From positions 1,472,001-1,536,000 of the forward strand of contig CP169074.1 in the NCBI GenBank assembly GCA_041891055.1: a stretch of DNA of 64,000 bases, in the 5' to 3' direction. Below are positions 1 to 64,000 of the stretch, piece by piece (the first letter of the stretch is position 1; every line of letters begins with the position of its first letter). Made by a program: the position numbers and the translations under genes. The notes under the pieces are model-generated. The model had not been told where the DNA came from. It saw nothing but the letters and a program-made list of their open reading frames with translations, and did no database searches. The stretch comes from Halorutilales archaeon Cl-col2-1. GTDB lineage: Archaea > Halobacteriota > Halobacteria > Halobacteriales > Afararchaeaceae.

Positions 1-7
1 GGGGAGT

Positions 8-1174
8 ATGTCCAAAGAGGGAGAACACGAGTTCGGAGAGTACGGAGGACGTTATGTCCCCGAGATGTTAGAGGAGCCTCTCGAAGAGCTCGCCGACGAC
101 TACGACGAGATAAAGGACAGTCCCGAGTTCGAGGAGAAGCTAGACGGTCTTCTGCGTGACTTCGCGGGACGTCCGACACCTCTCTACCACGCAGAGACAC
201 TCTCCGAGAGGTTCGGCGCGAAGATATACCTCAAACGTGAGGATCTCCTACACGGCGGCGCGCACAAGATCAACAACGCCCTCGGTCAGGCTCTCCTCAC
301 TAAGGAGGCGGGAAAGAGCCGTCTCATAGCCGAGACGGGCGCGGGACAGCACGGTGTGGCGACTGCGATGGTGGGAGCGCTCTTAGACCTCGACACCGAG
401 ATATACATGGGGAGGAAAGACGTCGAGAGACAGACGATGAACGTCTTCCGTATGCGTCTGATGGGAGCGGAGGTCAACGAGGTAACGAGGGGCGGCGAGG
501 GGCTCGCCGATGCGGTCGACGCCGCTCTTGAGGACTTCGCTCAGAACATGGACGACACACATTACTTAGTCGGGTCGGTCGTAGGTCCCGATCCCTACCC
601 GCGTATGGTTCGTGACTTCCAGTCGGTGATAGGCAAGGAGGCGCGCGAACAGATACTCGAAAAGGAGGGCGAACTCCCCGACGCCGCGGTGGCGTGTGTC
701 GGAGGCGGCTCGAACGCCATAGGTCTCTTCCACGCCTTCAGGGACGACGACGTCGAGTTTTACGGAGCTGAGGGAGGCGGAGAAGGCAAGGGATCGGAGA
801 GACACGCCGCGCCGCTTGCCGAGGGAGAGGAAGACGTACTCCACGGAATGAAGACACGTGTGATAGAAGACGACGTCGAGGTACACTCGGTCTCTGCGGG
901 TCTCGACTACCCCGGCGTAGGACCCGAACACGCCATGTTCCGTGAGGTCGGACGGTGTGACTACCGCGCAGTAGAGGACGACGACGCTCTAGAGGCGTTC
1001 AGAAGCCTGAGCGAGGCAGAAGGCATAATTCCGGCTCTCGAATCGAGCCACGCTATAGCTCTCGCCGAGGAGATCGCTCAGGATATGGACAGAGACGATG
1101 TGATGATAGTCAACCTCTCAGGGAGGGGAGACAAGGACATGGAGACGGCGTCACAGAAGTTCGAACTGTCTTAA
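8..1174 (+). CDS. trpB: Tryptophan synthase beta chain (TrpB1-type), second copy outside trpCBA
   Basis: [26 protein letters not shown] (PLP lysine), [41 protein letters not shown]; GGGGAG just upstream of the ATG. Confidence 0.96.
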
Positions 1175-1183
1175 ACTTCTATT

Positions 1184-2029
1184 CTATTCTCTGAGCTGTC
1201 TTATTCTCTGTATGTTGTCGGAGTAGTCCTTGTCGTCGTCGACGGGGGTTTCGAGTATCATCGGAAGATCCTCGAAGACATCCGAGTTGACTAAGTTCGA
1301 GAAGCCGTCGTCTCCTATCTCGCCTTCGCCGATGTGCTGGTGGTTGTCCTTCTCGCTCCCGAGAGGATCCTTCGAGTCGTTGAGATGTAGTACCTCGACC
1401 TTGTCGAGACCTATCCCGTCTTCGACCGCCTCGACGGTATCTGCGAATCCGTCGGTGTCTGCGAGGTCGTAGCCAGCGGCGTGGGCGTGGCACGTGTCGA
1501 TACAGACGCCTAAGCTGTCGTCGTCTGTCTCTGCTTTCTGTATCATCTCGTCTAGCTCGTCGAATGTCTTCCCGAGAGTCGTCCCCTTTCCGGCGGTGTT
1601 TTCCAGCAGGAGGGTAACCGACTCAGGTATGTCGATCTCGTCGATACCCTCGGCGACCCTCTCGATGCCGTTGTCTCTCCCCGATCCTGTGTGCGCGCCG
1701 GGATGGAAGACGAAGTACTCTATGCCGAGTTTCGCGGCGGACTCTAACTCGGATTCGAGGCAGTTGATCGACTTCTCGAAGAGGTCGTCCTTCGGTGTCG
1801 CTAGGTTGATGAGGTAGGTCGAGTGTACGACGTAGGGATGCTGATCCGCCTCGTCTACTGCGGCTCTGAAGGCGTCGGCTTCGGCGTCGTCGTAGTCGGC
1901 GACCGACCACGTCCGGGGCGATCCCACGAATATCTGTCCACAGTTGCCGCCGTACTCCTCCTCCCTCTCTATCGCGTTCTCGACGCCGCCCGCGACTGAG
2001 ACGTGTGCTCCGACTTTGAAACCGGTCAT
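1184..2029 (-). CDS. nfo: Endonuclease IV (AP endonuclease family 2)
   Basis: GAHVS, HSTYLINLA, FHPG, LLENTAG, CIDTCH, HLNDSK, ILETP motifs; start set at MTGFKVGAH. Confidence 0.93.
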   Translation of the reverse strand: MTGFKVGAHVSVAGGVENAIEREEEYGGNCGQIFVGSPRTWSVADYDDAEADAFRAAVDEADQHPYVVHSTYLINLATPKDDLFEKSINCLESELESAAKLGIEYFVFHPGAHTGSGRDNGIERVAEGIDEIDIPESVTLLLENTAGKGTTLGKTFDELDEMIQKAETDDDSLGVCIDTCHAHAAGYDLADTDGFADTVEAVEDGIGLDKVEVLHLNDSKDPLGSEKDNHQHIGEGEIGDDGFSNLVNSDVFEDLPMILETPVDDDKDYSDNIQRIRQLRE

Positions 2030-2087
2030 AGACGGAGTTGGGTGGCTTAAGCAAAACCTGTTTCCCTTGTCCCCGAGAAGGGTCACC

Positions 2088-2720
2088 ATGGACGAGACAG
2101 ACGAACGCGAGAGGTGGGATGCGAAACACTCGAGCGACGAGTTCGAGCTTCCCGAGAACCCTGTACCTGAACTCGAACGCCTCGTCGACGAGTTCCCCGA
2201 CGGACGCGCGCTAGACGTCGCGACGGGGACGGGGAGAAACGCCGTCTTCCTCGCCGAGAAGGGCTACGAGGTCGACGCCTTAGACATCTCCGAGACGGCA
2301 CTCTCGGAGGCTCGTGAGACGGCGAAGGAGAGGGGGGTCGACGACGCCGTAAACTGGATACTCGCCGACGTAGACAGCTTCGACGTTCCGTGCGAGTGTT
2401 ACGACGTCGTCGTAGTGAGCTTCTTCCACGATCTCGGACTAATACCCGACCTAAAGGAGAGCCTCAGAGACGGCGGCGTGGTCGTCTACGAGCACCATCT
2501 CAGGTCGACTGACGAGGTCGACTACGGGCCTAGCGAAGACAGACACCGCCTGAGGTCGAACGATCTCCTTCGTGCTTTTCTGGACATGACTGTGCTCGTC
2601 TACAGGGAGGAGACACGCGTGGAGCACGAGGACGGCGAGGAGAGACGTGGCGCGGTAGCTACCGTAGTGGCGAGAAAGAGTTCCGGTGGAAGACAGTCGT
2701 ACCCCGAAACCGAGTACTAG
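2088..2720 (+). CDS. Class I SAM-dependent methyltransferase (TehB-like)
   Basis: ALDVATGTGRNAVFLAEKGYEVDALDIS motif I region; ATG at 2088. Confidence 0.8.
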   Translation: MDETDERERWDAKHSSDEFELPENPVPELERLVDEFPDGRALDVATGTGRNAVFLAEKGYEVDALDISETALSEARETAKERGVDDAVNWILADVDSFDVPCECYDVVVVSFFHDLGLIPDLKESLRDGGVVVYEHHLRSTDEVDYGPSEDRHRLRSNDLLRAFLDMTVLVYREETRVEHEDGEERRGAVATVVARKSSGGRQSYPETEY

Positions 2721-3052
2721 CCCCGACGTTCACGTAGCTCGTCGAGGAGGTCGTCGAGTTGGATCTCCTTCGCGGCGAGGAGAACGAGTAGATGGTAGAT
2801 GAGGTCGGCGGACTCCTCGACTACCTCGCCGGTATCGTCGTCCTTCGCAGCTAAGACGACCTCGGTCGACTCCTCGCCTATCTTTTCGAGTACGGCGTTT
2901 ATCCCCTTCTCGTGTTCGAGGAGCGACGACGTGTAGCTCTCGGGCGAGGGGTTTTCACGTCTGTCCTCGACGACCTCGAAGAGTTCACGGAGTATCTGTG
3001 CCTGTGTGTCTGTGTCCCTGTCTCCGTCTTGGTCGGTGTCAGTATCAGTCAT
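2717..3052 (-). CDS. hisE: Phosphoribosyl-ATP pyrophosphatase
   Basis: SYTSSLL, KIGEESTEVVLAAK, ESADLIYHLLVLL; overlaps the end of pdxT. Confidence 0.93.
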   Translation of the reverse strand: MTDTDTDQDGDRDTDTQAQILRELFEVVEDRRENPSPESYTSSLLEHEKGINAVLEKIGEESTEVVLAAKDDDTGEVVEESADLIYHLLVLLAAKEIQLDDLLDELRERRG

Positions 3053-3653
3053 TCTCAGTCTCCGTCTTGTCTTGGTCTTCGAGTACCATCCTGTGTATCC
3101 TGTAGTCTCCCGTAAGCTCGGGATGGAAGCTCGTTCCGACGACGGAGCCGTCACGTACTGCGACTACCGAGCCGTTGACCTCGGCGAGAGTCTCGACGTC
3201 GTCGCCGACCTCCTCGACAGCGGGCGCACGTATGAAGACGGCGTGGAACGGCTCGTCAAGTCCCTTGACGTCTATCTCTGCCTCGAACGACTCCTTCTGT
3301 CTCCCGAAGGCGTTCCTGTCGACGACTGCGTCTATGACACCGAGGCTCTCGACCCTGTCGTCCTGTGGGTCTCTCGACGATACTATGAGACCCGCACACG
3401 TCGCCAGCATCGGCTTTCGGTCATCGACGTGGGCGAGTATCTCGTCGGCGATTCCCTCCTCAGTTACGAGAGACGAGATCGTCGTACTTTCGCCCCCGGG
3501 GAGAACCAGAACGTCACAGTCGGGGACTACACCCGACGAACGTATCACGACAGTCTCGACATCTATCCCGAGGTACTCGCCCGCCTCCCTGACCGCGGTC
3601 TCGTGTTCGGAGACGTCCCCCTGGACTCCGATTATACCCACTTTGGTCGTCAT
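3045..3653 (-). CDS. pdxT: PLP synthase glutaminase subunit
   Basis: QGDVSEH, PGGESTT, TCAGLI, RNAFGRQ, FIRAP, SFHPEL. Confidence 0.95.
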   Translation of the reverse strand: MTTKVGIIGVQGDVSEHETAVREAGEYLGIDVETVVIRSSGVVPDCDVLVLPGGESTTISSLVTEEGIADEILAHVDDRKPMLATCAGLIVSSRDPQDDRVESLGVIDAVVDRNAFGRQKESFEAEIDVKGLDEPFHAVFIRAPAVEEVGDDVETLAEVNGSVVAVRDGSVVGTSFHPELTGDYRIHRMVLEDQDKTETEND

Positions 3654-3691
3654 GTGGTAAGAAAGAGTTAGATCTTCAGTTTTATTTTATT

Positions 3692-4606
3692 TCAGTTTCC
3701 GCGGTACTGGAGACGTTCTTCCTCCGAGAGTCCCGACGACGAACGTCCCTTCATTCCTCCGCCGACGTTCCTGGCGATGTCGGCGAGTTCGTCGGGGTCG
3801 TCGTAGTTGTTGACAGCCTCGACGACTGCGCGTCCCATCCTCTCGGGGTCTTCTGCGCCGAATATTCCGCTGCCGACGAATATTCCGTCACAGCCTAACT
3901 GCATCATGAGTGCGGCGTCTGCGGGTGTCGCAATTCCTCCCGCGGCGAAGTTGACGACAGGGAGACGTCCTTTCTCAGCGGCTTCGTTGACGAGGTCGAT
4001 GGGAGCCTCCATCTCACGTGCGAAGTTACGTCTCTCCTCCCAGTTCATGCCTTCGAGCTTACGTATCGCGCTCTTTATCCTCTTCTGGTGCTTGACGGCT
4101 TCGAGGACGTCTCCGGTACCCGCTTCTCCCTTCGTACGTATCATAGCCGCGCCCTCGTCTATACGTCTGAGAGCCTCGCCGAGGTCACGTGCTCCACAGA
4201 CGAAAGGCGTCGTGAACTCGGTCTTGTTGATGTGGTTTTTCTCATCGGCGGGTGTGAGAACCTCCGACTCGTCGAGCATGTCCATGCCTATCGACTCGAG
4301 TATCTGGGCTTCGGCGGTGTGTCCTATACGCACCTTGCCCATAACAGGTATAGAGACGGCGTCGAGTATCTCCTCGTTCTGTTCGACGGGTGCCATCCGT
4401 GCGACACCGCCTCTCTTCCTTATGTCGGCGGGGACTGCTTCGAGTGCCATGACGGCGACCGCACCGACCTCCTCGGCGATCTTCGCCTGTTCGGCGTTGA
4501 CGACATCCATTATGACGCCGCCCTTCTGCATGCTAGCGAAGCCGCGTTTCACGAGATCGGTCCCGCGTTTGAGGTTCTCTATATCCGTCTCTTGGGTTTC
4601 TGCCAT
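3692..4606 (-). CDS. pdxS: PLP synthase lyase subunit
   Basis: [44 protein letters not shown]; start at MAETQ. Confidence 0.96.
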
Positions 4607-4727
4607 TACTGAATTATCGGCGAGAATCCGCTTAAGAATTACGACTCCGCGGACAGTTACCGCGATCCGAAACATGTCATAGCAAATAGGAATAGCTTTT
4701 GTCGTGTCCCGGTGAAGTTCGAGACAG

Positions 4728-5342
4728 ATGTTACGGTTACCCGAGCGCGTCGTGAGTCTCGCTCTGAGGCACTCGAAGAAGATAGCGGGCATCAACATAG
4801 CGGGTACTCTGTTCGGATACTGGTACTACCGGTTCCAGTTCGCTGAGACTCCTATCTATCTCTGGATGCTCGTGAGTGACTCGCCGAACGCCACCCTCCT
4901 CATAGCGGTCTCGCTCCTTCTCTACTCGTTCGGCAGCGAGTCAGAGGTCGTCGACTCTCTCGCCTTCTTCGGCAACCTCAAGTACGGTCTCTGGACCGCG
5001 GGAGTCCTCGCGGCTTTCCCCGACGCCTTCCTGGGCTATAACTCGGTTCCGATGTATGCCTTCCTCCTCTTCTCACATCTCGGGATGGGGATACAGGCGT
5101 TCTTAGTCTTCGAGTACGCCGACATAGGAAAGAGAGGCTTCGGTGTCGCGTCGGCGTGGTTCATCCTCAACGACGCCGTCGATTACAGCCTGGGAATACA
5201 TACGTCACTCCCATCGGGAGCCGACGTCGGCTTCGCACGTACTCTCGCATTCGGACTCACCGCGGTGAGCCTCGTCCTACTCTACTACTTAGGCGTCAGG
5301 GGAGAGCCTCGGTCTCGGATTCGTTCTCAGTCTCGTCCTTAG
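4728..5342 (+). CDS. DUF1405-like integral membrane protein
   Basis: [33 protein letters not shown]; several hydrophobic helices. Confidence 0.75.
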
Positions 5343-6813
5343 AGACACGCAGGTGACAGCCGAGGCTCTCGTCGTTTTCGAGTGCCGCCTCGGTGATCAG
5401 GAGACCCACGACTGTGGCGTTCCTGAGTGAGTATAGCTCGGGGTCGACACGTCCACGTATGAAGGATCTCGCCTCTCCGAGTACCCTCTGTACCTCCGTG
5501 AGAGCCTCCTCTAAGCCGTCCTCGGATCTCCTCAGACCGACTTTCTCCCACATCACAGACTGGAGCCTCTCGAACTTCGCGTCACAGAAGCCCTCGGGGA
5601 GGTCGCGGTCTATCTCTACGGAGTCGAACTCCTCGACCTCGAAGCCTCCGACCTCCTTTCGTGAGGCGTCTCTTCCCGCCCTTAGACCCCAGACGAGACC
5701 TTCAAGGAGTGAGGTCGACGCGAGTCGGTTAGCGCCGTGGACACCCGTGCGTGCGGTCTCGCCGACTGCGTAGAGACGGTCTAGTGACGTGCGTCCGTGG
5801 GTGTCTACGTCGACGCCCCCACACAGGAAATGTTCGGCGGGCTTTACGGGGACTAAGCCCGTCTCGAACTCTTCGTCTGTGAGGTTCGAGTAGGCTGACG
5901 GGAACCTCTCCTCGAAGTCAAACTTCTCGATAACGGGGTTTATGTCGAGATAGACCTCTCGGTTCTTCCTCTCGTCGTCGACGGCTCTGGCGACTACGTC
6001 ACGCGGTGCGAGTTCGAGGTCGTCGTGGTACTCCGACATGAACCTCTCGCCGTCTTCGTTTACGAGCTTCGCACCCTCTCCCCTGAGAGACTCGGAGAGT
6101 AAGAACTCCCTATCGGCGTGGACGGTAGGATGGAACTGGACGTACTCGGTGTCTTCGAGACGCGCGCCCTTGAGAGCCGCCATCGCTATGCCGTCGCCCG
6201 TGGCTACGTCGGGGTTAGTCGTGTGTCCGTAGACCTGTCCGACGCCTCCCGTGGCGAGTACGGTCGCGCCAGCCTTGACACTGAAGACATCCCTTCTCTC
6301 TCGGTCGGCTACGACGGCTCCGTGTACCTCGTCGTCTCCTAAGAGTTCGAGAGCGGTGTGTCCGTCGAGTATCTCGACGTCGGTCGAGTCGAGGTAAGAG
6401 ACGAAGTCTCTGAGTATCTCGGCACCGGTCTCGTCGCCCCTGTGGAGTATACGTCTGCGTGAGTGTGCCGCCTCCTTCGTGAGGTCGTAGTCTCCGTCGC
6501 GTGTGTCGAAGCCGACTCCGACCTCGTCTATGAGGACGTCACGTATAGCCTCGGCTCCCTCCTCCACGAGTACCTCGGCCGCCTCCTCGTTGGACTCTCC
6601 ACAGCCAGCCTCGACGACGTCCTCGACGAATCTCTCGACTGAGTCGTCGTCTCCGACGGTAGCTATGCCCCCCTGTGCGTACCTCGTGTTAGACTCCTCG
6701 GGACGTCTCGCCTTCGTGACGACGGTGACGTCCGCGCCTTCTTCGAGCGCGGAGTACGCCGCCGCACAGCCCGAGATTCCCGAGCCTATTACGAGTACGT
6801 CGGTCTCTATCAT
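5296..6813 (-). CDS. nadB: L-aspartate oxidase
   Basis: GSGISG FAD motif, AQGGIA, EAAHSRRRILH, QFHPT, SESLRGEG, GVHGANRLASTSLLEG; coupled to nadA. Confidence 0.93.
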   Translation of the reverse strand: MIETDVLVIGSGISGCAAAYSALEEGADVTVVTKARRPEESNTRYAQGGIATVGDDDSVERFVEDVVEAGCGESNEEAAEVLVEEGAEAIRDVLIDEVGVGFDTRDGDYDLTKEAAHSRRRILHRGDETGAEILRDFVSYLDSTDVEILDGHTALELLGDDEVHGAVVADRERRDVFSVKAGATVLATGGVGQVYGHTTNPDVATGDGIAMAALKGARLEDTEYVQFHPTVHADREFLLSESLRGEGAKLVNEDGERFMSEYHDDLELAPRDVVARAVDDERKNREVYLDINPVIEKFDFEERFPSAYSNLTDEEFETGLVPVKPAEHFLCGGVDVDTHGRTSLDRLYAVGETARTGVHGANRLASTSLLEGLVWGLRAGRDASRKEVGGFEVEEFDSVEIDRDLPEGFCDAKFERLQSVMWEKVGLRRSEDGLEEALTEVQRVLGEARSFIRGRVDPELYSLRNATVVGLLITEAALENDESLGCHLRVSKDETENESETEALP

Positions 6814-7943
6814 ATCGACATCATCCTCTCAAGCGCGACGTTCGCTAGGTCTTCCTCGTGGTCGTCGACGTCTATCCTGTTGACGACGTTTCCGTCGGCG
6901 AGCTCCTCTAAGGCGTAGACGAGGAAGTCGGGGTCTATCTGACGCATCGCGTTACAGTCCATACACTCCTCGCCACAGAGACCGAATATCTCCTTGTCGG
7001 GGTTCTCGCGCGCGAGCCTCTTGACGAGATGTAGCTCGGTACCGATTGCCCACGTCGATCCCTCGGGAGCGTTCTCGACCTTCTCGATTATCTGTGAGGT
7101 CGATCCGTCGTAGTCGGCAGCCTCGACGACCTCGTGTTTACACTCGGGATGTACCATGACGTTGACGTCGGGATGGAGTTCGCGGGTCTCCTCGATGTCG
7201 GAGACGTCGAACCTCTCGTGAACCTGGCAGTAGCCCTCCCAGAGTATGAAGGTCGCGTTCTCTATCTCCTCGCGCGTGTTTCCGCCGAGTTCCTCCTCCC
7301 ACGGGCTCCAGATGACGTAGTCGTCCTCGCCGTAGCCGAGCTTATGTAGGGTGTTACGTCCAAGGTGCTCGTCAGGGAGGAAGAAGACCTTCTCGCCCTC
7401 GTCGAGTGCCCAGTCGAATATGCGTTCGGCGCTCGACGACGTACAGCACGAGCCTCCCTGCTCCGCCGTGAAAGCCTTGAGCGAGGCGTACGAGTTGACG
7501 TACGTGATGGGTATCACGTCGTCCTCATCGACGACTCCAGTGAGTTCCTCCCACGCGCCGTCGACCTGTATGTTCTCAGCCATTCCCGCCATCGGACACG
7601 ACGCCTCCATGCTCGGGAGTATGACCTTCTGGTCGTCGTCTGTGACTATGTCGGCTGTCTCAGCCATGAACGTCACGCCCGCGAAGACTACGTACTCGGC
7701 GTCCGCCTCGGCGGCGAGACGTGAGAGCTGTAACGAGTCTCCTAGATGGTCGGCGAACCGGGTGACTGAGTGACGCTGGTAGTTGTGCCCGAGTATGACT
7801 ACGTCGTCGCCCAGCTCCTCCTTGGCTGCGCGGGTTCTCTCGATCCTCTCGTCCTCGGGTATATCGCGGTACTCGTCGGGGAGTGCTCCGAGGGCGTCGC
7901 TGTACTTCCAGAAACTGAGTGTGGCATCGTTGGTGAGGGACAT
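6810..7943 (-). CDS. nadA: Quinolinate synthase
   Basis: ILGHNYQ, GDSLQL, FMAETA, ASCPMA, YVNS, CQVH, HPEC, GSTSQI, DCNAM. Confidence 0.95.
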   Translation of the reverse strand: MSLTNDATLSFWKYSDALGALPDEYRDIPEDERIERTRAAKEELGDDVVILGHNYQRHSVTRFADHLGDSLQLSRLAAEADAEYVVFAGVTFMAETADIVTDDDQKVILPSMEASCPMAGMAENIQVDGAWEELTGVVDEDDVIPITYVNSYASLKAFTAEQGGSCCTSSSAERIFDWALDEGEKVFFLPDEHLGRNTLHKLGYGEDDYVIWSPWEEELGGNTREEIENATFILWEGYCQVHERFDVSDIEETRELHPDVNVMVHPECKHEVVEAADYDGSTSQIIEKVENAPEGSTWAIGTELHLVKRLARENPDKEIFGLCGEECMDCNAMRQIDPDFLVYALEELADGNVVNRIDVDDHEEDLANVALERMMSI

Positions 7944-8132
7944 ATTTTGAATAATATTTTTCTTCAAAGAGTGTTTTCTAACTCTTTTTGTCTTCGTCGT
8001 TATTTAACGAAGACGGGTTTTGAATATATAGGGGTTTCGGTCGTTTGTGACGTGACAACACGCAGGTATATTATTTTCGAATATGAGATTTCTGGCGGAA
8101 CTCCCTAATAAGACGAACCCGTCAGTTATGGC

Positions 8133-8726
8133 ATGGATCTCAGACTCAGACGTGATCTCGCGAGTGGACTCGTAATACTCGCACCCGTGGCGGTGACCGT
8201 CTACATCGCCTACTGGCTCTTCGACAAGGTCGCGTCTCTCCCGGGGGCGAAGTTCTTCAGGATAACGCCGTACGCGTCAATCAACCAGTTCGTACGTGTC
8301 GTGGTCTCGGTCTTTGTGATAATCGTTCTACTCGGCGTCGTCGGACGTCTCGTGAGGACGGCTATGGGGGTCGTCGTTGAGAGACAGGTAGACAGGCTCG
8401 CAAACAGCATACCCGGACTGCGTATGGTCTACAACGCCACGAAGATGGGTGTCGAGACGGCGATAGGAGGAGCCGACGAGTTCCAGAAGCCCGTCAAGGT
8501 AGAGTTCGCGGGCGCACGTCTCACGGCTTTCGAGACGGGCAACACGACCGACGACGGGAGGGAGATACTCTTCCTTCCGACAGCACCCAACATAACAACG
8601 GGATTCGTCCTAGAACTCGAACCCGAGAGGATAGAGGAGACAGACGAGTCAGTCGAGGACGCCTTGACACGTACGCTGAGTGCGGGGTTCGGTGACGCAA
8701 ACAAGGACAAGGATAAACGCGGCTGA
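8133..8726 (+). CDS. DUF502 family membrane protein
   Basis: Two N-terminal TM helices, IPGLRMVYNATK, FLPTAPNITTG. Confidence 0.85.
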   Translation: MDLRLRRDLASGLVILAPVAVTVYIAYWLFDKVASLPGAKFFRITPYASINQFVRVVVSVFVIIVLLGVVGRLVRTAMGVVVERQVDRLANSIPGLRMVYNATKMGVETAIGGADEFQKPVKVEFAGARLTAFETGNTTDDGREILFLPTAPNITTGFVLELEPERIEETDESVEDALTRTLSAGFGDANKDKDKRG

Positions 8727-8741
8727 GTCACGTTTCACGTG

Positions 8742-9656
8742 TCAGTACTTCTTGAGTAGCTCCCCGAAAGGGTAGTAGAAGTAGAGATGTTCGTGGCTCA
8801 GGCTTCCGGGGTCGGGGCGTCCTCTCGTCTCGCCGTCGACGAGTGACCGCGCGACTTCGTGCGAGTAGACGTAGTTGAGACGGAAGTAGTCACGTACGAG
8901 ATCCTCGGAGACGACATCTGTAAGTGCGTCGTAGACCTGTCTTCCCTTCTCTATCGCGTTTTCGCAGTCGGGTTCGGGGAAGAACTCGCGCGAGAAGAAG
9001 GCATATATGTAGTCGTCCTCGTCGAAGACACCGGGGAGAATCTCTTCGAGACTCGCTTCTCCCACGAGGTCCTCGTTGAGGACGTCGGAGAGAGGCTCGA
9101 CGGATCGCCACTCGGGAGGGTCACCGCGCGTCCTCTCGCCGAAGCTCTCGACACAGCAGTCTGGGTAGCCGTGGAGAGTTCCCTGGTATCTCTCGAATCC
9201 CCTTTCTTCGTCAGAGACGACTCCCTCGACGTTCCTGCGTAGTATCTCGGAGGGATCGATGTCTGAGTCGGAGCCGAAGAAGTAGGTGCGTGCGCCGTAG
9301 TCGAGGTTCTTGGCGTGGCGCACCCACTCGGGTACAGTGAAGGAGTCACCGGGATGCTCGTCTTCGAGAAAGGGTATCTCGGGTATCTGAGAGAAGGCAT
9401 CGCGCATCTCGTCGGACGTACTCATCAGCGACTCCTCGTCGAACGACTCGGGGTTGACACGGAGACCCGTCAGCATCTTGTAAGACTGGTGGAGACCTCT
9501 CTCGCGGTTCTGATAGCTACCGAGGTCTCTGACAGCTTCTATGTTGCCCTCGAAGTAGGTCGAGTCTATCTGGACACTCGCTCCCTTCTTGACGCCAGCG
9601 AGGACGGGGATCGTCTCAAGTGCTACGAAGCCGGGGAGTCTGGGACTAACTCGCAT
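8742..9656 (-). CDS. Hypothetical protein with GYPxCC motif (DUF483-like)
   Basis: 304 aa acidic ORF, ETIPVLAGVK and HGYPDCCVESF; starts 6 bp after the aldehyde dehydrogenase stop. Confidence 0.55.
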   Translation of the reverse strand: MRVSPRLPGFVALETIPVLAGVKKGASVQIDSTYFEGNIEAVRDLGSYQNRERGLHQSYKMLTGLRVNPESFDEESLMSTSDEMRDAFSQIPEIPFLEDEHPGDSFTVPEWVRHAKNLDYGARTYFFGSDSDIDPSEILRRNVEGVVSDEERGFERYQGTLHGYPDCCVESFGERTRGDPPEWRSVEPLSDVLNEDLVGEASLEEILPGVFDEDDYIYAFFSREFFPEPDCENAIEKGRQVYDALTDVVSEDLVRDYFRLNYVYSHEVARSLVDGETRGRPDPGSLSHEHLYFYYPFGELLKKY

Positions 9657-9662
9657 CTGAAC

Positions 9663-11030
9663 TCAGTCTATCCAGACAGTCTTCCGGTTGACGAACTCCT
9701 TTATTCCGTGTTCGGAGAGTTCACGTCCATAGCCCGAGTCCTTGACGCCGCCGAAGGGGAGACGTGGATCGGACTTGGTGAGTTCGTTGACGAAGACACA
9801 GCCTGCCTCGATCTCGTGGGCGATTCTTTCGCCACGTTCCTTGTCACGTGTCCAGACGCTCGCACCCAAGCCGTAGTTCGAGTCGTTCGCCATCTCTAGA
9901 GCCTCTTCCTCGTCGGCTACCTCGAAGACCGCGGCGACGGGTCCGAATACCTCCTCGTCGGCGGCGGGGCAGTGTTCGGGGACGTCCGTGAGAAGCGTCG
10001 GAGGGTAGTAGAAGCCGTCCCTGTCGAGGGGCTCTCCCCCGAGATGTAGCTCAGCCCCCGCTTCGACGCTCGCCTCGACCTGTTGGTGTAGAGACTCCAT
10101 GAGGTCTTGCCTCGCCTGTGGACCTATCTCAACATCCTTGTCTATCGGATCGCCGATAGCGAGCGATCCCATCTCGTCCTTGAGACGGTCGACGAACTCG
10201 TCGTAGACGTCCTCGACGACTATGAACCGTTTGGCGGCTATACACGACTGTCCCGAGTTCTGGTTCCTCGCGCTCGCACCCTTCTCGGCGGCTTGGTCGA
10301 GGTCGGCGTCGTCAAGGACTACGAAGGGATCACTCCCTCCGAGTTCGAGTACGGTCTTCTTGAGGTTCCTGCCCGCGGTCTCGGCTACCGTCCTTCCCGC
10401 CCTCTCGCTTCCGGTGAGTGTGACAGCCTTTATCCTGTCGTCACCTATGAAGCCGTCTATGAGGGACGACGGAGCCATCAGACTCCTGAATACGTCGTCG
10501 GGAAAGCCCGCCTCCTCGAAGACCTCCTCTATGGCTCTCGCACAGCCCGGGACATTCGACGAGTGTTTGAGAAGACCAGTATTCCCCGCCGTGAGGGTCG
10601 GGGCGGCGAAACGGAAGACCTGCCAGAAGGGGAAGTTCCACGGCATCACAGCGAGGACTGATCCGAGAGGCTCGTACGAGACGTAGGTCTTCGTTCCCGG
10701 AGTTGCACCTACGACATCGTCCTGGAGATGTTGGCTCGCGTTCTCGGCGTAGTAGTCACAGACCCAAGCGCATTTCTCGACCTCGGCGACCGACTGTGTT
10801 ATCGGCTTCCCCATCTCGTTCGTGATCACTTCGGCGTACTCCTTCTTGTTGTCGCGGAGTACGTCGGCGGCGTCCGCCATCAGCGACTCACGTTCCTCGA
10901 TACTGACATCGCTCCAGTCTTCGAAAGCTTCGGCAGAGAGATCCAGAATACGGTCGACATCTTCGGAGTCGTGTTCTTCAAACGTCTTTATAGTCTCACC
11001 CGTCGCGGGGTTGACAGATTCGAGAGCCAT
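9663..11030 (-). CDS. NAD(P)-dependent succinate-semialdehyde dehydrogenase (aldehyde dehydrogenase family)
   Basis: MPWNFPFWQ, TLTGSE, LELGGSDP, NSGQSCIAAKR, EEVFGP, PFGGVKDSGYGRE. Confidence 0.88.
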   Translation of the reverse strand: MALESVNPATGETIKTFEEHDSEDVDRILDLSAEAFEDWSDVSIEERESLMADAADVLRDNKKEYAEVITNEMGKPITQSVAEVEKCAWVCDYYAENASQHLQDDVVGATPGTKTYVSYEPLGSVLAVMPWNFPFWQVFRFAAPTLTAGNTGLLKHSSNVPGCARAIEEVFEEAGFPDDVFRSLMAPSSLIDGFIGDDRIKAVTLTGSERAGRTVAETAGRNLKKTVLELGGSDPFVVLDDADLDQAAEKGASARNQNSGQSCIAAKRFIVVEDVYDEFVDRLKDEMGSLAIGDPIDKDVEIGPQARQDLMESLHQQVEASVEAGAELHLGGEPLDRDGFYYPPTLLTDVPEHCPAADEEVFGPVAAVFEVADEEEALEMANDSNYGLGASVWTRDKERGERIAHEIEAGCVFVNELTKSDPRLPFGGVKDSGYGRELSEHGIKEFVNRKTVWID

Positions 11031-11133
11031 GCGTGAGTCTTCTCGGGATTCTCGGATATAGTTTGGGGTAGGTCAAAAGACACGACGACATACACTACAC
11101 TAAGTTGAAGTACCCCGGATAGCAATACGCGGT

Positions 11134-12651
11134 ATGGACGACATCGGAGGAAGGGTCGAGGAGATACTCGAAGTCGACGCTGATGACTACGACGCACGCG
11201 TGAGGGAGGACGCCGAGTTCGTGAAGCACGAGCTCAGCAGGGGGACGTTCAACAACCCTCAGGCTATAATCGGTCTCGAACACGAGTTCTACGCGGTCGA
11301 CGAAACCGCCGAGAGTCCATATCTCGCGAGGGTTCCACGTCCTCTTCTGAGTTACATAGGCTTCGAAAAGGAGCTGGGTCTCCACAACGCCGAAATGGTG
11401 ACTTCTCCCCAGCCCCTCAACGGATACGGCATAAGGGCACAGGAGAACGAGGTCAAGTCGAAGCTCAAGATCGCCCTCGAGACGCTCAAGACAGACAGGC
11501 TCCGTCTCGTGTCGAGCGGAATATGGACGATTCCGCCACAGGGAGAGACTGCGCGCGAGTATCTCTTGGCGGGGGCGGAGGACGACGGCGTGCATATAGC
11601 CTCGAACATGTCCCCGAGCGTGAGATACCAAGCGATGAGCAACCAGATGCTCCGTATGGAAGGCGACATAGAGCTTGAGGCTCCCCACGTCTCGCTCGGC
11701 TCGAAGACTGTTATGCCCGAGTCTCTGATTACTTCCATACAGCCCCATTACCAGGTTCCCCAAGCATCGGAGCTTCCGACGTATTTCTCGTACGCACTCA
11801 GGATAGCTCCCGCTATACTCTCTCTCGGGGTCAACTCGCCCTTCTTCCCCCCCGACCTCTACGACGACGTCCCCGCGAACCTAATAATCGAGGACGCGTG
11901 GGACGAGTCACGCATAAACGTCTTCGAGAGTGTCCTCAACTTCCGCGACAAGACAGAGAAGGTCTCGTTCCCACGTGACATAGAGACAGTCGAGGAGGCG
12001 GTCGATGCTATAGCCGACGACGAGGTATATGTCCCGATGCCAATAGACGGCGGATCGAGGTTCGACGACGAGTTCGGACATCTCAAGATGAAAAGAGGGA
12101 CCTACTGGAGATGGATAAGACCCGTCTTCGAGGGCTCTACGAGGAGCGACGCCCACGTCCGTGTCGAGTTCCGTCCACTCGCGGGACAGCCCACGATAAG
12201 AGACACGATAGGCTTCCAGGCTCTCTACGCCGGACTACTCACCGCACTCACGAGACTCGACCATCCCCTGATAGACCTGGCGTGGGAGAAGGCGCGCGAC
12301 TCGTTCTACGACGCCGCCGAGAACGGCTTGGACGCCGAGATAGACTGGATAGGCTCCGACGGAAGCGAGTTAAACGGCGATGAGATCTACGACGAGATGA
12401 TCGAACTCGCGTCACGGGGTCTCCAGTCGTACGGAATAGACGGCGACGAGGCTTACAGATATCTCTGGCCCCTCAAGAAGAGGTACGAGGAAGGTATAAC
12501 GCCTGCCGACTGGAAGAAAAAAGAGGTCAAGAGACGCCTCTCAGAGGGCGAGGAGTTCGAGACCGCCTTGAGGGAGACAGAGAGGAAGTACATAGAGCTT
12601 CAGAAGGAGACACTGTTCGAGGGGTCGTTCGCCGACTGGCTTGAGAAGTAG
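11134..12651 (+). CDS. Glutamate-cysteine ligase-like (GCS2 superfamily) protein
   Basis: IGLEHEFY, ELGLHNAE, TSIQPHYQV, NSPF, GTYWRWIRP, RVEFRPL. Confidence 0.7.
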   Translation: MDDIGGRVEEILEVDADDYDARVREDAEFVKHELSRGTFNNPQAIIGLEHEFYAVDETAESPYLARVPRPLLSYIGFEKELGLHNAEMVTSPQPLNGYGIRAQENEVKSKLKIALETLKTDRLRLVSSGIWTIPPQGETAREYLLAGAEDDGVHIASNMSPSVRYQAMSNQMLRMEGDIELEAPHVSLGSKTVMPESLITSIQPHYQVPQASELPTYFSYALRIAPAILSLGVNSPFFPPDLYDDVPANLIIEDAWDESRINVFESVLNFRDKTEKVSFPRDIETVEEAVDAIADDEVYVPMPIDGGSRFDDEFGHLKMKRGTYWRWIRPVFEGSTRSDAHVRVEFRPLAGQPTIRDTIGFQALYAGLLTALTRLDHPLIDLAWEKARDSFYDAAENGLDAEIDWIGSDGSELNGDEIYDEMIELASRGLQSYGIDGDEAYRYLWPLKKRYEEGITPADWKKKEVKRRLSEGEEFETALRETERKYIELQKETLFEGSFADWLEK

Positions 12652-12653
12652 TC

Positions 12654-13454
12654 CTACCAGTCGGGGGAGAAATCGGGATCTACGAGCCTCTCTTCTCTTT
12701 TTATCGAGTCTATCTTCTCTATGTCCTCGTCGTCGAGTTCAAGCTCTAGAGCGGCGTAGTTGTCCCTTATGTGGTCGGAGCTAGTCGCCTTCGGAATCGG
12801 ATGTGCGCCCTTCTCGTCTATCCACGCGAGGCTGACCTGTGCCTCGTCGGCGTTGTGTTTGTCGGCAATCTCGGTAATCTCGGGTATGTCGAAGACCTTT
12901 CCACGTGCGAGAGGCGAGTAGGCTACTACCTCTATACCGAGTTCGTCGGCGTAACCGAGGATCTCGTCCTGCTGGAGAAGAGGATGCATCTCGACCTGGT
13001 TGGCAAGTATCGGAGCGTCGGAGACCTCTACGGCTTCTTCGAGATCTTCGGGGGTGAAGTTACTCACGCCTATGTTACGTATCTTACCGTCGTCGTATAG
13101 CTCGTTGAAGGCTCGCATAGTCTCCTCGGTATCGTAGTCGCCAGCAGGCCAGTGGACGTAGAGTATGTCGACGTAGTCGACTCCGAGCTTTTCGAGGCTC
13201 TCTTGGGTACTCGACAGGACGTCGTCGTACCCGAGGCTGTCTATCCAGACCTTCGTGGCGAGGAAGTACTCCTCCCTGTCGACGTCCGCCCTCGCCAAGC
13301 CATCTCCGACGTACTCCTCGTTGTCGTAAGCCTGCGCTGTGTCTATGTGACGGTATCCGTAGTCGAGAGCGAACGATACCGAGTCGGCACACTGTTCGGG
13401 GTCTGTGTTCTGCCACGTTCCGAGTCCTATCGGGGGTATCTCTCTGTCATTCAT
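12654..13454 (-). CDS. Aldo/keto reductase
   Basis: [50 protein letters not shown]. Confidence 0.93.
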
Positions 13455-13568
13455 GTTCTCACGTCGCGGATAGACAAGCGAGACACAAGGCTCTTGCGCA
13501 GGTTCAGGTGGAGGTGTGGATGCCGGAAAGCCGGTAAACGTTTTAGGACAGATGGAACTGTATACTAT

Positions 13569-16343
13569 GTGAAAGAAGAGACGCGTGACAGGGACTCGGA
13601 AGACGGCGAAGCGGACGCGGACACGGATTCGAAAGACGAGAGGGGGGTCACGGGTGCTCCGAGTAAGATGGAGGAGAACCGTGACGACCTAACTCCGATG
13701 ATGGAACAGTACTACGAGCTGTGTAACGAGTACGACGACTCAGTCGTTCTGTTCCAGGTCGGCGACTTCTACGAGACCTTCTGTGAGGCTGCTGAGGAGA
13801 CGGCGCGCGTCCTCGAACTCACGCTGACACAGAGAGAGGACAACTCGGGCGAGTACCCGATGGCAGGGATTCCGATAGACTCAGCCGACTCGTACATAGA
13901 GGGACTTCTCGACGAGGGATACAGGGTGGCTGTCGCCGACCAGGTTCAGGATCCCGACGAGACTACGGGTGTCGTGAGAAGGGCGGTCACACGCGTAGTC
14001 ACACCCGGCACTGTCGTCGAGGACGAGCTACTCGAAGACGACGACAACAACTACATCGTCTCCCTCTGGGACGACGCACTCGGATTCATGGACGTCTCGA
14101 CGGGCGAGTTCCTCGTTACCTCCTCGGAGAGCGACGAGATTCTGAGGGACGAGGTCGAACGTTTCGAGCCGTCGGAGGCAGTCGTAGGAAGGGACGACGA
14201 CTCCGACTTCTTCTCCGAACACGGGTACGGCGGTATGGTCACTCGACACGACGGATTCGGAAGAGACGAAGCCGAGGAGATAGTCGAGTCCTACTTCGGC
14301 GACCCCGGGATACTCCTCGACGGCGACGACGAGGTGAGGGCGGCGGGAGGTCTCCTGTCCTACGCCGAGTACACACAGGGCGACGACGAGGAACTCGACT
14401 ACGTCAACCGTCTGAGGAGGTACGACCCCCACGACTACATGGTTCTCGACCCCGTGGCTCTCAGGAGCCTCGAGATCTTCGAGTCAAGGAGGAGCGGACG
14501 TACGCTCGTCGACGTACTTGACCAGACGGCTTGTGCGATAGGCAGCAGGAAGCTCAAGAACTGGCTCAGACAGCCTCTCGTCGACGTCGAAGAGATCCGG
14601 GCGAGACACGACGCAGTCGAGGAGTGGACACGTCTCACGCTTCCGAGGGAGGAGGTACGTGATCTTCTGAGGGACGTCTACGACATAGAACGTCTCATCA
14701 CGAGGGTGTCGAGGGGACGCGCGAACGCGAGAGACCTCCTGTCGCTCAAACAGACACTCGACGTCGTCCCACGTGTCAAGAACGCGATGGAAGGCGTCGA
14801 GTCGGAGAGACTGAGAGAGCTCCACGACGCACTCGACGAGATGGAGATGGAGGAGGTTCGGGGTCTGATAGGTAGAGCAATAGACGAAGACCCGCCGATC
14901 GAGATCACAGAGGGCGGCATAATAAAGGAGGGCTTCGACGACGAGTTAGACGATCTGAGACGTACCGAGAGAGAGGGCAAGGAATGGATCGCTGAGTTGG
15001 AGGAGAAAGAACGCGAGAGGACGGGTATCGACTCGCTCAAGGTCGGCTTCAACAAGGTTCACGGCTACTACATAGAGGTCACTAACCCCAACCTCGAAAA
15101 GGTACCCGACGACTACACGAGGAGGCAGACTCTCAAGAACTCCGAGAGGTTCTACACTCCCGATCTCAAGGAGAGGGAGGACGAGATACTCGGAGCGGGC
15201 GAGAAGGCGGACAAGTTAGAGTACGAGCTTTTCAAGGAGGTGAGGAGCGAGGTCGCCGAGGAGTCGGAGAGGGTACAGAGACTCGCCGACGTCTTAGCCG
15301 AGATTGACGTCCTGACTACCTTGGGCGGCGTCGCAGTCAGGAACTCCTACTCACGTCCCGAGGTCAACACGGGCGACAGTATAGAGATCGAGGGAGGTCG
15401 CCATCCCGTCGTAGAGACGACACAGGACTCGTTCGTCCCCAACGACGCTGAGATAGACGGAGGCGGCTTCGGTGTTATCACGGGCCCCAACATGTCGGGG
15501 AAGTCGACCTACATGAGACAGGTCGCACTCACAGCCGTGATGGCTCAGACGGGGAGCTTCGTCCCCGCCGACTCCGCCAAGATAGGTGTGATCGACAGGA
15601 TATTCACCCGCGTCGGGGCGAGCGACGACATCGCGGGGGGGCGGTCGACATTCATGGTCGAGATGGTCGAGCTATCCAACATACTCCACGGAGCGACAGA
15701 CGACTCTCTGGTTCTCCTCGACGAGGTCGGAAGAGGCACGAGTACCGCCGACGGTCTCTCGATAGCGAGGGCGGTGACGAGGTTCATACACGACGAGATA
15801 GGCGCTAAGACGATGTTCGCGACCCATTACCACGAGCTCACCGAGATTGCCAACGAGCTCAACGACGTCTTTAATCTTCATGTCGCGGCTAAGGAGAAGG
15901 GAGACGAGGTCGTCTTTCTCCACGAGGTAGCCGAGGGCGCCGCCTCGGAGTCATACGGAATAGAGGTCGCCGAACTCGCCGGGGTTCCCCAGAAGGTAGT
16001 CGACGACGCGAGGGAGTTCCTGAGACAGAAGGAAGATGATGCCGGTAAAGACAGGGAAGAAGATGAGGCGGCGGTCTCCGAGACTCAGGTCGGCGTCCCC
16101 CTCGAACCAGACCGTGGGAGAGACAACGGCGAGACGAAGAGGGATGAGAGGCAACACAGAGACAGAGACGGAGGCGGAGACGAGACGGGGACGGAGTCGG
16201 AATCGGAGGAAGGGAGAACGCATAAGAGCGACGACGACCCAGATACTGATGAGATAATCGAAGAGATTCGGGAGACAGATGTAGCGAACACGACGCCGAT
16301 GGAGGCTCTCGAAAAGCTCGACTCCTTAAAGAAGAAACTCTGA
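13569..16343 (+). CDS. mutS: DNA mismatch repair protein MutS1
   Basis: [63 protein letters not shown]; GTG start at 13569 inferred (alternative ATG 13668). Confidence 0.95.
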
Positions 16344-18058
16344 TGCCCGAGATAAGAAAGCTCGACACCGATACGGTCGAAAGAATCGCCGCGGGCGAGG
16401 TCGTCAAAGACCCGAGTAGCGTCGTCAAGGAGCTCGTCGAGAACTCGTTAGACGCCGGAGCCTCAAGGATAGAGATCGAAATAGAGAACGGCGGACGTGA
16501 CCTGATACGTGTCTCCGACGACGGTGAGGGTATGGACGAGGAAGACGCCGTCCGTGCCTTCGACAAACACGCCACGAGCAAGATAGACGACGCCGACGAC
16601 CTCAGATACGTCACTAGCCTCGGGTTCAGGGGAGAGGCACTCCCGAGCATAGCGAGAGTCTCTCAGGTCGAGATGGTCACGAGGTCAGAAGACGCCGACG
16701 TCGGAGGAACGCGCGTCGTGGTCGAGGACGGGGGCGACGAGAGACGTACCGAGGAAGCCGGGAGAGGAGTGGGTACGACCGTCGAGGTCTCCGATCTCTT
16801 CTACAACACGCCCGCGAGACGTTCGACACTCGGGTCGCCGAAACGTGAGTTCTCGAAGATAAGCGACGTCGTGACTAAGTACGCTCTGACCCATCCCGGC
16901 GTGGGCTTCGAACTGACCCACGACGTCAGGGAGGTTCTCAACACTCCCGGATCGGGGAACTACGTCGATCCTGTCTTCGAGGTCTACGGAAAGGAGGTCG
17001 CAAACAGAGCCGTCGAGATAGACCACGGAGGCGGAGACGAGGACGGGATAGACGTCGAGGTCGAGGGGATAGTCGTACGTCCGGGAGTCACGAGAAGCTC
17101 CAAGAGCCACGTCTACACCGCCGTGAAGGGACGTGCACTCGACGACGAGACGGTCAGGCGCGGAGTCATAGAAGGGTACGGCACTCTCTTAGACGGAGAC
17201 AGGTACCCCATCGCTGTCGTCGATGTCGATCTTCCGGCTGAGAGGGTCAACGTCAACGTCCATCCGTCGAAAGACGAGGTGCGTTTCGACGACGAGGGTG
17301 CCGTGAAACGCGTTGTGAGAGATACCGTGAGAGACGCACTCTCGACTCAAGACCTCTCACGTGTCTCCGAGATAGAGTTCTCGGTAGACGCCGAGGCGGA
17401 CGGCGAGACGGAGTCGCGTTTCTCGTCGGTCGAGGTCATAGGACAGTTCCGGGGTCTCTACCTCCTGTGTGAGTCGGAAGACGACCTTCTCGTGGTGGAT
17501 CAGCACGCCGCACACGAGAGGGTCAACTACGAACGGCTCAGGGACGAGTTCGCGGGCGAGGATATACCTTCGGTCGAGCTGGAGTCCCCAGAGACTGTGA
17601 ACTTCACTCCGACAGAGAAGTCGGTGATAGAGGAGAGGTCAGACCTCCTGTCGTCGCTCGGCTTCGAGCTAGAGGAGTTCGGCGGAGGCACCTACAGGGT
17701 GAGGAAAGTCCCGGCTCCCCTCGGAAGGGTCGAGGACAAGGAGTCTCTACACGACGCTCTCGACAGGATAGCCGACGGAGACGAGCCGAGAGAGGCGAGA
17801 GACGAGATACTCAAGGACGTCGCGTGTCATCCGTCGCTCAAGGCGGGCGACTCGCTCACGAAGGAGAAGGCGGAGGATCTCATAGACGAACTCGGCTCTT
17901 GCTCGGAGCCGTTCGCGTGTCCCCACGGACGTCCCACGGTTCTCTCCGTAAACGAGAGGGAGATAGCGAAGGGATTCGGGAGAGACAGCGTGAGGATGGC
18001 TACCGACGGAGTAGATGGAGACGACGAAGATGAAGACGAGGGGGGCGGAGATGTCTGA
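16343..18058 (+). CDS. mutL: DNA mismatch repair endonuclease MutL
   Basis: IAAGEVV, KELVENSLDAGA, GFRGEAL, DLFYNTPARR, DQHAAHERVNYE, CPHGRP; TGATG overlap with mutS. Confidence 0.96.
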   Translation: MPEIRKLDTDTVERIAAGEVVKDPSSVVKELVENSLDAGASRIEIEIENGGRDLIRVSDDGEGMDEEDAVRAFDKHATSKIDDADDLRYVTSLGFRGEALPSIARVSQVEMVTRSEDADVGGTRVVVEDGGDERRTEEAGRGVGTTVEVSDLFYNTPARRSTLGSPKREFSKISDVVTKYALTHPGVGFELTHDVREVLNTPGSGNYVDPVFEVYGKEVANRAVEIDHGGGDEDGIDVEVEGIVVRPGVTRSSKSHVYTAVKGRALDDETVRRGVIEGYGTLLDGDRYPIAVVDVDLPAERVNVNVHPSKDEVRFDDEGAVKRVVRDTVRDALSTQDLSRVSEIEFSVDAEADGETESRFSSVEVIGQFRGLYLLCESEDDLLVVDQHAAHERVNYERLRDEFAGEDIPSVELESPETVNFTPTEKSVIEERSDLLSSLGFELEEFGGGTYRVRKVPAPLGRVEDKESLHDALDRIADGDEPREARDEILKDVACHPSLKAGDSLTKEKAEDLIDELGSCSEPFACPHGRPTVLSVNEREIAKGFGRDSVRMATDGVDGDDEDEDEGGGDV

Positions 18059-18734
18059 GAAAGACAGAGACGGGGACACGGAGACAGACACAGAGACCGA
18101 GGAGAAACTCGATCTGAGACGTGTATTCGAGGAGATCTCCGACGAGTTCACCGAGACGCGTCAGAGACCGTGGGACGAGGTCGTCGGGTTCGTAGACGGG
18201 GTAGAGGGAGATCTCTGTACCGACCTCGGCTGTGGAAACGGACGCCACATAGAGACGGCGTCGGGAGATTTCGAGACCGTAGTCGGGGTCGACTTCTCTA
18301 GACGTCTCCTCGAACGCGCGCGGGACAAGGGCGAGGTCGTAGAGGGCGACGTCTCATGTCTTCCGGTGCGTGACGGCGTAGCCGACGCCTTCGTCTACGT
18401 CGCCGCACTACACCATCTCCCGTCACACGACGAACGTCTGAGGAGTCTCAACGAGGCGGAACGTGTTCTACGTGACGGCGGAGAAGGTCTCATCTCCGTT
18501 TGGGCGATAGAGCATCCCAAGTTCGACGGCGCGAGGGACGAGATACGTGCGAAGAACCACGACATCTACGTGCCATGGAAGTCGGAGACAGGAGAAGAGT
18601 ACGACAGGTACTACCACATATACGGGAGGGACGGCTTCGAGTCGGTTCTCGAGGAGTCGAATCTCGAAGTCGGCGATGTCTGGCTCTCGTCAGGGAACTA
18701 CTATGCGCGCGTGAGCACGTCAGAAAAGGCTTAG
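18051..18734 (+). CDS. Trm9/ALKBH8-like class I SAM methyltransferase
   Basis: FTETRQRPW, DLGCGNGRH, ALHHL, ISVWA, DIYVPW, RYYHIY. Confidence 0.75.
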   Translation: MSEKDRDGDTETDTETEEKLDLRRVFEEISDEFTETRQRPWDEVVGFVDGVEGDLCTDLGCGNGRHIETASGDFETVVGVDFSRRLLERARDKGEVVEGDVSCLPVRDGVADAFVYVAALHHLPSHDERLRSLNEAERVLRDGGEGLISVWAIEHPKFDGARDEIRAKNHDIYVPWKSETGEEYDRYYHIYGRDGFESVLEESNLEVGDVWLSSGNYYARVSTSEKA

Positions 18735-18744
18735 CTGTTCAGTT

Positions 18745-18969
18745 TTAGTTGGGGCGTCCGTCTGGAGTCTCCGACTGCGACCTCGACGCCGACGATCTGC
18801 TTATTCCTATGTAGAGGAGACCGCTCACGACGAAGAGGAGGAGACCGCCTCCCATCGCGGGGTCGCCCTCGTAGAAGCTCCAGATCGATCCGACGGCACC
18901 CATCAGTGTGACGACGACTCCCAAGGTCAGCAGGCTGAGGTTCGTGTTTCTGGTTTCTACCTTTGACAT
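18745..18969 (-). CDS. Small two-TM membrane protein
   Basis: 74 aa ORF with two hydrophobic segments filling an intergenic gap. Confidence 0.55.
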   Translation of the reverse strand: MSKVETRNTNLSLLTLGVVVTLMGAVGSIWSFYEGDPAMGGGLLLFVVSGLLYIGISRSSASRSQSETPDGRPN

Positions 18970-19068
18970 ACTACTAGTGTAGTACTGTAGTAAGTTAACG
19001 GCTTCTTATGAGCCAAGTATTGGTATGTTGAAGCTTCCCGGGGAGAAACGCACAATAATTGTGAGGTT

Positions 19069-20097
19069 TCAGACGCCGATATCTCCGACGGCTTCGCGTA
19101 TGCTCATTCCCTCAGCGACGACGTCACGTCTGTAATGCATATAGAGGGCACCGATGGGTGTCTGGAGTATGTAAGCGAGGGCTATCGGAAGTACCGCCTC
19201 CGAGGGAAGGAAGTCGGACGCAGCCACGATTCCGACGGCTATAGACAGGTTGCGCATGCTGGTGGCGTAGACGAAGGCGACCGACTGTTCGGTTTCGAGG
19301 AGAGCTCTTCCGACGACTGAACCCACTCCGAGTATGACCGCGTAGAATATAACGAGAGGGACGACAGTGGCTCCCGAGGCGACGGGGTCTGCGAGTATGC
19401 TCTGTGACCGCATCGACATAGCTATGAAGACTATCAGCATGACACCCAGAGAGCTCAGACCGCCGAGGCGCGGCTTTATCGTCTTGAAGCCGTCGGAGCC
19501 GTACCTTCGGAGAAGGAGATGACGTATGGCGGTTCCGAGAACCATCGGAACCACGACGACGACTGCGAGCTGACGGTAGAGTGACGCGGGGTCGAAGTCG
19601 ACTGCGCCCTGTACGAGGAACGAGAGGTATGTCGGGAGTACCAGAACCGCGGCTATCAGGTTGACTGCGACTGCGACGAGTGAGGCTTCGAGGTCGCCTC
19701 CGGCTAATCCCGTCCACGCCGCGGTCATTCCCGAAGTGGGTATGAGGGCGATGAAGTAGAGTCCGACAGCGTAGGCGGGAGATCCCCCGAAGAAGGTCTG
19801 AGAGAGACCGACCGCGAGAAGCGGTACGAAGGCGAAGTTGAACACGAGGCTCAGAACGACGGGCTTGGCGTGTCCACGTATATTCACTAGTTCTTCGAGG
19901 TCTATGTTGACCATCATGGGGACGATCATCACGAATATCACGGGAAGAACCGCCGACTTGAGAACGGATCTGAGACCCGATCCCATGAACTGTCCCGCCA
20001 CGAGACCCGCTACGAGGGAGGTCACGATTACGTATATGAGGTTCTGCTTGAGTCCCTCTAATAAGTCTCCGACGGCTCCGAGTAGTCTCGTCCTCAT
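19069..20097 (-). CDS. Acr3 / bile acid:sodium symporter superfamily transporter
   Basis: About 10 TMs, MIVPMM, LVFNFAFVP, IPTSGM..WT.LAGGD, MRNLSIA. Confidence 0.8.
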   Translation of the reverse strand: MRTRLLGAVGDLLEGLKQNLIYVIVTSLVAGLVAGQFMGSGLRSVLKSAVLPVIFVMIVPMMVNIDLEELVNIRGHAKPVVLSLVFNFAFVPLLAVGLSQTFFGGSPAYAVGLYFIALIPTSGMTAAWTGLAGGDLEASLVAVAVNLIAAVLVLPTYLSFLVQGAVDFDPASLYRQLAVVVVVPMVLGTAIRHLLLRRYGSDGFKTIKPRLGGLSSLGVMLIVFIAMSMRSQSILADPVASGATVVPLVIFYAVILGVGSVVGRALLETEQSVAFVYATSMRNLSIAVGIVAASDFLPSEAVLPIALAYILQTPIGALYMHYRRDVVAEGMSIREAVGDIGV

Positions 20098-20102
20098 ACT
20101 CG

Positions 20103-20567
20103 TCAGTCCTCCGTGTTCGACGTCTGGGTGTCGTTGGTGTCATCTGTGCGCCAGTAGAGATGTGTCTGTCCCGACTTACGCCGTTCGAGAACTCCGTCGT
20201 CACAGATCGAGTTGAGCTTACATCTCGCGCCCTCGGTGGTTATCTCGAAGGTCTCGGAGACGTCCGACGTGGTTATGACAGGTCCAGGAATCCTTTCGAG
20301 GAGTCCGAGTATGTCTTTCCGTGTAACAGTCTCGACGTACTGACCGCGCGAGTCTCGGCATCTCCTGCCGTGTCCGTCCTCTTTTCTTCGGCGTCGTCGG
20401 TCGGGATCGTCTCTTTGTCTCGGAGTCTTACCGTCTTCACAGCCCCTATCCGAGGAGTCTCCCGAGTTCGAATCCGAGTCTGAAGCCGATTGCGAACGCC
20501 GGTGTTTCGATAGCTGTCTTCGTCTCTTTCCTCCTCCCCTCTTAAACGACTCTTGTTTCCTCCGCAT
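20103..20567 (-). CDS. Winged HTH DNA-binding protein with low-complexity N-terminus
   Basis: C-terminal PVITTSDVSETFEITTEGARCKLNSICDDGVLERRKSGQTHLYW; start uncertain. Confidence 0.65.
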   Translation of the reverse strand: MRRKQESFKRGGGKRRRQLSKHRRSQSASDSDSNSGDSSDRGCEDGKTPRQRDDPDRRRRRKEDGHGRRCRDSRGQYVETVTRKDILGLLERIPGPVITTSDVSETFEITTEGARCKLNSICDDGVLERRKSGQTHLYWRTDDTNDTQTSNTED

Positions 20568-20596
20568 ACATCGGACAACGGCTTAGCTTAAGATAG

Positions 20597-20618
20597 CCAT
20601 TTGGGAACCCCCAAATGG
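20597..20618. promoter_or_regulatory. Perfect 9-bp inverted repeat, candidate operator
   Basis: CCATTTGGG-AACC-CCCAAATGG just upstream of a TATA-like CTTAAG (minus strand) about 20-25 bp before the HTH start. Confidence 0.55.
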
Positions 20619-20662
20619 AGGTTGTAAGGAGTTCTCGGTAGGTGGGAACCGGAAATAACTAG

Positions 20663-21298
20663 TCAGAAGACAGATCTTGAAGCCGCGGTGTAAATGAAGA
20701 AGACGCCGAACGCGGCGAGAATCCCACCACTGAGGTAGGTGACGCCTCTCGCGAAGCCTCCGTCAAATCTCTCAGATCCGAGGCTGAGACCCGTGGGGAA
20801 GACTGTGATCCAGACGAGGATTCCGACGAAGAAGCCGACAAGGGCAACGGGTCTCGACTCTACGAGTGTGACACCGGCTGTGAGCCACCAGGCTATCTGG
20901 TACGGGTTGGTGAGTGCGAGGACGAAAGCCTTCGTGAAGCCTCTTCTTCCCCCGTCCTCGGCGTGGGTATCGGCGTCAGCGCGAAATCCGAACGTGTCGC
21001 CCGAACGTATGTCAGACACAGCCGAGTATCCGAAGTAGAGCATCAGAAGACCTCCGAGTGCATAGAGTAGGGTTCTGGTGCGTGACCCTACGACTGCGAG
21101 CAAACCCGCGACCGAGAGGACACAGAAGACAGTGTCAGCGGTGAGTGCTCCGAGTCCCGCTCTGAAGCCGTCTCTCAGCGATCCGAGAGCCGTCTCCTCG
21201 GCTATGACGGCGTTCATAGGTCCGGGAGGCGCGGCGAGAGAGAGTCCGAGTAATACGCCCGACACAAGAGATCCGGCTATGGTGGAAAGCATGGGCAT
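20663..21298 (-). CDS. LysE family translocator
   Basis: GLSLAAPPGPMN, GLGALTAD, LALTNPYQIAWW. Confidence 0.88.
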   Translation of the reverse strand: MPMLSTIAGSLVSGVLLGLSLAAPPGPMNAVIAEETALGSLRDGFRAGLGALTADTVFCVLSVAGLLAVVGSRTRTLLYALGGLLMLYFGYSAVSDIRSGDTFGFRADADTHAEDGGRRGFTKAFVLALTNPYQIAWWLTAGVTLVESRPVALVGFFVGILVWITVFPTGLSLGSERFDGGFARGVTYLSGGILAAFGVFFIYTAASRSVF

Positions 21299-21303
21299 GG
21301 ATG

Positions 21304-21555
21304 TCAGACGTGTGACCTGTAACTCTCGAAGACCATGACCGTCCCCACGAGTATAAAGCTAAAGCCGACGACTAATCCGAGTACCATCGATGCATCGTCT
21401 GAGATGGGAACACAGACACCATCGGGAAGAGGCGAGGCGTCTGTCGGAGTCATATCTGTGATTCCACCTGCGTCGGCGCACTGCCAGAGACCCGGGTTCA
21501 TGCCTACCCCGAGTACCAAGAAGCCGACGACGAAGATGAAGACACCGAACTTCAT
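21304..21555 (-). CDS. Small two-TM membrane protein with two loop cysteines
   Basis: 83 aa, tightly packed between engB and the LysE gene. Confidence 0.55.
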   Translation of the reverse strand: MKFGVFIFVVGFLVLGVGMNPGLWQCADAGGITDMTPTDASPLPDGVCVPISDDASMVLGLVVGFSFILVGTVMVFESYRSHV

Positions 21556-21556
21556 C

Positions 21557-22171
21557 TCAGAAGAACTTGAGGAGGTCGTGTCTGTTCTGGTGTCTGAGCT
21601 TCTCGCCGACTGCCGAGTTGAGAGCCTCTATGTTGCCTCTCTTCGCAGAGATGGGTGCGATTGTGTCGTCCCACTGATCCCACGGCGGAAGGAGACCCAG
21701 ACGTTCGCCTATCTCGTCGAGTTCGGAGTCACGGTCGTCGATCTTGTCGGTCTTGTTGACCGCAACGACCGTCGGAATTCCGAGGTCTGTGAGGAACCGG
21801 AACATGTCGACATCGTGGGGAACCTCTCCTCTCTCAGTCCATCTGTCGACTATCTCGACGAAAGAGTTGCCGTCTACGACCTCGACGGCGACGAGTATCC
21901 TGTCGGAGTTCGACTCGACGTACTCGACGACGCCGTCTTTTATCTTCTCGCGTCGCGACTCCTCGACTCCGTTCATGAATCCGAATCCAGGGAGGTCGGT
22001 GACAGCAAAGGACTCCGCCGACCAGTCGTACGAGTTGGGTTCAAGAGTTACCCCCGGGCGTCGTCCCGTGTCGTACTGCTTCCCCGTGATCTCGCGCATA
22101 AGCGTAGTCTTGCCGACGTTCGACCTCCCGACGAGGACGACCTCGGAGTCGACATCCGGTCCTTCGAACAT
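21557..22171 (-). CDS. engB: GTP-binding protein EngB/YsxC
   Basis: [28 protein letters not shown]. Confidence 0.9.
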
Positions 22172-22229
22172 ACTGTGTCTATGTCGCAGACGCTCAAAAG
22201 CTTTTAAGAGACGGACTCCAAGACAGACC

Positions 22230-23528
22230 GTGCGACTAATACACGTCGGTGTTCCCTCGGGAAAGCTTGAAGCGGTAGTTGAGGCACTCGAAGACGCCGG
22301 CGTCGAGTACACTGTCACAGCCACACACGAGACGTCTAACGGAGAGTACTCCGACGTCATTGTGTTCCCCGCCGAGGACGAAGAAGTCGAGAATCACCTC
22401 GAACGTCTGAGGGAGGCGGGCGTCGAGAAGGACGGATACGCCGCTGTGACCGACACCGAGACGGTGATATCGAGAAAGCTGGAGGAGAGACGCGAGGAGA
22501 AAGAGGAAGAAAAAGAGAATGAGAATGGGGGGGGAGAAGACGAAGAAGAGAGCGACACACGTATCTCACGCGAGGAGATGATCTCGACGGCGCGGGAGAT
22601 GACACGGAGTACGTCGAAATACGTCATATTCACCCTACTGAGCGCGGTCGTCGCGACTGCGGGTCTCCTGACTGACTCCGCCGCGGTCGTCGTGGGAAGT
22701 ATGGTTATAGCTCCCCTAATAGGACCTCCTATAGCCTCTAGCGTCGGCACGGTCGTGAGGGACGACGAACTCTTCTACGACGGTGTCCGTCTCCAAGTAA
22801 TAGGTGTTATCGTCGCGGTCGTGAGTGCGGCAGTCTTCGCGGCTTTCGCGCGTTTCGTCGCAGTTCCACATATAGACCTGCGTCTCCTGAGACAGGTCAA
22901 CGAGAGGGTCAACCCGGGGATACTCTCGCTCACGGTCGCGCTGGGTTCGGGAATAGCGGGCGCGCTCTCTCTGACCTCGGGGATGAGTACGGCACTCGTG
23001 GGAGTCATGATAGCCGCCGCACTCATTCCTCCCGCCGCGACCGTCGGACTTGGAATAGCCTACTTCGACTACCCGATGGCTGTGAGCGCGAGCATACTCG
23101 TACTCGTCAACGTCCTCTCTATAAACCTCGCAAGCCTCGCGACCTTCTGGGCGGAGGGCTACCGTCCGAAGCACTGGTTCGAGGAGGAGAAGGCGAAGAG
23201 CACGACACTGAGACGGATGGGAGTTCTCCTCATAGTCGTTCTAATTATGTCGTCGGTTCTCGGAGCGACGACTGGGAAAGAGAGACAGAACGCCGAGATT
23301 GAGGAGACTGTGAGAATGATAGGCGACGAGATGGGTGTCGAGGTTCTGTCTGTCGAGGTGTCTTACAGTTCGGGTGTCGTCTACAGAGATCCCGAGGAGA
23401 TCGTCGTGAGAGTCGCCGACGACGAGAGGGGTATAGCTGAGGAGATGAAAAGTCGGCTCACCGAGAGGATCGGCAGAAACGACATACGTCTCGTCGTGAT
23501 ATACGAGAACGCTGAGTCGGCGGGTTAG
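22230..23528 (+). CDS. TIGR00341 / DUF389 family membrane protein
   Basis: [36 protein letters not shown]; GTG start. Confidence 0.88.
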
Positions 23529-24880
23529 TCAGTAAACAGGGTCTTTTTCTCGGGTATCTCGTCTCCCGAGAGCGAGAGAAGATGTCTGGCGATCTTATAT
23601 GCGAGAAGCGGAGGAACTGCGTTTCCTATCTGCTGGGCTATGCTCTTGAAGCTACCACGGAAGACGAAGTCGTCGGGGAAGCCCTGTATACGCGCGCCCT
23701 CTCTTAGAGACAGTCCCCTGTCCTCGGTGGGATGTAGCTTCTCCCTCGGGTTGAAAGACTGAGTGTCGAGTGTGTTCGAGACGTCGTGTCTGTCGAGACG
23801 CATGTACTTGGGTCTCACACCGCTCTTGGTGTTGATGTCGTAAGCCTCGTCGTAGCCGTTGTACTCCGTCTTCCTCCTGAGCCAGCCGTCATCGTAGAGA
23901 CTTCTGACGACCTCCGGATCTGCGTCTATCCTCTCGATAGGTACGTAGTCGGGTCCAGAGCCGTCGGTCGCTTTGTACTTCTTACGTGTCCGGTGTCTCG
24001 ACACGAACCAGAGGACGTGTTGTTCGTCGTCAGTCAGGACGTCGTCGTAGAGATCCCAAGCCTGAACGTACTTCTCCCCAAACCTGCTAGACCTGTACAT
24101 CTTGCCCTCAGGTATCCTCCGGACGAGGTCGATGTCGTCTTCGGTCGGGAGCCTCGCCGTGTGGTTCTCGACGGTGTCACCGTCTCTAACCCATCTCTGG
24201 AACACGTTTCCAGGTTCGGTGTCGACTGTGACGACACCGTCTTGGGTGACCTCAGGGAGGTCGGTGATTGCATCGCCGACGAGAACGGCGTCTCTCGTGT
24301 CGCTCCCGTCGAGATCGTCGAGTGTCGTCTGTGTGTCACCCGGAAGCCTGTGGGTGGTTGAGGGAAGAGAAGGTGAGGCGTCTTCCGACTCCTTCACGCC
24401 TAAGAGGAAGTAACGCTCCCTCTTCTGAGGAACACCGTACTCGGCACTGTTGAGAACCCCGTCACATACCTCGTACCCCATATCCCTGTACTCGTCGCGC
24501 ACGGTGTCGAGGAAGCCGTCGGATATGTTACGGATACCCGCTACGTTCTCCATGACGACGTATTCGGGCTGTATCTCGTCGACCCAGTCGGTAAAGCTGA
24601 ATACGAGGCTGTTACGTTCGTCACCTTCCTCGCGCTCCCCTTTGGCGTGGCTGAATCCCTGACACGGAGGACTGCCGAAGACCAGGTCGAAGTCATCCCG
24701 AACCGTGTCGAGAACTCCGTCGGATATGTCGTGGTTGATAGCCTCAGAGGAAGGATGGTTGTGCGAGAATGTCGAGAGGGCGTCTTCGTCGATGTCGATT
24801 CCGTGTGTGACATCGATTCCCGCCATCTCGAAGCCACGGCTGAAGCCCCCGCATCCGCAGAATAGATCTATAGCTTTCAT
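23525..24880 (-). CDS. DNA (cytosine-5)-methyltransferase
   Basis: Motifs I DLFCGCGG, IV GSPPCQGFS, VI ENV, VIII QKRER, IX REGARIQGFPDDF, X QIGNAVPP. Confidence 0.95.
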   Translation of the reverse strand: MKAIDLFCGCGGFSRGFEMAGIDVTHGIDIDEDALSTFSHNHPSSEAINHDISDGVLDTVRDDFDLVFGSPPCQGFSHAKGEREEGDERNSLVFSFTDWVDEIQPEYVVMENVAGIRNISDGFLDTVRDEYRDMGYEVCDGVLNSAEYGVPQKRERYFLLGVKESEDASPSLPSTTHRLPGDTQTTLDDLDGSDTRDAVLVGDAITDLPEVTQDGVVTVDTEPGNVFQRWVRDGDTVENHTARLPTEDDIDLVRRIPEGKMYRSSRFGEKYVQAWDLYDDVLTDDEQHVLWFVSRHRTRKKYKATDGSGPDYVPIERIDADPEVVRSLYDDGWLRRKTEYNGYDEAYDINTKSGVRPKYMRLDRHDVSNTLDTQSFNPREKLHPTEDRGLSLREGARIQGFPDDFVFRGSFKSIAQQIGNAVPPLLAYKIARHLLSLSGDEIPEKKTLFTD

Positions 24881-24944
24881 CTGAGGTATCGGCTTCTTCG
24901 TGACCTACCCCTAAATGTTTATCTGTGCTTCGCCTCGAAGTAGT

Positions 24945-25901
24945 ATGGGCGAGGAGATATCCGACCTGGAGTATGGCTTTCTCGACAGTCTGTTACAGGA
25001 GATAGACGGGGTTGGAAAGGCGACTGCGGCACGGATCATAACCCGGAAAGAGGAGTTCGGTGAGTTTGGAGAGGTCTCAGCCGGAGATCTGGTCGAAGTA
25101 AACGGTATCACCGAGGAGAAGGCTGAGAGAGTCGTCGAGAAGCTCCGGGGGGTAGACTTCACCAAGGAGGTCGAGACGGTCTACACTGAGAAGATAATCA
25201 AGGACTTCCTCGACAGCCAGTACGAGAAGCTACGAAGTCTGGGGTTAGAAGACCTCGACATCAACGTCCTCCTTATCAAGGCACTCGGGTTCACGACAGC
25301 CGAGGAGGCTATAGAGTTCTACGTCTACCAGAGGATAACACGTTCGTCGGTGACAGAGTGGGGTCAGTCAGCGGTGGAAGACATCTGTTTCGTCTCGGGT
25401 GCCGAGGAGATCCCCGCAGACGAGAACGTTAGTGTGAGTGGAAAGAGGTTCGACATGAAGAAAGAGAAGGGATCTGAGACCTACTACATACAGCTCAAGT
25501 CAGGTCCCAACACTATGAACGTCGGAATGGTGAACTCGCTCAACGAGATGGTAGCGAGGATAGAGGAGAAACACGAGGACGCCGTAGGTATGTTGGGAAT
25601 GACATACGGAACCAAGTCACAGGTGTCGAGCCAGATACGTGACAACCTCGACGGCTTCGACGAGAGGTCTCTTATAGGCGAGGATTTCTGGGAGTTCCTG
25701 ACGGGAGACGAGGAGTACTACGGTAGTCTGATCCGTCTTATAGACGGTCTTTCGACAGAGTACGAGGACGAGTACAGACAGACATACCTCGAACTCGTCG
25801 AGTCCCAGACGGAGAGGCTCGAAGAAGAGTGGGAAGAGAGATACGGGAGTCTGGGTAGGGAAGGTCTCGACAGGTTCGTCGAGGAGTACACGGGAGTCTA
25901 A
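24945..25901 (+). CDS. Putative type II restriction endonuclease (EcoO109I/PmeII-like PD-(D/E)xK) with N-terminal helix-hairpin-helix pair
   Basis: HhH motifs IDGVGKATA and VNGITEEKA; FDM...YIQLKSGPNTMN; IGEDFWEFLTG; divergent from the C5-MTase. Confidence 0.7.
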   Translation: MGEEISDLEYGFLDSLLQEIDGVGKATAARIITRKEEFGEFGEVSAGDLVEVNGITEEKAERVVEKLRGVDFTKEVETVYTEKIIKDFLDSQYEKLRSLGLEDLDINVLLIKALGFTTAEEAIEFYVYQRITRSSVTEWGQSAVEDICFVSGAEEIPADENVSVSGKRFDMKKEKGSETYYIQLKSGPNTMNVGMVNSLNEMVARIEEKHEDAVGMLGMTYGTKSQVSSQIRDNLDGFDERSLIGEDFWEFLTGDEEYYGSLIRLIDGLSTEYEDEYRQTYLELVESQTERLEEEWEERYGSLGREGLDRFVEEYTGV

Positions 25902-26248
25902 GCTACGAGAGATCCGAGCCAGACAGCCGTGAGCGACAAGAATAGATTGGCGGCGGCGTTGAGAGCCGACCGTGGTTTCTCGCCCGTCTCCCAGAGACGG
26001 AAGGTCTCGAACGAGAACGACGAGAAAGTAGTGAAGGAGCCACACGCTCCCGTGCCGACGAGAAGTGTTAGCTGGCTTCCGGCGTCGGAGAAGGTCACGA
26101 GTGCGAGTACGAAGCTACCTACTGTATTCACGACTAAAGTCGAAAGAGGGAACTCCCTCATGCTTACTACTCTTGAGACCGAGTACCGTGTGACTGCGCC
26201 GATAGCACCGCCGACACCGACGAGTAAGGCGGGCTGGATAGAACTCAT
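25898..26248 (-). CDS. crcB: Fluoride channel Fluc/CrcB
   Basis: GGAIGAVTRY, TLVVNTVGSF, GACGSFTTFSSF. Confidence 0.92.
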   Translation of the reverse strand: MSSIQPALLVGVGGAIGAVTRYSVSRVVSMREFPLSTLVVNTVGSFVLALVTFSDAGSQLTLLVGTGACGSFTTFSSFSFETFRLWETGEKPRSALNAAANLFLSLTAVWLGSLVA

Positions 26249-26643
26249 CGATCACACCTCGTTGTTCTCAGAATCACTTCGCGTCCGAGATACACAGCAG
26301 TGAGACCGAGGACGTAGTTGGCACCGACGTTGGCGACTGTATACGTGACGGTAGGCTGTGTGAACGTCTCGACTCCGAAGGTGCTGTAAGTCGTGAGTGA
26401 CGACAGAAATCCCGTCGAGACGACATAACGTGACTCCTCCGAGATGAAGTCAATATCGACGTGGATAGACTCGTACATCACGACGCCGAGGAGGAAGCTC
26501 CCGACGACGTTGACCGCGAGAGTGCCGAGAGGCGATGCGAGAGAAGCCGAGACGACATATCGGAGACCCGCACCGGCGAATCCGCCTAAGCCGATCAGAG
26601 AGGAAGCCTTGGCATACGACAGACGGCGCGAGGGCTTCGACAT
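26245..26643 (-). CDS. crcB: Fluoride channel Fluc/CrcB (partner copy)
   Basis: GGFAGAGLRY, TLAVNVVGSF, GFLSSLTTYSTF. Confidence 0.9.
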   Translation of the reverse strand: MSKPSRRLSYAKASSLIGLGGFAGAGLRYVVSASLASPLGTLAVNVVGSFLLGVVMYESIHVDIDFISEESRYVVSTGFLSSLTTYSTFGVETFTQPTVTYTVANVGANYVLGLTAVYLGREVILRTTRCDR

Positions 26644-26650
26644 GCTATCC

Positions 26651-27901
26651 CTACCCTATCTCGACCTTCTCACCGAGCTTCGGCGCGTGTGCATCGACGC
26701 CGAGACTCTCGCGAACCCATTCAGCGAAGGAGACACAGTCGTCGTCGTCGCCGTGGACACACAGAACCTCCTCGACTCCGTTCTCGACTGCCTTCTCGAC
26801 GTAGGACTTGAGACCGTCGCCATCGGCGTGGGCGGAGAAGTCGTGTAGCTCGACCTGTGCCGAAATCGGGAGTATCTTGCCGTCGATCTCGGCGCGGCTC
26901 GATTCGAGTGCACGCCTGCCGGGGGTTCCCTCGACCTGGTAGCCCGTGAGACAGATCTTGTTCGCGGGATTGTCGAAGAGACCTTTTATGTAGTACATAG
27001 CGGGTCCGCCCGTGAGCATACCGCTCGTGGTGACGACTGCTGCACCGTTTCCGAGGACTCGGTCTCTCTTCGATGGGTCGACCTTTCTCGCGTGGTTCCA
27101 CGCTCTCTTGAGAGCCCCGGGATCACGGACGTAGTCGGGATGTTCGCGGAGTATAGTCGTGACGTCACAGCCCATTCCGTCGACATAACACGGTATGTCG
27201 TTTTCGGCGAGCACCATCAGAATCTCCTGAGTGCGTCCTATCGCGAAGACGGGTATCAGTACGTCGCCGCCCTGGTGGAGAGTCTCCCTCACCGACCTCA
27301 CGAACTCTTCCTCGACCTTCTCGCGGTCTTCGTGTTCGTAGTTAAAGTAGGTGCTCTCGACCACGAGGGCGTCGGCAGGGGGCGGCGGCGAAGCGGCTTC
27401 TAAGAGACGTGTCTGTGTCGTGTTTATGTCTCCGGTGTAGAGAAGTCTCGTCTCGCTGTCGTCGATCCTGACCGAGGCACTTCCGGGTATATGTCCAGCG
27501 TGGTGGAAGTCACAGTCGAAGCCCGCCGCCTCGAACCCCTCTCGGTCTCCGTAACCGTGGAGACGTGAGACCTCCGAGAGACGTGAGACGTCCTCGCGTG
27601 AGAAAGGTGCTCTGTAGGACCCGGATCTCTGGACAATCTTGAGAGTGTCGTTGGCGAGTAGCTCCGAGAGGTTACGTGTCGGAGGTGTCTGGTGGACGGG
27701 TGGGTAGTCGTGCATCAGGGTCGGGAGCGCGCCGACGTGGTCGAGATGTCCGTGTGATATAATGACCTCATCGGGGTCGGCACGTGAAAGAGGGAACTCG
27801 GGCGGATTTCCCGTCTTCATTCCGTAGTCAACGAGGAGACCGTCGATAAGGAACGCACTCCTGCCGACTTCGCGAGCACCCCCGAGACAGCTTATTCTCA
27901 T
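26651..27901 (-). CDS. MBL-fold beta-CASP ribonuclease (archaeal CPSF2-like, no KH domains)
   Basis: GGAREVGRS, SHGHLDHVG, AGHIPGS, YTGD, ESTY, GRTQE, FSAHAD, VHGD. Confidence 0.88.
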   Translation of the reverse strand: MRISCLGGAREVGRSAFLIDGLLVDYGMKTGNPPEFPLSRADPDEVIISHGHLDHVGALPTLMHDYPPVHQTPPTRNLSELLANDTLKIVQRSGSYRAPFSREDVSRLSEVSRLHGYGDREGFEAAGFDCDFHHAGHIPGSASVRIDDSETRLLYTGDINTTQTRLLEAASPPPPADALVVESTYFNYEHEDREKVEEEFVRSVRETLHQGGDVLIPVFAIGRTQEILMVLAENDIPCYVDGMGCDVTTILREHPDYVRDPGALKRAWNHARKVDPSKRDRVLGNGAAVVTTSGMLTGGPAMYYIKGLFDNPANKICLTGYQVEGTPGRRALESSRAEIDGKILPISAQVELHDFSAHADGDGLKSYVEKAVENGVEEVLCVHGDDDDCVSFAEWVRESLGVDAHAPKLGEKVEIG

Positions 27902-27985
27902 GGAGGTCGTAAGAGATAGGCGTCCTAATCAGTTCGGTTCTGCCGGTAGGTAGTAGTAGCCGCGTGTAGTAGTTAGGACAAGAAG

Positions 27986-28774
27986 ATGACTGTGAACGAC
28001 GAAGACGGCGAGATACATCCCGACGTGAGGGATATACTCAAAGACGCGAGAAAACGAGCCAACGAAGCCGAGAGAAGGATAGATGAGGTCGAAGCGAGGA
28101 GCTTCGAGGACGCAGTCGAAGACGCGAACGACGACAACAGAACACCACTGATAGCGGAGGTCAAGCCGACTTCCCCGACGACTCAGGGAGTGAAAGAGAC
28201 AGACCCCGTCGAGGCGGCGAGGGAGATGGTCGAGGGCGGTGCTTCGGCTCTCTCAGTACTCACGGAGCCCGAACATTTCGGGGGGAGCCTCGAAAACCTG
28301 AGACGCGTGAGGGACGCCGTCGATGTGCCCGTACTGCGGAAAGACTTCATACTCGACTCTTCTCAGCTATACGAGGTCGAGACCGACATGGTACTCCTGA
28401 TAGCCGCGTTCCTCGACGACGAACTCGGCGAACTCGTCGACGAGGCTCTAAGTCTGGGTCTACAGCCCTTAGTCGAGGTACACACACACGAAGAGCTCGA
28501 ACGCGCGCTCGATACAGACGCAGGTCTGATAGGGGTCAACAGCCGTGACCTCAAGCAGTTGGAGGTCGACCTCTCAGTCTCGGAGGATCTTTTACCAGAG
28601 GTGCCTGACGACAGAATAGGTATCGCCGAGAGCGGAATAGAGACGCGCGAAGACGTCAAGAGGATGGTCGAGGCAGGAGCCGACGCGCTCCTCGTCGGAA
28701 CGGCTATAATGCAGGACGAAGACGTGAGCGGGACGACACGGAGGCTCGTGGGGGCGCGCGAAACACAAGCTTAA
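27986..28774 (+). CDS. trpC: Indole-3-glycerol phosphate synthase
   Basis: [43 protein letters not shown]. Confidence 0.95.
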
Positions 28775-28809
28775 TGTACAGATAAGTACATAGATGAACA
28801 AGAAAGAAC

Positions 28810-29994
28810 ATGACTGCTAACTCAGAGGGCAAGTTCGGGGATTACGGAGGTCAGTACATTCCCGAGGTTCTGATGCCCGCGATAGAGGAGCTTGAGGAAG
28901 CTTACGACGAGTATCTGAGTGACGACGAGTTTCTCGACGACCTCAACGCGAAGCTCAGAGACTACGGAGGACGTCCGACGCCCCTCTACCACGCGCCCGA
29001 ACTCAGCGAACGCGTGGGTTCGAAGGTCTACCTCAAGCGCGAGGATCTACTCCACGGAGGCGCGCACAAGCTCAACAACGCCCTCGGACAGGCACTCTTA
29101 GCGAAGAGGATGGGGAAGGACAGGATAATCGCCGAGACAGGGGCGGGACAGCACGGGACTGCGACAGCGATGGCTGCGGCGGCACTCGGAATCGACTGTG
29201 AGATATACATGGGAGCGAAGGACATAGAGAGACAGAAGCCCAACGTCTTCCGTATGCGTCTGATGGGGGCGGAGGTCAACCCCGTCGAGACCGGGACGGG
29301 TACTCTCAAAGACGCCATAAACGAGACTCTGCGTGACTGGGCTACGAACGTCGAGGACACACATTACGTCATAGGATCGATAGTGGGTCCCCATCCATTC
29401 CCCGCGATGGTACGTGACTTCCAGAGCGTGATAGGCAGAGAGATACGTCAACAGTCGGTAGAGAAAGAGGGTCGTCTCCCCGACTCGGTAGTTGCGTGTG
29501 CGGGTGGCGGGTCGAACACGATGGGGGCTTTCTACGACTTCATAGACGATGAGGAGGTCGACCTCTACGCCGTAGAGGCGGGGGGTTCGTCACTCGAAGT
29601 CAACGAGGAGAGGGCACCCAACTCGGCTTCGCTCAACATAGGTGAGGAGGGCGTCCTCCACGGCGCGCGTACTAAGATTCTCGAAGATGAAGACGGACAG
29701 ATACTCGAAAGCCACTCTCTGAGCGCGGGTCTCGACTACTCGGGCGTCGGACCCGAACTCGCCTACCTCGTCGACTCGGGCAGGGTCGAACCGAGGACAG
29801 CCGACGACGACGAGGCACTCGAAGCATTCCATCTCGTGAGTGAGACTGAGGGAATAATCCCCGCTCTCGAATCGAGCCACGCGGTCGCTCTACTCGAAAA
29901 GGAAGACCTCGGAGACTTCGTCGTCGTCAACCTCTCGGGAAGAGGAGACAAGGATCTCGACACAGTCATGGAGAAGTCGGGGGTGGAGGTATGA
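28810..29994 (+). CDS. trpB: Tryptophan synthase beta chain
   Basis: [39 protein letters not shown]; lies within trpCBA. Confidence 0.97.
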
Positions 29995-30758
29995 TCGAGT
30001 TCCCCGACGAGCCCGCTCTGATACCCTACTTTACAGCGGGCGACCCTTCGGTCGAGTCGGTGCCCGAGATAATAGAGGCACTCGAAGACGGAGGCGCGGA
30101 CGTGATAGAGGTCGGACTCCCTTTCAGCGAGCCCGTCGCAGACGGTCCGACTATACAGGAGGCGATAGCCCGCGCACTTGACAACGGAATGACACCCGAT
30201 GTCTTCTTCGAGAAGGTCAGCGAGGCGGAGGTCGAGGTTCCTCTCGTCGTGATGACCTACTACAACATCATATTCCACAGAGGGGTCGAGGAGTTCGTCG
30301 AGGACTGTGCCGAAGTCGGAATAGAAGGTATAATCGTCCCCGACCTGCCGGTCGAAGAGTCGGACGAGCTCTACGAGGCGTGCCGAAAGAACAACATCGA
30401 CCTTATCTTCATAATCGCTCCGACGACAGACGACGAGAGAATAGAAGGTATCATGGAACGTGTCTCGGGCTTCGTCTACGTACAGGCACGTCTCGGCACG
30501 ACGGGGGCGCGCGAAGACGTCTCGGGGACGACCTACGACGTACTCGAAAGACTCGAAGGATACGACGTCCCGAAGGCTGTCGGATTCGGCGTCTCGAAGG
30601 AGGAACACGCCCGGTCGATAATCGAGGGGGGTGCCGACGGCGTCGTAGCAGGGAGCGTCTTCGTCGAGACTGCGGCAGAAAGCGAAGAGTACGCCGAGGC
30701 TGTCGAGGAGAAGGCGCGCGAGTTAAAGAGAGGTGCTGTCTCAGGCGAGGAAAGATAA
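29991..30758 (+). CDS. trpA: Tryptophan synthase alpha chain
   Basis: [48 protein letters not shown]. Confidence 0.96.
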
Positions 30759-30832
30759 TATCCTCACATTCGATCCTTGAGATAAGAAAGCTTGAAGTTA
30801 AGGGGGGTTGGTAATGTATGTAAAACATTAGC

Positions 30833-32158
30833 ATGAAGCCCCTGTCGTATCTCGCCCCTCTGCTTCGCGGGTCGAGTATTGGATGGAGAAGATGGCTCTC
30901 GAACACCTCGAACCTCGTCCATATCTCGGTTCTCGTCTTCGTGCCCGCACTCCTCGTTCTCATAATAGAGATAGGTGTAATGAGTCAGATCAGTTACTTC
31001 CTCTTCCCTCCGCTTGCTTCAGCTTCGTTTACGCTCTTCTCAGACCCTGACGGCGACTACTCGAACCCGAGAAACCTGATAGGTGGTCTCACACTCGGCG
31101 CGTTCATAGGCTGGGCTTCGTTCACAGCCTTCGGCTACGGCGGCGTCGCGGCGGGAATCGCCCTCTTCGTCACAGGTACAGTAACCTGGTTCGGGGGATT
31201 CGAACATCCGAGTGCTTTCTCGGCGACACTACTCGCTGTGGTTCTCAAAGCCGACTCTTACCTCTATGTCATCTCGGTTCTGGGTGCGACAGCCGTGGTC
31301 GGAGGAGTCTTCTACGTCTGGAAGACACGTTTCTACGACGTGAGGTCGGAGTACCTCTACGAACACACATGGAGCGACGACCGTGTCCTCGTGCCTATAC
31401 GCCAGAGAGAGGACACGTGTATCACCGACTTCGCCGCACAGATAGCGGGGGCACACGAGGCGGGAAGGGTCGTACTCCTAAACGTCACCGAGGACGAGAA
31501 CGTGATAGAAAACGCGAGGAAGTTAGAGGATCTCGCAAACGAGATCAGAGAGGGGTACGACGTCAACGTCGAGGTCTCTATACTCGAAGCAGAGCTCGAC
31601 GACGCACGTGCTGTCCTGGACGCCGCCGAGAGGTACTCGTGTGACCTCATAGCGGTGCCGTGGGAAGGCGAGTCAGGAGTCTCCGACTACATCAGCAGCC
31701 TCTTCGGGGGAGACAGGGACGTAGTCGTCTACCGTCCGTCGCTCGACGAAGAGAAGCAGGACTCGGGACCATGGCACGACGTACTCGTTCCCGTCAAGGG
31801 AGACGACGAGCTATCGCGTCTGATGGTTGACTTCGCGTCACGTCTCGTGGGAAAAGGGGCAATAAGCGTCTCGAAGATTATCTCTAACGAGAGCGAGAGG
31901 AGAAGTGCAGAGAAGGATCTCTTCGACCTCGTCGACGGATTCACAGGGAGGTTCGAGACACGTGTCACGAACGTCTCGAATATATCACGTGAGGAGTTCA
32001 TATCGAAGGCTTGTAGCGAGTACGACCTGATGTTACTCGGGGCATCGACCGACAGACCCGTGGCTTCACGGTTCTTCTCACCACCTATGGTAGAACAGGT
32101 CATAAACAAGGTCGACATACCCGTCGTGATCGTCCACAGCGAGTCGGCTTCGAGATGA
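30833..32158 (+). CDS. HPP family membrane protein fused to universal stress protein-like domains
   Basis: LFPPLAS..F, EHPSAFS in the TM part; VLVP twice, CDLIAV, DLMLLGAS, PVVIV in the soluble part. Confidence 0.75.
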   Translation: MKPLSYLAPLLRGSSIGWRRWLSNTSNLVHISVLVFVPALLVLIIEIGVMSQISYFLFPPLASASFTLFSDPDGDYSNPRNLIGGLTLGAFIGWASFTAFGYGGVAAGIALFVTGTVTWFGGFEHPSAFSATLLAVVLKADSYLYVISVLGATAVVGGVFYVWKTRFYDVRSEYLYEHTWSDDRVLVPIRQREDTCITDFAAQIAGAHEAGRVVLLNVTEDENVIENARKLEDLANEIREGYDVNVEVSILEAELDDARAVLDAAERYSCDLIAVPWEGESGVSDYISSLFGGDRDVVVYRPSLDEEKQDSGPWHDVLVPVKGDDELSRLMVDFASRLVGKGAISVSKIISNESERRSAEKDLFDLVDGFTGRFETRVTNVSNISREEFISKACSEYDLMLLGASTDRPVASRFFSPPMVEQVINKVDIPVVIVHSESASR

Positions 32159-32168
32159 GGCGTTCGGA

Positions 32169-33458
32169 TCAGAGACGAGAGGAGACGAGTCTTCCGTGTC
32201 CCGCCTCGCCGAAGCTCTCTTTTTCGGCGTCGTAGACGACCTCGCCTCGGCAGAGAACGAGGTCGGGGAAGACACCCGTCATTTCCTCGTACGGTGTCCA
32301 GTCCGCCTTTGAGTGTAGCTTCTCGGCTCTTATCTCCTCAGTCTCCATATCTGTAACCACGAGGTCAGCGTCGTTTCCGACCTCTATACCGCCCTTCGTG
32401 TCGAACCCGAAGACTTCAGCGGGGTTCGTCGAGGTTAGCTCGACGGCTCTCGAAAGACTGAGTTTGTCCTCGACGACGGCTCCGAGAACGAGCGGGAGTA
32501 GAGTCTCGACACCGGGTACTCCCGACGGTGCCTGAGTTATAGGAGCGTTCTTCTCGTCTACTGTGTGGGGAGCGTGGTCGCTCGCAATCAGATCGAAGGT
32601 GTCGGTCATATCCCAGAGAGTCTGTCTCGCCTCCTCGGTGCGTAGGGGAGGATTCATCCTGCCGAATGTACCGAGTTGGTCGAGGTCGTCGCGCGAGAGG
32701 AAGAGATGGTGAGGTGTGACCTCGCACGTGTGAGAGGTCGACGAGACGGCTTCAACCGAGTCGGGGTGGGAGGTGTGAGCGAAATGGAGACGAGCGTCGT
32801 CGATACCGTCGGCGATTCCGAGGGCGTCCTCGACTGCGGAGACCTCCGCCTCGGGAGGACGGTGGACAGACCAAGCGTCTGCGTTGTCCTCGTCGTAGTC
32901 GTCTATTTCGACGAAAAGAGACGAGTCCTCGGCGTGTATAGTCGAGAGCTTTCGATTCTCGGATATGATCCCGACTGCCTCGGCGAAGAGGTCACGCGGT
33001 ATGCCGAGCTTTCCGGTCGAGTCAGCCATGAATATCTCGCCGAAAGCCGTGACGGGGAGGTCGAGAAGCTCATCGGGCTTCCAGTCGGTCGTGACCCCCG
33101 CGTTTATGCCGAAGTCTATCACTGACTTCTCGTCTGCGAGACGTCTCTTCTGTTCGAAGGCGTCGGCGTCGACCGTCGGCGGAGAGGTGTTGGGCTGGTC
33201 GACTACAGTCGTGACGCCGCCTGCCGCCGCCGACCTCGATCCTGTGTGCCAGTCCTCCTTGTGTGTCGCTCCGGGCTCCCTGAAATGGACGTGGACGTCT
33301 ATAGCACCCGGGAGAACGAGACCCCCGTCGGCGTCTATCTCGTCGTCGGCTTCTACGTCTGTGTCTATTTGGGCAATCTCGCCGTCGTCTACGAGAATGT
33401 CGACGTCTCTGAGACTGCCGTCGTAAAAGACGCGTCCGTTACTGATCCTAAGGCTCAT
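32169..33458 (-). CDS. pyrC: Dihydroorotase
   Basis: PGAIDVHVHFREPG, AAAGGVTT..DQPNT, CEVTPHHL, MNPPLR, SDHAPH. Confidence 0.92.
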   Translation of the reverse strand: MSLRISNGRVFYDGSLRDVDILVDDGEIAQIDTDVEADDEIDADGGLVLPGAIDVHVHFREPGATHKEDWHTGSRSAAAGGVTTVVDQPNTSPPTVDADAFEQKRRLADEKSVIDFGINAGVTTDWKPDELLDLPVTAFGEIFMADSTGKLGIPRDLFAEAVGIISENRKLSTIHAEDSSLFVEIDDYDEDNADAWSVHRPPEAEVSAVEDALGIADGIDDARLHFAHTSHPDSVEAVSSTSHTCEVTPHHLFLSRDDLDQLGTFGRMNPPLRTEEARQTLWDMTDTFDLIASDHAPHTVDEKNAPITQAPSGVPGVETLLPLVLGAVVEDKLSLSRAVELTSTNPAEVFGFDTKGGIEVGNDADLVVTDMETEEIRAEKLHSKADWTPYEEMTGVFPDLVLCRGEVVYDAEKESFGEAGHGRLVSSRL

Positions 33459-33534
33459 TAGACGGTTTTGGGGACACGTATAGAAGAAAACGCGGGTTTC
33501 GGCTCGGTTCGGGTTCTATGCGAGGTCTCTGCTT

Positions 33535-34494
33535 CTACTCGTCTCCGACTCCTAGATCCCCGGTGACCTCGACGGAGCCCCCGAGATCTCTCTTCGGGAA
33601 CGGCATCTCTATGCCCTCCTCGTCGAACCTCTCTTTTACCCTCTGTACGTACTCCGAACGTGTCTTGACGTAATCGGAGCGTCCGGGGTCGTTTATCCAG
33701 ATCCTCGACTGGAGACCGACATAAGAGTCGGCGAGCTCGGAGACACGTACCGACGGCGAGGGCGAGTCCATTATGCCGTCGTCTTTCTCGGCTTCCTCGA
33801 TTATTATGTCAGTCGCCTGGTCTATGTCGTCGTCGTAGCCTATACCGAAGACGAACTTGAGACGTAGCCTGTCTTTCGCCACGGGGTTCTTGACGACTCC
33901 GCCGGTGAGCTGTGAGTTGGGGACTGTGAGTAGCTCGTTGTCGAATGTCCTGACACGTGTCACGCGGAGGCTTATATCCTCAACTACGCCCGAGTAGCCG
34001 TCCCACTCGATCCAGTCACCTATCTTGAACGGCTTCTCTATGAAGACGAATATCCCTGAGACGAAGTTTTTCATCACGTCCTGTGTCGCGAAGCCGATAG
34101 CGAGTGTCGCCGCAGCACCTATCGTCGCGAGAGAACTGAGGAAGCTCCCGAATCCCGCGGTTCCGAAAGCCACACCGAAGGCGACAAATACTATTGCTAT
34201 GTTGAGTATCTTGATGAGAGGCTTGCGGGCGTGTTCGTCCATCTTCCTCGCTGAGAGAGTACGTCGGAAGAGAGGTACGACGACTGCCTTTCCGATTAGG
34301 TAGACGGCGACGAAGCCGACGACGAAGAGTATGAGCTGAGTTATGACACCGCCGTAGGGCACTTCCCCGAGAAACGGGAGTTCGACTGGTGGGTCGCCCG
34401 TCTGTATGGGCACGTCAGTGCCGGTGCCTGTACCCGTACCTGTCTGAAGAAGCCAGCTCGCGGCGCGATTCGGAGGGGGTAACGAGAGATCCAT
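33535..34494 (-). CDS. mscS: Small-conductance mechanosensitive channel
   Basis: AIGFATQD..NFVSG, PFKIGDWI, G.VEDISLRVT, VPNS. Confidence 0.9.
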   Translation of the reverse strand: MDLSLPPPNRAASWLLQTGTGTGTGTDVPIQTGDPPVELPFLGEVPYGGVITQLILFVVGFVAVYLIGKAVVVPLFRRTLSARKMDEHARKPLIKILNIAIVFVAFGVAFGTAGFGSFLSSLATIGAAATLAIGFATQDVMKNFVSGIFVFIEKPFKIGDWIEWDGYSGVVEDISLRVTRVRTFDNELLTVPNSQLTGGVVKNPVAKDRLRLKFVFGIGYDDDIDQATDIIIEEAEKDDGIMDSPSPSVRVSELADSYVGLQSRIWINDPGRSDYVKTRSEYVQRVKERFDEEGIEMPFPKRDLGGSVEVTGDLGVGDE

Positions 34495-34530
34495 ACAGAC
34501 AAAAGACGGCGAATTCACTTATACTTAAGT

Positions 34531-35283
34531 CTAAACCTTCTCGGCGAAGCCGTAGCCTGACTTGAGGTCGGTGACCCGAACCTCCGTAATCTCGCCCTCG
34601 TCTCCGCCCTTTACTATGAGTGTGTAGCCGTCTATCTTAGCGATTCCGTCGCCCTCGTCACCCTCGCTGATTATGTCGACCTCTAACTCCTCACCCTCCT
34701 CGACAGGAGCGTCTATGTACTCCTTCCCTATGACATAGACCTCCGAGCTCTCGTCACGTGAGGCGTCGGGAGAGGCGGTCGAGACGTAGTCGAAGCTCGA
34801 CTCTACGTCGGATCGGAAGTCGTCTATCATGTCGCCCTGGAAGACCTTGACGACGAAGCTTCCGCCGGGTCTCAGAAGCTCCTCGGCGGTATCAAGCGCC
34901 GAACGGGCGAGATGTACTGACCGCGAGTGGTCGATGTTCCAGTCGCCGGTGAGGTTAGGAGACGCGTCGGAGGTCACGACGTCGACTTCTCCTCCCGTAA
35001 TCTCGCGAACCTCGTCGAGTGTTCTCTCCTCGGTCATGTCTCCGCGTACCGTCTCGACGCCGTCTTCGTCGATGGGATCTATCGACTGGAGGTCGACCCC
35101 GACCACCTCACCGGCTCTCTCCGCCTCGACCTGGAGCCATCCCCCAGGTGCGGCACCGAGGTCAACGACGGTGTCGGAGGGCGAAAACAGGTTCCTCTCG
35201 TCGTCCATCTGTATGAGCTTGTACGCCGACCGCGCCCTGTATCCCTCCTGTTTCGCCTTGTTGTAGTACTTGTCCTTCGGCAT
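34531..35283 (-). CDS. rlmE: 23S rRNA Um2552 methyltransferase with C-terminal TRAM domain
   Basis: GYRARSAYKL, DLGAAPGGW, SDASPN, KVFQG, SRDESSEVY; TRAM GDGIAKIDGY. Confidence 0.93.
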   Translation of the reverse strand: MPKDKYYNKAKQEGYRARSAYKLIQMDDERNLFSPSDTVVDLGAAPGGWLQVEAERAGEVVGVDLQSIDPIDEDGVETVRGDMTEERTLDEVREITGGEVDVVTSDASPNLTGDWNIDHSRSVHLARSALDTAEELLRPGGSFVVKVFQGDMIDDFRSDVESSFDYVSTASPDASRDESSEVYVIGKEYIDAPVEEGEELEVDIISEGDEGDGIAKIDGYTLIVKGGDEGEITEVRVTDLKSGYGFAEKV

Positions 35284-35393
35284 TCTCTTACAGAAGATAG
35301 GTCGGCGGCTCTAAAGAGGGTACTGCTTGTAGGGGCAACGACACCAACATCGACAGCGACAGTATTAAGACTCGCCGAGAGCAATTCGTCGGC

Positions 35394-36842
35394 ATGCCCG
35401 AGGAACTTCCTCCTAAGGACGATTTCAGCGACTGGTATAACGAGCTTCTGTTTGAGGCAGAGATAATGGACGTGAGGTATCCCGCGAAGGGGGTCTACGT
35501 CTGGTTCCCGTTCGGATACGAGCTCAGGAACCTCGTCTACGACCGCCTCAAGGAGCTTCACGACGACACGGGACACAGGGAGGCGAGCTTTCCCGTCCTC
35601 ATACCTGAGGGAATACTCGCGAAGGAGAGCGAACACATAGCCGGGTTCGAGGAGGAGGTGTTCTGGGTCACACAGGGCGGCGACAAGGAGCTTGACGAAC
35701 GTATGGCTCTCCGCCCGACGAGTGAGACTCCGATGTACACGATGTTCGACCTCTGGGTGCGTTCACACACCGACCTGCCTCTCAAGGTGTACCAGGTCGC
35801 CAATATCTGGAGGTCGGAGACCGAACACACACGTCCTCTGATACGTCTGAGGGAGATAACGAGCTTCAAGGAGGCACACACCGCACACGCAAACCCCGAG
35901 GAGGCGGCGGAACAGGTCGAGACCGCACTCGACATCTACGGCGACTTCTTCGACTTCTTAGGCGTTCCCCACGTCGTCTGTGAACGTCCCGACTGGGACA
36001 AGTTCCCGGGTGCCGAGTACACTTACGCCGTCGATACACTGATGCCCGACGGACGCGCGCTCCAGATAGGTACAGCGCACAACTTAGGACAGAACTTCTC
36101 GGAGCCCTTCGACGTCGACTTCGAGACGCCCGAGGGAGAACACGACTACGTCTACCAGACGTCGTACGGCGTGAGCGAGAGATGTATCGCGTCAGTGATG
36201 TCGGTACACGGCGACGACAACGGTCTCGTACTCCCGAGCGAGGTCGCTCCAACACAGGTTGCGATCGTCCCGATACTCTTCGGAGACGACGACGAGAACG
36301 AGGCTATACTCGAAAAATGCGAGGAAGTCGTCGAGGAGCTTGAGGAAGAGTACGGTCTCCGCGTAGAACTCGACGACTCCGACGATAGCCCCGGAGCGAA
36401 GTACTACAAGTGGGAGCTCAAGGGAACCCCCGTACGTATAGAGATAGGTCCACGTGACCTCGAAGAAGGGTCCGCGGTCGTCGTCAACCGTCTCGGAGAG
36501 GAGTCGGACGCCGACTTCGATCAGATAGGCGAGGAGATAGACGACGAGCTAGAGTACCTGTCGAGACAGATAGGACAGAAGGCACAGGGAGAACTCGAAA
36601 GCAGGACTGAGGCCTGTGAGACCTACGACGAGGCGAGGTCGGTGATAGGTGACGGCTTCGCCGAGGCGATGTGGTGTGGAGACGAGGACTGTGGGAAGGA
36701 GATGGAAGACGAGATAGGCGGCGACATGCTCGGCGAGGTTATCGAGGGAATCGACACTCAAGCCGAGGACGAGACCGACGGAAGCTGTCTCGGATGTGGA
36801 GACGAGGGAGAGAAGTCGGTGATATTCGCGAAGACGTACTGA
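35394..36842 (+). CDS. proS: Prolyl-tRNA synthetase (archaeal/eukaryotic type)
   Basis: FSDWY, LRPTSET, DLPLK.YQ, EAHTAH, KFPGA, LQIGTAHNLGQNFS. Confidence 0.96.
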   Translation: MPEELPPKDDFSDWYNELLFEAEIMDVRYPAKGVYVWFPFGYELRNLVYDRLKELHDDTGHREASFPVLIPEGILAKESEHIAGFEEEVFWVTQGGDKELDERMALRPTSETPMYTMFDLWVRSHTDLPLKVYQVANIWRSETEHTRPLIRLREITSFKEAHTAHANPEEAAEQVETALDIYGDFFDFLGVPHVVCERPDWDKFPGAEYTYAVDTLMPDGRALQIGTAHNLGQNFSEPFDVDFETPEGEHDYVYQTSYGVSERCIASVMSVHGDDNGLVLPSEVAPTQVAIVPILFGDDDENEAILEKCEEVVEELEEEYGLRVELDDSDDSPGAKYYKWELKGTPVRIEIGPRDLEEGSAVVVNRLGEESDADFDQIGEEIDDELEYLSRQIGQKAQGELESRTEACETYDEARSVIGDGFAEAMWCGDEDCGKEMEDEIGGDMLGEVIEGIDTQAEDETDGSCLGCGDEGEKSVIFAKTY

Positions 36843-36850
36843 GACTGAGA

Positions 36851-37282
36851 ATGAACGACGAGACTGAGACGGGAGACAAAGACGGAGAAGAGGCTCGAAG
36901 CCGGGACGGAGACGCAGACGAGGTCGACGGCAGAGGAGACTGTGAGGCGTGTTTCGAGGCGGGGATAAAGCTGGGTGCGCTCTACCACCAGTTCACGGGC
37001 ACGCCAATCTCGGGCGAGTCGGCGGAGTCACTCGAAACCGCGATAGAGGAAGCAGTCGGGAACCAGAGGTACGTCGAGGAGGTCGGCGTAGAGATAAGCG
37101 GCATAGAGCCCAACCGGTTCGGCTACTCCGAGCTAGAGGGGGAGATGGTCGACGTGAGTCTCGTGGTCGAGAAGGAGGGTGTAGTCGTCGAGGCGAGCAT
37201 GAGTGAGGAGGACGGCTACCCCATGATGAGGGTCGACGAGGTTCTCGAAGAAGACGAAGAGAGCTACGAGACCCAAGACTAA
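36851..37282 (+). CDS. mptD: Archaeal dihydroneopterin aldolase (DUF381)
   Basis: ACFEAGIKLGALYHQFTGTP, GYSEL, YPMM. Confidence 0.85.
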   Translation: MNDETETGDKDGEEARSRDGDADEVDGRGDCEACFEAGIKLGALYHQFTGTPISGESAESLETAIEEAVGNQRYVEEVGVEISGIEPNRFGYSELEGEMVDVSLVVEKEGVVVEASMSEEDGYPMMRVDEVLEEDEESYETQD

Positions 37283-37305
37283 GGCGGGCGGGACAGGTAG
37301 TAGTT

Positions 37306-37665
37306 GTGACTTCCTCCCCGCCCTCCACTCGCACTTAATGTGCGAGTTTAAGGATATTCGGAAATCTTCGATTTCCGAGCTTCCACAAATCTCCGATTTG
37401 TGTTATAGCCAATCGAAGATTGGCGTATCATCCAGATCAAAGATCTGGAGGCGGGGCTTCCAGAGCAGTTTGACCATGATGCCGTCTTCTTTGGATCTCA
37501 CCTCAGAGCGGTCTTCTCTGGAAGTCATCAAGCAGAGCTTGATGGCTCGCAAATCAAAGATTTGCGAAGCCTCTGGGAGGTTCCTGCTTCCGCCACGAAC
37601 TTATAAACCGTGAGGCCCACAGAGGTTCTGTGTTCACAGGCGTAAATTCCGCCGCGCCCCTGCGT
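37306..37665 (-). ncRNA. Putative TnpB omegaRNA/reRNA-like scaffold
   Basis: ACGCCTGTG...GAAGCAGGAA...GAAGCCCCGCC...GGCGGGGAGGAAGTCAC resembles the 3' region of tnpB elements; 5' boundary approximate. Confidence 0.55.
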
Positions 37666-37959
37666 ACTCGATGCTTAGAAATAGTACCGAGTGCGTGATA
37701 TAGCTTACGGCTGTCGCAAGATCTCTGATCTTGCTACCCACGAATTCAAAGAATTTGTGACTGTATCCCCTCCCTACTGTGTATGCAAATATTCGATTTG
37801 CTTGTGCTAGAAAACTCTACGAGTTTTCTGCATCACAGAAATCTCTGATTTCTGAAGACCCGTGAACCTAAGATTCACGAACGCTTCTTGTCTACTAAAG
37901 CAGACTGCGATGTGTTGAAAATCGGAGATTTTCATACGTATGCGAATCTCTGATTCGCA
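37327..37959. repeat. Cluster of about 15 short inverted repeats (17-21 bp), mostly stem-ATC-NNN-GAT-stem
   Basis: e.g. TCGGAAATC-TTC-GATTTCCGA (37358), CACAAATC-TCC-GATTTGTG (37384), GCCAATC-GAA-GATTGGC (37408), TCCAGATC-AAA-GATCTGGA (37431), CAGAAATC-TCT-GATTTCTG (37836), TGCGAATC-TCT-GATTCGCA (37941). Confidence 0.92.
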
Positions 37960-38023
37960 ACACTCCTTGAGGAAGGGGACTTAGCCTGTAAAAAGTTAAG
38001 TCGTGTCGGGTCTAAGCACCGGC

Positions 38024-38419
38024 ATGTCAGAGTCACAGACAAAGCTCGACGACGACGACCTGTTCACAGAGGCGTCCGACGAGATGAGGTCGGACATAAC
38101 CGAGGCGCTCGACGACGCGCGCGAGGCACTTCCCGAGACAGACAGTCTTCTCGAGATAGAGGGGGAGAACAACAACCTGATAGGCGTGCTCAACGGTCTC
38201 AAGTCGGATCTCGACGCCGAGAATGCGGCGGAGTCACTAGCCGAGGCGAAGAAATGGTTCGAGATGGGGAGAAGGGCGGACGCCTTCGACGGCGACTTCG
38301 TCGAGGAGACACAGGGGAGGATAGAAGACCTACACGAGGCGGTCGAGGCGGTCGAGACCGCGGAGGAGTCGGCGACTCAGCTTACCGACTCGGTCGCTAG
38401 TCTCAAACATCTCCTATAG
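38024..38419 (+). CDS. Conserved haloarchaeal protein (DUF5790-like)
   Basis: QTKLDDDDLF.EA..EMR.DI, AKKWF.MG.RADAF. Confidence 0.7.
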   Translation: MSESQTKLDDDDLFTEASDEMRSDITEALDDAREALPETDSLLEIEGENNNLIGVLNGLKSDLDAENAAESLAEAKKWFEMGRRADAFDGDFVEETQGRIEDLHEAVEAVETAEESATQLTDSVASLKHLL

Positions 38420-40207
38420 CTATAGATCCTCTATTCTGTCGAGATATCCCTCGTAGACGTCTATCGCGTCCTCTACGGGCTGGGGTGACGACATGTCTGC
38501 GCCCGCGGCTTCGAGGAGGTCGAGTGGATACTCGCTCGATCCCTTCGAGAGGAAATCTATGTATCTCTGTCTCGCCTCGTCGCCGTCTTCGAGTATCTGA
38601 TTGGCGAGTGATACGGCGGCACTCAGACCTGTCGAGTACTGGAAGACGTAGAAGGCGCGGTAGAAATGGGGTATTCTCATCCACTCTGTCCTTATACGGT
38701 CGTCGACGGCTGCGGGTTCGTAGAACTCGGTCTTGAGGTCGCCGTATATTTCGTCGAGTCTGTCGGGGGTGAGAGCACCGCCGTCCTCGACTATACCGTG
38801 GGTACGGTCTTCGAAGTCGGCGAACATCGTCTGTCTGAAGAGTGTGCCACGGAACTTCTCTATCATGTGGCTGAGGACGTGTCTTCTGAAGTCGTCGTCC
38901 TCGACTGTGTCGAGTAAGTGGTTGGTGAGTAGAACCTCGTTGACAGTGCTGGCGACCTCTGCGACGAAGATCGAGTAGCCCGAGTAGATGTAGGGCTGGC
39001 TCTCCTTCGTAAGCTCGGAGTGGAGAGAGTGTCCGAGTTCGTGGGCGAGTGTGTACATCGACGAGATGTCGTCCTGGTAGTTCATGAGTATGAAAGGCTG
39101 AGTGTCGTAGGTTCCGCCCGAGTAGGCACCCGACCTCTTCGCCTCGTTCTCGTATACGTCGACCCATCTCGACTCAAGACCCTCCTCTACCCTAGTCTGG
39201 TAGTCGTCTCCGAGGGGCTCGAAGGCATCGACGACGTGTTGGGTCGCGTCGTCGTAGGTGACCTCGGGCTCGGGGGTATCGGCGAGGGGCATGTAGACGT
39301 CCCACATCCGGAGGTCATCGACGTCTAAGAGGTCGCGTTTTATCTCGACGTGTCTGTGGAGAGGGTCGAGCCTGTCACGAACCGTCTCGACGAGGCTGTC
39401 GTAGACATCGACGGGTATCTTCGACGAGTCGAGCGAAGACTCCCTCGCTGTGTCGTAGTTATGTATCCTCGCGAGCTTTACGTCAGCCTTGACGCTTTTC
39501 TCGTAGGTCGTCCCGACTGTGTTCCGGAGTTCGCCGAGTGTGTCGTAGAACTTCTCATAGACATCGCGTCTGAACTCCCTGTCGGGGTTCTTCTGGAGCT
39601 TAGTGAAGTTGGAGAGTGTGATCTCGACCGGCTTGCCGTCGGGCTTCTCGACAGTCGGGAACTCGGTGTCGGCGTTTGTGAGTATACGGTAGACAGAAGA
39701 CGGCGCGCCTAAGACATCACTCAGGTCTGAGATGAGAGCCTCGACCTCGGCGGACCGGGTGTGGGGCTTCTTCCTCATCACGTCGTCGAGGTAGTGCTCG
39801 TAGACACCGAGTCCGTCGGTCTCGTCTACCATCTCGTCTATCTCGTCGCGGGTGTGGGACTGGATCGCGGGACGTATGAAGCTCGCCGCACTTCCGGCTT
39901 CGGACGAGACTGTCTCTGCGCGCGTCGTCATAGCCTGGTACTCCTGTCTCGTGGTATCCTCGTCACGTCTCATCCGGGCGTACGACGATAGCTTAGAGAC
40001 CTTCCTCATGACCTCTTCGCGTTTCTTCAGGATGGTGAGAAGATGTTCGCCGTCGTCGAACGAGTCGGTCTCCGCCTCGTCGAGTTCGTCGACCATCCCC
40101 TTGGTCTCCTCGAACTCCTCCTCCCAGTCTTCGTCTGTCGCGTAGATACTTTCGAGATCCCACCTGTACTCCTCGTCTATCTCCGAACGGTCAGGAACAG
40201 AGCTCAT
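38420..40207 (-). CDS. pepF: Oligoendopeptidase F (M3B)
   Basis: RWDLESIY, KRSGAYS, TLAHELGHSLH, FVAEVAST, WMRIPHFY. Confidence 0.94.
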   Translation of the reverse strand: MSSVPDRSEIDEEYRWDLESIYATDEDWEEEFEETKGMVDELDEAETDSFDDGEHLLTILKKREEVMRKVSKLSSYARMRRDEDTTRQEYQAMTTRAETVSSEAGSAASFIRPAIQSHTRDEIDEMVDETDGLGVYEHYLDDVMRKKPHTRSAEVEALISDLSDVLGAPSSVYRILTNADTEFPTVEKPDGKPVEITLSNFTKLQKNPDREFRRDVYEKFYDTLGELRNTVGTTYEKSVKADVKLARIHNYDTARESSLDSSKIPVDVYDSLVETVRDRLDPLHRHVEIKRDLLDVDDLRMWDVYMPLADTPEPEVTYDDATQHVVDAFEPLGDDYQTRVEEGLESRWVDVYENEAKRSGAYSGGTYDTQPFILMNYQDDISSMYTLAHELGHSLHSELTKESQPYIYSGYSIFVAEVASTVNEVLLTNHLLDTVEDDDFRRHVLSHMIEKFRGTLFRQTMFADFEDRTHGIVEDGGALTPDRLDEIYGDLKTEFYEPAAVDDRIRTEWMRIPHFYRAFYVFQYSTGLSAAVSLANQILEDGDEARQRYIDFLSKGSSEYPLDLLEAAGADMSSPQPVEDAIDVYEGYLDRIEDL

Positions 40208-40306
40208 GTTATGTTTATATATGCTTACAGACTAAAGTCAGTCTTGGTTGGGAGTCTCAGACAACGTCGAAAGCATAAAATATCCTACATTTGTATCTGG
40301 AGTAAG

Positions 40307-40477
40307 ATGGCAATTGGTCTCACGGGTCTTGCGAGCGTCGAGATCATAGGAGTAGAGCTCTGGAAGGCGTGGATATTCACACATCTCGGAGGTATCATAG
40401 CCGGAGTTGGCTTCATAGTCGCAGGAAGTAAGTCGGGGAAGAAGGTCGAGTCTAAGACTGAGACAGAGACGGACTGA
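40307..40477 (+). CDS. Possible small membrane protein
   Basis: 56 aa with hydrophobic stretches and an acidic TETETD tail; host-like codons; start uncertain. Confidence 0.4.
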   Translation: MAIGLTGLASVEIIGVELWKAWIFTHLGGIIAGVGFIVAGSKSGKKVESKTETETD

Positions 40478-40520
40478 GACAGTCCGAAAGACGTAATCCG
40501 AGTCTCGCCGAAGACTCCTT

Positions 40521-41048
40521 ATGGAAGACACCGAGAGGAGGGTCGAGGTTCTCAGAATGGGTCACAGACCCAAGAGAGACGAGAGGATGACGTCACACGT
40601 GGGGCTTACGTCGCGGGCTCTGGGTGCGGACAGAATACATATAGCGAGTTCGAGTGAGAAGCCGAGGGAGACGATAGAGTCGGTCACGGAGCGTTTCGGA
40701 GGCGACTTTGAGGTTAAACTCACCGAGAAGCCCAGGAGTATCATACGCGGCTGGGAGGGTGACGTCGTCCATCTCACGATGTATGGTCTTCCGATCCAGG
40801 ATGTGATAGACGAAGTACGACAAGAGGACGTCTTAGTCGTCGTGGGATCACAGAAGGTTCCAGGATACGTCTACGGTCTGTCGGACTACAACGTCGGTGT
40901 GACCAACCAGCCCCACTCCGAGGTCGCGGGTCTCTCAGTCTTTCTCCACGAGTACTTCGAGGGTGCAGAGCTCGAAAACGAGTTCGAGGGTGGTGAGATA
41001 GAAGTCGTACCCAGCAACGGCTCGAAGAAGACAGTCGAGAAGGAGTAG
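40521..41048 (+). CDS. trm56: tRNA (cytidine56-2'-O)-methyltransferase aTrm56
   Basis: LRMGHRPKRDERMTSHVGLTSRALGA, VHLTMYG, VGSQKVP, NQPHSEVA. Confidence 0.93.
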   Translation: MEDTERRVEVLRMGHRPKRDERMTSHVGLTSRALGADRIHIASSSEKPRETIESVTERFGGDFEVKLTEKPRSIIRGWEGDVVHLTMYGLPIQDVIDEVRQEDVLVVVGSQKVPGYVYGLSDYNVGVTNQPHSEVAGLSVFLHEYFEGAELENEFEGGEIEVVPSNGSKKTVEKE

Positions 41049-41078
41049 AGAGTGAGTAAGAGTTCTTCTGTTGTCTAC

Positions 41079-41423
41079 TTACTCAGACAGGTCGGATATA
41101 GCCTGTGCGAGGTCGCCGTCCGCCTCCACGAGTGCGTCGCGCGCCGTCTCCTCGTCGACACCGGCACGCTCGGATACGAGTTCGACGTCGTCGTCGGAGA
41201 CGTACTCGTTCTCGGATACCTCGGGGTTTCCAACTACCTGGAAGGTTCTCTGTCCATCTGCCTCCATCGATGTGACCTGAGCGTCATCGAAACGGTACTC
41301 CTTGTCGGAGGTGCGTATGACTACCTCCTCGACGTCATCTATCTCGTCGATATCTATACCCATCTGGTTCATCATCTTCTGCATCCTCTTGGGGTCCATA
41401 TTCCCTCTTCCGCCGCCGAACAT
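41079..41423 (-). CDS. nac: Nascent polypeptide-associated complex protein
   Basis: [22 protein letters not shown]-terminal UBA-like DDVELV..ARDAL..GDLAQAI. Confidence 0.92.
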
Positions 41424-41460
41424 AGCTCGACTTAGTCCTCGACAGTTAAAAAACGAGCGG

Positions 41461-43116
41461 TTAAGCGGCTCTGAGACGTCCGACGACGAACTCCCTGTCG
41501 AGGGCGGCGAGTAGAGGTCCGAGCTTCGGACCGCTGTCCTGTCCGAGGAATAGCTCGTATCCCGACGAGAAGAAGTCGCCGACTCCTACGTCGTGTCTCC
41601 TCGCGGTCTCGAATATCTCACTCTGTATCTCGTCAGCGGAGTGTCCCTCGTCTATGAAGTCGGCGAGATCCTCGAAGGCGGCGCGGGTACCGTCGTCGAA
41701 CTCTACGTCGGGCTTGTGGTCGAGAACCTCGACGTAGTAGTCGTTGTCGAGACGCCGAGCCCAGTTACGTGCGAGTTCGACACGTTTGAGGACATCGTCG
41801 CGTTGTTGGTGGGTGGCGTCGTCGGGGAGATGTCCCGATCGCCTCAGAACATCGAGTATCGCGTCTTCGTTCTCGGAGACACCGACCATCGCGGCGAAGG
41901 TGTAGGGAACACGTATACGTCTGTTAGAGGCTTCTCGTTTGTCGGAGTCAGAGTCGGTGTGAGTGCCGGAGACAAGTGTCGGGTAGACTCTCTCGGCGAA
42001 GAGCCTCTCCCTGTCGTCGGCGGGGTCTTCGTCTCCGTAATGTATCTCCTCGATCCTGTCGAACTCGTCGACTAACTGGTCTATCTCGGAGACGTTGAAG
42101 TCACGCTGCTTCGTGGGATCGAGCGCGAAGAAGTACTTGAGTACCTCGGGCTCGACGATCTCGAGGAGTTCCTCAACTGTGTAGATGTTGCCCTTGCTCG
42201 CCGACATCTTGTCTCCGTCGACGAGGAAGAACTCGTAGACGAGGGGTTCGGGCGGCTCGTGGTCGAATATCCCGCGCGAGATTGCCTTTCCGCTCTCCCA
42301 CGATCCCTCAGCGTGATCCTTGCCGAAGGGCTCGAAGCCGACGTCGAGTATCTTCCACTGAGCGGGCCACTCGAAACGCCACGGGAGCTTGCCCTCGGTG
42401 AAGGAGACGCGTCCCTCGTGTCCACAGCCTTCGATCTCGTACTTCCCCGCGAGCTCTGTGTCACGGCAGACATATCCGACAGTCTCGTCTTCGAGGTCGA
42501 CGTCTGTGGGTGTCGTGGTTATACGTCCGCAGCTCTCACAGATCGGCATGAAGGGTATGTAGTCGTCGTCGACTGTGCGCTGGTACTCCGAGAGTGTCTC
42601 GCGCGCCTTCTTGACGTCGGAGAGAAGGGTACGTGTGGCGTCTAAGAACTCTCCGTCGGAGTACATCTCGTCGTTCGAGTAGAAGGTAATAGGAACATCG
42701 AGTCTCTCGGCTCCGTCCCTCAAGAGCGATCCGAAATGGTCAGCCCACGAGTCGCAGCATCCGAAGGGATCAGGGACATCGACGTAGGGCTTTCCGAGAT
42801 GCTGCCGAAGCTCGTCCCTCGTCTCGTCGTCGAGTTCTACTATCTCACCGTCTGAGTCTGCGAGCTTATGTGGTATGCTTCTGAGAGGGTCTCTGTCATC
42901 GCGCGTGAAGACCTGTTGGGCTTCTATGTCCTTTTCGCGGAGGGCGTCGGCGACGAAGTATCCGCGGAGAACCTCGTTGAAGTTGCCTATGTGTGGTATT
43001 CCCGACGGCGAGACACCGCCCTTGACGACCGGGTTTCTGTCGTTGTCTATTACGCGGTCAGCCGCCTCGTCAGCCCAGAAACGGGTTTCAGAATGGGTCG
43101 AGTCAGAGTCCGTCAT
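41461..43116 (-). CDS. lysS: Class I lysyl-tRNA synthetase
   Basis: [44 protein letters not shown]. Confidence 0.95.
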
Positions 43117-43793
43117 TCGGGAACTACCTCCGTACCTTCGTGTTCGCCTTCGAGTATCGCCCTGCGTAGGTTGTCGGGATCAGTCCCGTCGAGAACGAGA
43201 GTCTTGACGCCGCTTCTCTCGATTATCTTCGCGGCGAGTGCGTCGACGACTGCGCTCGATCCCGCCGAAAGCTCGGTCTGCATCACTATCTCGACGAGCT
43301 TGTGTGGCGGAAGCTCCTCGAACTTCTCGGCGTCTTGGTTGGTGCGGGGATCGGAAGAGTAGACGCCGTCGATGCTCGTGGCATAGACGAGAAGGTCGGC
43401 GTTAGTGTACTCGGAGAAGACCGCGGCGACGGCGTCGGTGGTCTGTCCGGGTGCCATTCCACCCATCACAGGTATCTTGTCGTCGGCGAGTGCGTCCTCT
43501 GCCTCGCGGTAGCTCGTGGGTGGCTCGGGATACGCGAGAGGATCAAGTGCCGAAATCAGGAGGCGGGCGTTTATCCTCGTGATGTCGATTCCGAGGTAGT
43601 CACAGATGGAGTCGTTGGCTCCGAGTTCGCGCGCGACCCCTATGTAGTCACGTGCCGTCTGTCCTCCTCCTGCGACTATGCTGAGGCTGTGTGAGTTGTT
43701 AATCTCCTCAGCCACCCGAGCGAACTCCGAGATACGTTTCGACGACAGCTCGGGGACGAGAACCGAGCCGCCTACCGAGATTACTACGTCCAT
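43113..43793 (-). CDS. pyrH: UMP kinase
   Basis: ISVGGS, GGGQTARDYI, GIDITRINA, PGQTTDAVAA, DGVYSSDP. Confidence 0.93.
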   Translation of the reverse strand: MDVVISVGGSVLVPELSSKRISEFARVAEEINNSHSLSIVAGGGQTARDYIGVARELGANDSICDYLGIDITRINARLLISALDPLAYPEPPTSYREAEDALADDKIPVMGGMAPGQTTDAVAAVFSEYTNADLLVYATSIDGVYSSDPRTNQDAEKFEELPPHKLVEIVMQTELSAGSSAVVDALAAKIIERSGVKTLVLDGTDPDNLRRAILEGEHEGTEVVPE

Positions 43794-43835
43794 GCGCGAG
43801 GTATTGTCTCATTGTGACTTAACCCTTGTTTTGTC

Positions 43836-44354
43836 CTAGTCGTCAGTCGACGGGATAGATATCTGGTAACGTCCGTCCTCCTGGAGGGTTATGACGCGTT
43901 CGTCGTTGTCGTAAAGGTTCATGAGGTTTATCTTGTAGCTCCCGGGCTCGATTATACGTATGCTCTCGAACTGTTCCATGAGCTCCTGACGTAGCTTCTC
44001 CTGCCGTATTCTCTCTCTCTCCTCTTCAGTGACCTCAGTCTTATCCTCTTCAGACTCGGATGTCTGTGAGCGTGATCCTGAGACTCCCTCGTCGGAGCCG
44101 TGGTGGTCGGGCCAGTCACCCGAGTAGTACGACGATCCGGTTTCGTCGGGGTCTTCGGCTGGGGAGGACTGTTTCGGAGACGCCGGGGCTTCTATCATCT
44201 CCGTCTCGTCGTCCGTTTCTTCCTCGTCCTCCCACTTGTCAGTGAGGTCGCCGACGTACCTGAACTTACCACCACCACAGACGGGACAGCCGTCGAGAAC
44301 TTCATCGGTTCCGTCCTCGAAGACCTCGCCGCAGTTTGTGCATTTGTGGGGCAT
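43836..44354 (-). CDS. oapC: Origin-associated Zn-ribbon protein (DUF2072)
   Basis: MPHKCTNCG..GCPVCGG.KF; QFESIRIIEPGSY.INL. Confidence 0.88.
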   Translation of the reverse strand: MPHKCTNCGEVFEDGTDEVLDGCPVCGGGKFRYVGDLTDKWEDEEETDDETEMIEAPASPKQSSPAEDPDETGSSYYSGDWPDHHGSDEGVSGSRSQTSESEEDKTEVTEEERERIRQEKLRQELMEQFESIRIIEPGSYKINLMNLYDNDERVITLQEDGRYQISIPSTDD

Positions 44355-44359
44355 CTTGT

Positions 44360-44737
44360 CTACCCACCCGAGACGAGTGCTGTTATTAGGTCGCTGTCCT
44401 TGTGGAGTGTCTGTATCTGGTTCGCGGGTCCTATTACGGTTAGCTTCGAGGGCTTGTCCCCAAGTATCTTACCGAGTATCCCCTGGCTCGCCTCCTGTTT
44501 GGGGTATGACTCTATCTCTATCCCAGAGAATCCGTCGGGGGAGATCTCCGACATAGTGACCTCTATGAGCTTCGATTCCTCGTCGGGCGTGAGACCCGAC
44601 TCAAGTATGACGATCTTGCCCTCACGGACGCTGTCGAGTATTAAGTTGACCTTCTCTATGCTCGCCATGCCGTCCATCCTCTCGGAGCTTATCATGTCGA
44701 TGGGAACTCCGTCGGAGTCTGTCTCTAGCTCTGGCAT
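44360..44737 (-). CDS. oapB: Origin-associated protein (DUF2073)
   Basis: ILESGLTPDEESKLIE.TM.EI.PDGFSGIEIE, LTVIGPAN. Confidence 0.9.
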   Translation of the reverse strand: MPELETDSDGVPIDMISSERMDGMASIEKVNLILDSVREGKIVILESGLTPDEESKLIEVTMSEISPDGFSGIEIESYPKQEASQGILGKILGDKPSKLTVIGPANQIQTLHKDSDLITALVSGG

Positions 44738-44741
44738 GTCT

Positions 44742-45386
44742 TTAACCTCCGAACTCCTCTGCTATCGTCTCATAGAGGTTGTCTATGTTGTTTCCTTCGA
44801 GACCACTGATACGTACGGTCTCGTGCTGTCGGAACATCTCCTCTATGCGGTTGGGAGACGCGTCTTCGAGGTCGATCTTGTTAGCGACTACGACGACAGG
44901 AAGGCTCCTCTCCTGTATGATACCGTTTAGCATCGAGTTGACCGCCTTATAGGGATCCTGTGTCGAGTCGAGGACGTAGAGGACACCGTCGAGATCCTCC
45001 TTGAGCCAGTGTATCGCCTCGGTGACTCCCTGTGTAGCCTCACGCGCCCTCTCACGAGCGAGATCCTCATCGAGACCGTAGTCGACGAACTCCTCGTACT
45101 CAACCTTCGTCGCAACTCCAGGAGTGTCGACGATGTCAAGAGTGACCTGGTTCCCGTCGTGCTCTATCTTGATGTCCTCCTTACGCGTAGCCTCTCTTGT
45201 CTCGTGTGGGATCTGCGACTCAGCGCCCATCGCGTCGTCGCCCCAGTCCCTGGATATACGGTTCGCGAGGGTCGTCTTCCCCGCATTAGGAGGTCCGTAT
45301 ATACCTATCTTCGCGTTCTTCTCGTCCTCGAAGATACGCGATATAGTACGACTTATACTGTCTCGGATCTCGGAGATTATGCCCAT
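44742..45386 (-). CDS. oapA: Origin-associated Era-like GTP-binding protein
   Basis: IGIYGPPNAGKTTLANRI, PHETR, DTPG, ANKIDL. Confidence 0.9.
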   Translation of the reverse strand: MGIISEIRDSISRTISRIFEDEKNAKIGIYGPPNAGKTTLANRISRDWGDDAMGAESQIPHETREATRKEDIKIEHDGNQVTLDIVDTPGVATKVEYEEFVDYGLDEDLARERAREATQGVTEAIHWLKEDLDGVLYVLDSTQDPYKAVNSMLNGIIQERSLPVVVVANKIDLEDASPNRIEEMFRQHETVRISGLEGNNIDNLYETIAEEFGG

Positions 45387-45513
45387 AGTATCCCCCTGCA
45401 CATGTTATCTCGGTGATAGTACGTCTAGGGTTATATTAAACCTGCGTCAGACACTCGTCAGACGGAGTCATAGGGAATAAGGAAAGAAAGTATGAGGGAC
45501 TGTGACATAGGTA

Positions 45514-45542
45514 CCCCCCCACCCCTTCGTTTCAACTGGAAC
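45514..45542 (-). promoter_or_regulatory. Origin recognition box with G-string
   Basis: Reverse complement GTTCCAGTTGAAACGAAGGGGTGGGGGGG. Confidence 0.92.
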
Positions 45543-46157
45543 CCAGAAAAAGGGTGGTGGGGGGAGAAGAGAGTAAACTCCCGGTATATTTCGTGTCTCG
45601 TCGTGAACCCCACGGGATCACGAGTGGGTTAGCTCCGACAGAATTTATTATAGATACGAAACTAATAAGATTTGGGTCTATTGACAGTAGGTACAATTCA
45701 TTCGAAAACATAATGTTACTAAGATAGAGCTAAGTATTATTCTATCTCAGAGAAAATTACATGAAGACTCTAAGAAATATGATATGAGAGTTCAGAAGAA
45801 ATACTATCTAAATAGAGGAAATAACATCCAAATCTAAGAGTAATTACATGAAGATAGCGCATCAATTACATGTAGATGGTATGTCAGAAAGATAATAAGT
45901 CTATCTGCAGTCTACCGTATTATAAATAATAATTAGTAGTATAAATGTTTTTATGATAAACCCAGTCTTTGATCCCGTTGACTTCGTCACTACTTCTGTC
46001 ACTCCCCTCCTGTTACTTCTTCCCATTCCGCCGAAGACCTCAAACTCCGGTACACCACGCCTTTCCAGATCTTTTTCATGTCTTTCTTAGGTTACACAAA
46101 GGTCTACACAAAGAGTCTCTCACCCTCTTACCCCCACCCCCCACCCCCTCTTTTCGT

Positions 46158-46185
46158 GTTCCAGTTGAAACGAAGGGGTGGGGGG
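46158..46185 (+). promoter_or_regulatory. Origin recognition box with G-string
   Basis: GTTCCAGTTGAAACGAAGGGGTGGGGGG. Confidence 0.93.
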
Positions 46186-46337
46186 TTAGACCGGAGATAC
46201 TCGCGGACGTCCTCAGAAGCTTGGACATCCTCAGAATCCTCTTGGAACGTCCTCGGATCAACTCGCAGGACTTCACTCACAGTCTGTCCGTGGTCAGATC
46301 ACCTTTTTCGAGTCTCTTCGCGGGTCTCTGTCAACTA

Positions 46338-46358
46338 CCCCCATGTTTCAACTGGAAC
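46338..46358 (-). promoter_or_regulatory. Origin recognition box (short G-string)
   Basis: Reverse complement GTTCCAGTTGAAACATGGGGG. Confidence 0.88.
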
Positions 46359-46473
46359 ATAAGCTATATATTGGTCAAGACTAATCTCATTTGAACGGTG
46401 CCTGGCTTGCATCGCTTATCTCAATCTACGACTTCGCAAGCCTCGAAACGTACACGTATCTCGAAGGGAAAGC

Positions 46474-47850
46474 ATGGTAGGCAGTAACGACACGGATTCA
46501 GATGGGACGGATGCCTCGGGTGAGAAGACGGGTTTAGGGGACTCGGATCTCAATAGTCTCGAAAGCATAGTCGACAATGACCTCGTTGACGTCGACGTAG
46601 ACGTGGGTATAGAAGACGAAGCCGACGAGGGTCTCTTCGATGAGCTTCTCGAAGTCGAGCCGATATTCGACAACAAGGAGGTCCTCCGACCCTCTTACAC
46701 CCCCACGAAGCTCCCCCACAGGAACGAACAGATCAACCGGATAGCGACGGTTTTAGTCTCCGCACTCAGGGGGGACACACCTTCGAACCTCCTCATCTAT
46801 GGCAAGACGGGGACGGGTAAGACAGCGAGCGCGAAGTACGTCTCACAGGAGCTCGAAAAGACGAGCCAGAAGTTCGACGTCTCGTGCGACGTCGAGTACA
46901 TAAACTGTGAGGTAGTCGACACACAGTACCGTGTCCTCGCACGTCTCGCGCGGGAGTTCGGACGAGAAGATGTGCCAATGACGGGCTGGCCCACAGACAG
47001 AGTCTACGACGCTTTCTTCGACGCCGTCGACAACGAGGAACGAGTCGTCGTCATAATGCTCGACGAGATAGACAAGCTCGTCGAGAAGAGCGGCGACGAT
47101 ACTCTCTATAACCTGTCGCGCATGAACGCCGACCTCGAAAACGCACGCGTCTCGATAATGGGAATCTCGAACGACATACAGTTCACAGAGCTACTCGACC
47201 CGCGCGTCAAGTCGTCGCTCGGCGAGGAGGAGATAGTCTTCCCGCCTTACAATGCTAACCAGCTTCGTGACATACTCGAACAGCGTGCCGAGATAGCCTT
47301 CAAGCCTGACTCACTCACTGACGACGTGATACCTCTGTGTGCCGCCTTCGCAGCGAAGGAACATGGCGACGCAAGACGCGCACTCGACCTCCTGCGTACT
47401 GCGGGAGAGCTCGCCGAACGTGCCAAGTCGGAGACTGTCGACGAGGATCACGTCAGAGAGGCACAGGAGAAGATCGAGCTCAACCGTGTCGTTGAAGTCG
47501 TCCAGACTCTCCCGACACAGTCGAAGCTCGTCCTCTTCAGCATAATCTCGCTCGCTGAGGAGGGCTCCGAGAAGATGAACACCGGCGAGGTCTACAACAC
47601 CTATAAACGTGTCTCGAACCAGATGGAGATGGACGTCCTGACTCAGAGACGTGTCACTGACCTCATAAGCGAACTCGACATGCTCGGAATAGTCAACGCA
47701 GTCGTCGTCTCGAAGGGACGTTACGGCAGGAGTAAGGAGATTTCGCTCAGCGTTCCGAAGAAGGAGACAAAGAAGGTAATACTCGAGGACTCGCGCCTTG
47801 GATCTCTCAGCGAGGTGTCGACGTCGGCACAGTCACGTCTGGATGACTGA
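46474..47850 (+). CDS. cdc6: Orc1/Cdc6 replication initiator
   Basis: YTP..LPHR, YGKTGTGKT, LDEIDKL, GDARRALDLLR, wHTH ELDMLG..SKGRYGR. Confidence 0.96.
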   Translation: MVGSNDTDSDGTDASGEKTGLGDSDLNSLESIVDNDLVDVDVDVGIEDEADEGLFDELLEVEPIFDNKEVLRPSYTPTKLPHRNEQINRIATVLVSALRGDTPSNLLIYGKTGTGKTASAKYVSQELEKTSQKFDVSCDVEYINCEVVDTQYRVLARLAREFGREDVPMTGWPTDRVYDAFFDAVDNEERVVVIMLDEIDKLVEKSGDDTLYNLSRMNADLENARVSIMGISNDIQFTELLDPRVKSSLGEEEIVFPPYNANQLRDILEQRAEIAFKPDSLTDDVIPLCAAFAAKEHGDARRALDLLRTAGELAERAKSETVDEDHVREAQEKIELNRVVEVVQTLPTQSKLVLFSIISLAEEGSEKMNTGEVYNTYKRVSNQMEMDVLTQRRVTDLISELDMLGIVNAVVVSKGRYGRSKEISLSVPKKETKKVILEDSRLGSLSEVSTSAQSRLDD

Positions 47851-48427
47851 TCGATCCTAAGAGGAGACGTATCCTTCCGAGGTGAGGCACTCTTACCTTC
47901 GCCTTCCCCACAACCCAGTCGGACTTCACGACCTGACTTATTCCGGCTTCCTGGTCGTACATCCTGTTGTTGTCTCCCTTAGTCACGAAGCCCGAGTGCT
48001 GTGCGGTCTGGACGCCGTTACTACCGTTCCACTTCTCACCTTCTTCGACGTACTCTACCGCCCTGTGTATCACTGGTGTCGCCCCGTTTCTTCCGTTTGG
48101 CTGGTAGACTATGACGTCGCCGTAGTTCCCGAATGTCTTGTACCCTGTCTCACTACCCTCGTCGTATGTCACTACTCCGTGTACAGTCTCGGCGTCTTCG
48201 GGGACGAACTTCGAGTCGTCTACGAGGTATATCAGGTCACCCCTGTGCATATGAGGCTCCATGCTTCCGCTCTCTACCGCTACGAGAGGAGGCCAGATTC
48301 CCGCAACAGCCCAAAGGATAACCGCTATTCCGACTACGGCTACTGCTGAGGTCACGAAGTCCTCCACAACCTTTCCGGTCTGCGTCTTCCGAGCCTTCTT
48401 TATCCTCTCTCTCCAGCCATCGTCCAT
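47807..48427 (-). CDS. sec11: Signal peptidase I (S26, Sec11-type)
   Basis: VAVESGSMEP..GD, PVIHRA, VTKGDNN..D. Confidence 0.9.
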   Translation of the reverse strand: MDDGWRERIKKARKTQTGKVVEDFVTSAVAVVGIAVILWAVAGIWPPLVAVESGSMEPHMHRGDLIYLVDDSKFVPEDAETVHGVVTYDEGSETGYKTFGNYGDVIVYQPNGRNGATPVIHRAVEYVEEGEKWNGSNGVQTAQHSGFVTKGDNNRMYDQEAGISQVVKSDWVVGKAKVRVPHLGRIRLLLGSISHPDVTVPTSTPR

Positions 48428-48567
48428 ATACGACGTAAGTAATAGCTCCGTATTACTGTTTCCACTCGTTAGCGGACACCGACACGCCGACTCAGACACC
48501 GCTGAAGATACAGCCCGAGACTACTGACACAAGCTATATGACTCAGTGACGACCTACTCTAAACCAC

Positions 48568-50094
48568 ATGGGAACATCGTCGGAACACGACGCAGATACT
48601 TCTCTAAATACTGAGATCGTGGATGCTCTCGCCGAGAGAGGTCTCAACGCGACCCCTGACGCACTCAAGGCTATCGCGGAGTCCGACTCGCCCCACGAGA
48701 CGGTCGACCTAGTCTCCGAGGAAGTCGACGAACCCGTGGTCACCGTCCACCACATCGCCAACCTCACTGGTACTTCCTCACACGACCCCTCTGTTTCGTC
48801 TGGAAACGCGGATTCATCGACATCGACAGAGAGAAGTAACGCGACTCACACGGAGACAGTCTCCGATACTTCCTCCTCGAACTCCGTCTCCCGAAGACCC
48901 GACTCCGAGAGGTATGTCTCGGTCAAGGACACTATAACAGGAAACTCGACTACGACGGGTGAAATCGACGACTTCGTGGGTCTCTTCCGTGACCGTTACG
49001 AGAAGCTATCGGGGATTCTCAGAAAACGTCTCTCACCCCGGACTGTCGAGTCGTTGTCGTCGCGTGGTGGCGGAGGCGATGAAGTCGAACTCGTCGGGAT
49101 GGTCAACGACATACGTTCGACGTCGTCCGGGAACACACTCGTCATACTCGAAGACACCACGGGTGAGATGCGTGTCCTACTCTCGGACGACCTCTCCGAC
49201 GAGGCTCAGAGACTCGTGGTCGACGAGGTCGTGGGGGTCAGGGGACGTCTCTCCGACGACGCCGGTATAGTCTTCGCTGACTCTCTCCATTATCCCGATG
49301 TCCCTCCGAGACGTGAGCCCAACACGGCTGACCTCAACACGGACGTCAAAGCCGCCCTCATCAGCGACATACATTTCGGCTCCGACGCCTTCCTCCGTGA
49401 TAAGTGGGATGAATTCACCGACTGGCTACATTCTCAGCCCGAGATTGAGTACGTATTAGTCGCGGGTGACCTCGTCGAGGGTGTCGGAGTCTACCCTGGA
49501 CAGGACGACGAGCTAACCACGGTCGACCTCTACGAGCAGTACGAGAACTGCGCCGACGGGTTCCGTCAGATACCCGACGACATAGACGTTATCACTATAC
49601 CCGGAAACCATGACTCCGTACGTCTCGCAGAGCCTCAGCCCGCTCTTCCCGACGAGTTCAGAGAGCCCTTCGCCGAAAACGTCGAGTTCTACGGAAACCC
49701 ATCGACCGTCGATCTCGAAGGAGTCAAGGTGTTGATGTACCACGGCATGTCGCTCAACCCCTTCGTCGAGAAGACACCCGGGGCGGAGATAGAGAGTCCC
49801 GAGACTGCGATGATACCCATCATAAAGAAGAGACATCTTGCTCCTATGTACGGCGACGTACGTCTCTCGCCCGAAACTACGGATCACCTCGTTATAGACG
49901 AGATACCCGACATAATCCACGCCGGACACGTTCACACGGTTGGAGTCGACAGGTACCGCTCTGTCACACTTCTTAATTCGGGGGCGTGGCAGGGACAGAC
50001 GGAGTACCAGAAGTCGATGAACATACAGCCCGACCCCGGTATCGCACCCATAATCGACCTCAACAGCCTCGAAGTCACACTAAGACAGTTTTAA
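48568..50094 (+). CDS. polD1: DNA polymerase D small (exonuclease) subunit DP1
   Basis: FRDRYEKL, ISDIHFGS, AGDLVEGVGVYPGQ, PGNHD, YHG, RHLAP, GHVH, WQGQT. Confidence 0.95.
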   Translation: MGTSSEHDADTSLNTEIVDALAERGLNATPDALKAIAESDSPHETVDLVSEEVDEPVVTVHHIANLTGTSSHDPSVSSGNADSSTSTERSNATHTETVSDTSSSNSVSRRPDSERYVSVKDTITGNSTTTGEIDDFVGLFRDRYEKLSGILRKRLSPRTVESLSSRGGGGDEVELVGMVNDIRSTSSGNTLVILEDTTGEMRVLLSDDLSDEAQRLVVDEVVGVRGRLSDDAGIVFADSLHYPDVPPRREPNTADLNTDVKAALISDIHFGSDAFLRDKWDEFTDWLHSQPEIEYVLVAGDLVEGVGVYPGQDDELTTVDLYEQYENCADGFRQIPDDIDVITIPGNHDSVRLAEPQPALPDEFREPFAENVEFYGNPSTVDLEGVKVLMYHGMSLNPFVEKTPGAEIESPETAMIPIIKKRHLAPMYGDVRLSPETTDHLVIDEIPDIIHAGHVHTVGVDRYRSVTLLNSGAWQGQTEYQKSMNIQPDPGIAPIIDLNSLEVTLRQF

Positions 50095-50142
50095 CGAACA
50101 GTTTTTATTATCTGTGTTCGAACTTGACAGTAGGTAGTAATC

Positions 50143-51285
50143 ATGTTAGAGAACGAGCCCGTAAAACGGGTGGGTCTTGACAACATCGTCGTAGCCGACT
50201 CTACCATAACCTACATCGACGGTGAGAAGCCCGAGCTGATATACAGGGGCTACGACGTTCAGGATCTCGCCGAGAGATCGACCTACGAGGAGGTGGTCTA
50301 TCTTCTCTGGTTCGGCGAGCTTCCGACCTCCGAAGAGCTCGAAGAGTTCAAGTCGGATCTAGTCGAGAGACGCCGTCTTTCCGACGAGACGATGGAGATA
50401 CTCGAAATAATATCCGGAGACGGAAATCCGATGGAGGTTCTGAGGACGGCTGTGTCGTCGCTGCCTGCGTCGGCGGAGTTCTCGGTAGACACATCCGAGG
50501 CGTCGCGCGACGAGTTCCTCGAACTCGGAAAGTCACTCGTGGCTAAGATACCCACCATAATCGCCAACTACGAACGTCTCAGCCGTGGACTCGACACCGT
50601 CGAGCCCCGGGACGACCTCGACCACTCAGCCAACTTCCTCTACATGCTCGACGGAGACAACGACGAGCCCTCCGACGACCGCGTCGACATACTTGATGCC
50701 GCCCTCGTACTCCACGCTGACCACGGCATGAACGCCTCGACGTTTACGTCGCGCGTCATAACCTCTACGGGCTCTGACCCCTATTCGGCGATAGTCGGTG
50801 CGATCTCGGCACTCAAGGGATACAAACACGGAGGCGCGAACCAGGACGTGATGGAGATGCTCGACTCGATAGAAGGTGACCCCGTCGAACACGTCGAGAC
50901 GATGCTCGATGAAGGAGAACGTGTCCCCGGATTCGGACACCGCGTCTACCAGACTATGGATCCCCGTGGCGTAGTTCTCAAGGAGATGTCGCGTCGTCTC
51001 TCCGAGACATGGGAAGGTCCTGACTACTACGGGATGTCGACACAGATACAGGAGTACATGGAGTCGGAGAAAGGAATAGCTCCTAACGTCGACTTCTACT
51101 CCGCGAGCACTTACAGATGTCTCGGGATACCCACACATCTCTTTACCCCAATGTTCGCGATGGGACGTATTGCGGGATGGATGGCTCAGGTTCTCGAACA
51201 GAAGGAGGACAACCGTCTCATACGTCCGACGGCGGACTACAAGGGCAAGAGAGATAGAGAGTACGTTCCAATAGAGGAGAGATAG
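50143..51285 (+). CDS. Citrate synthase (citrate/2-methylcitrate synthase family)
   Basis: LIYRGY, HADHGMNASTF, HGGAN, GFGHRVY..DPR, PNVDFYS, R.AGW.A. Confidence 0.9.
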   Translation: MLENEPVKRVGLDNIVVADSTITYIDGEKPELIYRGYDVQDLAERSTYEEVVYLLWFGELPTSEELEEFKSDLVERRRLSDETMEILEIISGDGNPMEVLRTAVSSLPASAEFSVDTSEASRDEFLELGKSLVAKIPTIIANYERLSRGLDTVEPRDDLDHSANFLYMLDGDNDEPSDDRVDILDAALVLHADHGMNASTFTSRVITSTGSDPYSAIVGAISALKGYKHGGANQDVMEMLDSIEGDPVEHVETMLDEGERVPGFGHRVYQTMDPRGVVLKEMSRRLSETWEGPDYYGMSTQIQEYMESEKGIAPNVDFYSASTYRCLGIPTHLFTPMFAMGRIAGWMAQVLEQKEDNRLIRPTADYKGKRDREYVPIEER

Positions 51286-51344
51286 GAGTAGTTAGTCTTC
51301 TTTCTTCTTCTACTACCTACCTACCTACTCATCCACTTTCTACT

Positions 51345-52448
51345 CTACTCTATGTTCCAGTCGTCTTCCATCTTGCCGAGTACGTCGTTTCTTCCGCCGT
51401 ACTCAAGCTCCGAAGCCTCGACGGTTCCGAGTCCGAAGCTTCCCTGTTTCTCCCTGAACTTCCTGAAGAGCTCGCTCGTCTCGTCTCTCACCGAGTCCCA
51501 GAACGAGAAGTCGAACGGGTACATCGGCTCCGAGAACTTGCCGTCCTCAACTACCATTCCTGCAGCCTTGACTATCGGAGGCCCGTCGAAGTAAGACGGG
51601 AACTCGGTCTGGTCGCTCTTCGCGGGGTAGAATATCGAGTTGTGTGATCCTCTCATCGAACCCGCGACGAAAGGCGGATTCGCGAACGGCTGGAGAACCT
51701 CACCCGGCGACGGGTAGTCCGACTGGGTTCTCACGAGTGCGACGGGATCATCTTTCCCAACGTACTCTCCTGCGACGTTCCTGAGCTTCTGTGTCGAGAC
51801 CGAAGCCGCGGGCTCTCCTGAGTGGCGCGAGTATATCTTCTTGATGCCGAACCTGTGTGGCTCCATGAAGAGACTGACTATCTTCCAGGTGTCCTCGGGA
51901 GTCCTGAGACGTACTGTCTTCTCGCCGTCTCCCGTGTGTTCGAGATCCATTATCTCGAACTCGAATCCCTCGTGTATAGTGTCCTTGAGGACTAAGCCGG
52001 GTGTCACGCGTGCGTCGGCGAAGACGGTGTACATCGGCTGGTTGAATGCTCCGGGCTCAGTCTTGTCGGCTCCGAAGAAGAGGAAGGGCTCTGCCTCACG
52101 CTCCTCGAACTCCATCTCGGCGACTCCGGGTCCGAGTCCACGTACGTTCCCCGAGAAAGCGTCCTTGAGGAGATCCTGCCCCGCTCCGTAGAGACCCTCT
52201 TCCTTCGCCACGTCGGTACCCTCCTCGAATGCGTCCCACGCGAGTTCGTGAACCTCATCGGAGTCCTCGCCCTCCTCGTGGCTCATGAGTATGTCTATGT
52301 CGTCTCCGACTGTGAAGATCTGGTAGTCATCGAGGAAGTTACCCTCGGATTCGAGAGTCTCCTCGACTGCGTCGACGACGCCCTCGGTCGGCTTCCAGTG
52401 TCCCGCGTTGCTGCCTATGTCCGCCTTTATGACAGATAAGGTTCTCAT
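51345..52448 (-). CDS. fbp: Bifunctional fructose-1,6-bisphosphate aldolase/phosphatase (class V FBPase)
   Basis: SVIKADIGS.AGH, VGDD, GLYGAGQDLLKDAFSGNVRG.GPG.AE, ADKTEPGAFN, YVGKDDP, MRGSH, FDGPP. Confidence 0.93.
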   Translation of the reverse strand: MRTLSVIKADIGSNAGHWKPTEGVVDAVEETLESEGNFLDDYQIFTVGDDIDILMSHEEGEDSDEVHELAWDAFEEGTDVAKEEGLYGAGQDLLKDAFSGNVRGLGPGVAEMEFEEREAEPFLFFGADKTEPGAFNQPMYTVFADARVTPGLVLKDTIHEGFEFEIMDLEHTGDGEKTVRLRTPEDTWKIVSLFMEPHRFGIKKIYSRHSGEPAASVSTQKLRNVAGEYVGKDDPVALVRTQSDYPSPGEVLQPFANPPFVAGSMRGSHNSIFYPAKSDQTEFPSYFDGPPIVKAAGMVVEDGKFSEPMYPFDFSFWDSVRDETSELFRKFREKQGSFGLGTVEASELEYGGRNDVLGKMEDDWNIE

Positions 52449-52540
52449 TGCTATACCATACGGTAGAGAATCCCTTAATTATAGTGTTTGTCAATTCAGT
52501 TCAGATGGGATGGAATTGGGTCGCAAAACCCCATCTCAGA

Positions 52541-53065
52541 TTAGACGAGACGTATACTACCGTCTCTCTGTCTCATCGCCTCGCCCTCGATACACATCGA
52601 GTCTATGATCTCCTCTGTCCTCTCCTCATCGACCCCTCTCTGTCTCGCGTACTCGATTATGTCGTCGTCCGTAGGACTCTCGATATTCTCGACGGCGTCC
52701 ATCACTATTCTCTTCTGTGGCTTCGAGACCCCTGACTTGGATGACTTCCTCTCCCTTGCCTCCTTAATCTCTTCGGTGTCGACACCCTTCTCGTCGAGAA
52801 GCTCGTCCTCTCCGAAATTCTCTTCGACTTTCGTGTTGAAGACATCCTCCTCCATCAAGCCGTTGTAGAGTGTCTCCATGTCATTCCTCTTCGCGAGCAT
52901 CAGCGACCTTGCCTCCTTTGCCTCTTCGAGGTCGTCTGTCTCGTGGAAGACCCTGAGACTGTCGAACTTCAACGTCTTTCCACAGCTGTGACACGTCGTC
53001 GTCTTGGGTCTGCCCTCGACTATCTTGACGCTCTCACAGTTCGAGCACCCGACTACTGAGTACAC
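52541..53065 (-). CDS. Zn-finger + wHTH conserved archaeal protein (DUF5817/DUF1922-like)
   Basis: YSVVGCSNC...TTTCHSCGK; helical C-terminal HTH. Confidence 0.7.
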   Translation of the reverse strand: MYSVVGCSNCESVKIVEGRPKTTTCHSCGKTLKFDSLRVFHETDDLEEAKEARSLMLAKRNDMETLYNGLMEEDVFNTKVEENFGEDELLDEKGVDTEEIKEARERKSSKSGVSKPQKRIVMDAVENIESPTDDDIIEYARQRGVDEERTEEIIDSMCIEGEAMRQRDGSIRLV

Positions 53066-53126
53066 GACTGTCTTCTAAGCCACGCTCGATATAAACTCTT
53101 TCGTACGCCTCATCTATAAACCGAGT

Positions 53127-53918
53127 ATGGATCTCGGAATTCAAGACAGAACCGCCGTAGTCGCGGCGTCGAGCCGTGGCCTCGGAAAAGCGTGTGCCGA
53201 AAACCTCGCGCGTGAGGGCGCGAACGTAGCTATCTGTGCGCGCGACGACGAAGAGATCAGGTCGACAGCAGACGAGATACGCGAGGAGACAGGTGCCGAC
53301 GTACTCGCTGTTCCCGCCGACGTCACCGACCCAGATGACATACAGAAACTCGTCGACGAGACACGCGATACCTTCGGCAAGATAGACATAACTGTCCCGA
53401 ACGCCGGAGGTCCTCCGTCGGGCGAGTTCGAGGAGTTCACCGACGAAGACTGGAAGTCGGCGTTCGAGCTAAACCTCCTGTCGAGTGTCCGTCTCGCGCG
53501 TGAGACACTCCCCAAGATGGCGGAAGACGGCTGGGGACGTGTAATCTTCATAACTAGTCTCTCCGTGAAGGAGCCCCTTCCCGGACTCGTCCTCTCGAAC
53601 TCGATCCGTGCGGGAGTCACGGGACTCTCGAAGACGCTCTCGAACGAGTACGCCGGAGACGGCGTGACGGTCAACTCCGCGATGCCTGGCTACACACTTA
53701 CCGACAGGATGGAAGACCTCTTCGAGGGACAGGCTGACGAACGCGGAATAAGCTTAGAAGAGAGACTCGACGAGGTCGCCGAAGAGATACCCGCGGGACG
53801 TCTCGCCGATCCCGACGAGTTCGCCGACCTCGTCGCCTTCCTAGCGAGCGAGAGGGCGTCGTACATAACAGGGACTTCTATACAGGTCGACGGCGGATTC
53901 GTGGGTTCGCCGTTCTAA
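53127..53918 (+). CDS. Short-chain dehydrogenase/reductase
   Basis: AASSRGLGKA, NAGGPP, SNSIRAG, PGYT.TDR, YITG..IQVDGG. Confidence 0.9.
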   Translation: MDLGIQDRTAVVAASSRGLGKACAENLAREGANVAICARDDEEIRSTADEIREETGADVLAVPADVTDPDDIQKLVDETRDTFGKIDITVPNAGGPPSGEFEEFTDEDWKSAFELNLLSSVRLARETLPKMAEDGWGRVIFITSLSVKEPLPGLVLSNSIRAGVTGLSKTLSNEYAGDGVTVNSAMPGYTLTDRMEDLFEGQADERGISLEERLDEVAEEIPAGRLADPDEFADLVAFLASERASYITGTSIQVDGGFVGSPF

Positions 53919-53920
53919 CC

Positions 53921-54586
53921 TTAACGTATACCGTCTAGAGCTTCTAAGAGACCGTCGGCGTAGCTCTCCTCGGTGACGTGGTCGGCGGCGTCGAGAGCCC
54001 TCTCGTCGGCGTTCGATACCGCGTACGACTCGCCTACGACCTCGAATGTCGAGACGTCGTTCTCCGAGTCTCCGACCGCGACGAACTCCTCTGGGTCTCG
54101 TCCCATTATATCCGAGACGGTTACGAGACCCCTCCCCTTGTCGACGTCGGGCGACTTGACGTGGTAGGCGTACTTCGTGTCGTAGACCTCCAAGCCGTGT
54201 CTCTCGGCTATCTCCTCGACTGCGTCGAGAGACACCTCGCGGCTCACAGCTATCTCGGTCTCTCTCCACCGGTTGACGAGGTCGAAGCTACCCCATCCTA
54301 AGCCGTGCCCTTCCTCAGCGAGGTCTTCTGCGACACGTCGCGCCGCCTCGCCGTCGCCGTTTATCTCGACTCTGTCGTCGCTGTAGACTATTCCGCCGTT
54401 CTCGGCTATGACGTGGTCGTCTATGCCTATGAAACGGCATACTGCGTTCGCGTGTGCGAGGACTTTCCCCGTGGCTATGACTACCGGCTCTTCCCAGTCC
54501 CTCAGAGGATCGAAGATACGTGGGTCGAGCGATGCGTCTGGTCGTGTGAGTGTTCCGTCTACGTCTAAAACCAGAGGACAACTCAT
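53921..54586 (-). CDS. HAD-IIB hydrolase, archaeal phosphoglycolate phosphatase
   Basis: LDVDGTLT, IAENGG, VDKGRG, VGDSEND, AVSNA. Confidence 0.88.
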   Translation of the reverse strand: MSCPLVLDVDGTLTRPDASLDPRIFDPLRDWEEPVVIATGKVLAHANAVCRFIGIDDHVIAENGGIVYSDDRVEINGDGEAARRVAEDLAEEGHGLGWGSFDLVNRWRETEIAVSREVSLDAVEEIAERHGLEVYDTKYAYHVKSPDVDKGRGLVTVSDIMGRDPEEFVAVGDSENDVSTFEVVGESYAVSNADERALDAADHVTEESYADGLLEALDGIR

Positions 54587-54618
54587 CTCTTCTTCTGTGT
54601 GACTCTTATCTTCTATTA

Positions 54619-55656
54619 CTACTCGGGCTTGAGACCTTCTTCCTTTATCCTCAGAACTCCCTCGCCATTGGGTAGATTCGGAGCGTCAACGAGCTTGACT
54701 ATTCTCTTGTTGTCCTTGCTCTTCTTTATGTAGACACGGAAGGTCGAGGTGTGTCCGAGTATGTTTCCTCCGACGGGCTTTGTCGGGTCTCCGAAGTAGG
54801 CGTCAGGGTTTGACTGAACTTGGTTCGTCACGACAGCAGCGGAGTTGTAGAGGTCGGCGAACCTGAGTATGTCGTGCATGTGTTTGTTGAGCTTCTGCTG
54901 TCTGTCGGCGAGGTTGCCTCTGCCGACGTACTCGGCTCTGAAATGTGCCGTCAGTGAGTCGACCGCGAGGAGTCTCACGGGCTTGTCTGTCTCCTTCTTC
55001 TCGTCGCCTATCTCCTGAGCCTTCTCCGCGAGGAGTATCTGGTGGTCGGAGTTGAAAGCCTTAGCGACGTGTATGTTGTCGAGGAATATGTCGACGAGTT
55101 CGTCGAGTGTGTCCTCGTCGTCTACGTCGCCCTCGATACCCTCTCTCTCCAATAGATCTTCGAGGATCTCGTCGTCGAGCCCCTTTACCATCTGTGAGAT
55201 TCTCTCGGGTCTGAATGTATCCTCTGTGTCTATGAAGACGGTACTTCCTTCGAGACCTCCGTGTTCTTTCGGAAGCTGGACGTTGACCGAGAGCTGGTGT
55301 GTGAACTGACTCTTTCCACTACCGAACTCGCCGTAGATCTCTGTGATCGACTGTGTCTCTATTCCGTTTCCGAGGAGGTCGTCTATCTCGGGCACGAGAG
55401 TCCCGAGCTTCGATATCTCTTTCCTCCTCTCGAAGACCTGACTCCCCGTCTCGAAGCCGCCTATCTCCGCCTCCTCCCGAGCGCTGTTTATTATCTTCGA
55501 CGCCGTCGAGTCACCTATGCTCGTCTTCTCCGAGATCTCTCCCGGGTCCGCGACTGCTATCGACTTCACCGTGTTGAACCCTGCGTCGATAAGCTTGTCG
55601 GCGGTCTTGGAGCCGACTCCCGAAAGCTCTTCGAGCTCCTCTCCTGTCGTACTCAT
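54619..55656 (-). CDS. radA: DNA repair and recombination protein RadA
   Basis: N-terminal Hh[47 protein letters not shown]; no intein. Confidence 0.97.
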
Positions 55657-55721
55657 ACTTCTGAGTTGGTCACGAGATCGGTTAAATCTTTGTAGTGTGT
55701 CCTCGGACTTAGATTAGAGTC

Positions 55722-56315
55722 TCAGAACGGCACTCCCCAGACGGGGTACCACTCGGTCTCGTCGTCCTCGATGTCCATCTCGTCTTCGACGACAGTCGTG
55801 ACACTGAACTCGGCGGCACTGTCACGTTCCTTCGATCTCTCGTCCTCGGGAGCGAAGGGATACCAGCTTCCCGTGTTGAAGCTGTATATCCAGTAGATAT
55901 CTTCGCCATCTCTCCCCGTGAAGCCGAAGACTCCACACAGGAGATGTTCCGAGTATCCTCTCTCGACTATAGTGTCGGTCGCCATATGTACCGCAGTCAC
56001 GAGATCCTCGAAGTCGTCGTCCTCGACTGTTATCCATGTGTAGCCGTACGAGTCCTCGACCGTCTCGTGGGTAGTCCCCGTCTCGTCCTCCGAGACTTCG
56101 AGAAGATCCCGGATCTCTTCTACGAGGCTGTCGAACTCCGCCGAGTCCACTGTGTTGAAACACAGCGCAGCCTGCGAGTTCGACCCGTATCCCTCGGCTT
56201 CGAGTGTTAGATGTGCCGTAGATATGTCGAAGAGATCCTCGGGGTCTGCCTCGTTAGAGACGCCCTCGCCGAGTGCTGTGTCGACTACGTTACGGAGTCT
56301 GCTGAACAGAGACAT
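55722..56315 (-). CDS. PspA-associated protein PspAB-like
   Basis: LF..STA..TLE, DSYGYTW, YWIYSF..G.WYPFAP, WYPVWG.P; directly downstream of htpX. Confidence 0.75.
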   Translation of the reverse strand: MSLFSRLRNVVDTALGEGVSNEADPEDLFDISTAHLTLEAEGYGSNSQAALCFNTVDSAEFDSLVEEIRDLLEVSEDETGTTHETVEDSYGYTWITVEDDDFEDLVTAVHMATDTIVERGYSEHLLCGVFGFTGRDGEDIYWIYSFNTGSWYPFAPEDERSKERDSAAEFSVTTVVEDEMDIEDDETEWYPVWGVPF

Positions 56316-56318
56316 TCT

Positions 56319-57191
56319 TTACATCTGAGACTCAAGTTCCCTGAGTCTCTCTATTCTCTTCTCCGTCGGCGGATGTGTGCTGAGGAGACGTGAGATTATT
56401 CCCGTCTTCACCGGTATTATGTAGAAGGCGTTCATCGAACTCTCCTCCTGTCTCAGGTCTCTCTCGGGCACCCTGTCCATGCGCCCGTCTATCTTCATCA
56501 GAGCGCTCGCGAGTGCCGACGGAGACCCCGTGATCCTCGCGGCTCCCCTGTCGGCGGCGAACTCACGGTAACGCGAGAGAGCCCTCAGGAGAAGCGTGCT
56601 GACGATCCAGACGACGACCGACGCCGCGAGTGCGACCATCACACCGCCTCCGCCCTGCCTGTTGTCACGTCCCATCGCCATAAACGGCGACCATCTCACG
56701 ACCATGAACGCGAGTGTGGATATGAATGAGGCTATCGTCATCACTGCGACGTCCCTGTTCTTGACGTGTGAGAGTTCGTGTGCGAGGACTCCCGTAATCT
56801 CGTCGGAGTCGAGCGTGTTCATCAGACCCGTGGTGACGGCTACAGTCGAGTGTTTGGGCGACCTTCCCGTCGCGAAGGCGTTCGGAACCTTCGAGTCGAT
56901 AAGAGCGACATCGGGCTTAGGAACGTCCGCCTGCTGCGACAGACGGTCTACCATCTCGTGAAGCTCGGGTGCTTCTTCCCTGTCGACCTTCGTAGCACCC
57001 GCGCCGTAGAGGGCGATCTTGTCGCTGTAGAAGTACTGCCCGAGCATGAAGAGACCCATCACGAGGATGATACCCACAAATCCCACGCCGTAGGTAGCCA
57101 ACACGGCTATGAAGACGAGGTAGACCACCCCGAGGAGACCCATCGTAAAGAGCATCCTCAGTCTCAGGCTCCAGTCTGTTTTCCAGTCCAT
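56319..57191 (-). CDS. htpX: Zinc metalloprotease HtpX
   Basis: PNAFATGR, VLAHELSH, SRYREFAAD, STHPP. Confidence 0.95.
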   Translation of the reverse strand: MDWKTDWSLRLRMLFTMGLLGVVYLVFIAVLATYGVGFVGIILVMGLFMLGQYFYSDKIALYGAGATKVDREEAPELHEMVDRLSQQADVPKPDVALIDSKVPNAFATGRSPKHSTVAVTTGLMNTLDSDEITGVLAHELSHVKNRDVAVMTIASFISTLAFMVVRWSPFMAMGRDNRQGGGGVMVALAASVVVWIVSTLLLRALSRYREFAADRGAARITGSPSALASALMKIDGRMDRVPERDLRQEESSMNAFYIIPVKTGIISRLLSTHPPTEKRIERLRELESQM

Positions 57192-57319
57192 CTTTATCCG
57201 AGATATGTCGTCTACAGGGATAAATCTAACCGGAACCGACCGTGGGACTCGGCGCCGTATGAGAGTCGTCTCCGCGAAACGTCGCCACGCTTAAATCCGA
57301 ACGCGGCTTACTCTGGAGT

Positions 57320-58384
57320 ATGTCTTCGGCTTTCTGTCCCGAGTGCGGGGAAGAGACAGACCCCGATGAACTTCTGTGTGACGCGTGCTATGCCGACTCG
57401 GTAGACCCCGTCGAGGCTCCCGAGAACCTCGAACTTCGGGTCTGTTCGGTCTGTGGGTCGTACGTCGACGACGGCGACTGGACATCCGAGGAGGACGACG
57501 TTTCCGAGGAGCACGAACTCGCCGTCGAGAGGCTCCAGGACTCTCTCAGGGCACACGTCGAGGCGGAGAGTCCGCGCGTCGACCTACGTGCCGAGAGGGT
57601 CGACCCCGACGTCTACCATATCTACGTCTCTTTCACCGCAGACGTCCGAGGCTACCCCGTCCACGACGACTTCAAGACTACCGTCAACGTCTCACGCGAG
57701 ACGTGTCCGACGTGTGCGCGTATCTCAGGAGGCTACTACGAGAGCATCGTTCAGATACGTGGCGAGAACCGTCTCCCGACAGACGACGAGTTACACACGG
57801 CTAAGGAGATAGCTTACGGGATCGCGGGAGACGACTTAGACGATCGTGACACATTCGTGACCGATGTTAAGGACGTAGACGACGGGATCGACATCTATCT
57901 GAGTACCAACAAGGCGGGTCTCCAGACTGCACGTAGAGTGATCGAGGAGTTCGGTGGTACCTACTCCGACTCAGCCACACTCGTAGGAGAGAAGGACGGC
58001 GACGAGCTATACCGCGTTACCTACTCGGTACGTCTCCCCGAGTTCAGAGAGGGTGATCTCCTTCTCTTCTCCGAGTCCGGTGAAGACCGCGACCGTCCCG
58101 TTTTAGTGACCCACAACTCGACCGGGAAGGGCGACGTCGAGAAGGCGGTTGACCTCGTGACGGGCGACGAGATAAGAACGTCTTCTTTCGGAGACGCTGA
58201 GAAGATAGGGGACACCGACGACTCTTCCGAGACAGTCGTAGTCGACGACTCCGACGACGAGATACAGATACTCGACCCCGAGACCTACGAGACTGTCACA
58301 CTCCGCAAGCCCGACTTCATGCGTGATCCTGGAGACGAAGTCGAAGCTGTTACGACCGAAGAGGGAGTATTCCTGTTACCTTAG
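57320..58384 (+). CDS. nmd3: NMD3-related ribosome biogenesis protein
   Basis: Four CxxC pairs, GYYESIVQIR, YRVTYSVRLP. Confidence 0.9.
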   Translation: MSSAFCPECGEETDPDELLCDACYADSVDPVEAPENLELRVCSVCGSYVDDGDWTSEEDDVSEEHELAVERLQDSLRAHVEAESPRVDLRAERVDPDVYHIYVSFTADVRGYPVHDDFKTTVNVSRETCPTCARISGGYYESIVQIRGENRLPTDDELHTAKEIAYGIAGDDLDDRDTFVTDVKDVDDGIDIYLSTNKAGLQTARRVIEEFGGTYSDSATLVGEKDGDELYRVTYSVRLPEFREGDLLLFSESGEDRDRPVLVTHNSTGKGDVEKAVDLVTGDEIRTSSFGDAEKIGDTDDSSETVVVDDSDDEIQILDPETYETVTLRKPDFMRDPGDEVEAVTTEEGVFLLP

Positions 58385-58388
58385 TATA

Positions 58389-59180
58389 ATGCTCCCTCAC
58401 GGATTCCGTCTCCCGTCAGTCGAGTACCTGATACCTCTCGTCTTAGGAGTAGCCCTCGCGGTCTACTTCCTCTTACGCACGAAGCCAACTGTCGAGACGT
58501 CGACAGTCGTCGGACTCCTGCCTTGGGTGGGACTCGGCGGCGTACTCCGTGTCGCTCACAGGATCGAGATACTCCCCGCGTCGGTCGAGCCCCTCTTCGG
58601 CACACCTTCCGTCTACCTCACGACCTTCGTCGCCGCGGTGACTGTCTGGCTTTTCGCCCTCCGGCAGCCGAGATCGGACACAATCCTCGGAGCCGTGGGT
58701 CTCTCAGTCGCTGTCCCTCTCTTAGTCTCGATCTACGTCTACCACGGCACGACGCATCTCGTCGCGCCGCTCGCAGGTCTCGTCGTCACAGCCCTTCTCA
58801 CAGCGGCTGTCTGGCTCGGCGTTGCGCGTCTCCAGCCCGACGCAGCCGAGACGACGGGATACGTGGGTCTCGCCGTCGTCCTCGGTCACGTCTTAGACGG
58901 TGTCTCGACGGCTGTCGGAATCGACCTCCTCGGATTCAACGAGGAGACTCCCCTCTCACGTGTAGTAATAGGGATCGGCTACCATCTCACACCCTCGTTC
59001 GGAGGGACGTGGCTCTTCGTCCTACTCAAGATAGCCGTCGCTGTGGGTGTCGTAGTCGGCTTTACCGAGTACGTCGACGAGAGACCTTCTGAGGGAAGAC
59101 TAATACTCGCTGTCGCTGCCGCGCTCGGTCTTGGACCCGGCGTACACAACATAGTCTTTTTCACCCTCTCGGCGGCTTAA
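58389..59180 (+). CDS. DUF63 family membrane protein
   Basis: PWVGLGG.LRV, TPSVY, HVLDGVST..G, LGLGPG. Confidence 0.8.
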   Translation: MLPHGFRLPSVEYLIPLVLGVALAVYFLLRTKPTVETSTVVGLLPWVGLGGVLRVAHRIEILPASVEPLFGTPSVYLTTFVAAVTVWLFALRQPRSDTILGAVGLSVAVPLLVSIYVYHGTTHLVAPLAGLVVTALLTAAVWLGVARLQPDAAETTGYVGLAVVLGHVLDGVSTAVGIDLLGFNEETPLSRVVIGIGYHLTPSFGGTWLFVLLKIAVAVGVVVGFTEYVDERPSEGRLILAVAAALGLGPGVHNIVFFTLSAA

Positions 59181-59258
59181 GCCTGTCATCTGTGTGGTAT
59201 GTGTGTGTTTACCATCCGAGACCGAAATACCGAAGGACTCGAAATACGAAGTTACTCT

Positions 59259-59786
59259 ATGCGCATCGATCTTCAGGTCTGTGAGGGGTGTTACACGGGG
59301 GAGCACGACGACGAGACCAAGAACGCCGTTACTTACGACATGGTCGAACTCGCGGATGTCCTCGAAAGACACGGTGATGTTATAGGTATAGACGAGGTGA
59401 CTGTGACAATGCTCGGCGAAGAAGATGAAGGGGGCGACCTCCCCGTAAACGTCGCATTCATGGAGAACGGTCAGCCCGTCGTGACAGACACACAGCTTAC
59501 CATGGAGAACGACGATGGGCAGTACTACGCCTACGTCAACCTCGACGACATACTCGAGGTACTCGCTCAGAACGTACAGGTCGTCTCCGACAGTGTCGAC
59601 GAGGAGGTAAACGTCGGTATCAGCCCCGATGCGGGTGAGATGCTCGGGATGGAGAACACTGGAGGAGGAAGTGGAACCGAGTCACAGCCCGAGACACAGC
59701 CCTTCGAGACGGCGTCTCCGTCGCCGACTCCGCCGGACGACGACTCCGAAGACGACTCCGACGATGTCGATCACATCTCTCTCTGA
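59259..59786 (+). CDS. Acidic hypothetical protein with N-terminal CxxC..H
   Basis: MRIDLQVCEGCYTGEH; host-like codon usage. Confidence 0.65.
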   Translation: MRIDLQVCEGCYTGEHDDETKNAVTYDMVELADVLERHGDVIGIDEVTVTMLGEEDEGGDLPVNVAFMENGQPVVTDTQLTMENDDGQYYAYVNLDDILEVLAQNVQVVSDSVDEEVNVGISPDAGEMLGMENTGGGSGTESQPETQPFETASPSPTPPDDDSEDDSDDVDHISL

Positions 59787-59830
59787 CAAATAAGAAGCCT
59801 TAACTTAATTCTCGCCACTTCTTGTATCCG

Positions 59831-60712
59831 ATGTTTAGTGTCGAGAACGTCGACTACACCGACTACACAAACCGCCAACTCCTTGCGGTTCCCGCGGGGA
59901 TACTCCTCGCCACCTTCGTAATCATAGGTGCGACTATGGCTCTCACGGGAACCCCAGCACATCTCGGACAGGAGTTCACCGGAGGCGTGACGGTACAGGT
60001 CACGACAGACGCTTCGATGGATCAGGTTCGATCCGACTTCACGTCGGTGACTACACCCGAGTCGGTTCAGTCGACACGTACGGGATACATACTGTCTTAC
60101 CAGCCGTTGTCTGAGAACGAGATGGATCAGCTCAGGAGCGTAGCATCGGGCTACTCCGAGAACTCGGTCGACCAGATTAGTCCGACGTACGGCGCTTCGT
60201 TACAGACACAGGGAATCAGCGCTGTTGTCTTTGCGTTCGCCGTGATGAGTATCATAATATTCGCCTTCTTCAGGACTGTGGTGCCGTCTTTCGCTGTAGT
60301 CCTGAGTGCTTTCAGCGACATGATGGTTCCGATAGGCGTGATGAATCTCCTCGGAATCGACCTGTCTCTCGCGACGATACCCGCTCTCCTCCTCCTCATC
60401 GGATACAGTATAGACTCCGACATACTTCTCACTCGGAGCGTCCTCAAGGGACGGAGAAGCGAGTTCCACGAAAACGTCGAGAAGGCTATGGAGACGGGTA
60501 TAACTATGACGACGACGTCGATGGCGGCGATGTTCGCTATGGCTGTCGTCTCACATCTCGCGTCGATATTCGTCCTACGTGACATAGGAGTGATACTCTT
60601 CGTCGGACTCGGAGTCGACATAATCAATACTTACATGATGAACGTGAGTCTACTCAGGTGGGACATAGTCGACAGGAGAGGTAAGGCGTCGAATTCAAGA
60701 GGTGGTGCGTGA
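59831..60712 (+). CDS. secF: Protein translocase subunit SecF
   Basis: LGQEFTGG, FRTVVPS, IGYSIDSDILL. Confidence 0.92.
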   Translation: MFSVENVDYTDYTNRQLLAVPAGILLATFVIIGATMALTGTPAHLGQEFTGGVTVQVTTDASMDQVRSDFTSVTTPESVQSTRTGYILSYQPLSENEMDQLRSVASGYSENSVDQISPTYGASLQTQGISAVVFAFAVMSIIIFAFFRTVVPSFAVVLSAFSDMMVPIGVMNLLGIDLSLATIPALLLLIGYSIDSDILLTRSVLKGRRSEFHENVEKAMETGITMTTTSMAAMFAMAVVSHLASIFVLRDIGVILFVGLGVDIINTYMMNVSLLRWDIVDRRGKASNSRGGA

Positions 60713-62181
60713 TGTCGGATCTAAAGGGACTTCTGAAGGACTGGAGGGTCATCCTCCTCATAGTCGTGATGGTTCTATCGGTCGTTGCGATAGCTCCCAC
60801 GGGTGATACTGAGGGCACGACCTCACTCAAGTTTGGACTCCAGCTCGACGGAGGAACACGTATGCAGCTTGAGCCCGTCGGAAGCACGGCTCAGGTCTCG
60901 GGACTCGGGGACACGAACCCCGCGGATCTACAGTCCGAACTCACACAGAGCCTCGGTGTACGTACGAAGGTCTACTCGAACGACGGAATAGTCGAGATAA
61001 GAGGAAACGCGACCGACGCCGAGGTACGTGAAGCTCTCGAATCACGTGGACTCACAGTCGAGTCGATCGACGACGGTCTGACACCCGCGACTCTAGAGGA
61101 GCTACGTAACTCGTTACAGACACGTATAGAGAACACCCCCCAGATAGGACAGCTCTCGGGTGTGCGTGTCTTCCAGCAGTCGAACCCCATAACCAACCAG
61201 AACTTCATAGTCGTCGAGCTTCCCGGAATACAGGAGAACGCCTCGTCTATAATAGCCCAGCAAGGACGGTTCGAGATAAGGGTCGTCGAGTCGGGTAATC
61301 AGACGAGACATGTCCTCTTCGGCGACGCAGTCGAGAGGGGAAGTGTTTCGAGACCCCGTCCGTCACAGCAGGGAGGCGACACCTACAATGTTGGCTTCAG
61401 TCTCACCGACTCGGGCGTTGAACAGCTCAGAAGTACTGTAATGGACGTCAACGCCACGACGACACCCAGCGCGCATCCACTCGTGATGTACTTCAACGAA
61501 GACGAGGTCTTCAGAGGGCCTCTCAACCCGACGCTCGCGTCTGACATAGAGTCGGGGAGATGGCAGGGAGGCGGTCTCCAGGTTACCGGAATGACTGAAC
61601 AGCAGTCTCAGCGGGTGAGCGTCTCGCTCAGGTCGGGTGCTCTTCCGACACAGGTCGAGATAGCCTCGTCGACGTCCATAAGCGCCTCCGAGGGATCGAG
61701 GTTCAAGACTAACTCGCTCCTCATAGGTATCTTCGCCGTGATAGTCGTCGGAGCCACTATCTACTGGAGATACCGTGACCTACGTGTAGCAGTTCCAATG
61801 GCTCTCACGGGACTTGCCGAGGTCGTTGCTCTCCTCGGATTTGCCGCGGGATTCGGTCTCAGCCTCGACCTCTCACACATAGCCGGGCTCATAGCCGTCA
61901 TAGGTACGGGAGTTGACGACCTCGTCATAATCACCGACGAGGTTCTCCACGAGGGCGGAGTGAGTAGCTCGAACCTCTACAAGAAACGTATAAAGAAAGC
62001 CTTCATAATAATCGGAATGGCAGCGGCGACGACTATCGGAGCGATGCTACCGCTCGCATTCCTCGGTCTCGGACGTCTCACGGGATTCGCCATAGTCACG
62101 ATAGTCGGGGTCCTCATAGGGGTTCTCATAACCCGACCCGCGTACGGATCTATACTCCGAGTTCTCGTGACGGAGAACTAA
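60709..62181 (+). CDS. secD: Protein translocase subunit SecD
   Basis: LKFGLQLDGG, VELPG, LRSGALP, IGTGVDD, TRPAY. Confidence 0.92.
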   Translation: MMSDLKGLLKDWRVILLIVVMVLSVVAIAPTGDTEGTTSLKFGLQLDGGTRMQLEPVGSTAQVSGLGDTNPADLQSELTQSLGVRTKVYSNDGIVEIRGNATDAEVREALESRGLTVESIDDGLTPATLEELRNSLQTRIENTPQIGQLSGVRVFQQSNPITNQNFIVVELPGIQENASSIIAQQGRFEIRVVESGNQTRHVLFGDAVERGSVSRPRPSQQGGDTYNVGFSLTDSGVEQLRSTVMDVNATTTPSAHPLVMYFNEDEVFRGPLNPTLASDIESGRWQGGGLQVTGMTEQQSQRVSVSLRSGALPTQVEIASSTSISASEGSRFKTNSLLIGIFAVIVVGATIYWRYRDLRVAVPMALTGLAEVVALLGFAAGFGLSLDLSHIAGLIAVIGTGVDDLVIITDEVLHEGGVSSSNLYKKRIKKAFIIIGMAAATTIGAMLPLAFLGLGRLTGFAIVTIVGVLIGVLITRPAYGSILRVLVTEN

Positions 62182-62792
62182 AGCTCCGACTCTATCGCCG
62201 ACGCTAATCCCTCACTCACTTGCTCACCGTTGACGAAGACGGCAGGAGTCCCCGATACACCTCTGTCGGATCCACTCTTTCTGTCGGCGTTGACCTCGGG
62301 TAGATACTTCTCGTCCTCTACTGCGGATCTGACCTCCGAGCCGTCGACACCGACCTCGTCCGCCGCAGTCTCTATGTACTCCATCGACATATTCCCCTGA
62401 CGTGCGAAGATCCTGTCGACGTACTCCCAGTAGGCGTCGTCGCCTCCGAGTACATAGACCGCCTCGCCTGCTATCGCGGTCGTCTGTGACCAGTCGTCGA
62501 CAGGCACGGGAAAGTTGCGGTGGACGAACTTCACATCGCCCGTCTCTATGTAACGGCTTTCGAGAGCGGGCATCGTCTCGTCGTGGAAGCTACGGCAGTG
62601 GGAACACGAGAAGTCGAAGTACTCTGTGACAGTCACGGACGCGTTCTCGTCGCCCTTCATAGGCTCACCCTCGACCGAAGACTCCGCCGTCGTTTCGCCT
62701 CCTCCCCCCAGACAGCCTGCGGTCGCCGAAGAGACAGCTGCCAGAGACGTTACTACGAAACTGCGTCTCGTTAACCCCTTGTGATTGTCCAT
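62178..62792 (-). CDS. DsbA/thioredoxin-fold Tat lipoprotein
   Basis: TRRSFV twin-arginine signal, TAGC lipobox, DFSCSHC active site, GVSGTP. Confidence 0.85.
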   Translation of the reverse strand: MDNHKGLTRRSFVVTSLAAVSSATAGCLGGGGETTAESSVEGEPMKGDENASVTVTEYFDFSCSHCRSFHDETMPALESRYIETGDVKFVHRNFPVPVDDWSQTTAIAGEAVYVLGGDDAYWEYVDRIFARQGNMSMEYIETAADEVGVDGSEVRSAVEDEKYLPEVNADRKSGSDRGVSGTPAVFVNGEQVSEGLASAIESEL

Positions 62793-62846
62793 CTATATCA
62801 CACAAGCCTATCAGACCCGTGAGTATAAGACTGACGCTCACCTGAA

Positions 62847-63488
62847 TCAGAAGTCGTCTATCCCCGACTGCTTCGCCTCGTCGAGTATACGTTCGGCTGT
62901 GCTCCAAGACTCACGCGCGAAACCCGGAAGACTACGGTTCTCCTCGACGTACTCCCTCAGGTACTCGATCGTCTTCGAGTCCGACGGATAACCGCTTCCG
63001 ACGTCCCCGAGACTCTCGATATGTGAGTCACGTTCGACCTTCGCTATAACAGACGCTCCCGCGACGGCGTCGTAGCTCTCGTCCGCGCCGTGTTCGGCTG
63101 TGACTTCATAGCCAGTTTCCTCGGAGACACGTCTCCCGAACCTCTCCGCCGACGTGTCGCTCGCGTCGACGACTATCTTCTCGTCCCCGTCGGGATCTAA
63201 GCGACGTACAGCCTCCGACTGTGCCTCTACGACGAGACGGTTCATACCTCCTTCGTCGACGTACTCGTCTATCTCCTGAGGCGTTACCTCTACGACTGAG
63301 TAGTCGTACTCGGTCAGTCTACCGTATATCTCGCGTCTCCTCGGTTCTGAGAGCTTCTTAGAGTCACGAACCTCGAAGTCGAAACCGTCTCCGGGCGTCC
63401 TGACTCCGGCGACGAACATGCTGCCCAAGACGGGTCCCTTGCCTGCCTCGTCGACTCCTATCACGTTACTTGGCTCGTCGTCGGACAT
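62847..63488 (-). CDS. rnhB: Ribonuclease HII
   Basis: GVDEAGKGPVLG, DSKKL, VDA, ASVIAKVERD, GSGYPSD. Confidence 0.95.
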   Translation of the reverse strand: MSDDEPSNVIGVDEAGKGPVLGSMFVAGVRTPGDGFDFEVRDSKKLSEPRRREIYGRLTEYDYSVVEVTPQEIDEYVDEGGMNRLVVEAQSEAVRRLDPDGDEKIVVDASDTSAERFGRRVSEETGYEVTAEHGADESYDAVAGASVIAKVERDSHIESLGDVGSGYPSDSKTIEYLREYVEENRSLPGFARESWSTAERILDEAKQSGIDDF

Positions 63489-63559
63489 AATATATCTGCC
63501 GAGGTCGGGTCGGAACCGCCAAAAACAACTAATATACCTCTCCGACACCCACTCCCTGT

Positions 63560-64000
63560 ATGTCGACACTCGAATCAGATATCAACGAGGCGTGGGACGA
63601 AGACGAAGCCGACACCGACCTACTCGACGACTTCCTGGACGCCCTAAACCGCGGCGAGGTTAGAGCGGCGGAGAAGGTCGACGGCGACTGGGTCGCCAAC
63701 GAGTGGGTCAAGAAGGGCATACTCCTCAACTTCTCGGAGCGCGACAACAGGGAGTTGGAGTACGGCGACGTCACCTACCACGACAAGTTCGAGCTAAAGG
63801 ACACCTCGGAGTTCCTCGAAAAGGGCACGAGAAACACCCCCGACGGTACAGTGGTGAGGGACGGTGCCTACGTCGGCGACTCTGTCATAATGATGTCGCC
63901 GAGCTTCGTCAACGTCGGCGCACACGTCGGTGACGGAACCCTCGTAGACTCGTGTGACACCGTGGGGTCGTGTGCACAGATAGGCGACAACGTCAAGATA
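63560..64000 (+). CDS. dapD: Tetrahydrodipicolinate N-succinyltransferase (partial, runs off the window)
   Basis: My translation from ATG 63560: ...GEVRAAEK..W.ANEWVKKGILLNF...PSFVNVGAHVGDGTLVDSCDTVGSCAQIG; absent from the ORF track because it has no stop in the window. Confidence 0.9.
   Translation, partial: MSTLESDINEAWDEDEADTDLLDDFLDALNRGEVRAAEKVDGDWVANEWVKKGILLNFSERDNRELEYGDVTYHDKFELKDTSEFLEKGTRNTPDGTVVRDGAYVGDSVIMMSPSFVNVGAHVGDGTLVDSCDTVGSCAQIGDNVKI

Follow-up and report, generated by a model that had tools for sequence, protein, structure and literature searches.

The segment at positions 37306-37994, read on the minus strand, is in all likelihood a transposase-free derivative of IS200/IS605 transposons of the IS1341 (TnpB) type, a PATE that originated by peel-and-paste transposition, fuses two end families, is older than the split of the species in its genus and has had the loops of its end hairpins colonised by small hairpin repeats. 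Positions given without a contig refer to the analysed window, the whole 64-kb stretch C1:1472001-1536000 of a 2.06 Mb genome (G000; four contigs, 99.5% complete), which we compared with that of a congener, G001, one other species genome of the genus. The proteins of the genome are acidic, and the metagenome runs in which parts of the window recur (12-36% of its sampled words) carry the label salt-lake or hypersaline-lake; we take the source to be a haloarchaeon from a genus with small genomes. The public runs listed as containing the stretch include no RNA data set. On either side of the element, which takes up nearly all of the intergenic spacer, lie two plus-strand genes: one for a dihydroneopterin aldolase (PF04038, E 2e-32), with its stop at 37282, and one for a DUF5790 protein (E 2e-37), with its start at 38003 or 38024; these matches bear out the names mptD and DUF5790 given to the two genes in the sequence-only reading, an earlier interpretation of this DNA. 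G+C is ~0.60 in the flanking genes versus 0.42-0.53 in the spacer. As for a target-site duplication, the flanks of the element, compared at the occupied site (...GACTTAAC on one side, AACTACTACC on the other), have only the trinucleotide AAC in common, a recurrence which chance allows.

The strings and both boundaries quoted in the sequence-only reading were all found in place on the minus strand, running from 37994 to 37306, with a left end (LE) that directly follows the target and a right end (RE) that closes on the cleavage motif (Table 1). Where that reading saw two small subterminal hairpins, the arms instead lie 194 nt (LE) and 127 nt (RE) apart, and the loops between them hold a separate class of repeats. 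Folded as single-stranded DNA, each end closes through its foot around the inner hairpins, with z = -6.7 for the LE and z = -8.0 for the RE and none of 200 shuffles as stable in either case; the feet measure 7-11 bp, with 187 nt (LE) and 127 nt (RE) interrupting the palindromes. Neither terminus (TTTTTACAGG..., ...GGAAGTCAC) is an inverted copy of the other, and the element is without terminal inverted repeats. About 45% of it consists of mini hairpins, and its 239-nt core is ~94% conserved in G001.

Table 1. Parts of the element and of its target site, listed in the minus-strand direction (window positions).
Feature	Positions	Strand	Remark
Target/TAM TTAAC, directly 5' of the LE	37999-37995	-	read from sequence; shared by 5/7 TAAG-type left ends
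LE terminal 11 nt, TTTTTACAGGC	37994-37984	-	likeness to other left ends begins here; junction the same in G001
LE DNA guide TAAG, at the foot of the hairpin	37983-37980	-	
LE foot, 5' half: TCCCCTTCCT (37979-37970) followed by CAAGGAG	37979-37963	-	
LE loop, 187 nt, array of mini hairpins	37776-37962		
LE foot, 3' half: AGGGAGGGGA	37775-37766	-	
LE internal segment common with TnpB-carrying elements (TACAGTCACAAATTC ... GCAAGATC hairpin ... GCCGTAAGCTAT)	37700-37765	-	
Core, 239 nt	37461-37699	-	no genomic counterpart except one mini hairpin (37547-37567)
RE DNA guide GAAG	37460-37457	-	
RE foot, 5' half: CCCCGCC	37456-37450	-	
RE loop, 127 nt: four ATC-N3-GAT mini hairpins and one other hairpin	37323-37449		
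97-nt block: four mini hairpins and 3 nt of the RE foot	37356-37452		absent in G001
RE foot, 3' half: GGCGGGG	37322-37316	-	
RE tail AGGAAG	37315-37310	-	
Cleavage motif TCAC, end of the element	37309-37306	-	junction the same in G001

The largest ORF in the element (91 aa) is made of hairpin repeats, and blastx against the 29 TnpB proteins of the genome recovered neither a tnpB gene nor a TnpB remnant in the element (best E 0.044) and no protein homology of the 239-nt core. A scan of 36800-38500 against Rfam gave four matches, all far under their gathering scores (best 18.2 bits, with 38 needed). Of an omega RNA locus, the RE hairpin and tail alone remain: upstream of the RE we found no similarity to the corresponding sequence of TnpB elements and no trace of the 3' region of tnpB, which normally overlaps the guide-RNA scaffold. 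A TATA-like TTTATAA (minus strand, 37607-37601) was considered as a leftover guide-RNA promoter and dropped, as it is not conserved in G001.

To place the ends, we turned to the TnpB elements of the same genome. There are 46 listed matches to the TnpB zinc-ribbon profile PF07282, 32 of them above Pfam's cut-off, from which 29 tnpB ORFs were extracted (leaving out three short fragments at C1:1198729, 1930421 and 517954) and read together with their flanks (250 nt on the upstream and 300 nt on the downstream side). Window positions 37700-37883 are 90% identical over 184 nt (E 1e-65) to C1:1826878-1827061, the left end of the TnpB element C1:1825424-1827281. Moreover, the internal segment of the LE is 97% identical to C1:13666-13729, and the terminal 37-50 nt of the LE show 82-90% identity to four further left ends. 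This LE type precedes the tnpB genes C1:1826665-1825424 and C1:1345030-1343759; homology to the parent type ends at about 37700. The RE type, in turn, follows the tnpB genes at C1:430355, 916394, 633192, 1614018 and 935815, where it reads GAAG-CCCCGCC-(GTTCAC)-GGCGGGG-AGGATG-TCAC with a loop of just 6 nt; against the RE of the TnpB element C1:430355, 11/11 and 16/17 bases match. Thus, the homology of both ends to those of TnpB-carrying elements, together with the lack of a transposase remnant, upholds the proposal that this is a protein-free, PATE-like derivative of the IS200/IS605 type. Other PATEs in the genome include a clean one of ~410 bp (C1:526946-526535) and its relatives C1:1655650-1656200 and C2:61960-62480.

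The genome has one Y1 TnpA gene, C1:979011-979418, an intact ORF of 135 aa with an HVH motif and a C-terminal RYIEE, which lies divergent to a tnpB as in IS605. The element to which this TnpA belongs has a right-end hairpin GCCTCGGGC/GCCCGAGG and terminates in ...TTAC, which differs from both ends of the studied element. Its TnpA-side end is also found solo, in three copies (C1:979420-979630, C1:533440-533640 and C2:51520-51720).

In IS608 the guide and cleavage motifs form the pairs AAAG/TTAC and GAAT/TCAA; the element's own pairs are TAAG/TAAC in the LE and GAAG/TCAC in the RE. A DNA guide in each end, as described by Meers et al. (PMC10055086), pairs with the TAM or the TEM and co-varies with it. 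The rule proposed earlier for the RE, by which GAAG maps to TCNC, holds in this genome: all ten right ends of this type co-vary, with GAAG-TCAC in five (the studied element included), GAAA-TCAT in one and GATT-TCAA in four, two of which are near-identical copies, so that three states are represented at the last position. For the LE we collected 14 left ends, namely 11 of the 16 rows listed plus C1:1345277, C1:1656170 and C2:61960; of the five rows dropped, three had no end features, one was a right end, and in one the guide, GGGG, was ambiguous. Seven of these ends have the guide TAAG, preceded by TTAAC in five, TTAGC in one and TTCAC in one (C1:1827262), and seven have GGAG, preceded by TCAAC in four and TCAGC in three. 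The LE rule, unlike that for the RE, stood only in part: in the four-letter register TAAG predicts TANC, which fits 6/7 copies, but GGAG predicts TCNC, which fits 0/7, the last four bases being CAAC or CAGC. A five-letter reading recovers A-T or G-C pairing at one position in 13/14 left ends. The proposed target TTAAC is likewise common to five of the seven left ends with a TAAG guide and is, by these counts, the usual target of that subfamily. The boundaries of the elements compared were drawn by eye at the points where the likeness between copies ends, and the counts overstate independent support because several copies are related by descent; with these provisos, the comparison of ends indicates that the guide/cleavage code is real in this genome and that both ends of the element obey it. 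We made no use of the rule for the right-end family ending in ...GGGGTAGTTNAC, where it fits one copy and fails in another because the foot of the hairpin is ambiguous.

The search for further copies and for a parent, suggested in the sequence-only reading, brought out TnpB elements that share the LE or the RE, but neither a second full-length copy nor any copy with both ends in the genome. The empty site that it had predicted in relatives or reads was not seen either: the sole congener, G001, has the element at identical junctions and with ~94% identity, similar to that of the flanking genes, and contigs of the metagenome runs X1 and X2 have the G001-type allele, in which the 97-nt block is absent (joint 37355 to 37453). 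No joint 37305/37995 was found in contigs of four metagenome runs, though contigs cannot show absence; joints skipping 805-806 nt (37237-38044 and 37239-38045) were set aside as unreliable, with sides of 21-22 letters that lie inside the flanking genes. On the other hand, in all eight genomes examined from other families the flanking genes are neighbours, and the 39-333 nt between them hold no element; at 42-71% protein identity these genomes are too distant for a base-precise empty site. Presence in both species and absence from these eight relatives indicate a lineage-specific insertion older than the species split. Mobility of a PATE would be seen as strain-specific insertion or as several copies; here there is a single copy, at the same site in G001, and the identical junctions offer no indication that it has moved after the two species diverged. 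We rate it more probable that the swollen, chimeric element is a fixed relic than that it is still active. The occupied site in the congener, with no empty site seen, amounts to half of what the sequence-only reading had named as refuting it.

The repeats in the loops form a family of their own. A mini hairpin is a 21-nt perfect hairpin within a unit of ~24 nt, with the oriented consensus aCGT-TCGNAAATC-TYY-GATTTNCGA-GCC, the orientation being set by the polarity of the loop. The loops of the element hold nine perfect hairpins of the form N4-6-ATC-N3-GAT-N4-6 together with degenerate and other small hairpins; the string AATCNNNGATT has seven matches in the window, all inside the element, against 0.47 expected, and none of 100 shuffles reaches seven. 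A count over the whole genome (2.06 Mb) gave 200 perfect ATC-N3-GAT hairpins whose stem has 6 bp or more, grouped in 86 clusters; with a 3-nt loop and a stem of 8 bp or more, contig C1 has 240 perfect hairpins, and a shuffled copy of it has 22. Of the 200 mini hairpins, 130-134 carry the CGT tag and 85-107 the GCC tail. About a dozen stem variants recur at many loci (e.g., TCGTGAATC 13 times and TCGGAAATC 12 times), and neighbouring units form head-to-tail arrays, with centres 23-25 nt apart in 132 adjacent pairs.

These repeats are concentrated around the transposons: for 103 of the 200 the nearest tnpB ORF or end-foot motif is at most 300 nt away, which is true of 7.8% of random positions. 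They are found in the loops and stems of the LE and RE of many TnpB elements, including those with an intact tnpB at C2:107775 and C1:916394; the LE loop beside the sole tnpA also holds mini hairpins, six of which flank TnpA on one side. The remainder stand alone in intergenic DNA, after stop codons, and some abut tRNA-Glu and tRNA-Gly genes. Beyond this genome, the pattern TCGNNAATCNNNGATTNNCGA has 43 and 36 occurrences in the two genomes of the genus and 1-10 occurrences in each of 25 others, which makes 27 of the 201 genomes sampled from the order, whereas the reversed control pattern is in none of the 201. A wider search of contigs with the mini-hairpin pattern gave, among the matches listed, scattered single bacterial ones, as chance predicts for a collection of that size.

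Comparison of the two species reveals how these arrays change. Other copies of the element's LE type, in the genome and in metagenome contigs, have loops of only 14-28 nt, which indicates that the arrays are secondary. The 97-nt block of four mini hairpins is present in G000 and missing in G001, which is also without 3 nt of the RE foot, so that this difference is probably a deletion. Conversely, a 155-nt block of six mini hairpins after 37879, with AACG on both sides, is in G001 alone; G001 further has 12 nt fewer at 37939-37950, and in one otherwise identical hairpin the loop is flipped from AAA to TTT between the two genomes. Elsewhere, the array C1:259774-259959 is wholly absent from G001, and in the same comparison the array at C1:246235 is 49 nt shorter via recombination between two AATCTC cores. 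The indels measure 49, 49, 50, 97, 97 and 155 nt, so that what is inserted may be a module of two hairpins (~49 nt), but the dominant spacing is 23-25 nt. The mini hairpins turn over faster than the surrounding sequence, and contractions of the arrays are accounted for by recombination between conserved cores. The recurrence of the same stem variants at many loci and in several families points to spread by copying of pre-formed units rather than by local birth of palindromes.

We also asked what might serve these repeats. A RAYT is single-copy, vertically inherited and repeat-flanked, whereas the TnpA of this genome is paired with a tnpB as in IS605 and has no ortholog in G001 (best 50% identity); its nearest relative, at 86% identity, is a broken copy in another family. 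Since G001 has no ortholog of this TnpA, the idea of a domesticated, RAYT-like TnpA serving the mini hairpins is unsupported. A search with this TnpA gave no match in five hairpin-carrying genomes that are 78-91% complete (G010, G020, G026, G027 and G035).

The two ends of the element derive from different end families. Its LE type is found elsewhere in nine other elements with a readable RE, all of which end in ...GGGGTAGTTNAC, i.e., ...AGTAGG(G/T)NGGGGTAGTTNAC; its RE type is found in three other readable elements, all of which have a different LE (GAATCCCGCCC.../GGGAGTGAATC). The studied element alone combines the two and is, by this token, a chimera, for which the simplest history is a deletion between two co-oriented elements, nested or adjacent. 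These same partnerships (9/9 and 3/3) would also be expected if a solo LE and a solo RE of different IS1341-type elements had come to lie side by side as unrelated dead fragments that never formed one unit, and the lack of a second copy with both ends, the position fixed in the congener and the existence of solo ends elsewhere in the genome (e.g., the three TnpA-side copies) are equally in keeping with such an origin. Yet, the ends are co-oriented and follow each other as they should on the minus strand, the LE first and the RE after it, and the outer junctions are clean, that of the LE with the usual TTAAC of its family. Furthermore, the likeness of their feet and tails (AGGGAGGGGA-TACAG-TCAC versus GGGCGGGGA-GGAAG-TCAC) is what one would expect of ends on which the same TnpA acts, and makes it conceivable that a single TnpA served both. 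On balance, we consider two independent fragments to be a serious but improbable explanation.

The strong predicted folding, and the existence of like arrays that stand alone in intergenic DNA, after stop codons and beside tRNA genes, could alternatively be taken to mean that the segment is a REP/BIME-like hairpin cluster or a structured non-coding RNA that acts on the neighbouring genes (in termination, RNA stability or as a promoter), its transposon likeness being incidental. This is very hard to reconcile with end homology as long and specific as that of the LE (E 1e-65) or with the absence of the region from 8/8 more distant relatives; no Rfam family reaches its gathering score (best 18.2 against 38 bits), and the different array content of the two congeners argues against a constrained RNA. 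We therefore give this possibility very little weight and favour the fused, gene-less transposon derivative.

Under the favoured model of a transposase-free IS1341-type derivative, the element would have entered the spacer between the dihydroneopterin aldolase and DUF5790 genes 3' of TTAAC by single-strand peel-and-paste transposition, with the insertion presumably catalysed by a Y1 TnpA acting in trans. Its present form would be a fusion of two end families, probably via deletion between nested or side-by-side elements, and it would have been at this site since before the genus split into its two known species. In the course of these events or later, arrays of ~24-nt units, the mini hairpins, colonised the single-stranded loops of both end hairpins; the units are members of a class of dispersed repeats in which expansion, contraction and flipping continue.

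How does the element compare with known systems? The PATEs of Haloquadratum walsbyi and Natronomonas are described by Dyall-Smith et al. 2011 (PMC3119063) as too short or degenerate to encode a transposase and without terminal inverted repeats, with palindromes near both ends, ends akin to IS605-type transposons of the same genome and a 4-5 bp targeting sequence at the 5' end; the same account includes 'heterogeneous' single-copy PATEs and conglomerates of mobile elements. The studied element resembles them in having no transposase or terminal inverted repeats, palindromes near both ends, IS605-type-related termini and a short targeting sequence at the 5' end. It differs in that hairpin arrays of 127-187 nt break up its near-terminal palindromes and in that its two ends come from different end families, the HqIRS families being compared here by description only. 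Similar gene-less elements are described in Geobacillus by Meers et al. (PMC10055086), whose account of IS200/IS605 transposons it matches in the subterminal hairpins and in a foot guide that co-varies with the TAM (LE) and the TEM (RE). Its TEM (G)TCAC resembles the TTCAC reported there for ISGst2, and the presence of one TnpA and many tnpA-less elements in one genome is likewise shared with the ISGst elements (PMC10055086). Unlike IS608 and the ISGst elements, it has neither tnpA nor tnpB, and the register of the rule misfits GGAG-type left ends.

The mini hairpins, in turn, recall two kinds of repeats. The SMR-A elements of Haloquadratum, as described in PMC3119063, are ~110 bp long and highly homogeneous, with terminal inverted repeats; they sit preferentially inside the near-terminal palindromes of PATEs and IS605-type transposons, against which they are proposed to act. 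The mini hairpins are similarly transposase-free and internally symmetrical, make no target duplication and occupy the same target palindromes (PMC3119063), but their units measure ~24 nt and are strung together head to tail, about a dozen variants of the stem exist, and units are also found outside transposon ends. With REP/BIME repeats they share the character of dispersed extragenic hairpins of ~20-40 nt with 8-9 bp stems, clustering and stem-variant families, and the insertion of some units inside larger palindromes (PMC3733652, PMC2817692). The closest parallel is with the CGTC-tagged super-family of REPs, reported in PMC3733652 from five bacterial phyla only, which has stems of 8-9 bp and a CCA tail and lacks a dedicated transposase: in both, the stem is flanked by an unpaired tag (CGT here, CGTC there) and, at its opposite end, by a short tail (GCC here, CCA there). 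However, the loops of the mini hairpins have three bases rather than the four to five given for CGTC REPs (PMC3733652), there are no A-T pairs at the base of the stem, and they are found in archaea. In contrast to REP/RAYT systems, they have no dedicated single-copy RAYT, the TnpA being without an ortholog in the congener; for archaea, only ordinary IS200-type TnpA (subclass 1.1) is reported (PMC6006769). We found no description of archaeal hairpin arrays of this kind in open-access papers and preprints.

By itself, the protein-free element is an ordinary PATE, of a kind known in haloarchaea since 2011, and it adds an example of IS200/IS605 transposons decaying to gene-less shells in these organisms, in a genome that gives a clear data set on the co-variation of guide and cleavage motifs. 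The unexpected part is the hairpin repeat class colonising it, which deserves a study of its own, as the mini hairpins are concentrated in the very hairpins that TnpA (and, for the RE, the TnpB guide RNA) must recognise. Speculatively, they may be an archaeal counterpart of REP/BIME repeats: self-propagating minimal single-strand elements that target folded single-stranded DNA, build arrays and act as a brake on transposons, although we hold this to be doubtful as yet. They would then home to DNA that is transiently single-stranded and folded, above all the end-hairpin loops of IS200/IS605 elements but also the ends of genes and the flanks of tRNA genes, and build head-to-tail arrays there, moved by an ordinary IS200-type TnpA or by another enzyme. 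Where TnpA and the TnpB guide RNA need the loops that have swollen, the mini hairpins would be parasites or brakes, in a miniature of what has been proposed for SMR-A. If mobile, they would be the smallest archaeal hairpin repeats reported among the literature searched, and they would provide a natural experiment on how far transposon ends and guide-RNA stem-loops tolerate insertions.

The 2.06-Mb genome of Halorutilales archaeon Cl-col2-1 carries about 30 tnpB genes as against a single tnpA, which has no ortholog in the sole congener genome, and whose nearest relative, at 86% identity, comes from a genome of another family and carries an internal stop. The tnpA-side end is present in three near-identical copies, in which the foot CCCCCGCCC/GGGCGGGG encloses the same six small hairpins; genes are attached to just one of the three. 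The genome also harbors a family of protein-free elements of about 410 bp, with the left end GGAG/TCAAC and a right end closing in GGGGTAGTTGAC, whose members look like multi-copy PATEs, cleaner than the element in the window.

Transposon-related and mini-hairpin features of the genome (C1 and C2, contigs; L-numbers, loci)
Feature	Position	Placement or strand
tnpA-side end	C1:979420-979630	
tnpA-side end	C1:533440-533640	
tnpA-side end	C2:51520-51720	
~410-bp protein-free element	C1:526535-526946	
~410-bp protein-free element	C1:1655650-1656200	
~410-bp protein-free element	C2:61960-62480	
Mini-hairpin array	L181:1322-1396 (C1:372121-372195)	starts immediately after tRNA-Glu
Mini-hairpin array	L184:1662-1733 (C1:939061-939132)	stops immediately before tRNA-Gly
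Small ORF 5' of tnpB	L039:2591-2770	minus
Small ORF 5' of tnpB	L026:2575-2751	
Small ORF 5' of tnpB	L187:1883-2026	

Several of the tnpB genes are immediately preceded by ORFs of 44–59 aa. For one of these, the DUF2080 family (“putative transposon-encoded protein”) gave 21.2 bits, under its cut-off of 21.5; the remainder have no Pfam match and, judged by eye, look like ribbon-helix-helix proteins.

Within the element, the hairpin TCGCAAATC-AAA-GATTTGCGA has the loop TTT in the congener and in contigs of metagenome run X1, with identical stems; the 3-nt loop (window 37556-37558) has flipped in place. The mini hairpins settle beside tRNA genes too, as two arrays abut such genes, both away from any recognisable transposon end.

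On the aldolase side of the element, the congener and two metagenome runs have 12 additional in-frame bases, GAAGACGAAGAG, at window 37249, within the acidic C-terminal tail of the protein, a difference in repeat number. On the other side, in the interval 37985-38024 of the window, the A-rich left-end tip and the TTAAC target (plus strand TGTAAAAAGTTAAGT) precede the start codon (ATG) of the DUF5790 gene by about 30 nt, and TTTAAGT occurs at the matching distance in two relatives (G011 and G027). Hence, the insertion may have landed in a TATA-like box of the DUF5790 gene and rebuilt that box.

Follow-up and report, generated by a model that had tools for sequence, protein, structure and literature searches.

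The element at 37306-37995 (minus strand) in the 64,000-nucleotide stretch of DNA analyzed here (the window) is a tnpB-less PATE derived from the genome's IS1341-type (IS200/IS605 family) elements, and the hairpins near its two ends carry arrays of small triloop hairpins that belong to a genome-wide family. These mini-hairpins are probably REP/BIME-like passengers on IS ends, selfish or neutral and operating at the level of DNA, rather than parts that the transposon requires; they would form a second layer upon a PATE inserted 3' of a TTAA, with a housekeeping gene on either side. The literature traces the PATEs (palindrome-associated transposable elements) of haloarchaea to IS605-type/IS1341-type transposons (Dyall-Smith et al. 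2011, PMC3119063), and an expressed PATE has been reported in Halobacterium (PMC4615843).

The carrier element and its hairpins

The non-autonomous element is 690 bp long, with the DHNA gene (36851-37282) on one side and the DUF5790 gene (38003-38419) on the other. Its boundaries follow from an empty site: a metagenome contig (X4; short, 183 nt, depth 3.1, from a related organism of another strain than the reference) fuses 37305 to 37996, with zero shared letters at the joint and no target-site duplication (contig cover of the element in runs X2-X4 is partial, and the uncovered parts carry no reading). The likely target sequence (TnpB TAM-like) is the TTAA at 37996-37999 (minus strand), which at this joint lies directly 5' of the left end. 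TTAA also precedes the left-end start in five of the six other left ends of the type compared (C1:1081624 and C2:58001 of the present genome, G000, and ends in G001 (contig C16), G005 and G015), the sixth (G000:C1:1826719) having TTCA. Terminal inverted repeats are absent; a GC-closed palindromic hairpin is found near each end, both in the same orientation.

We assigned the element to the PATE class because its ends match those of the genome's tnpB (IS1341-type) elements but the transposase is absent. The suggestion in a preliminary description of this DNA that the terminal stems are IS200/IS605-type end hairpins is borne out by BLAST against the genome, in which 37700-37883 aligns at 90% identity (184 nt) with the left end of the tnpB element at G000:C1:1825424-1826719, with further matches of the element's left end to the left ends at C1:1081624 and C1:1017398. 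Only one ORF of at least 60 aa starts inside the element (37338-37613, 91 aa), and Pfam gave no family for it; tblastn with 29 TnpBs against the element returned only a 27-aa stretch (E 0.001), located on a pair of hairpins (a twin, as defined below). A blastn search of PLSDB plasmids with the 690-bp element gave no match. No Rfam family (HgcC and other archaeal ncRNAs among them) was matched at gathering score anywhere in the window (0 matches), and a search of 37200-38100 with E up to 10 gave only three chance-level matches (two microRNA models and one snoRNA model).

The left-end domain (37759-37995, minus strand) starts CTTTTTACAGGCTAAGT and is closed by a stem of 37970-37979 with 37766-37775. 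Its apical part holds six hairpins (37941-37959, 37916-37934, 37861-37879 (decayed), 37836-37854, 37809-37829 and 37785-37801 (decayed)) and a remnant of the original loop (37880-37915). A hairpin pair inside the left-end stem (37716-37759, minus strand) consists of 37739-37759, with one G.T on the plus strand, and 37716-37734; in the tnpB element at C1:1826719, the left-end stem is followed by the same pair. The central part, or core (37476-37715, minus strand), contains a TATA-like TTATAAA (37601-37607) and one twin (37526-37544 and 37547-37567). BLAST against the genome found no second copy of the core, roughly 37572-37702; its counterpart in the congener G001 has 94% identity, and the loop at 37556-37558, AAA here, is flipped to TTT there. 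We considered the core twin as a remnant of tnpB coding sequence and rejected this, both because the 34-nt BLAST match that prompted it is a hairpin twin situated in-frame in some tnpB genes and because the orientation is opposite and the tblastn similarity ends at the twin.

The right-end domain (37306-37475, minus strand) is closed by a stem of 37450-37456 with 37316-37322 and ends ...GGGGAGGAAGTCAC at 37306. It bears four apical triloops (37431-37449, 37408-37424, 37384-37402 and 37358-37378) and a pentaloop (37327-37347; 8-bp stem, 5-nt loop). The 97-nt block with the four triloops (37356-37452, minus strand) is missing from the orthologous site of G001 and from a metagenome contig (X1; 3765 nt, depth 141) that skips exactly these positions; metagenome contigs also replace 37779-37962 by 14-28 nt. 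The closing stem shows a compensatory change (CCCCA/TGGGG in G001 versus CCCCG/CGGGG here).

In all, the region holds approximately 15 mini-hairpins, each present at, or within 1-2 nt of, the place where the preliminary description had listed it. Eleven are perfect triloops with a stem of at least 7 bp: the four of the right end, both units of the core twin, 37716-37734, and, in the left end, 37809-37829, 37836-37854, 37916-37934 and 37941-37959. An ATC.NNN.GAT core is present in nine of the 11. The imperfect units are the pentaloop of the right end, 37739-37759 (the one G.T), 37861-37879 (one mismatch; perfect in G001) and 37785-37801 (a pentaloop here and a perfect triloop in G001). Folding as DNA recovers both of the GC-rich closing stems that had been proposed, with z scores of -7.8 (right end) and -7.3 (left end) and no shuffle out of 200 reaching that stability; for the intergenic region as a whole, z is -13 on either strand (20 shuffles each). 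The hairpin motif is far above chance: AATCNNNGATT has seven matches in the window, all within 37363-37955, against an expectation of 0.47 and a maximum of 2 in shuffled sequence (0 of 100 shuffles reach 7).

A genome-wide family of paired units

The genome contains 514 perfect triloop hairpins; perfect hairpins with the ATC core number 182. Clusters of at least three hairpins number 43 and hold 225 hairpins (130 with the ATC core). The unit is a perfect palindrome of 17-21 nt with a conserved tip, (A)ATC-RNA-GAT(T) (R, purine), and adjacent units are separated by linkers of 2-8 nt that alternate regularly, gcc(a) followed by (g)acgt(t). Units are usually paired, and the resulting twin, about 48 nt long, has the layout cgt-[TCGnnAATC...]-gcc(a)-[second hairpin]-(g)acg(t), in short cgt-A-gcca-B-gacgt, in which the A-type unit reads cgt-TCGnnAATC-nnn-GATTnnCGA-gcca.

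The outer stems differ between units and nevertheless stay complementary, which upholds the earlier observation on a genome-wide basis. Among 614 ATC-N3-GAT sites, 145 have all five flanking positions paired, with 30 different outer stems, whereas the corresponding counts for four control cores are 0 of 238, 2 of 394, 0 of 433 and 1 of 580 (the test is anchored on the core only, because variable unit number makes left-end alignment unreliable for counting pairs). At sites of the form TCGNNAATC...GATTNNCGA the NN positions are complementary in 41 of 43 cases, using seven different dinucleotides. Perfect stems could persist without selection, by templated correction in quasi-palindromes, and covariation is therefore no proof of function. 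The emphasis that had been placed on GNA triloops holds in part: 92 of the 182 loops are GNA or its complement, but R-N-A or its complement TNY (a purine triloop on one strand) is the better rule, describing 167 of the 182 where 25% is expected. Loop composition is strongly constrained, and a purely neutral passenger need not show such constraint.

Confinement to IS end loops, for which the preliminary description had proposed a test, does not hold: the family extends beyond IS ends. A tnpB frame lies within 700 nt of only 17 of the 43 clusters (tnpB distances alone were used for this purpose, since four of the five end motifs were too loose, with 229-406 or 257 hits, and a search for the right-end terminus at up to four substitutions gave mostly chance matches). 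Free intergenic arrays exist, some of them beside tRNA genes, and the 13 contexts viewed were extragenic; twins are also found in-frame inside three tnpB genes. IS load does not account for the hairpin family: core motifs number 0-23 in genomes with 20-38 TnpB hits, compared with 104 in G000, 105 in G001 and 72 in G093, the last with 11 TnpB hits.

Among related elements, the apical part of the same end hairpin may be free of mini-hairpins or hold as many as about 12. The element, like its tnpB-bearing relatives, has one long imperfect hairpin per end, with the consensus 5' CCCC.TCCTCAAGGAG ... AGTAGGG.GGGG 3'. Left ends with no triloop are found at C1:1162422, C2:40761 and C1:841592, and right ends with none at C2:39487 and C1:1350955; terminal-only PATEs of G015 and G005 are free of triloops too. 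Left-end arrays lie upstream of the TATA-like box of tnpB. Right ends carry arrays too, at 0-250 nt beyond the stop of tnpB, flanked by a conserved ...CAACGAGCG on one side and by a tetraloop hairpin with the ...GAGCGAAGTAGGGTGGGGTAGTTGAC end on the other; this hairpin and the terminal motif are retained in right ends with arrays, up to four to seven extra hairpins being placed at one fixed site, and three right-end lineages have twins at an identical site, GAGCG|AAC. In TnpB itself the 48-nt twin adds 15-16 in-frame residues to three proteins, in a variable linker; the twin peptide SRSGSFDGSQIEDLR is present in three of nine aligned TnpBs, the remaining six having a gap.

Turnover of the arrays and competing explanations

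We compared nine arrays with their counterparts in the congener G001 (hand-picked rather than random loci: the window and eight of the 26 clusters away from tnpB). All nine differ in hairpin content, in flanks that are mostly 93-98% identical; an identical, fixed hairpin set in all copies, the alternative that the preliminary description had named, was thus not observed. The differences comprise whole hairpins, blocks, loop flips and hybrid hairpins, and the hybrids (at C1:246235 in G001 and at C1:78733 in G000) show deletion through a shared core. Loop orientation is mixed within arrays, orthologues flip between ttt and aaa and between gta and tac, and in the alignment with G001 hairpin decay and restoration occur as pairs. 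In one case a gain can be read directly: the IS copy at C1:1766336 has a twin after CCGTT, ending ACGTT, that is lacking in the copy at C2:108950 and in related left ends. Array growth by twin insertion or copying is therefore seen at least once with known polarity; most indels lack polarity, and the direct repeats that border blocks are as compatible with deletion as with insertion. The flanking repeat differs by site (CGTT, ACGGA), a pattern that suits copying driven by microhomology better than cleavage by a transposase at a fixed site. The earlier proposal that modules are added repeatedly while the end stems are preserved agrees with the range of zero to about 12 modules in related end hairpins and with the gain or loss of units and blocks between copies and congeners, and the REP-like comparison made with it is apt for units that are paired, covarying, clustered and fast-changing.

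In the model that we favor, twins would accumulate at harmless sites where DNA is transiently single-stranded, namely the apical parts of the hairpins at both ends (in every case immediately following ...GAGCG), intergenic DNA, the flanks of tRNA genes and a variable linker of TnpB. Arrays can gain twins, and blocks flanked by 4-5-nt direct repeats, through insertion or copying, and they shrink by recombination or slippage through shared cores, as the hybrid hairpins show. The candidate agents of growth, as we infer them, are TnpA acting in trans and template switching at stalled forks. Action at the DNA level is more likely than at the RNA level because arrays are present not only in right ends but also in left ends, where they precede the TATA-like box of tnpB, and because loop orientation is mixed and flips. 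C-G-closed purine triloops are a classic stable DNA mini-hairpin.

The genome has one intact IS200-type TnpA gene (G000:C1:979011-979418), which is its only Y1 gene; a six-hairpin array lies directly 3' of it. The gene adjoins a divergently transcribed tnpB, and the 5' ends of the two frames overlap by approximately 25 nt, the arrangement of IS605-type elements. By analogy with the family, the end hairpins would be the structures used by Y1 TnpA on single-stranded DNA. A linked HUH/TnpA-REP gene, which the preliminary description had proposed to look for, is absent from the genome: the sole Y1 protein is a canonical IS200 TnpA, scoring 159.5 bits on the IS200 model NF033573 (cut-off 55) and 26.1 on the RAYT model NF047646 (cut-off 80). 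Archaea are not known to have REP-RAYT systems. As described in a survey of 172 archaeal genomes, Archaea have only the IS200-type subclass (PMC6006769).

More tentatively, the twin of about 48 nt may be an autonomous mobile unit, REPIN-like without a RAYT, that is copied by IS200/IS605 TnpA or by hairpin-induced template switching and is a hyperparasite of IS ends; we hold this possible, at somewhat less than even chance. Such a unit would colonize the apical loops of the very hairpins used by its own helper, would lengthen the guide RNA scaffold of TnpB at a single fixed, permissive site and would occasionally add 16 codons in-frame to tnpB. The guide and cleavage-site geometry of IS608/ISDra2 finds almost no room in a twin of this length.

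We consider it unlikely that the mini-hairpins are instead functional RNA expansion segments, belonging to the omega RNA/sotRNA scaffold in right ends and forming orphan structured RNAs in PATEs, with possible roles in RNA stability in high salt, in end protection or as a sponge that offers multiple sites to an RNA-binding protein. Right-end arrays do occupy the expected site of the guide RNA scaffold, 0-250 nt past the tnpB stop, where they would form part of the TnpB omega RNA and may have an RNA role; the region folds very stably as RNA (z -13), and TTATAAA at 37601-37607 could drive minus-strand transcription into the right-end domain. In Halobacterium salinarum, 3' transcripts and a PATE-derived RNA are reported as expressed, with a right-end-like hairpin (PMC4615843, PMC12558985). 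Against this, modules are also present in left ends, free intergenic DNA and the tnpB coding region, none of which is guide RNA, and closely related right ends work with zero, two or four modules (types C2:39487, C1:1161133 and C1:1843541, respectively). The mixed and flipping loop orientation likewise argues against RNA, as do stems that are Watson-Crick-perfect on both strands, the region's only G.T being an A.C mismatch on the element's sense (minus) strand.

It is improbable, too, that the arrays are simply the debris of nested or tandem insertions of terminal-only PATEs, and of deletions, in which each insertion gave one near-terminal palindrome and no separate module exists. The carrier is itself a PATE, relatives have terminal-only PATEs of about 70 nt, and Haloquadratum is described as having 52-bp terminal-only forms and frequent insertion of one mobile element into another (PMC3119063); yet the units, at 17-21 nt, have no CCCC.../...GGGG stems, no TTAA-adjacent left-end start and no ...GTTGAC end, their linkers alternate regularly, and the twin is also found in-frame in genes.

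We give very little credence to a reading of the palindromes as double-stranded DNA sites (pairs of AATC-N3-GATT half-sites) for a dimeric protein that regulates or silences transposons and that could be host-encoded or be a small protein encoded between left end and tnpB (two elements have a small ORF there): a conserved core within a variable outer stem, and closely spaced arrays of sites flanking tnpB promoters, would suit it, but an operator needs no complementary outer arms such as those at 145 of the 614 core sites (five more paired positions, 30 stems), the 3-nt center is constrained and asymmetric, with a purine run on one strand, which fits a loop and not a spacer, and hairpins decay and are restored pairwise.

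Comparison with known repeats and significance

The arrays resemble bacterial REP, BIME and REPIN in being short extragenic palindromes in about 100-200 copies, with covarying stems and fast turnover between close relatives; in being joined in twos and in mosaic clusters whose linkers alternate; and in their evolutionary link to Y1 HUH transposases of the IS200/IS605 family. They differ in that no RAYT is present and in being perfect triloop palindromes, many of them located in IS ends and some within genes. The A-type unit has cgt before it and gcc(a) after it, the canonical REP tag being GTAG or CGTC. Rickettsia palindromic elements (RPE; 100-150 bp) insert in-frame into protein genes, as the twin does in three TnpBs, but the twin is only 48 nt long. 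The CGTC-tagged REP super-family, as described in PMC3733652, appears to share an 8-9-bp stem with a short loop, an unpaired 5' tag, a 3' CCA-like tail, the lack of a dedicated transposase gene alongside and a mostly dimeric arrangement; by that description, its loops are of 4-5 nt and it spans five bacterial phyla, whereas the tag here is CGT then T.

The carrier has the features of a PATE: no inverted terminal repeats or target duplication, near-terminal palindromes, a length too short for a transposase, and ends like those of the genome's tnpB elements. The described form has one palindrome near each end (for example, 22 bp; PMC3119063, whose Table S9 and Text S1 may show more), in contrast to the 4-12 different triloops nested in an end hairpin here. 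SMR-A of Haloquadratum walsbyi is likewise transposase-free, lacks target duplication and prefers the near-terminal palindromes of PATEs and IS605-type elements; by its description in the same paper (PMC3119063), however, it measures approximately 110 bp, with prominent inverted terminal repeats and high conservation within each type, in contrast to twins of about 48 nt with many stem variants. With omega RNA/sotRNA the right-end arrays share a location, inside the stretch that is transcribed as guide RNA scaffold in characterized relatives (PMC4615843, PMC12558985), although the haloarchaeal omega RNAs described there have one right-end hairpin, compared with up to four to seven extra hairpins here. 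The omega RNA position (3' of tnpB, at the right end) holds for tnpB-adjacent arrays; the window's element is without tnpB, and arrays that are free or in left ends do not fit this position.

The preliminary description had singled out the arrays as a candidate undescribed system. The carrier is not new, being of the described PATE class (PMC3119063, as far as that account goes), but the mini-hairpin arrays, which resemble bacterial REP/BIME, appear to be previously undescribed in archaea: within the article text available on PATEs, haloarchaeal IS1341 elements, archaeal REP and haloarchaeal TnpB guide RNA, a scope that leaves aside ISfinder and supplements, triloop-hairpin arrays go unmentioned.

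A REP/BIME-like family in a genome that has only a canonical IS200 transposase is relevant to the question of how IS ends give rise to repeats of this kind. The fixed right-end site (after ...GAGCG) suggests that natural TnpB scaffolds can accommodate an additional 50-190 nt of structure, a hint for guide RNA engineering. The arrays change faster than their surroundings; they are therefore sensitive as markers of strains and probably cause breaks in assemblies. Finally, hybrid hairpins, loop flips and the 4-5-nt flanking repeats constitute a natural record of the making, correction and loss of palindromes in an archaeon.

The hairpin array and its carrier element

The array sits in a 720-nt gap between the dihydroneopterin aldolase (DHNA) gene (36851-37282, plus strand) and the DUF5790 gene (38003-38419, plus strand), with a prolyl-tRNA synthetase gene further upstream and an oligoendopeptidase gene further downstream. 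The preliminary description, about 15 triloop hairpins, was accurate: within the gap are 11 perfect triloop hairpins (stems of 7-9 bp), of which nine are tipped by ATC-NNN-GAT, and four further units (one has a G.T pair, one a mismatch, one a pentaloop where the congener G001 has a perfect triloop, and one an 8-bp stem with a 5-nt loop). All seven matches to AATCNNNGATT in the 64-kb window fall within the gap (shuffle expectation 0.47); the RNA fold of the gap has a z of about -13 on either strand, and no Rfam match to it was found.

In the source genome (2.06 Mb, 4 contigs, C1 and C2 among them) the TnpB zinc-ribbon domain is matched 33 times, and there is one Y1 transposase gene. Its main IS family has a single architecture common to left and right ends, a GC-rich stem (5' CCCC.TCCTCAAGGAG ... 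AGTAGGG.GGGG 3'), with TTAA and then C(T)nTTACAGGCTAAGT at the left end and the terminus ...GGGGTAGTT(G/C)AC at the right. Exactly this architecture is found on the minus strand of the window at 37306-37995: TTAA and then CTTTTTACAGGCTAAGT-CCCCTTCC ... on the left, with a left-end domain reaching 37759, a single-copy core in the middle, and on the right a second GC-closed domain with the terminus ...GGGGAGGAAGTCAC at 37306. Over 184 nt the left end shares 90% identity with that of the tnpB element at C1:1825424-1826719, and DNA folding recovers the two closing stems, from which the mini-hairpins branch off (z -7.3 and -7.8). Independent proof of the boundaries comes from a public metagenome contig (183 nt, depth 3.1, from a relative) in which 37305 is fused to 37996, with 690 nt missing and no letters duplicated at the joint, exactly as predicted from the element ends. 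No coding remnant of TnpB was found in the element by tblastn with 29 TnpB proteins as queries; given this and its ends and boundaries, the carrier, a mobile gene-less IS200/IS605 derivative, is therefore a palindrome-associated transposable element (PATE) in the sense of the consulted sections of Dyall-Smith et al. (PMC3119063), and so belongs to a known kind and not to a wholly undescribed system. Related PATE RNAs are expressed in Halobacterium, according to the sections consulted of PMC4615843.

Two minor features lie just outside the element. Directly past the DHNA stop codon, 37283-37305 reads GGCGGGCGGGAC..., which resembles the closing-stem motif and, in the RNA fold, can pair with CCCCGCCC of the element; it may be the trace of an older end, or chance. 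At 37249, where the DHNA gene encodes an acidic C-terminal tail, metagenome contigs carry 12- or 18-nt in-frame insertions (GAAGACGAAGAG...).

A genome-wide family of paired modules

The whole genome contains 514 perfect triloop hairpins, 225 of them in 43 clusters of at least three; 130 of the clustered hairpins are ATC-tipped, against only 19 of 217 singletons. When the test is anchored on ATC-N3-GAT alone, all five further positions are paired at 145 of 614 sites, with 30 different outer stems, compared with 0, 2, 0 and 1 sites at four control cores; at TCGNNAATC...GATTNNCGA sites the NN are complementary in 41 of 43, with seven different dinucleotides. Outer stems thus vary yet stay complementary, as first described, and the modules are structurally constrained. 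Among 182 loops, R-N-A or its complement appears 167 times (expected 25%) and GNA or TNC 92 times, and linkers alternate between neighbouring units. A recurrent twin of about 48 nt reads cgt-[TCGnnAATC.nnn.GATTnnCGA]-gcc(a)-[second hairpin]-(g)acg(t), the outer cgt and acg being able to pair.

Clusters occur 0-250 nt past tnpB stops and 0-500 nt before tnpB starts. The modules extend well beyond IS end loops: a tnpB frame is found within 700 nt of just 17 of the 43 clusters and 62 of the 182 ATC hairpins. Other clusters are inside PATEs or free between genes, two of them adjoining tRNA genes. Moreover, a 48-nt twin lies in-frame within three diverged tnpB genes (C1:129306-130613, C1:218815-220050 and C1:1843541-1844908), where it encodes SRSGSFDGSQIEDLR, some 10 residues before the GVDLG motif; this peptide is present in three of nine aligned TnpBs, the six with a gap including the closest relative of one carrier.

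Beyond the source genome, AAATCNNNGATTT occurs 104 times in the source, 105 times in G001, 72 times in G093 (a genome of another family) and 0-33 times in each of 148 further genomes sampled from the order, with the reversed control near 0. In G093 two units stand side by side at 31 sites, and these include the twin seen in the left end of the window element, which recurs on at least eight contigs. The number of core motifs is not predicted by TnpB load, for which at most 38 candidates were scored (at least 28 TnpB hits and 0 motifs in another genome, G129; at least 11 and 72 in G093).

Several arrays deserve separate mention. Two of them abut tRNA genes (C1:372193-372382 and C1:938923-939062), one immediately following the 3' end, the other immediately preceding the 5' end; the first corresponds in G001 to part of a left end that lies head-on to the tRNA. 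The same six-hairpin array occurs three times (C1:979447-979586, C1:533469-533608 and C2:51551-51690), one copy just 3' of the only TnpA gene and two with no adjoining Y1 match. Nine identical hairpins (CAGAAGGCT.GTT.AGCCTTCTG) in about 600 nt at C2:22989-23604, on a 116-kb contig, have the look of a CRISPR-type repeat array, not of the ATC family.

Gain and loss of modules

The orthologous element in G001 has flanks and core 94-96% identical, lacks 37356-37452 (97 nt, four right-end hairpins), and has six additional left-end hairpins in a block with CGTT repeats at its borders. Between the two genomes one loop is flipped (ttt versus aaa), two units decayed in the source are perfect in G001, and a compensatory pair distinguishes the right-end closing stems. 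A 3765-nt metagenome contig repeats the 97-nt gap and the loop flip; it may share G001's population and is not counted as independent. Eight more arrays, chosen from 26 clusters away from tnpB, all differ from G001; the proposed gain and loss of whole units is supported. Three (C1:259774, C1:938923 and C1:1634088) are missing from G001, where the empty site is clean or almost so; two are much longer there (4 versus 13 units, and 4 versus about 15); one differs by an ACGGA-flanked twin beside a tRNA end; and two loops are flipped (gta versus tac). Two arrays bear hybrid hairpins that combine the 5' arm of one unit with the 3' arm of a second, showing deletion through the shared core. Polarity is known for one gain: of two copies of one IS, one has a twin after CCGTT, ending ACGTT, that the other copy and related left ends do not have. 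Recombination through shared cores removes modules, and in at least some cases they are gained together with short direct repeats.

Several G001 contigs start or end within hairpin arrays (for example, C39, C42, C44, C2:186-256 and C96 of that assembly), suggesting that arrays break short-read assemblies.

Nesting in end hairpins, known repeats and proposed mode of action

The mini-hairpins are a second layer on top of the end hairpin. The same hairpin occurs triloop-free at left ends (C1:1162422, C2:40761 and C1:841592) and right ends (C2:39487 and C1:1350955), and two other families (genomes G015 and G005) have triloop-free, terminal-only PATEs of about 70 nt; at the other extreme, the left ends of C1:1826719 and C1:915503 hold up to about 12 triloops. 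Right-end modules always start after ...GAGCG and before a conserved tetraloop hairpin, and three right-end lineages with unlike tetraloop hairpins have different modules at the identical site. Left ends have two insertion zones, either side of the remnant of the original apical loop, and in contigs of three metagenomes 37779-37962 is swapped for 14-28 nt, giving minimal hairpins of the same type. That modules are tolerated in the apical part is probably explained by the functions of the end hairpin residing in its basal part. In two elements small ORFs of about 40-55 codons (C1:1826720-1826900 and C1:915260-915500) separate the left-end hairpin from tnpB.

The modules resemble REP/BIME/REPIN repeats, CGTC-tagged REPs (consulted sections of PMC3733652) and the SMR-A repeats of Haloquadratum, which target near-terminal palindromes (PMC3119063, in the sections consulted), but are set apart from all of them by their size, their perfect triloop palindromes and their nesting within IS end hairpins. 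Unlike REP/BIME/REPIN repeats, they have no accompanying TnpA-REP (RAYT) gene: the sole Y1 protein is a canonical IS200 TnpA (159.5 bits) that scores 26.1 bits as RAYT against a cut-off of 80; Archaea reportedly have only the IS200-type TnpA subclass (PMC6006769, as consulted in part). No published description of such arrays was found in the consulted main-text portions of the literature searched. The arrays are a real and striking feature, and raise the question of how twins move. The flanking repeats depend on the site (CGTT, ACGGA), a pattern at least as consistent with microhomology-guided copying as with a transposase.

We infer that the modules act as DNA hairpins, because they occur in left ends, free DNA and genes, because loop orientation is mixed and flips, and because the loop type is that known for very stable DNA mini-hairpins. 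Right-end arrays would lie within the TnpB guide RNA and may have an RNA role there. As to how stems are kept perfect, templated correction inside palindromes could suffice without selection.
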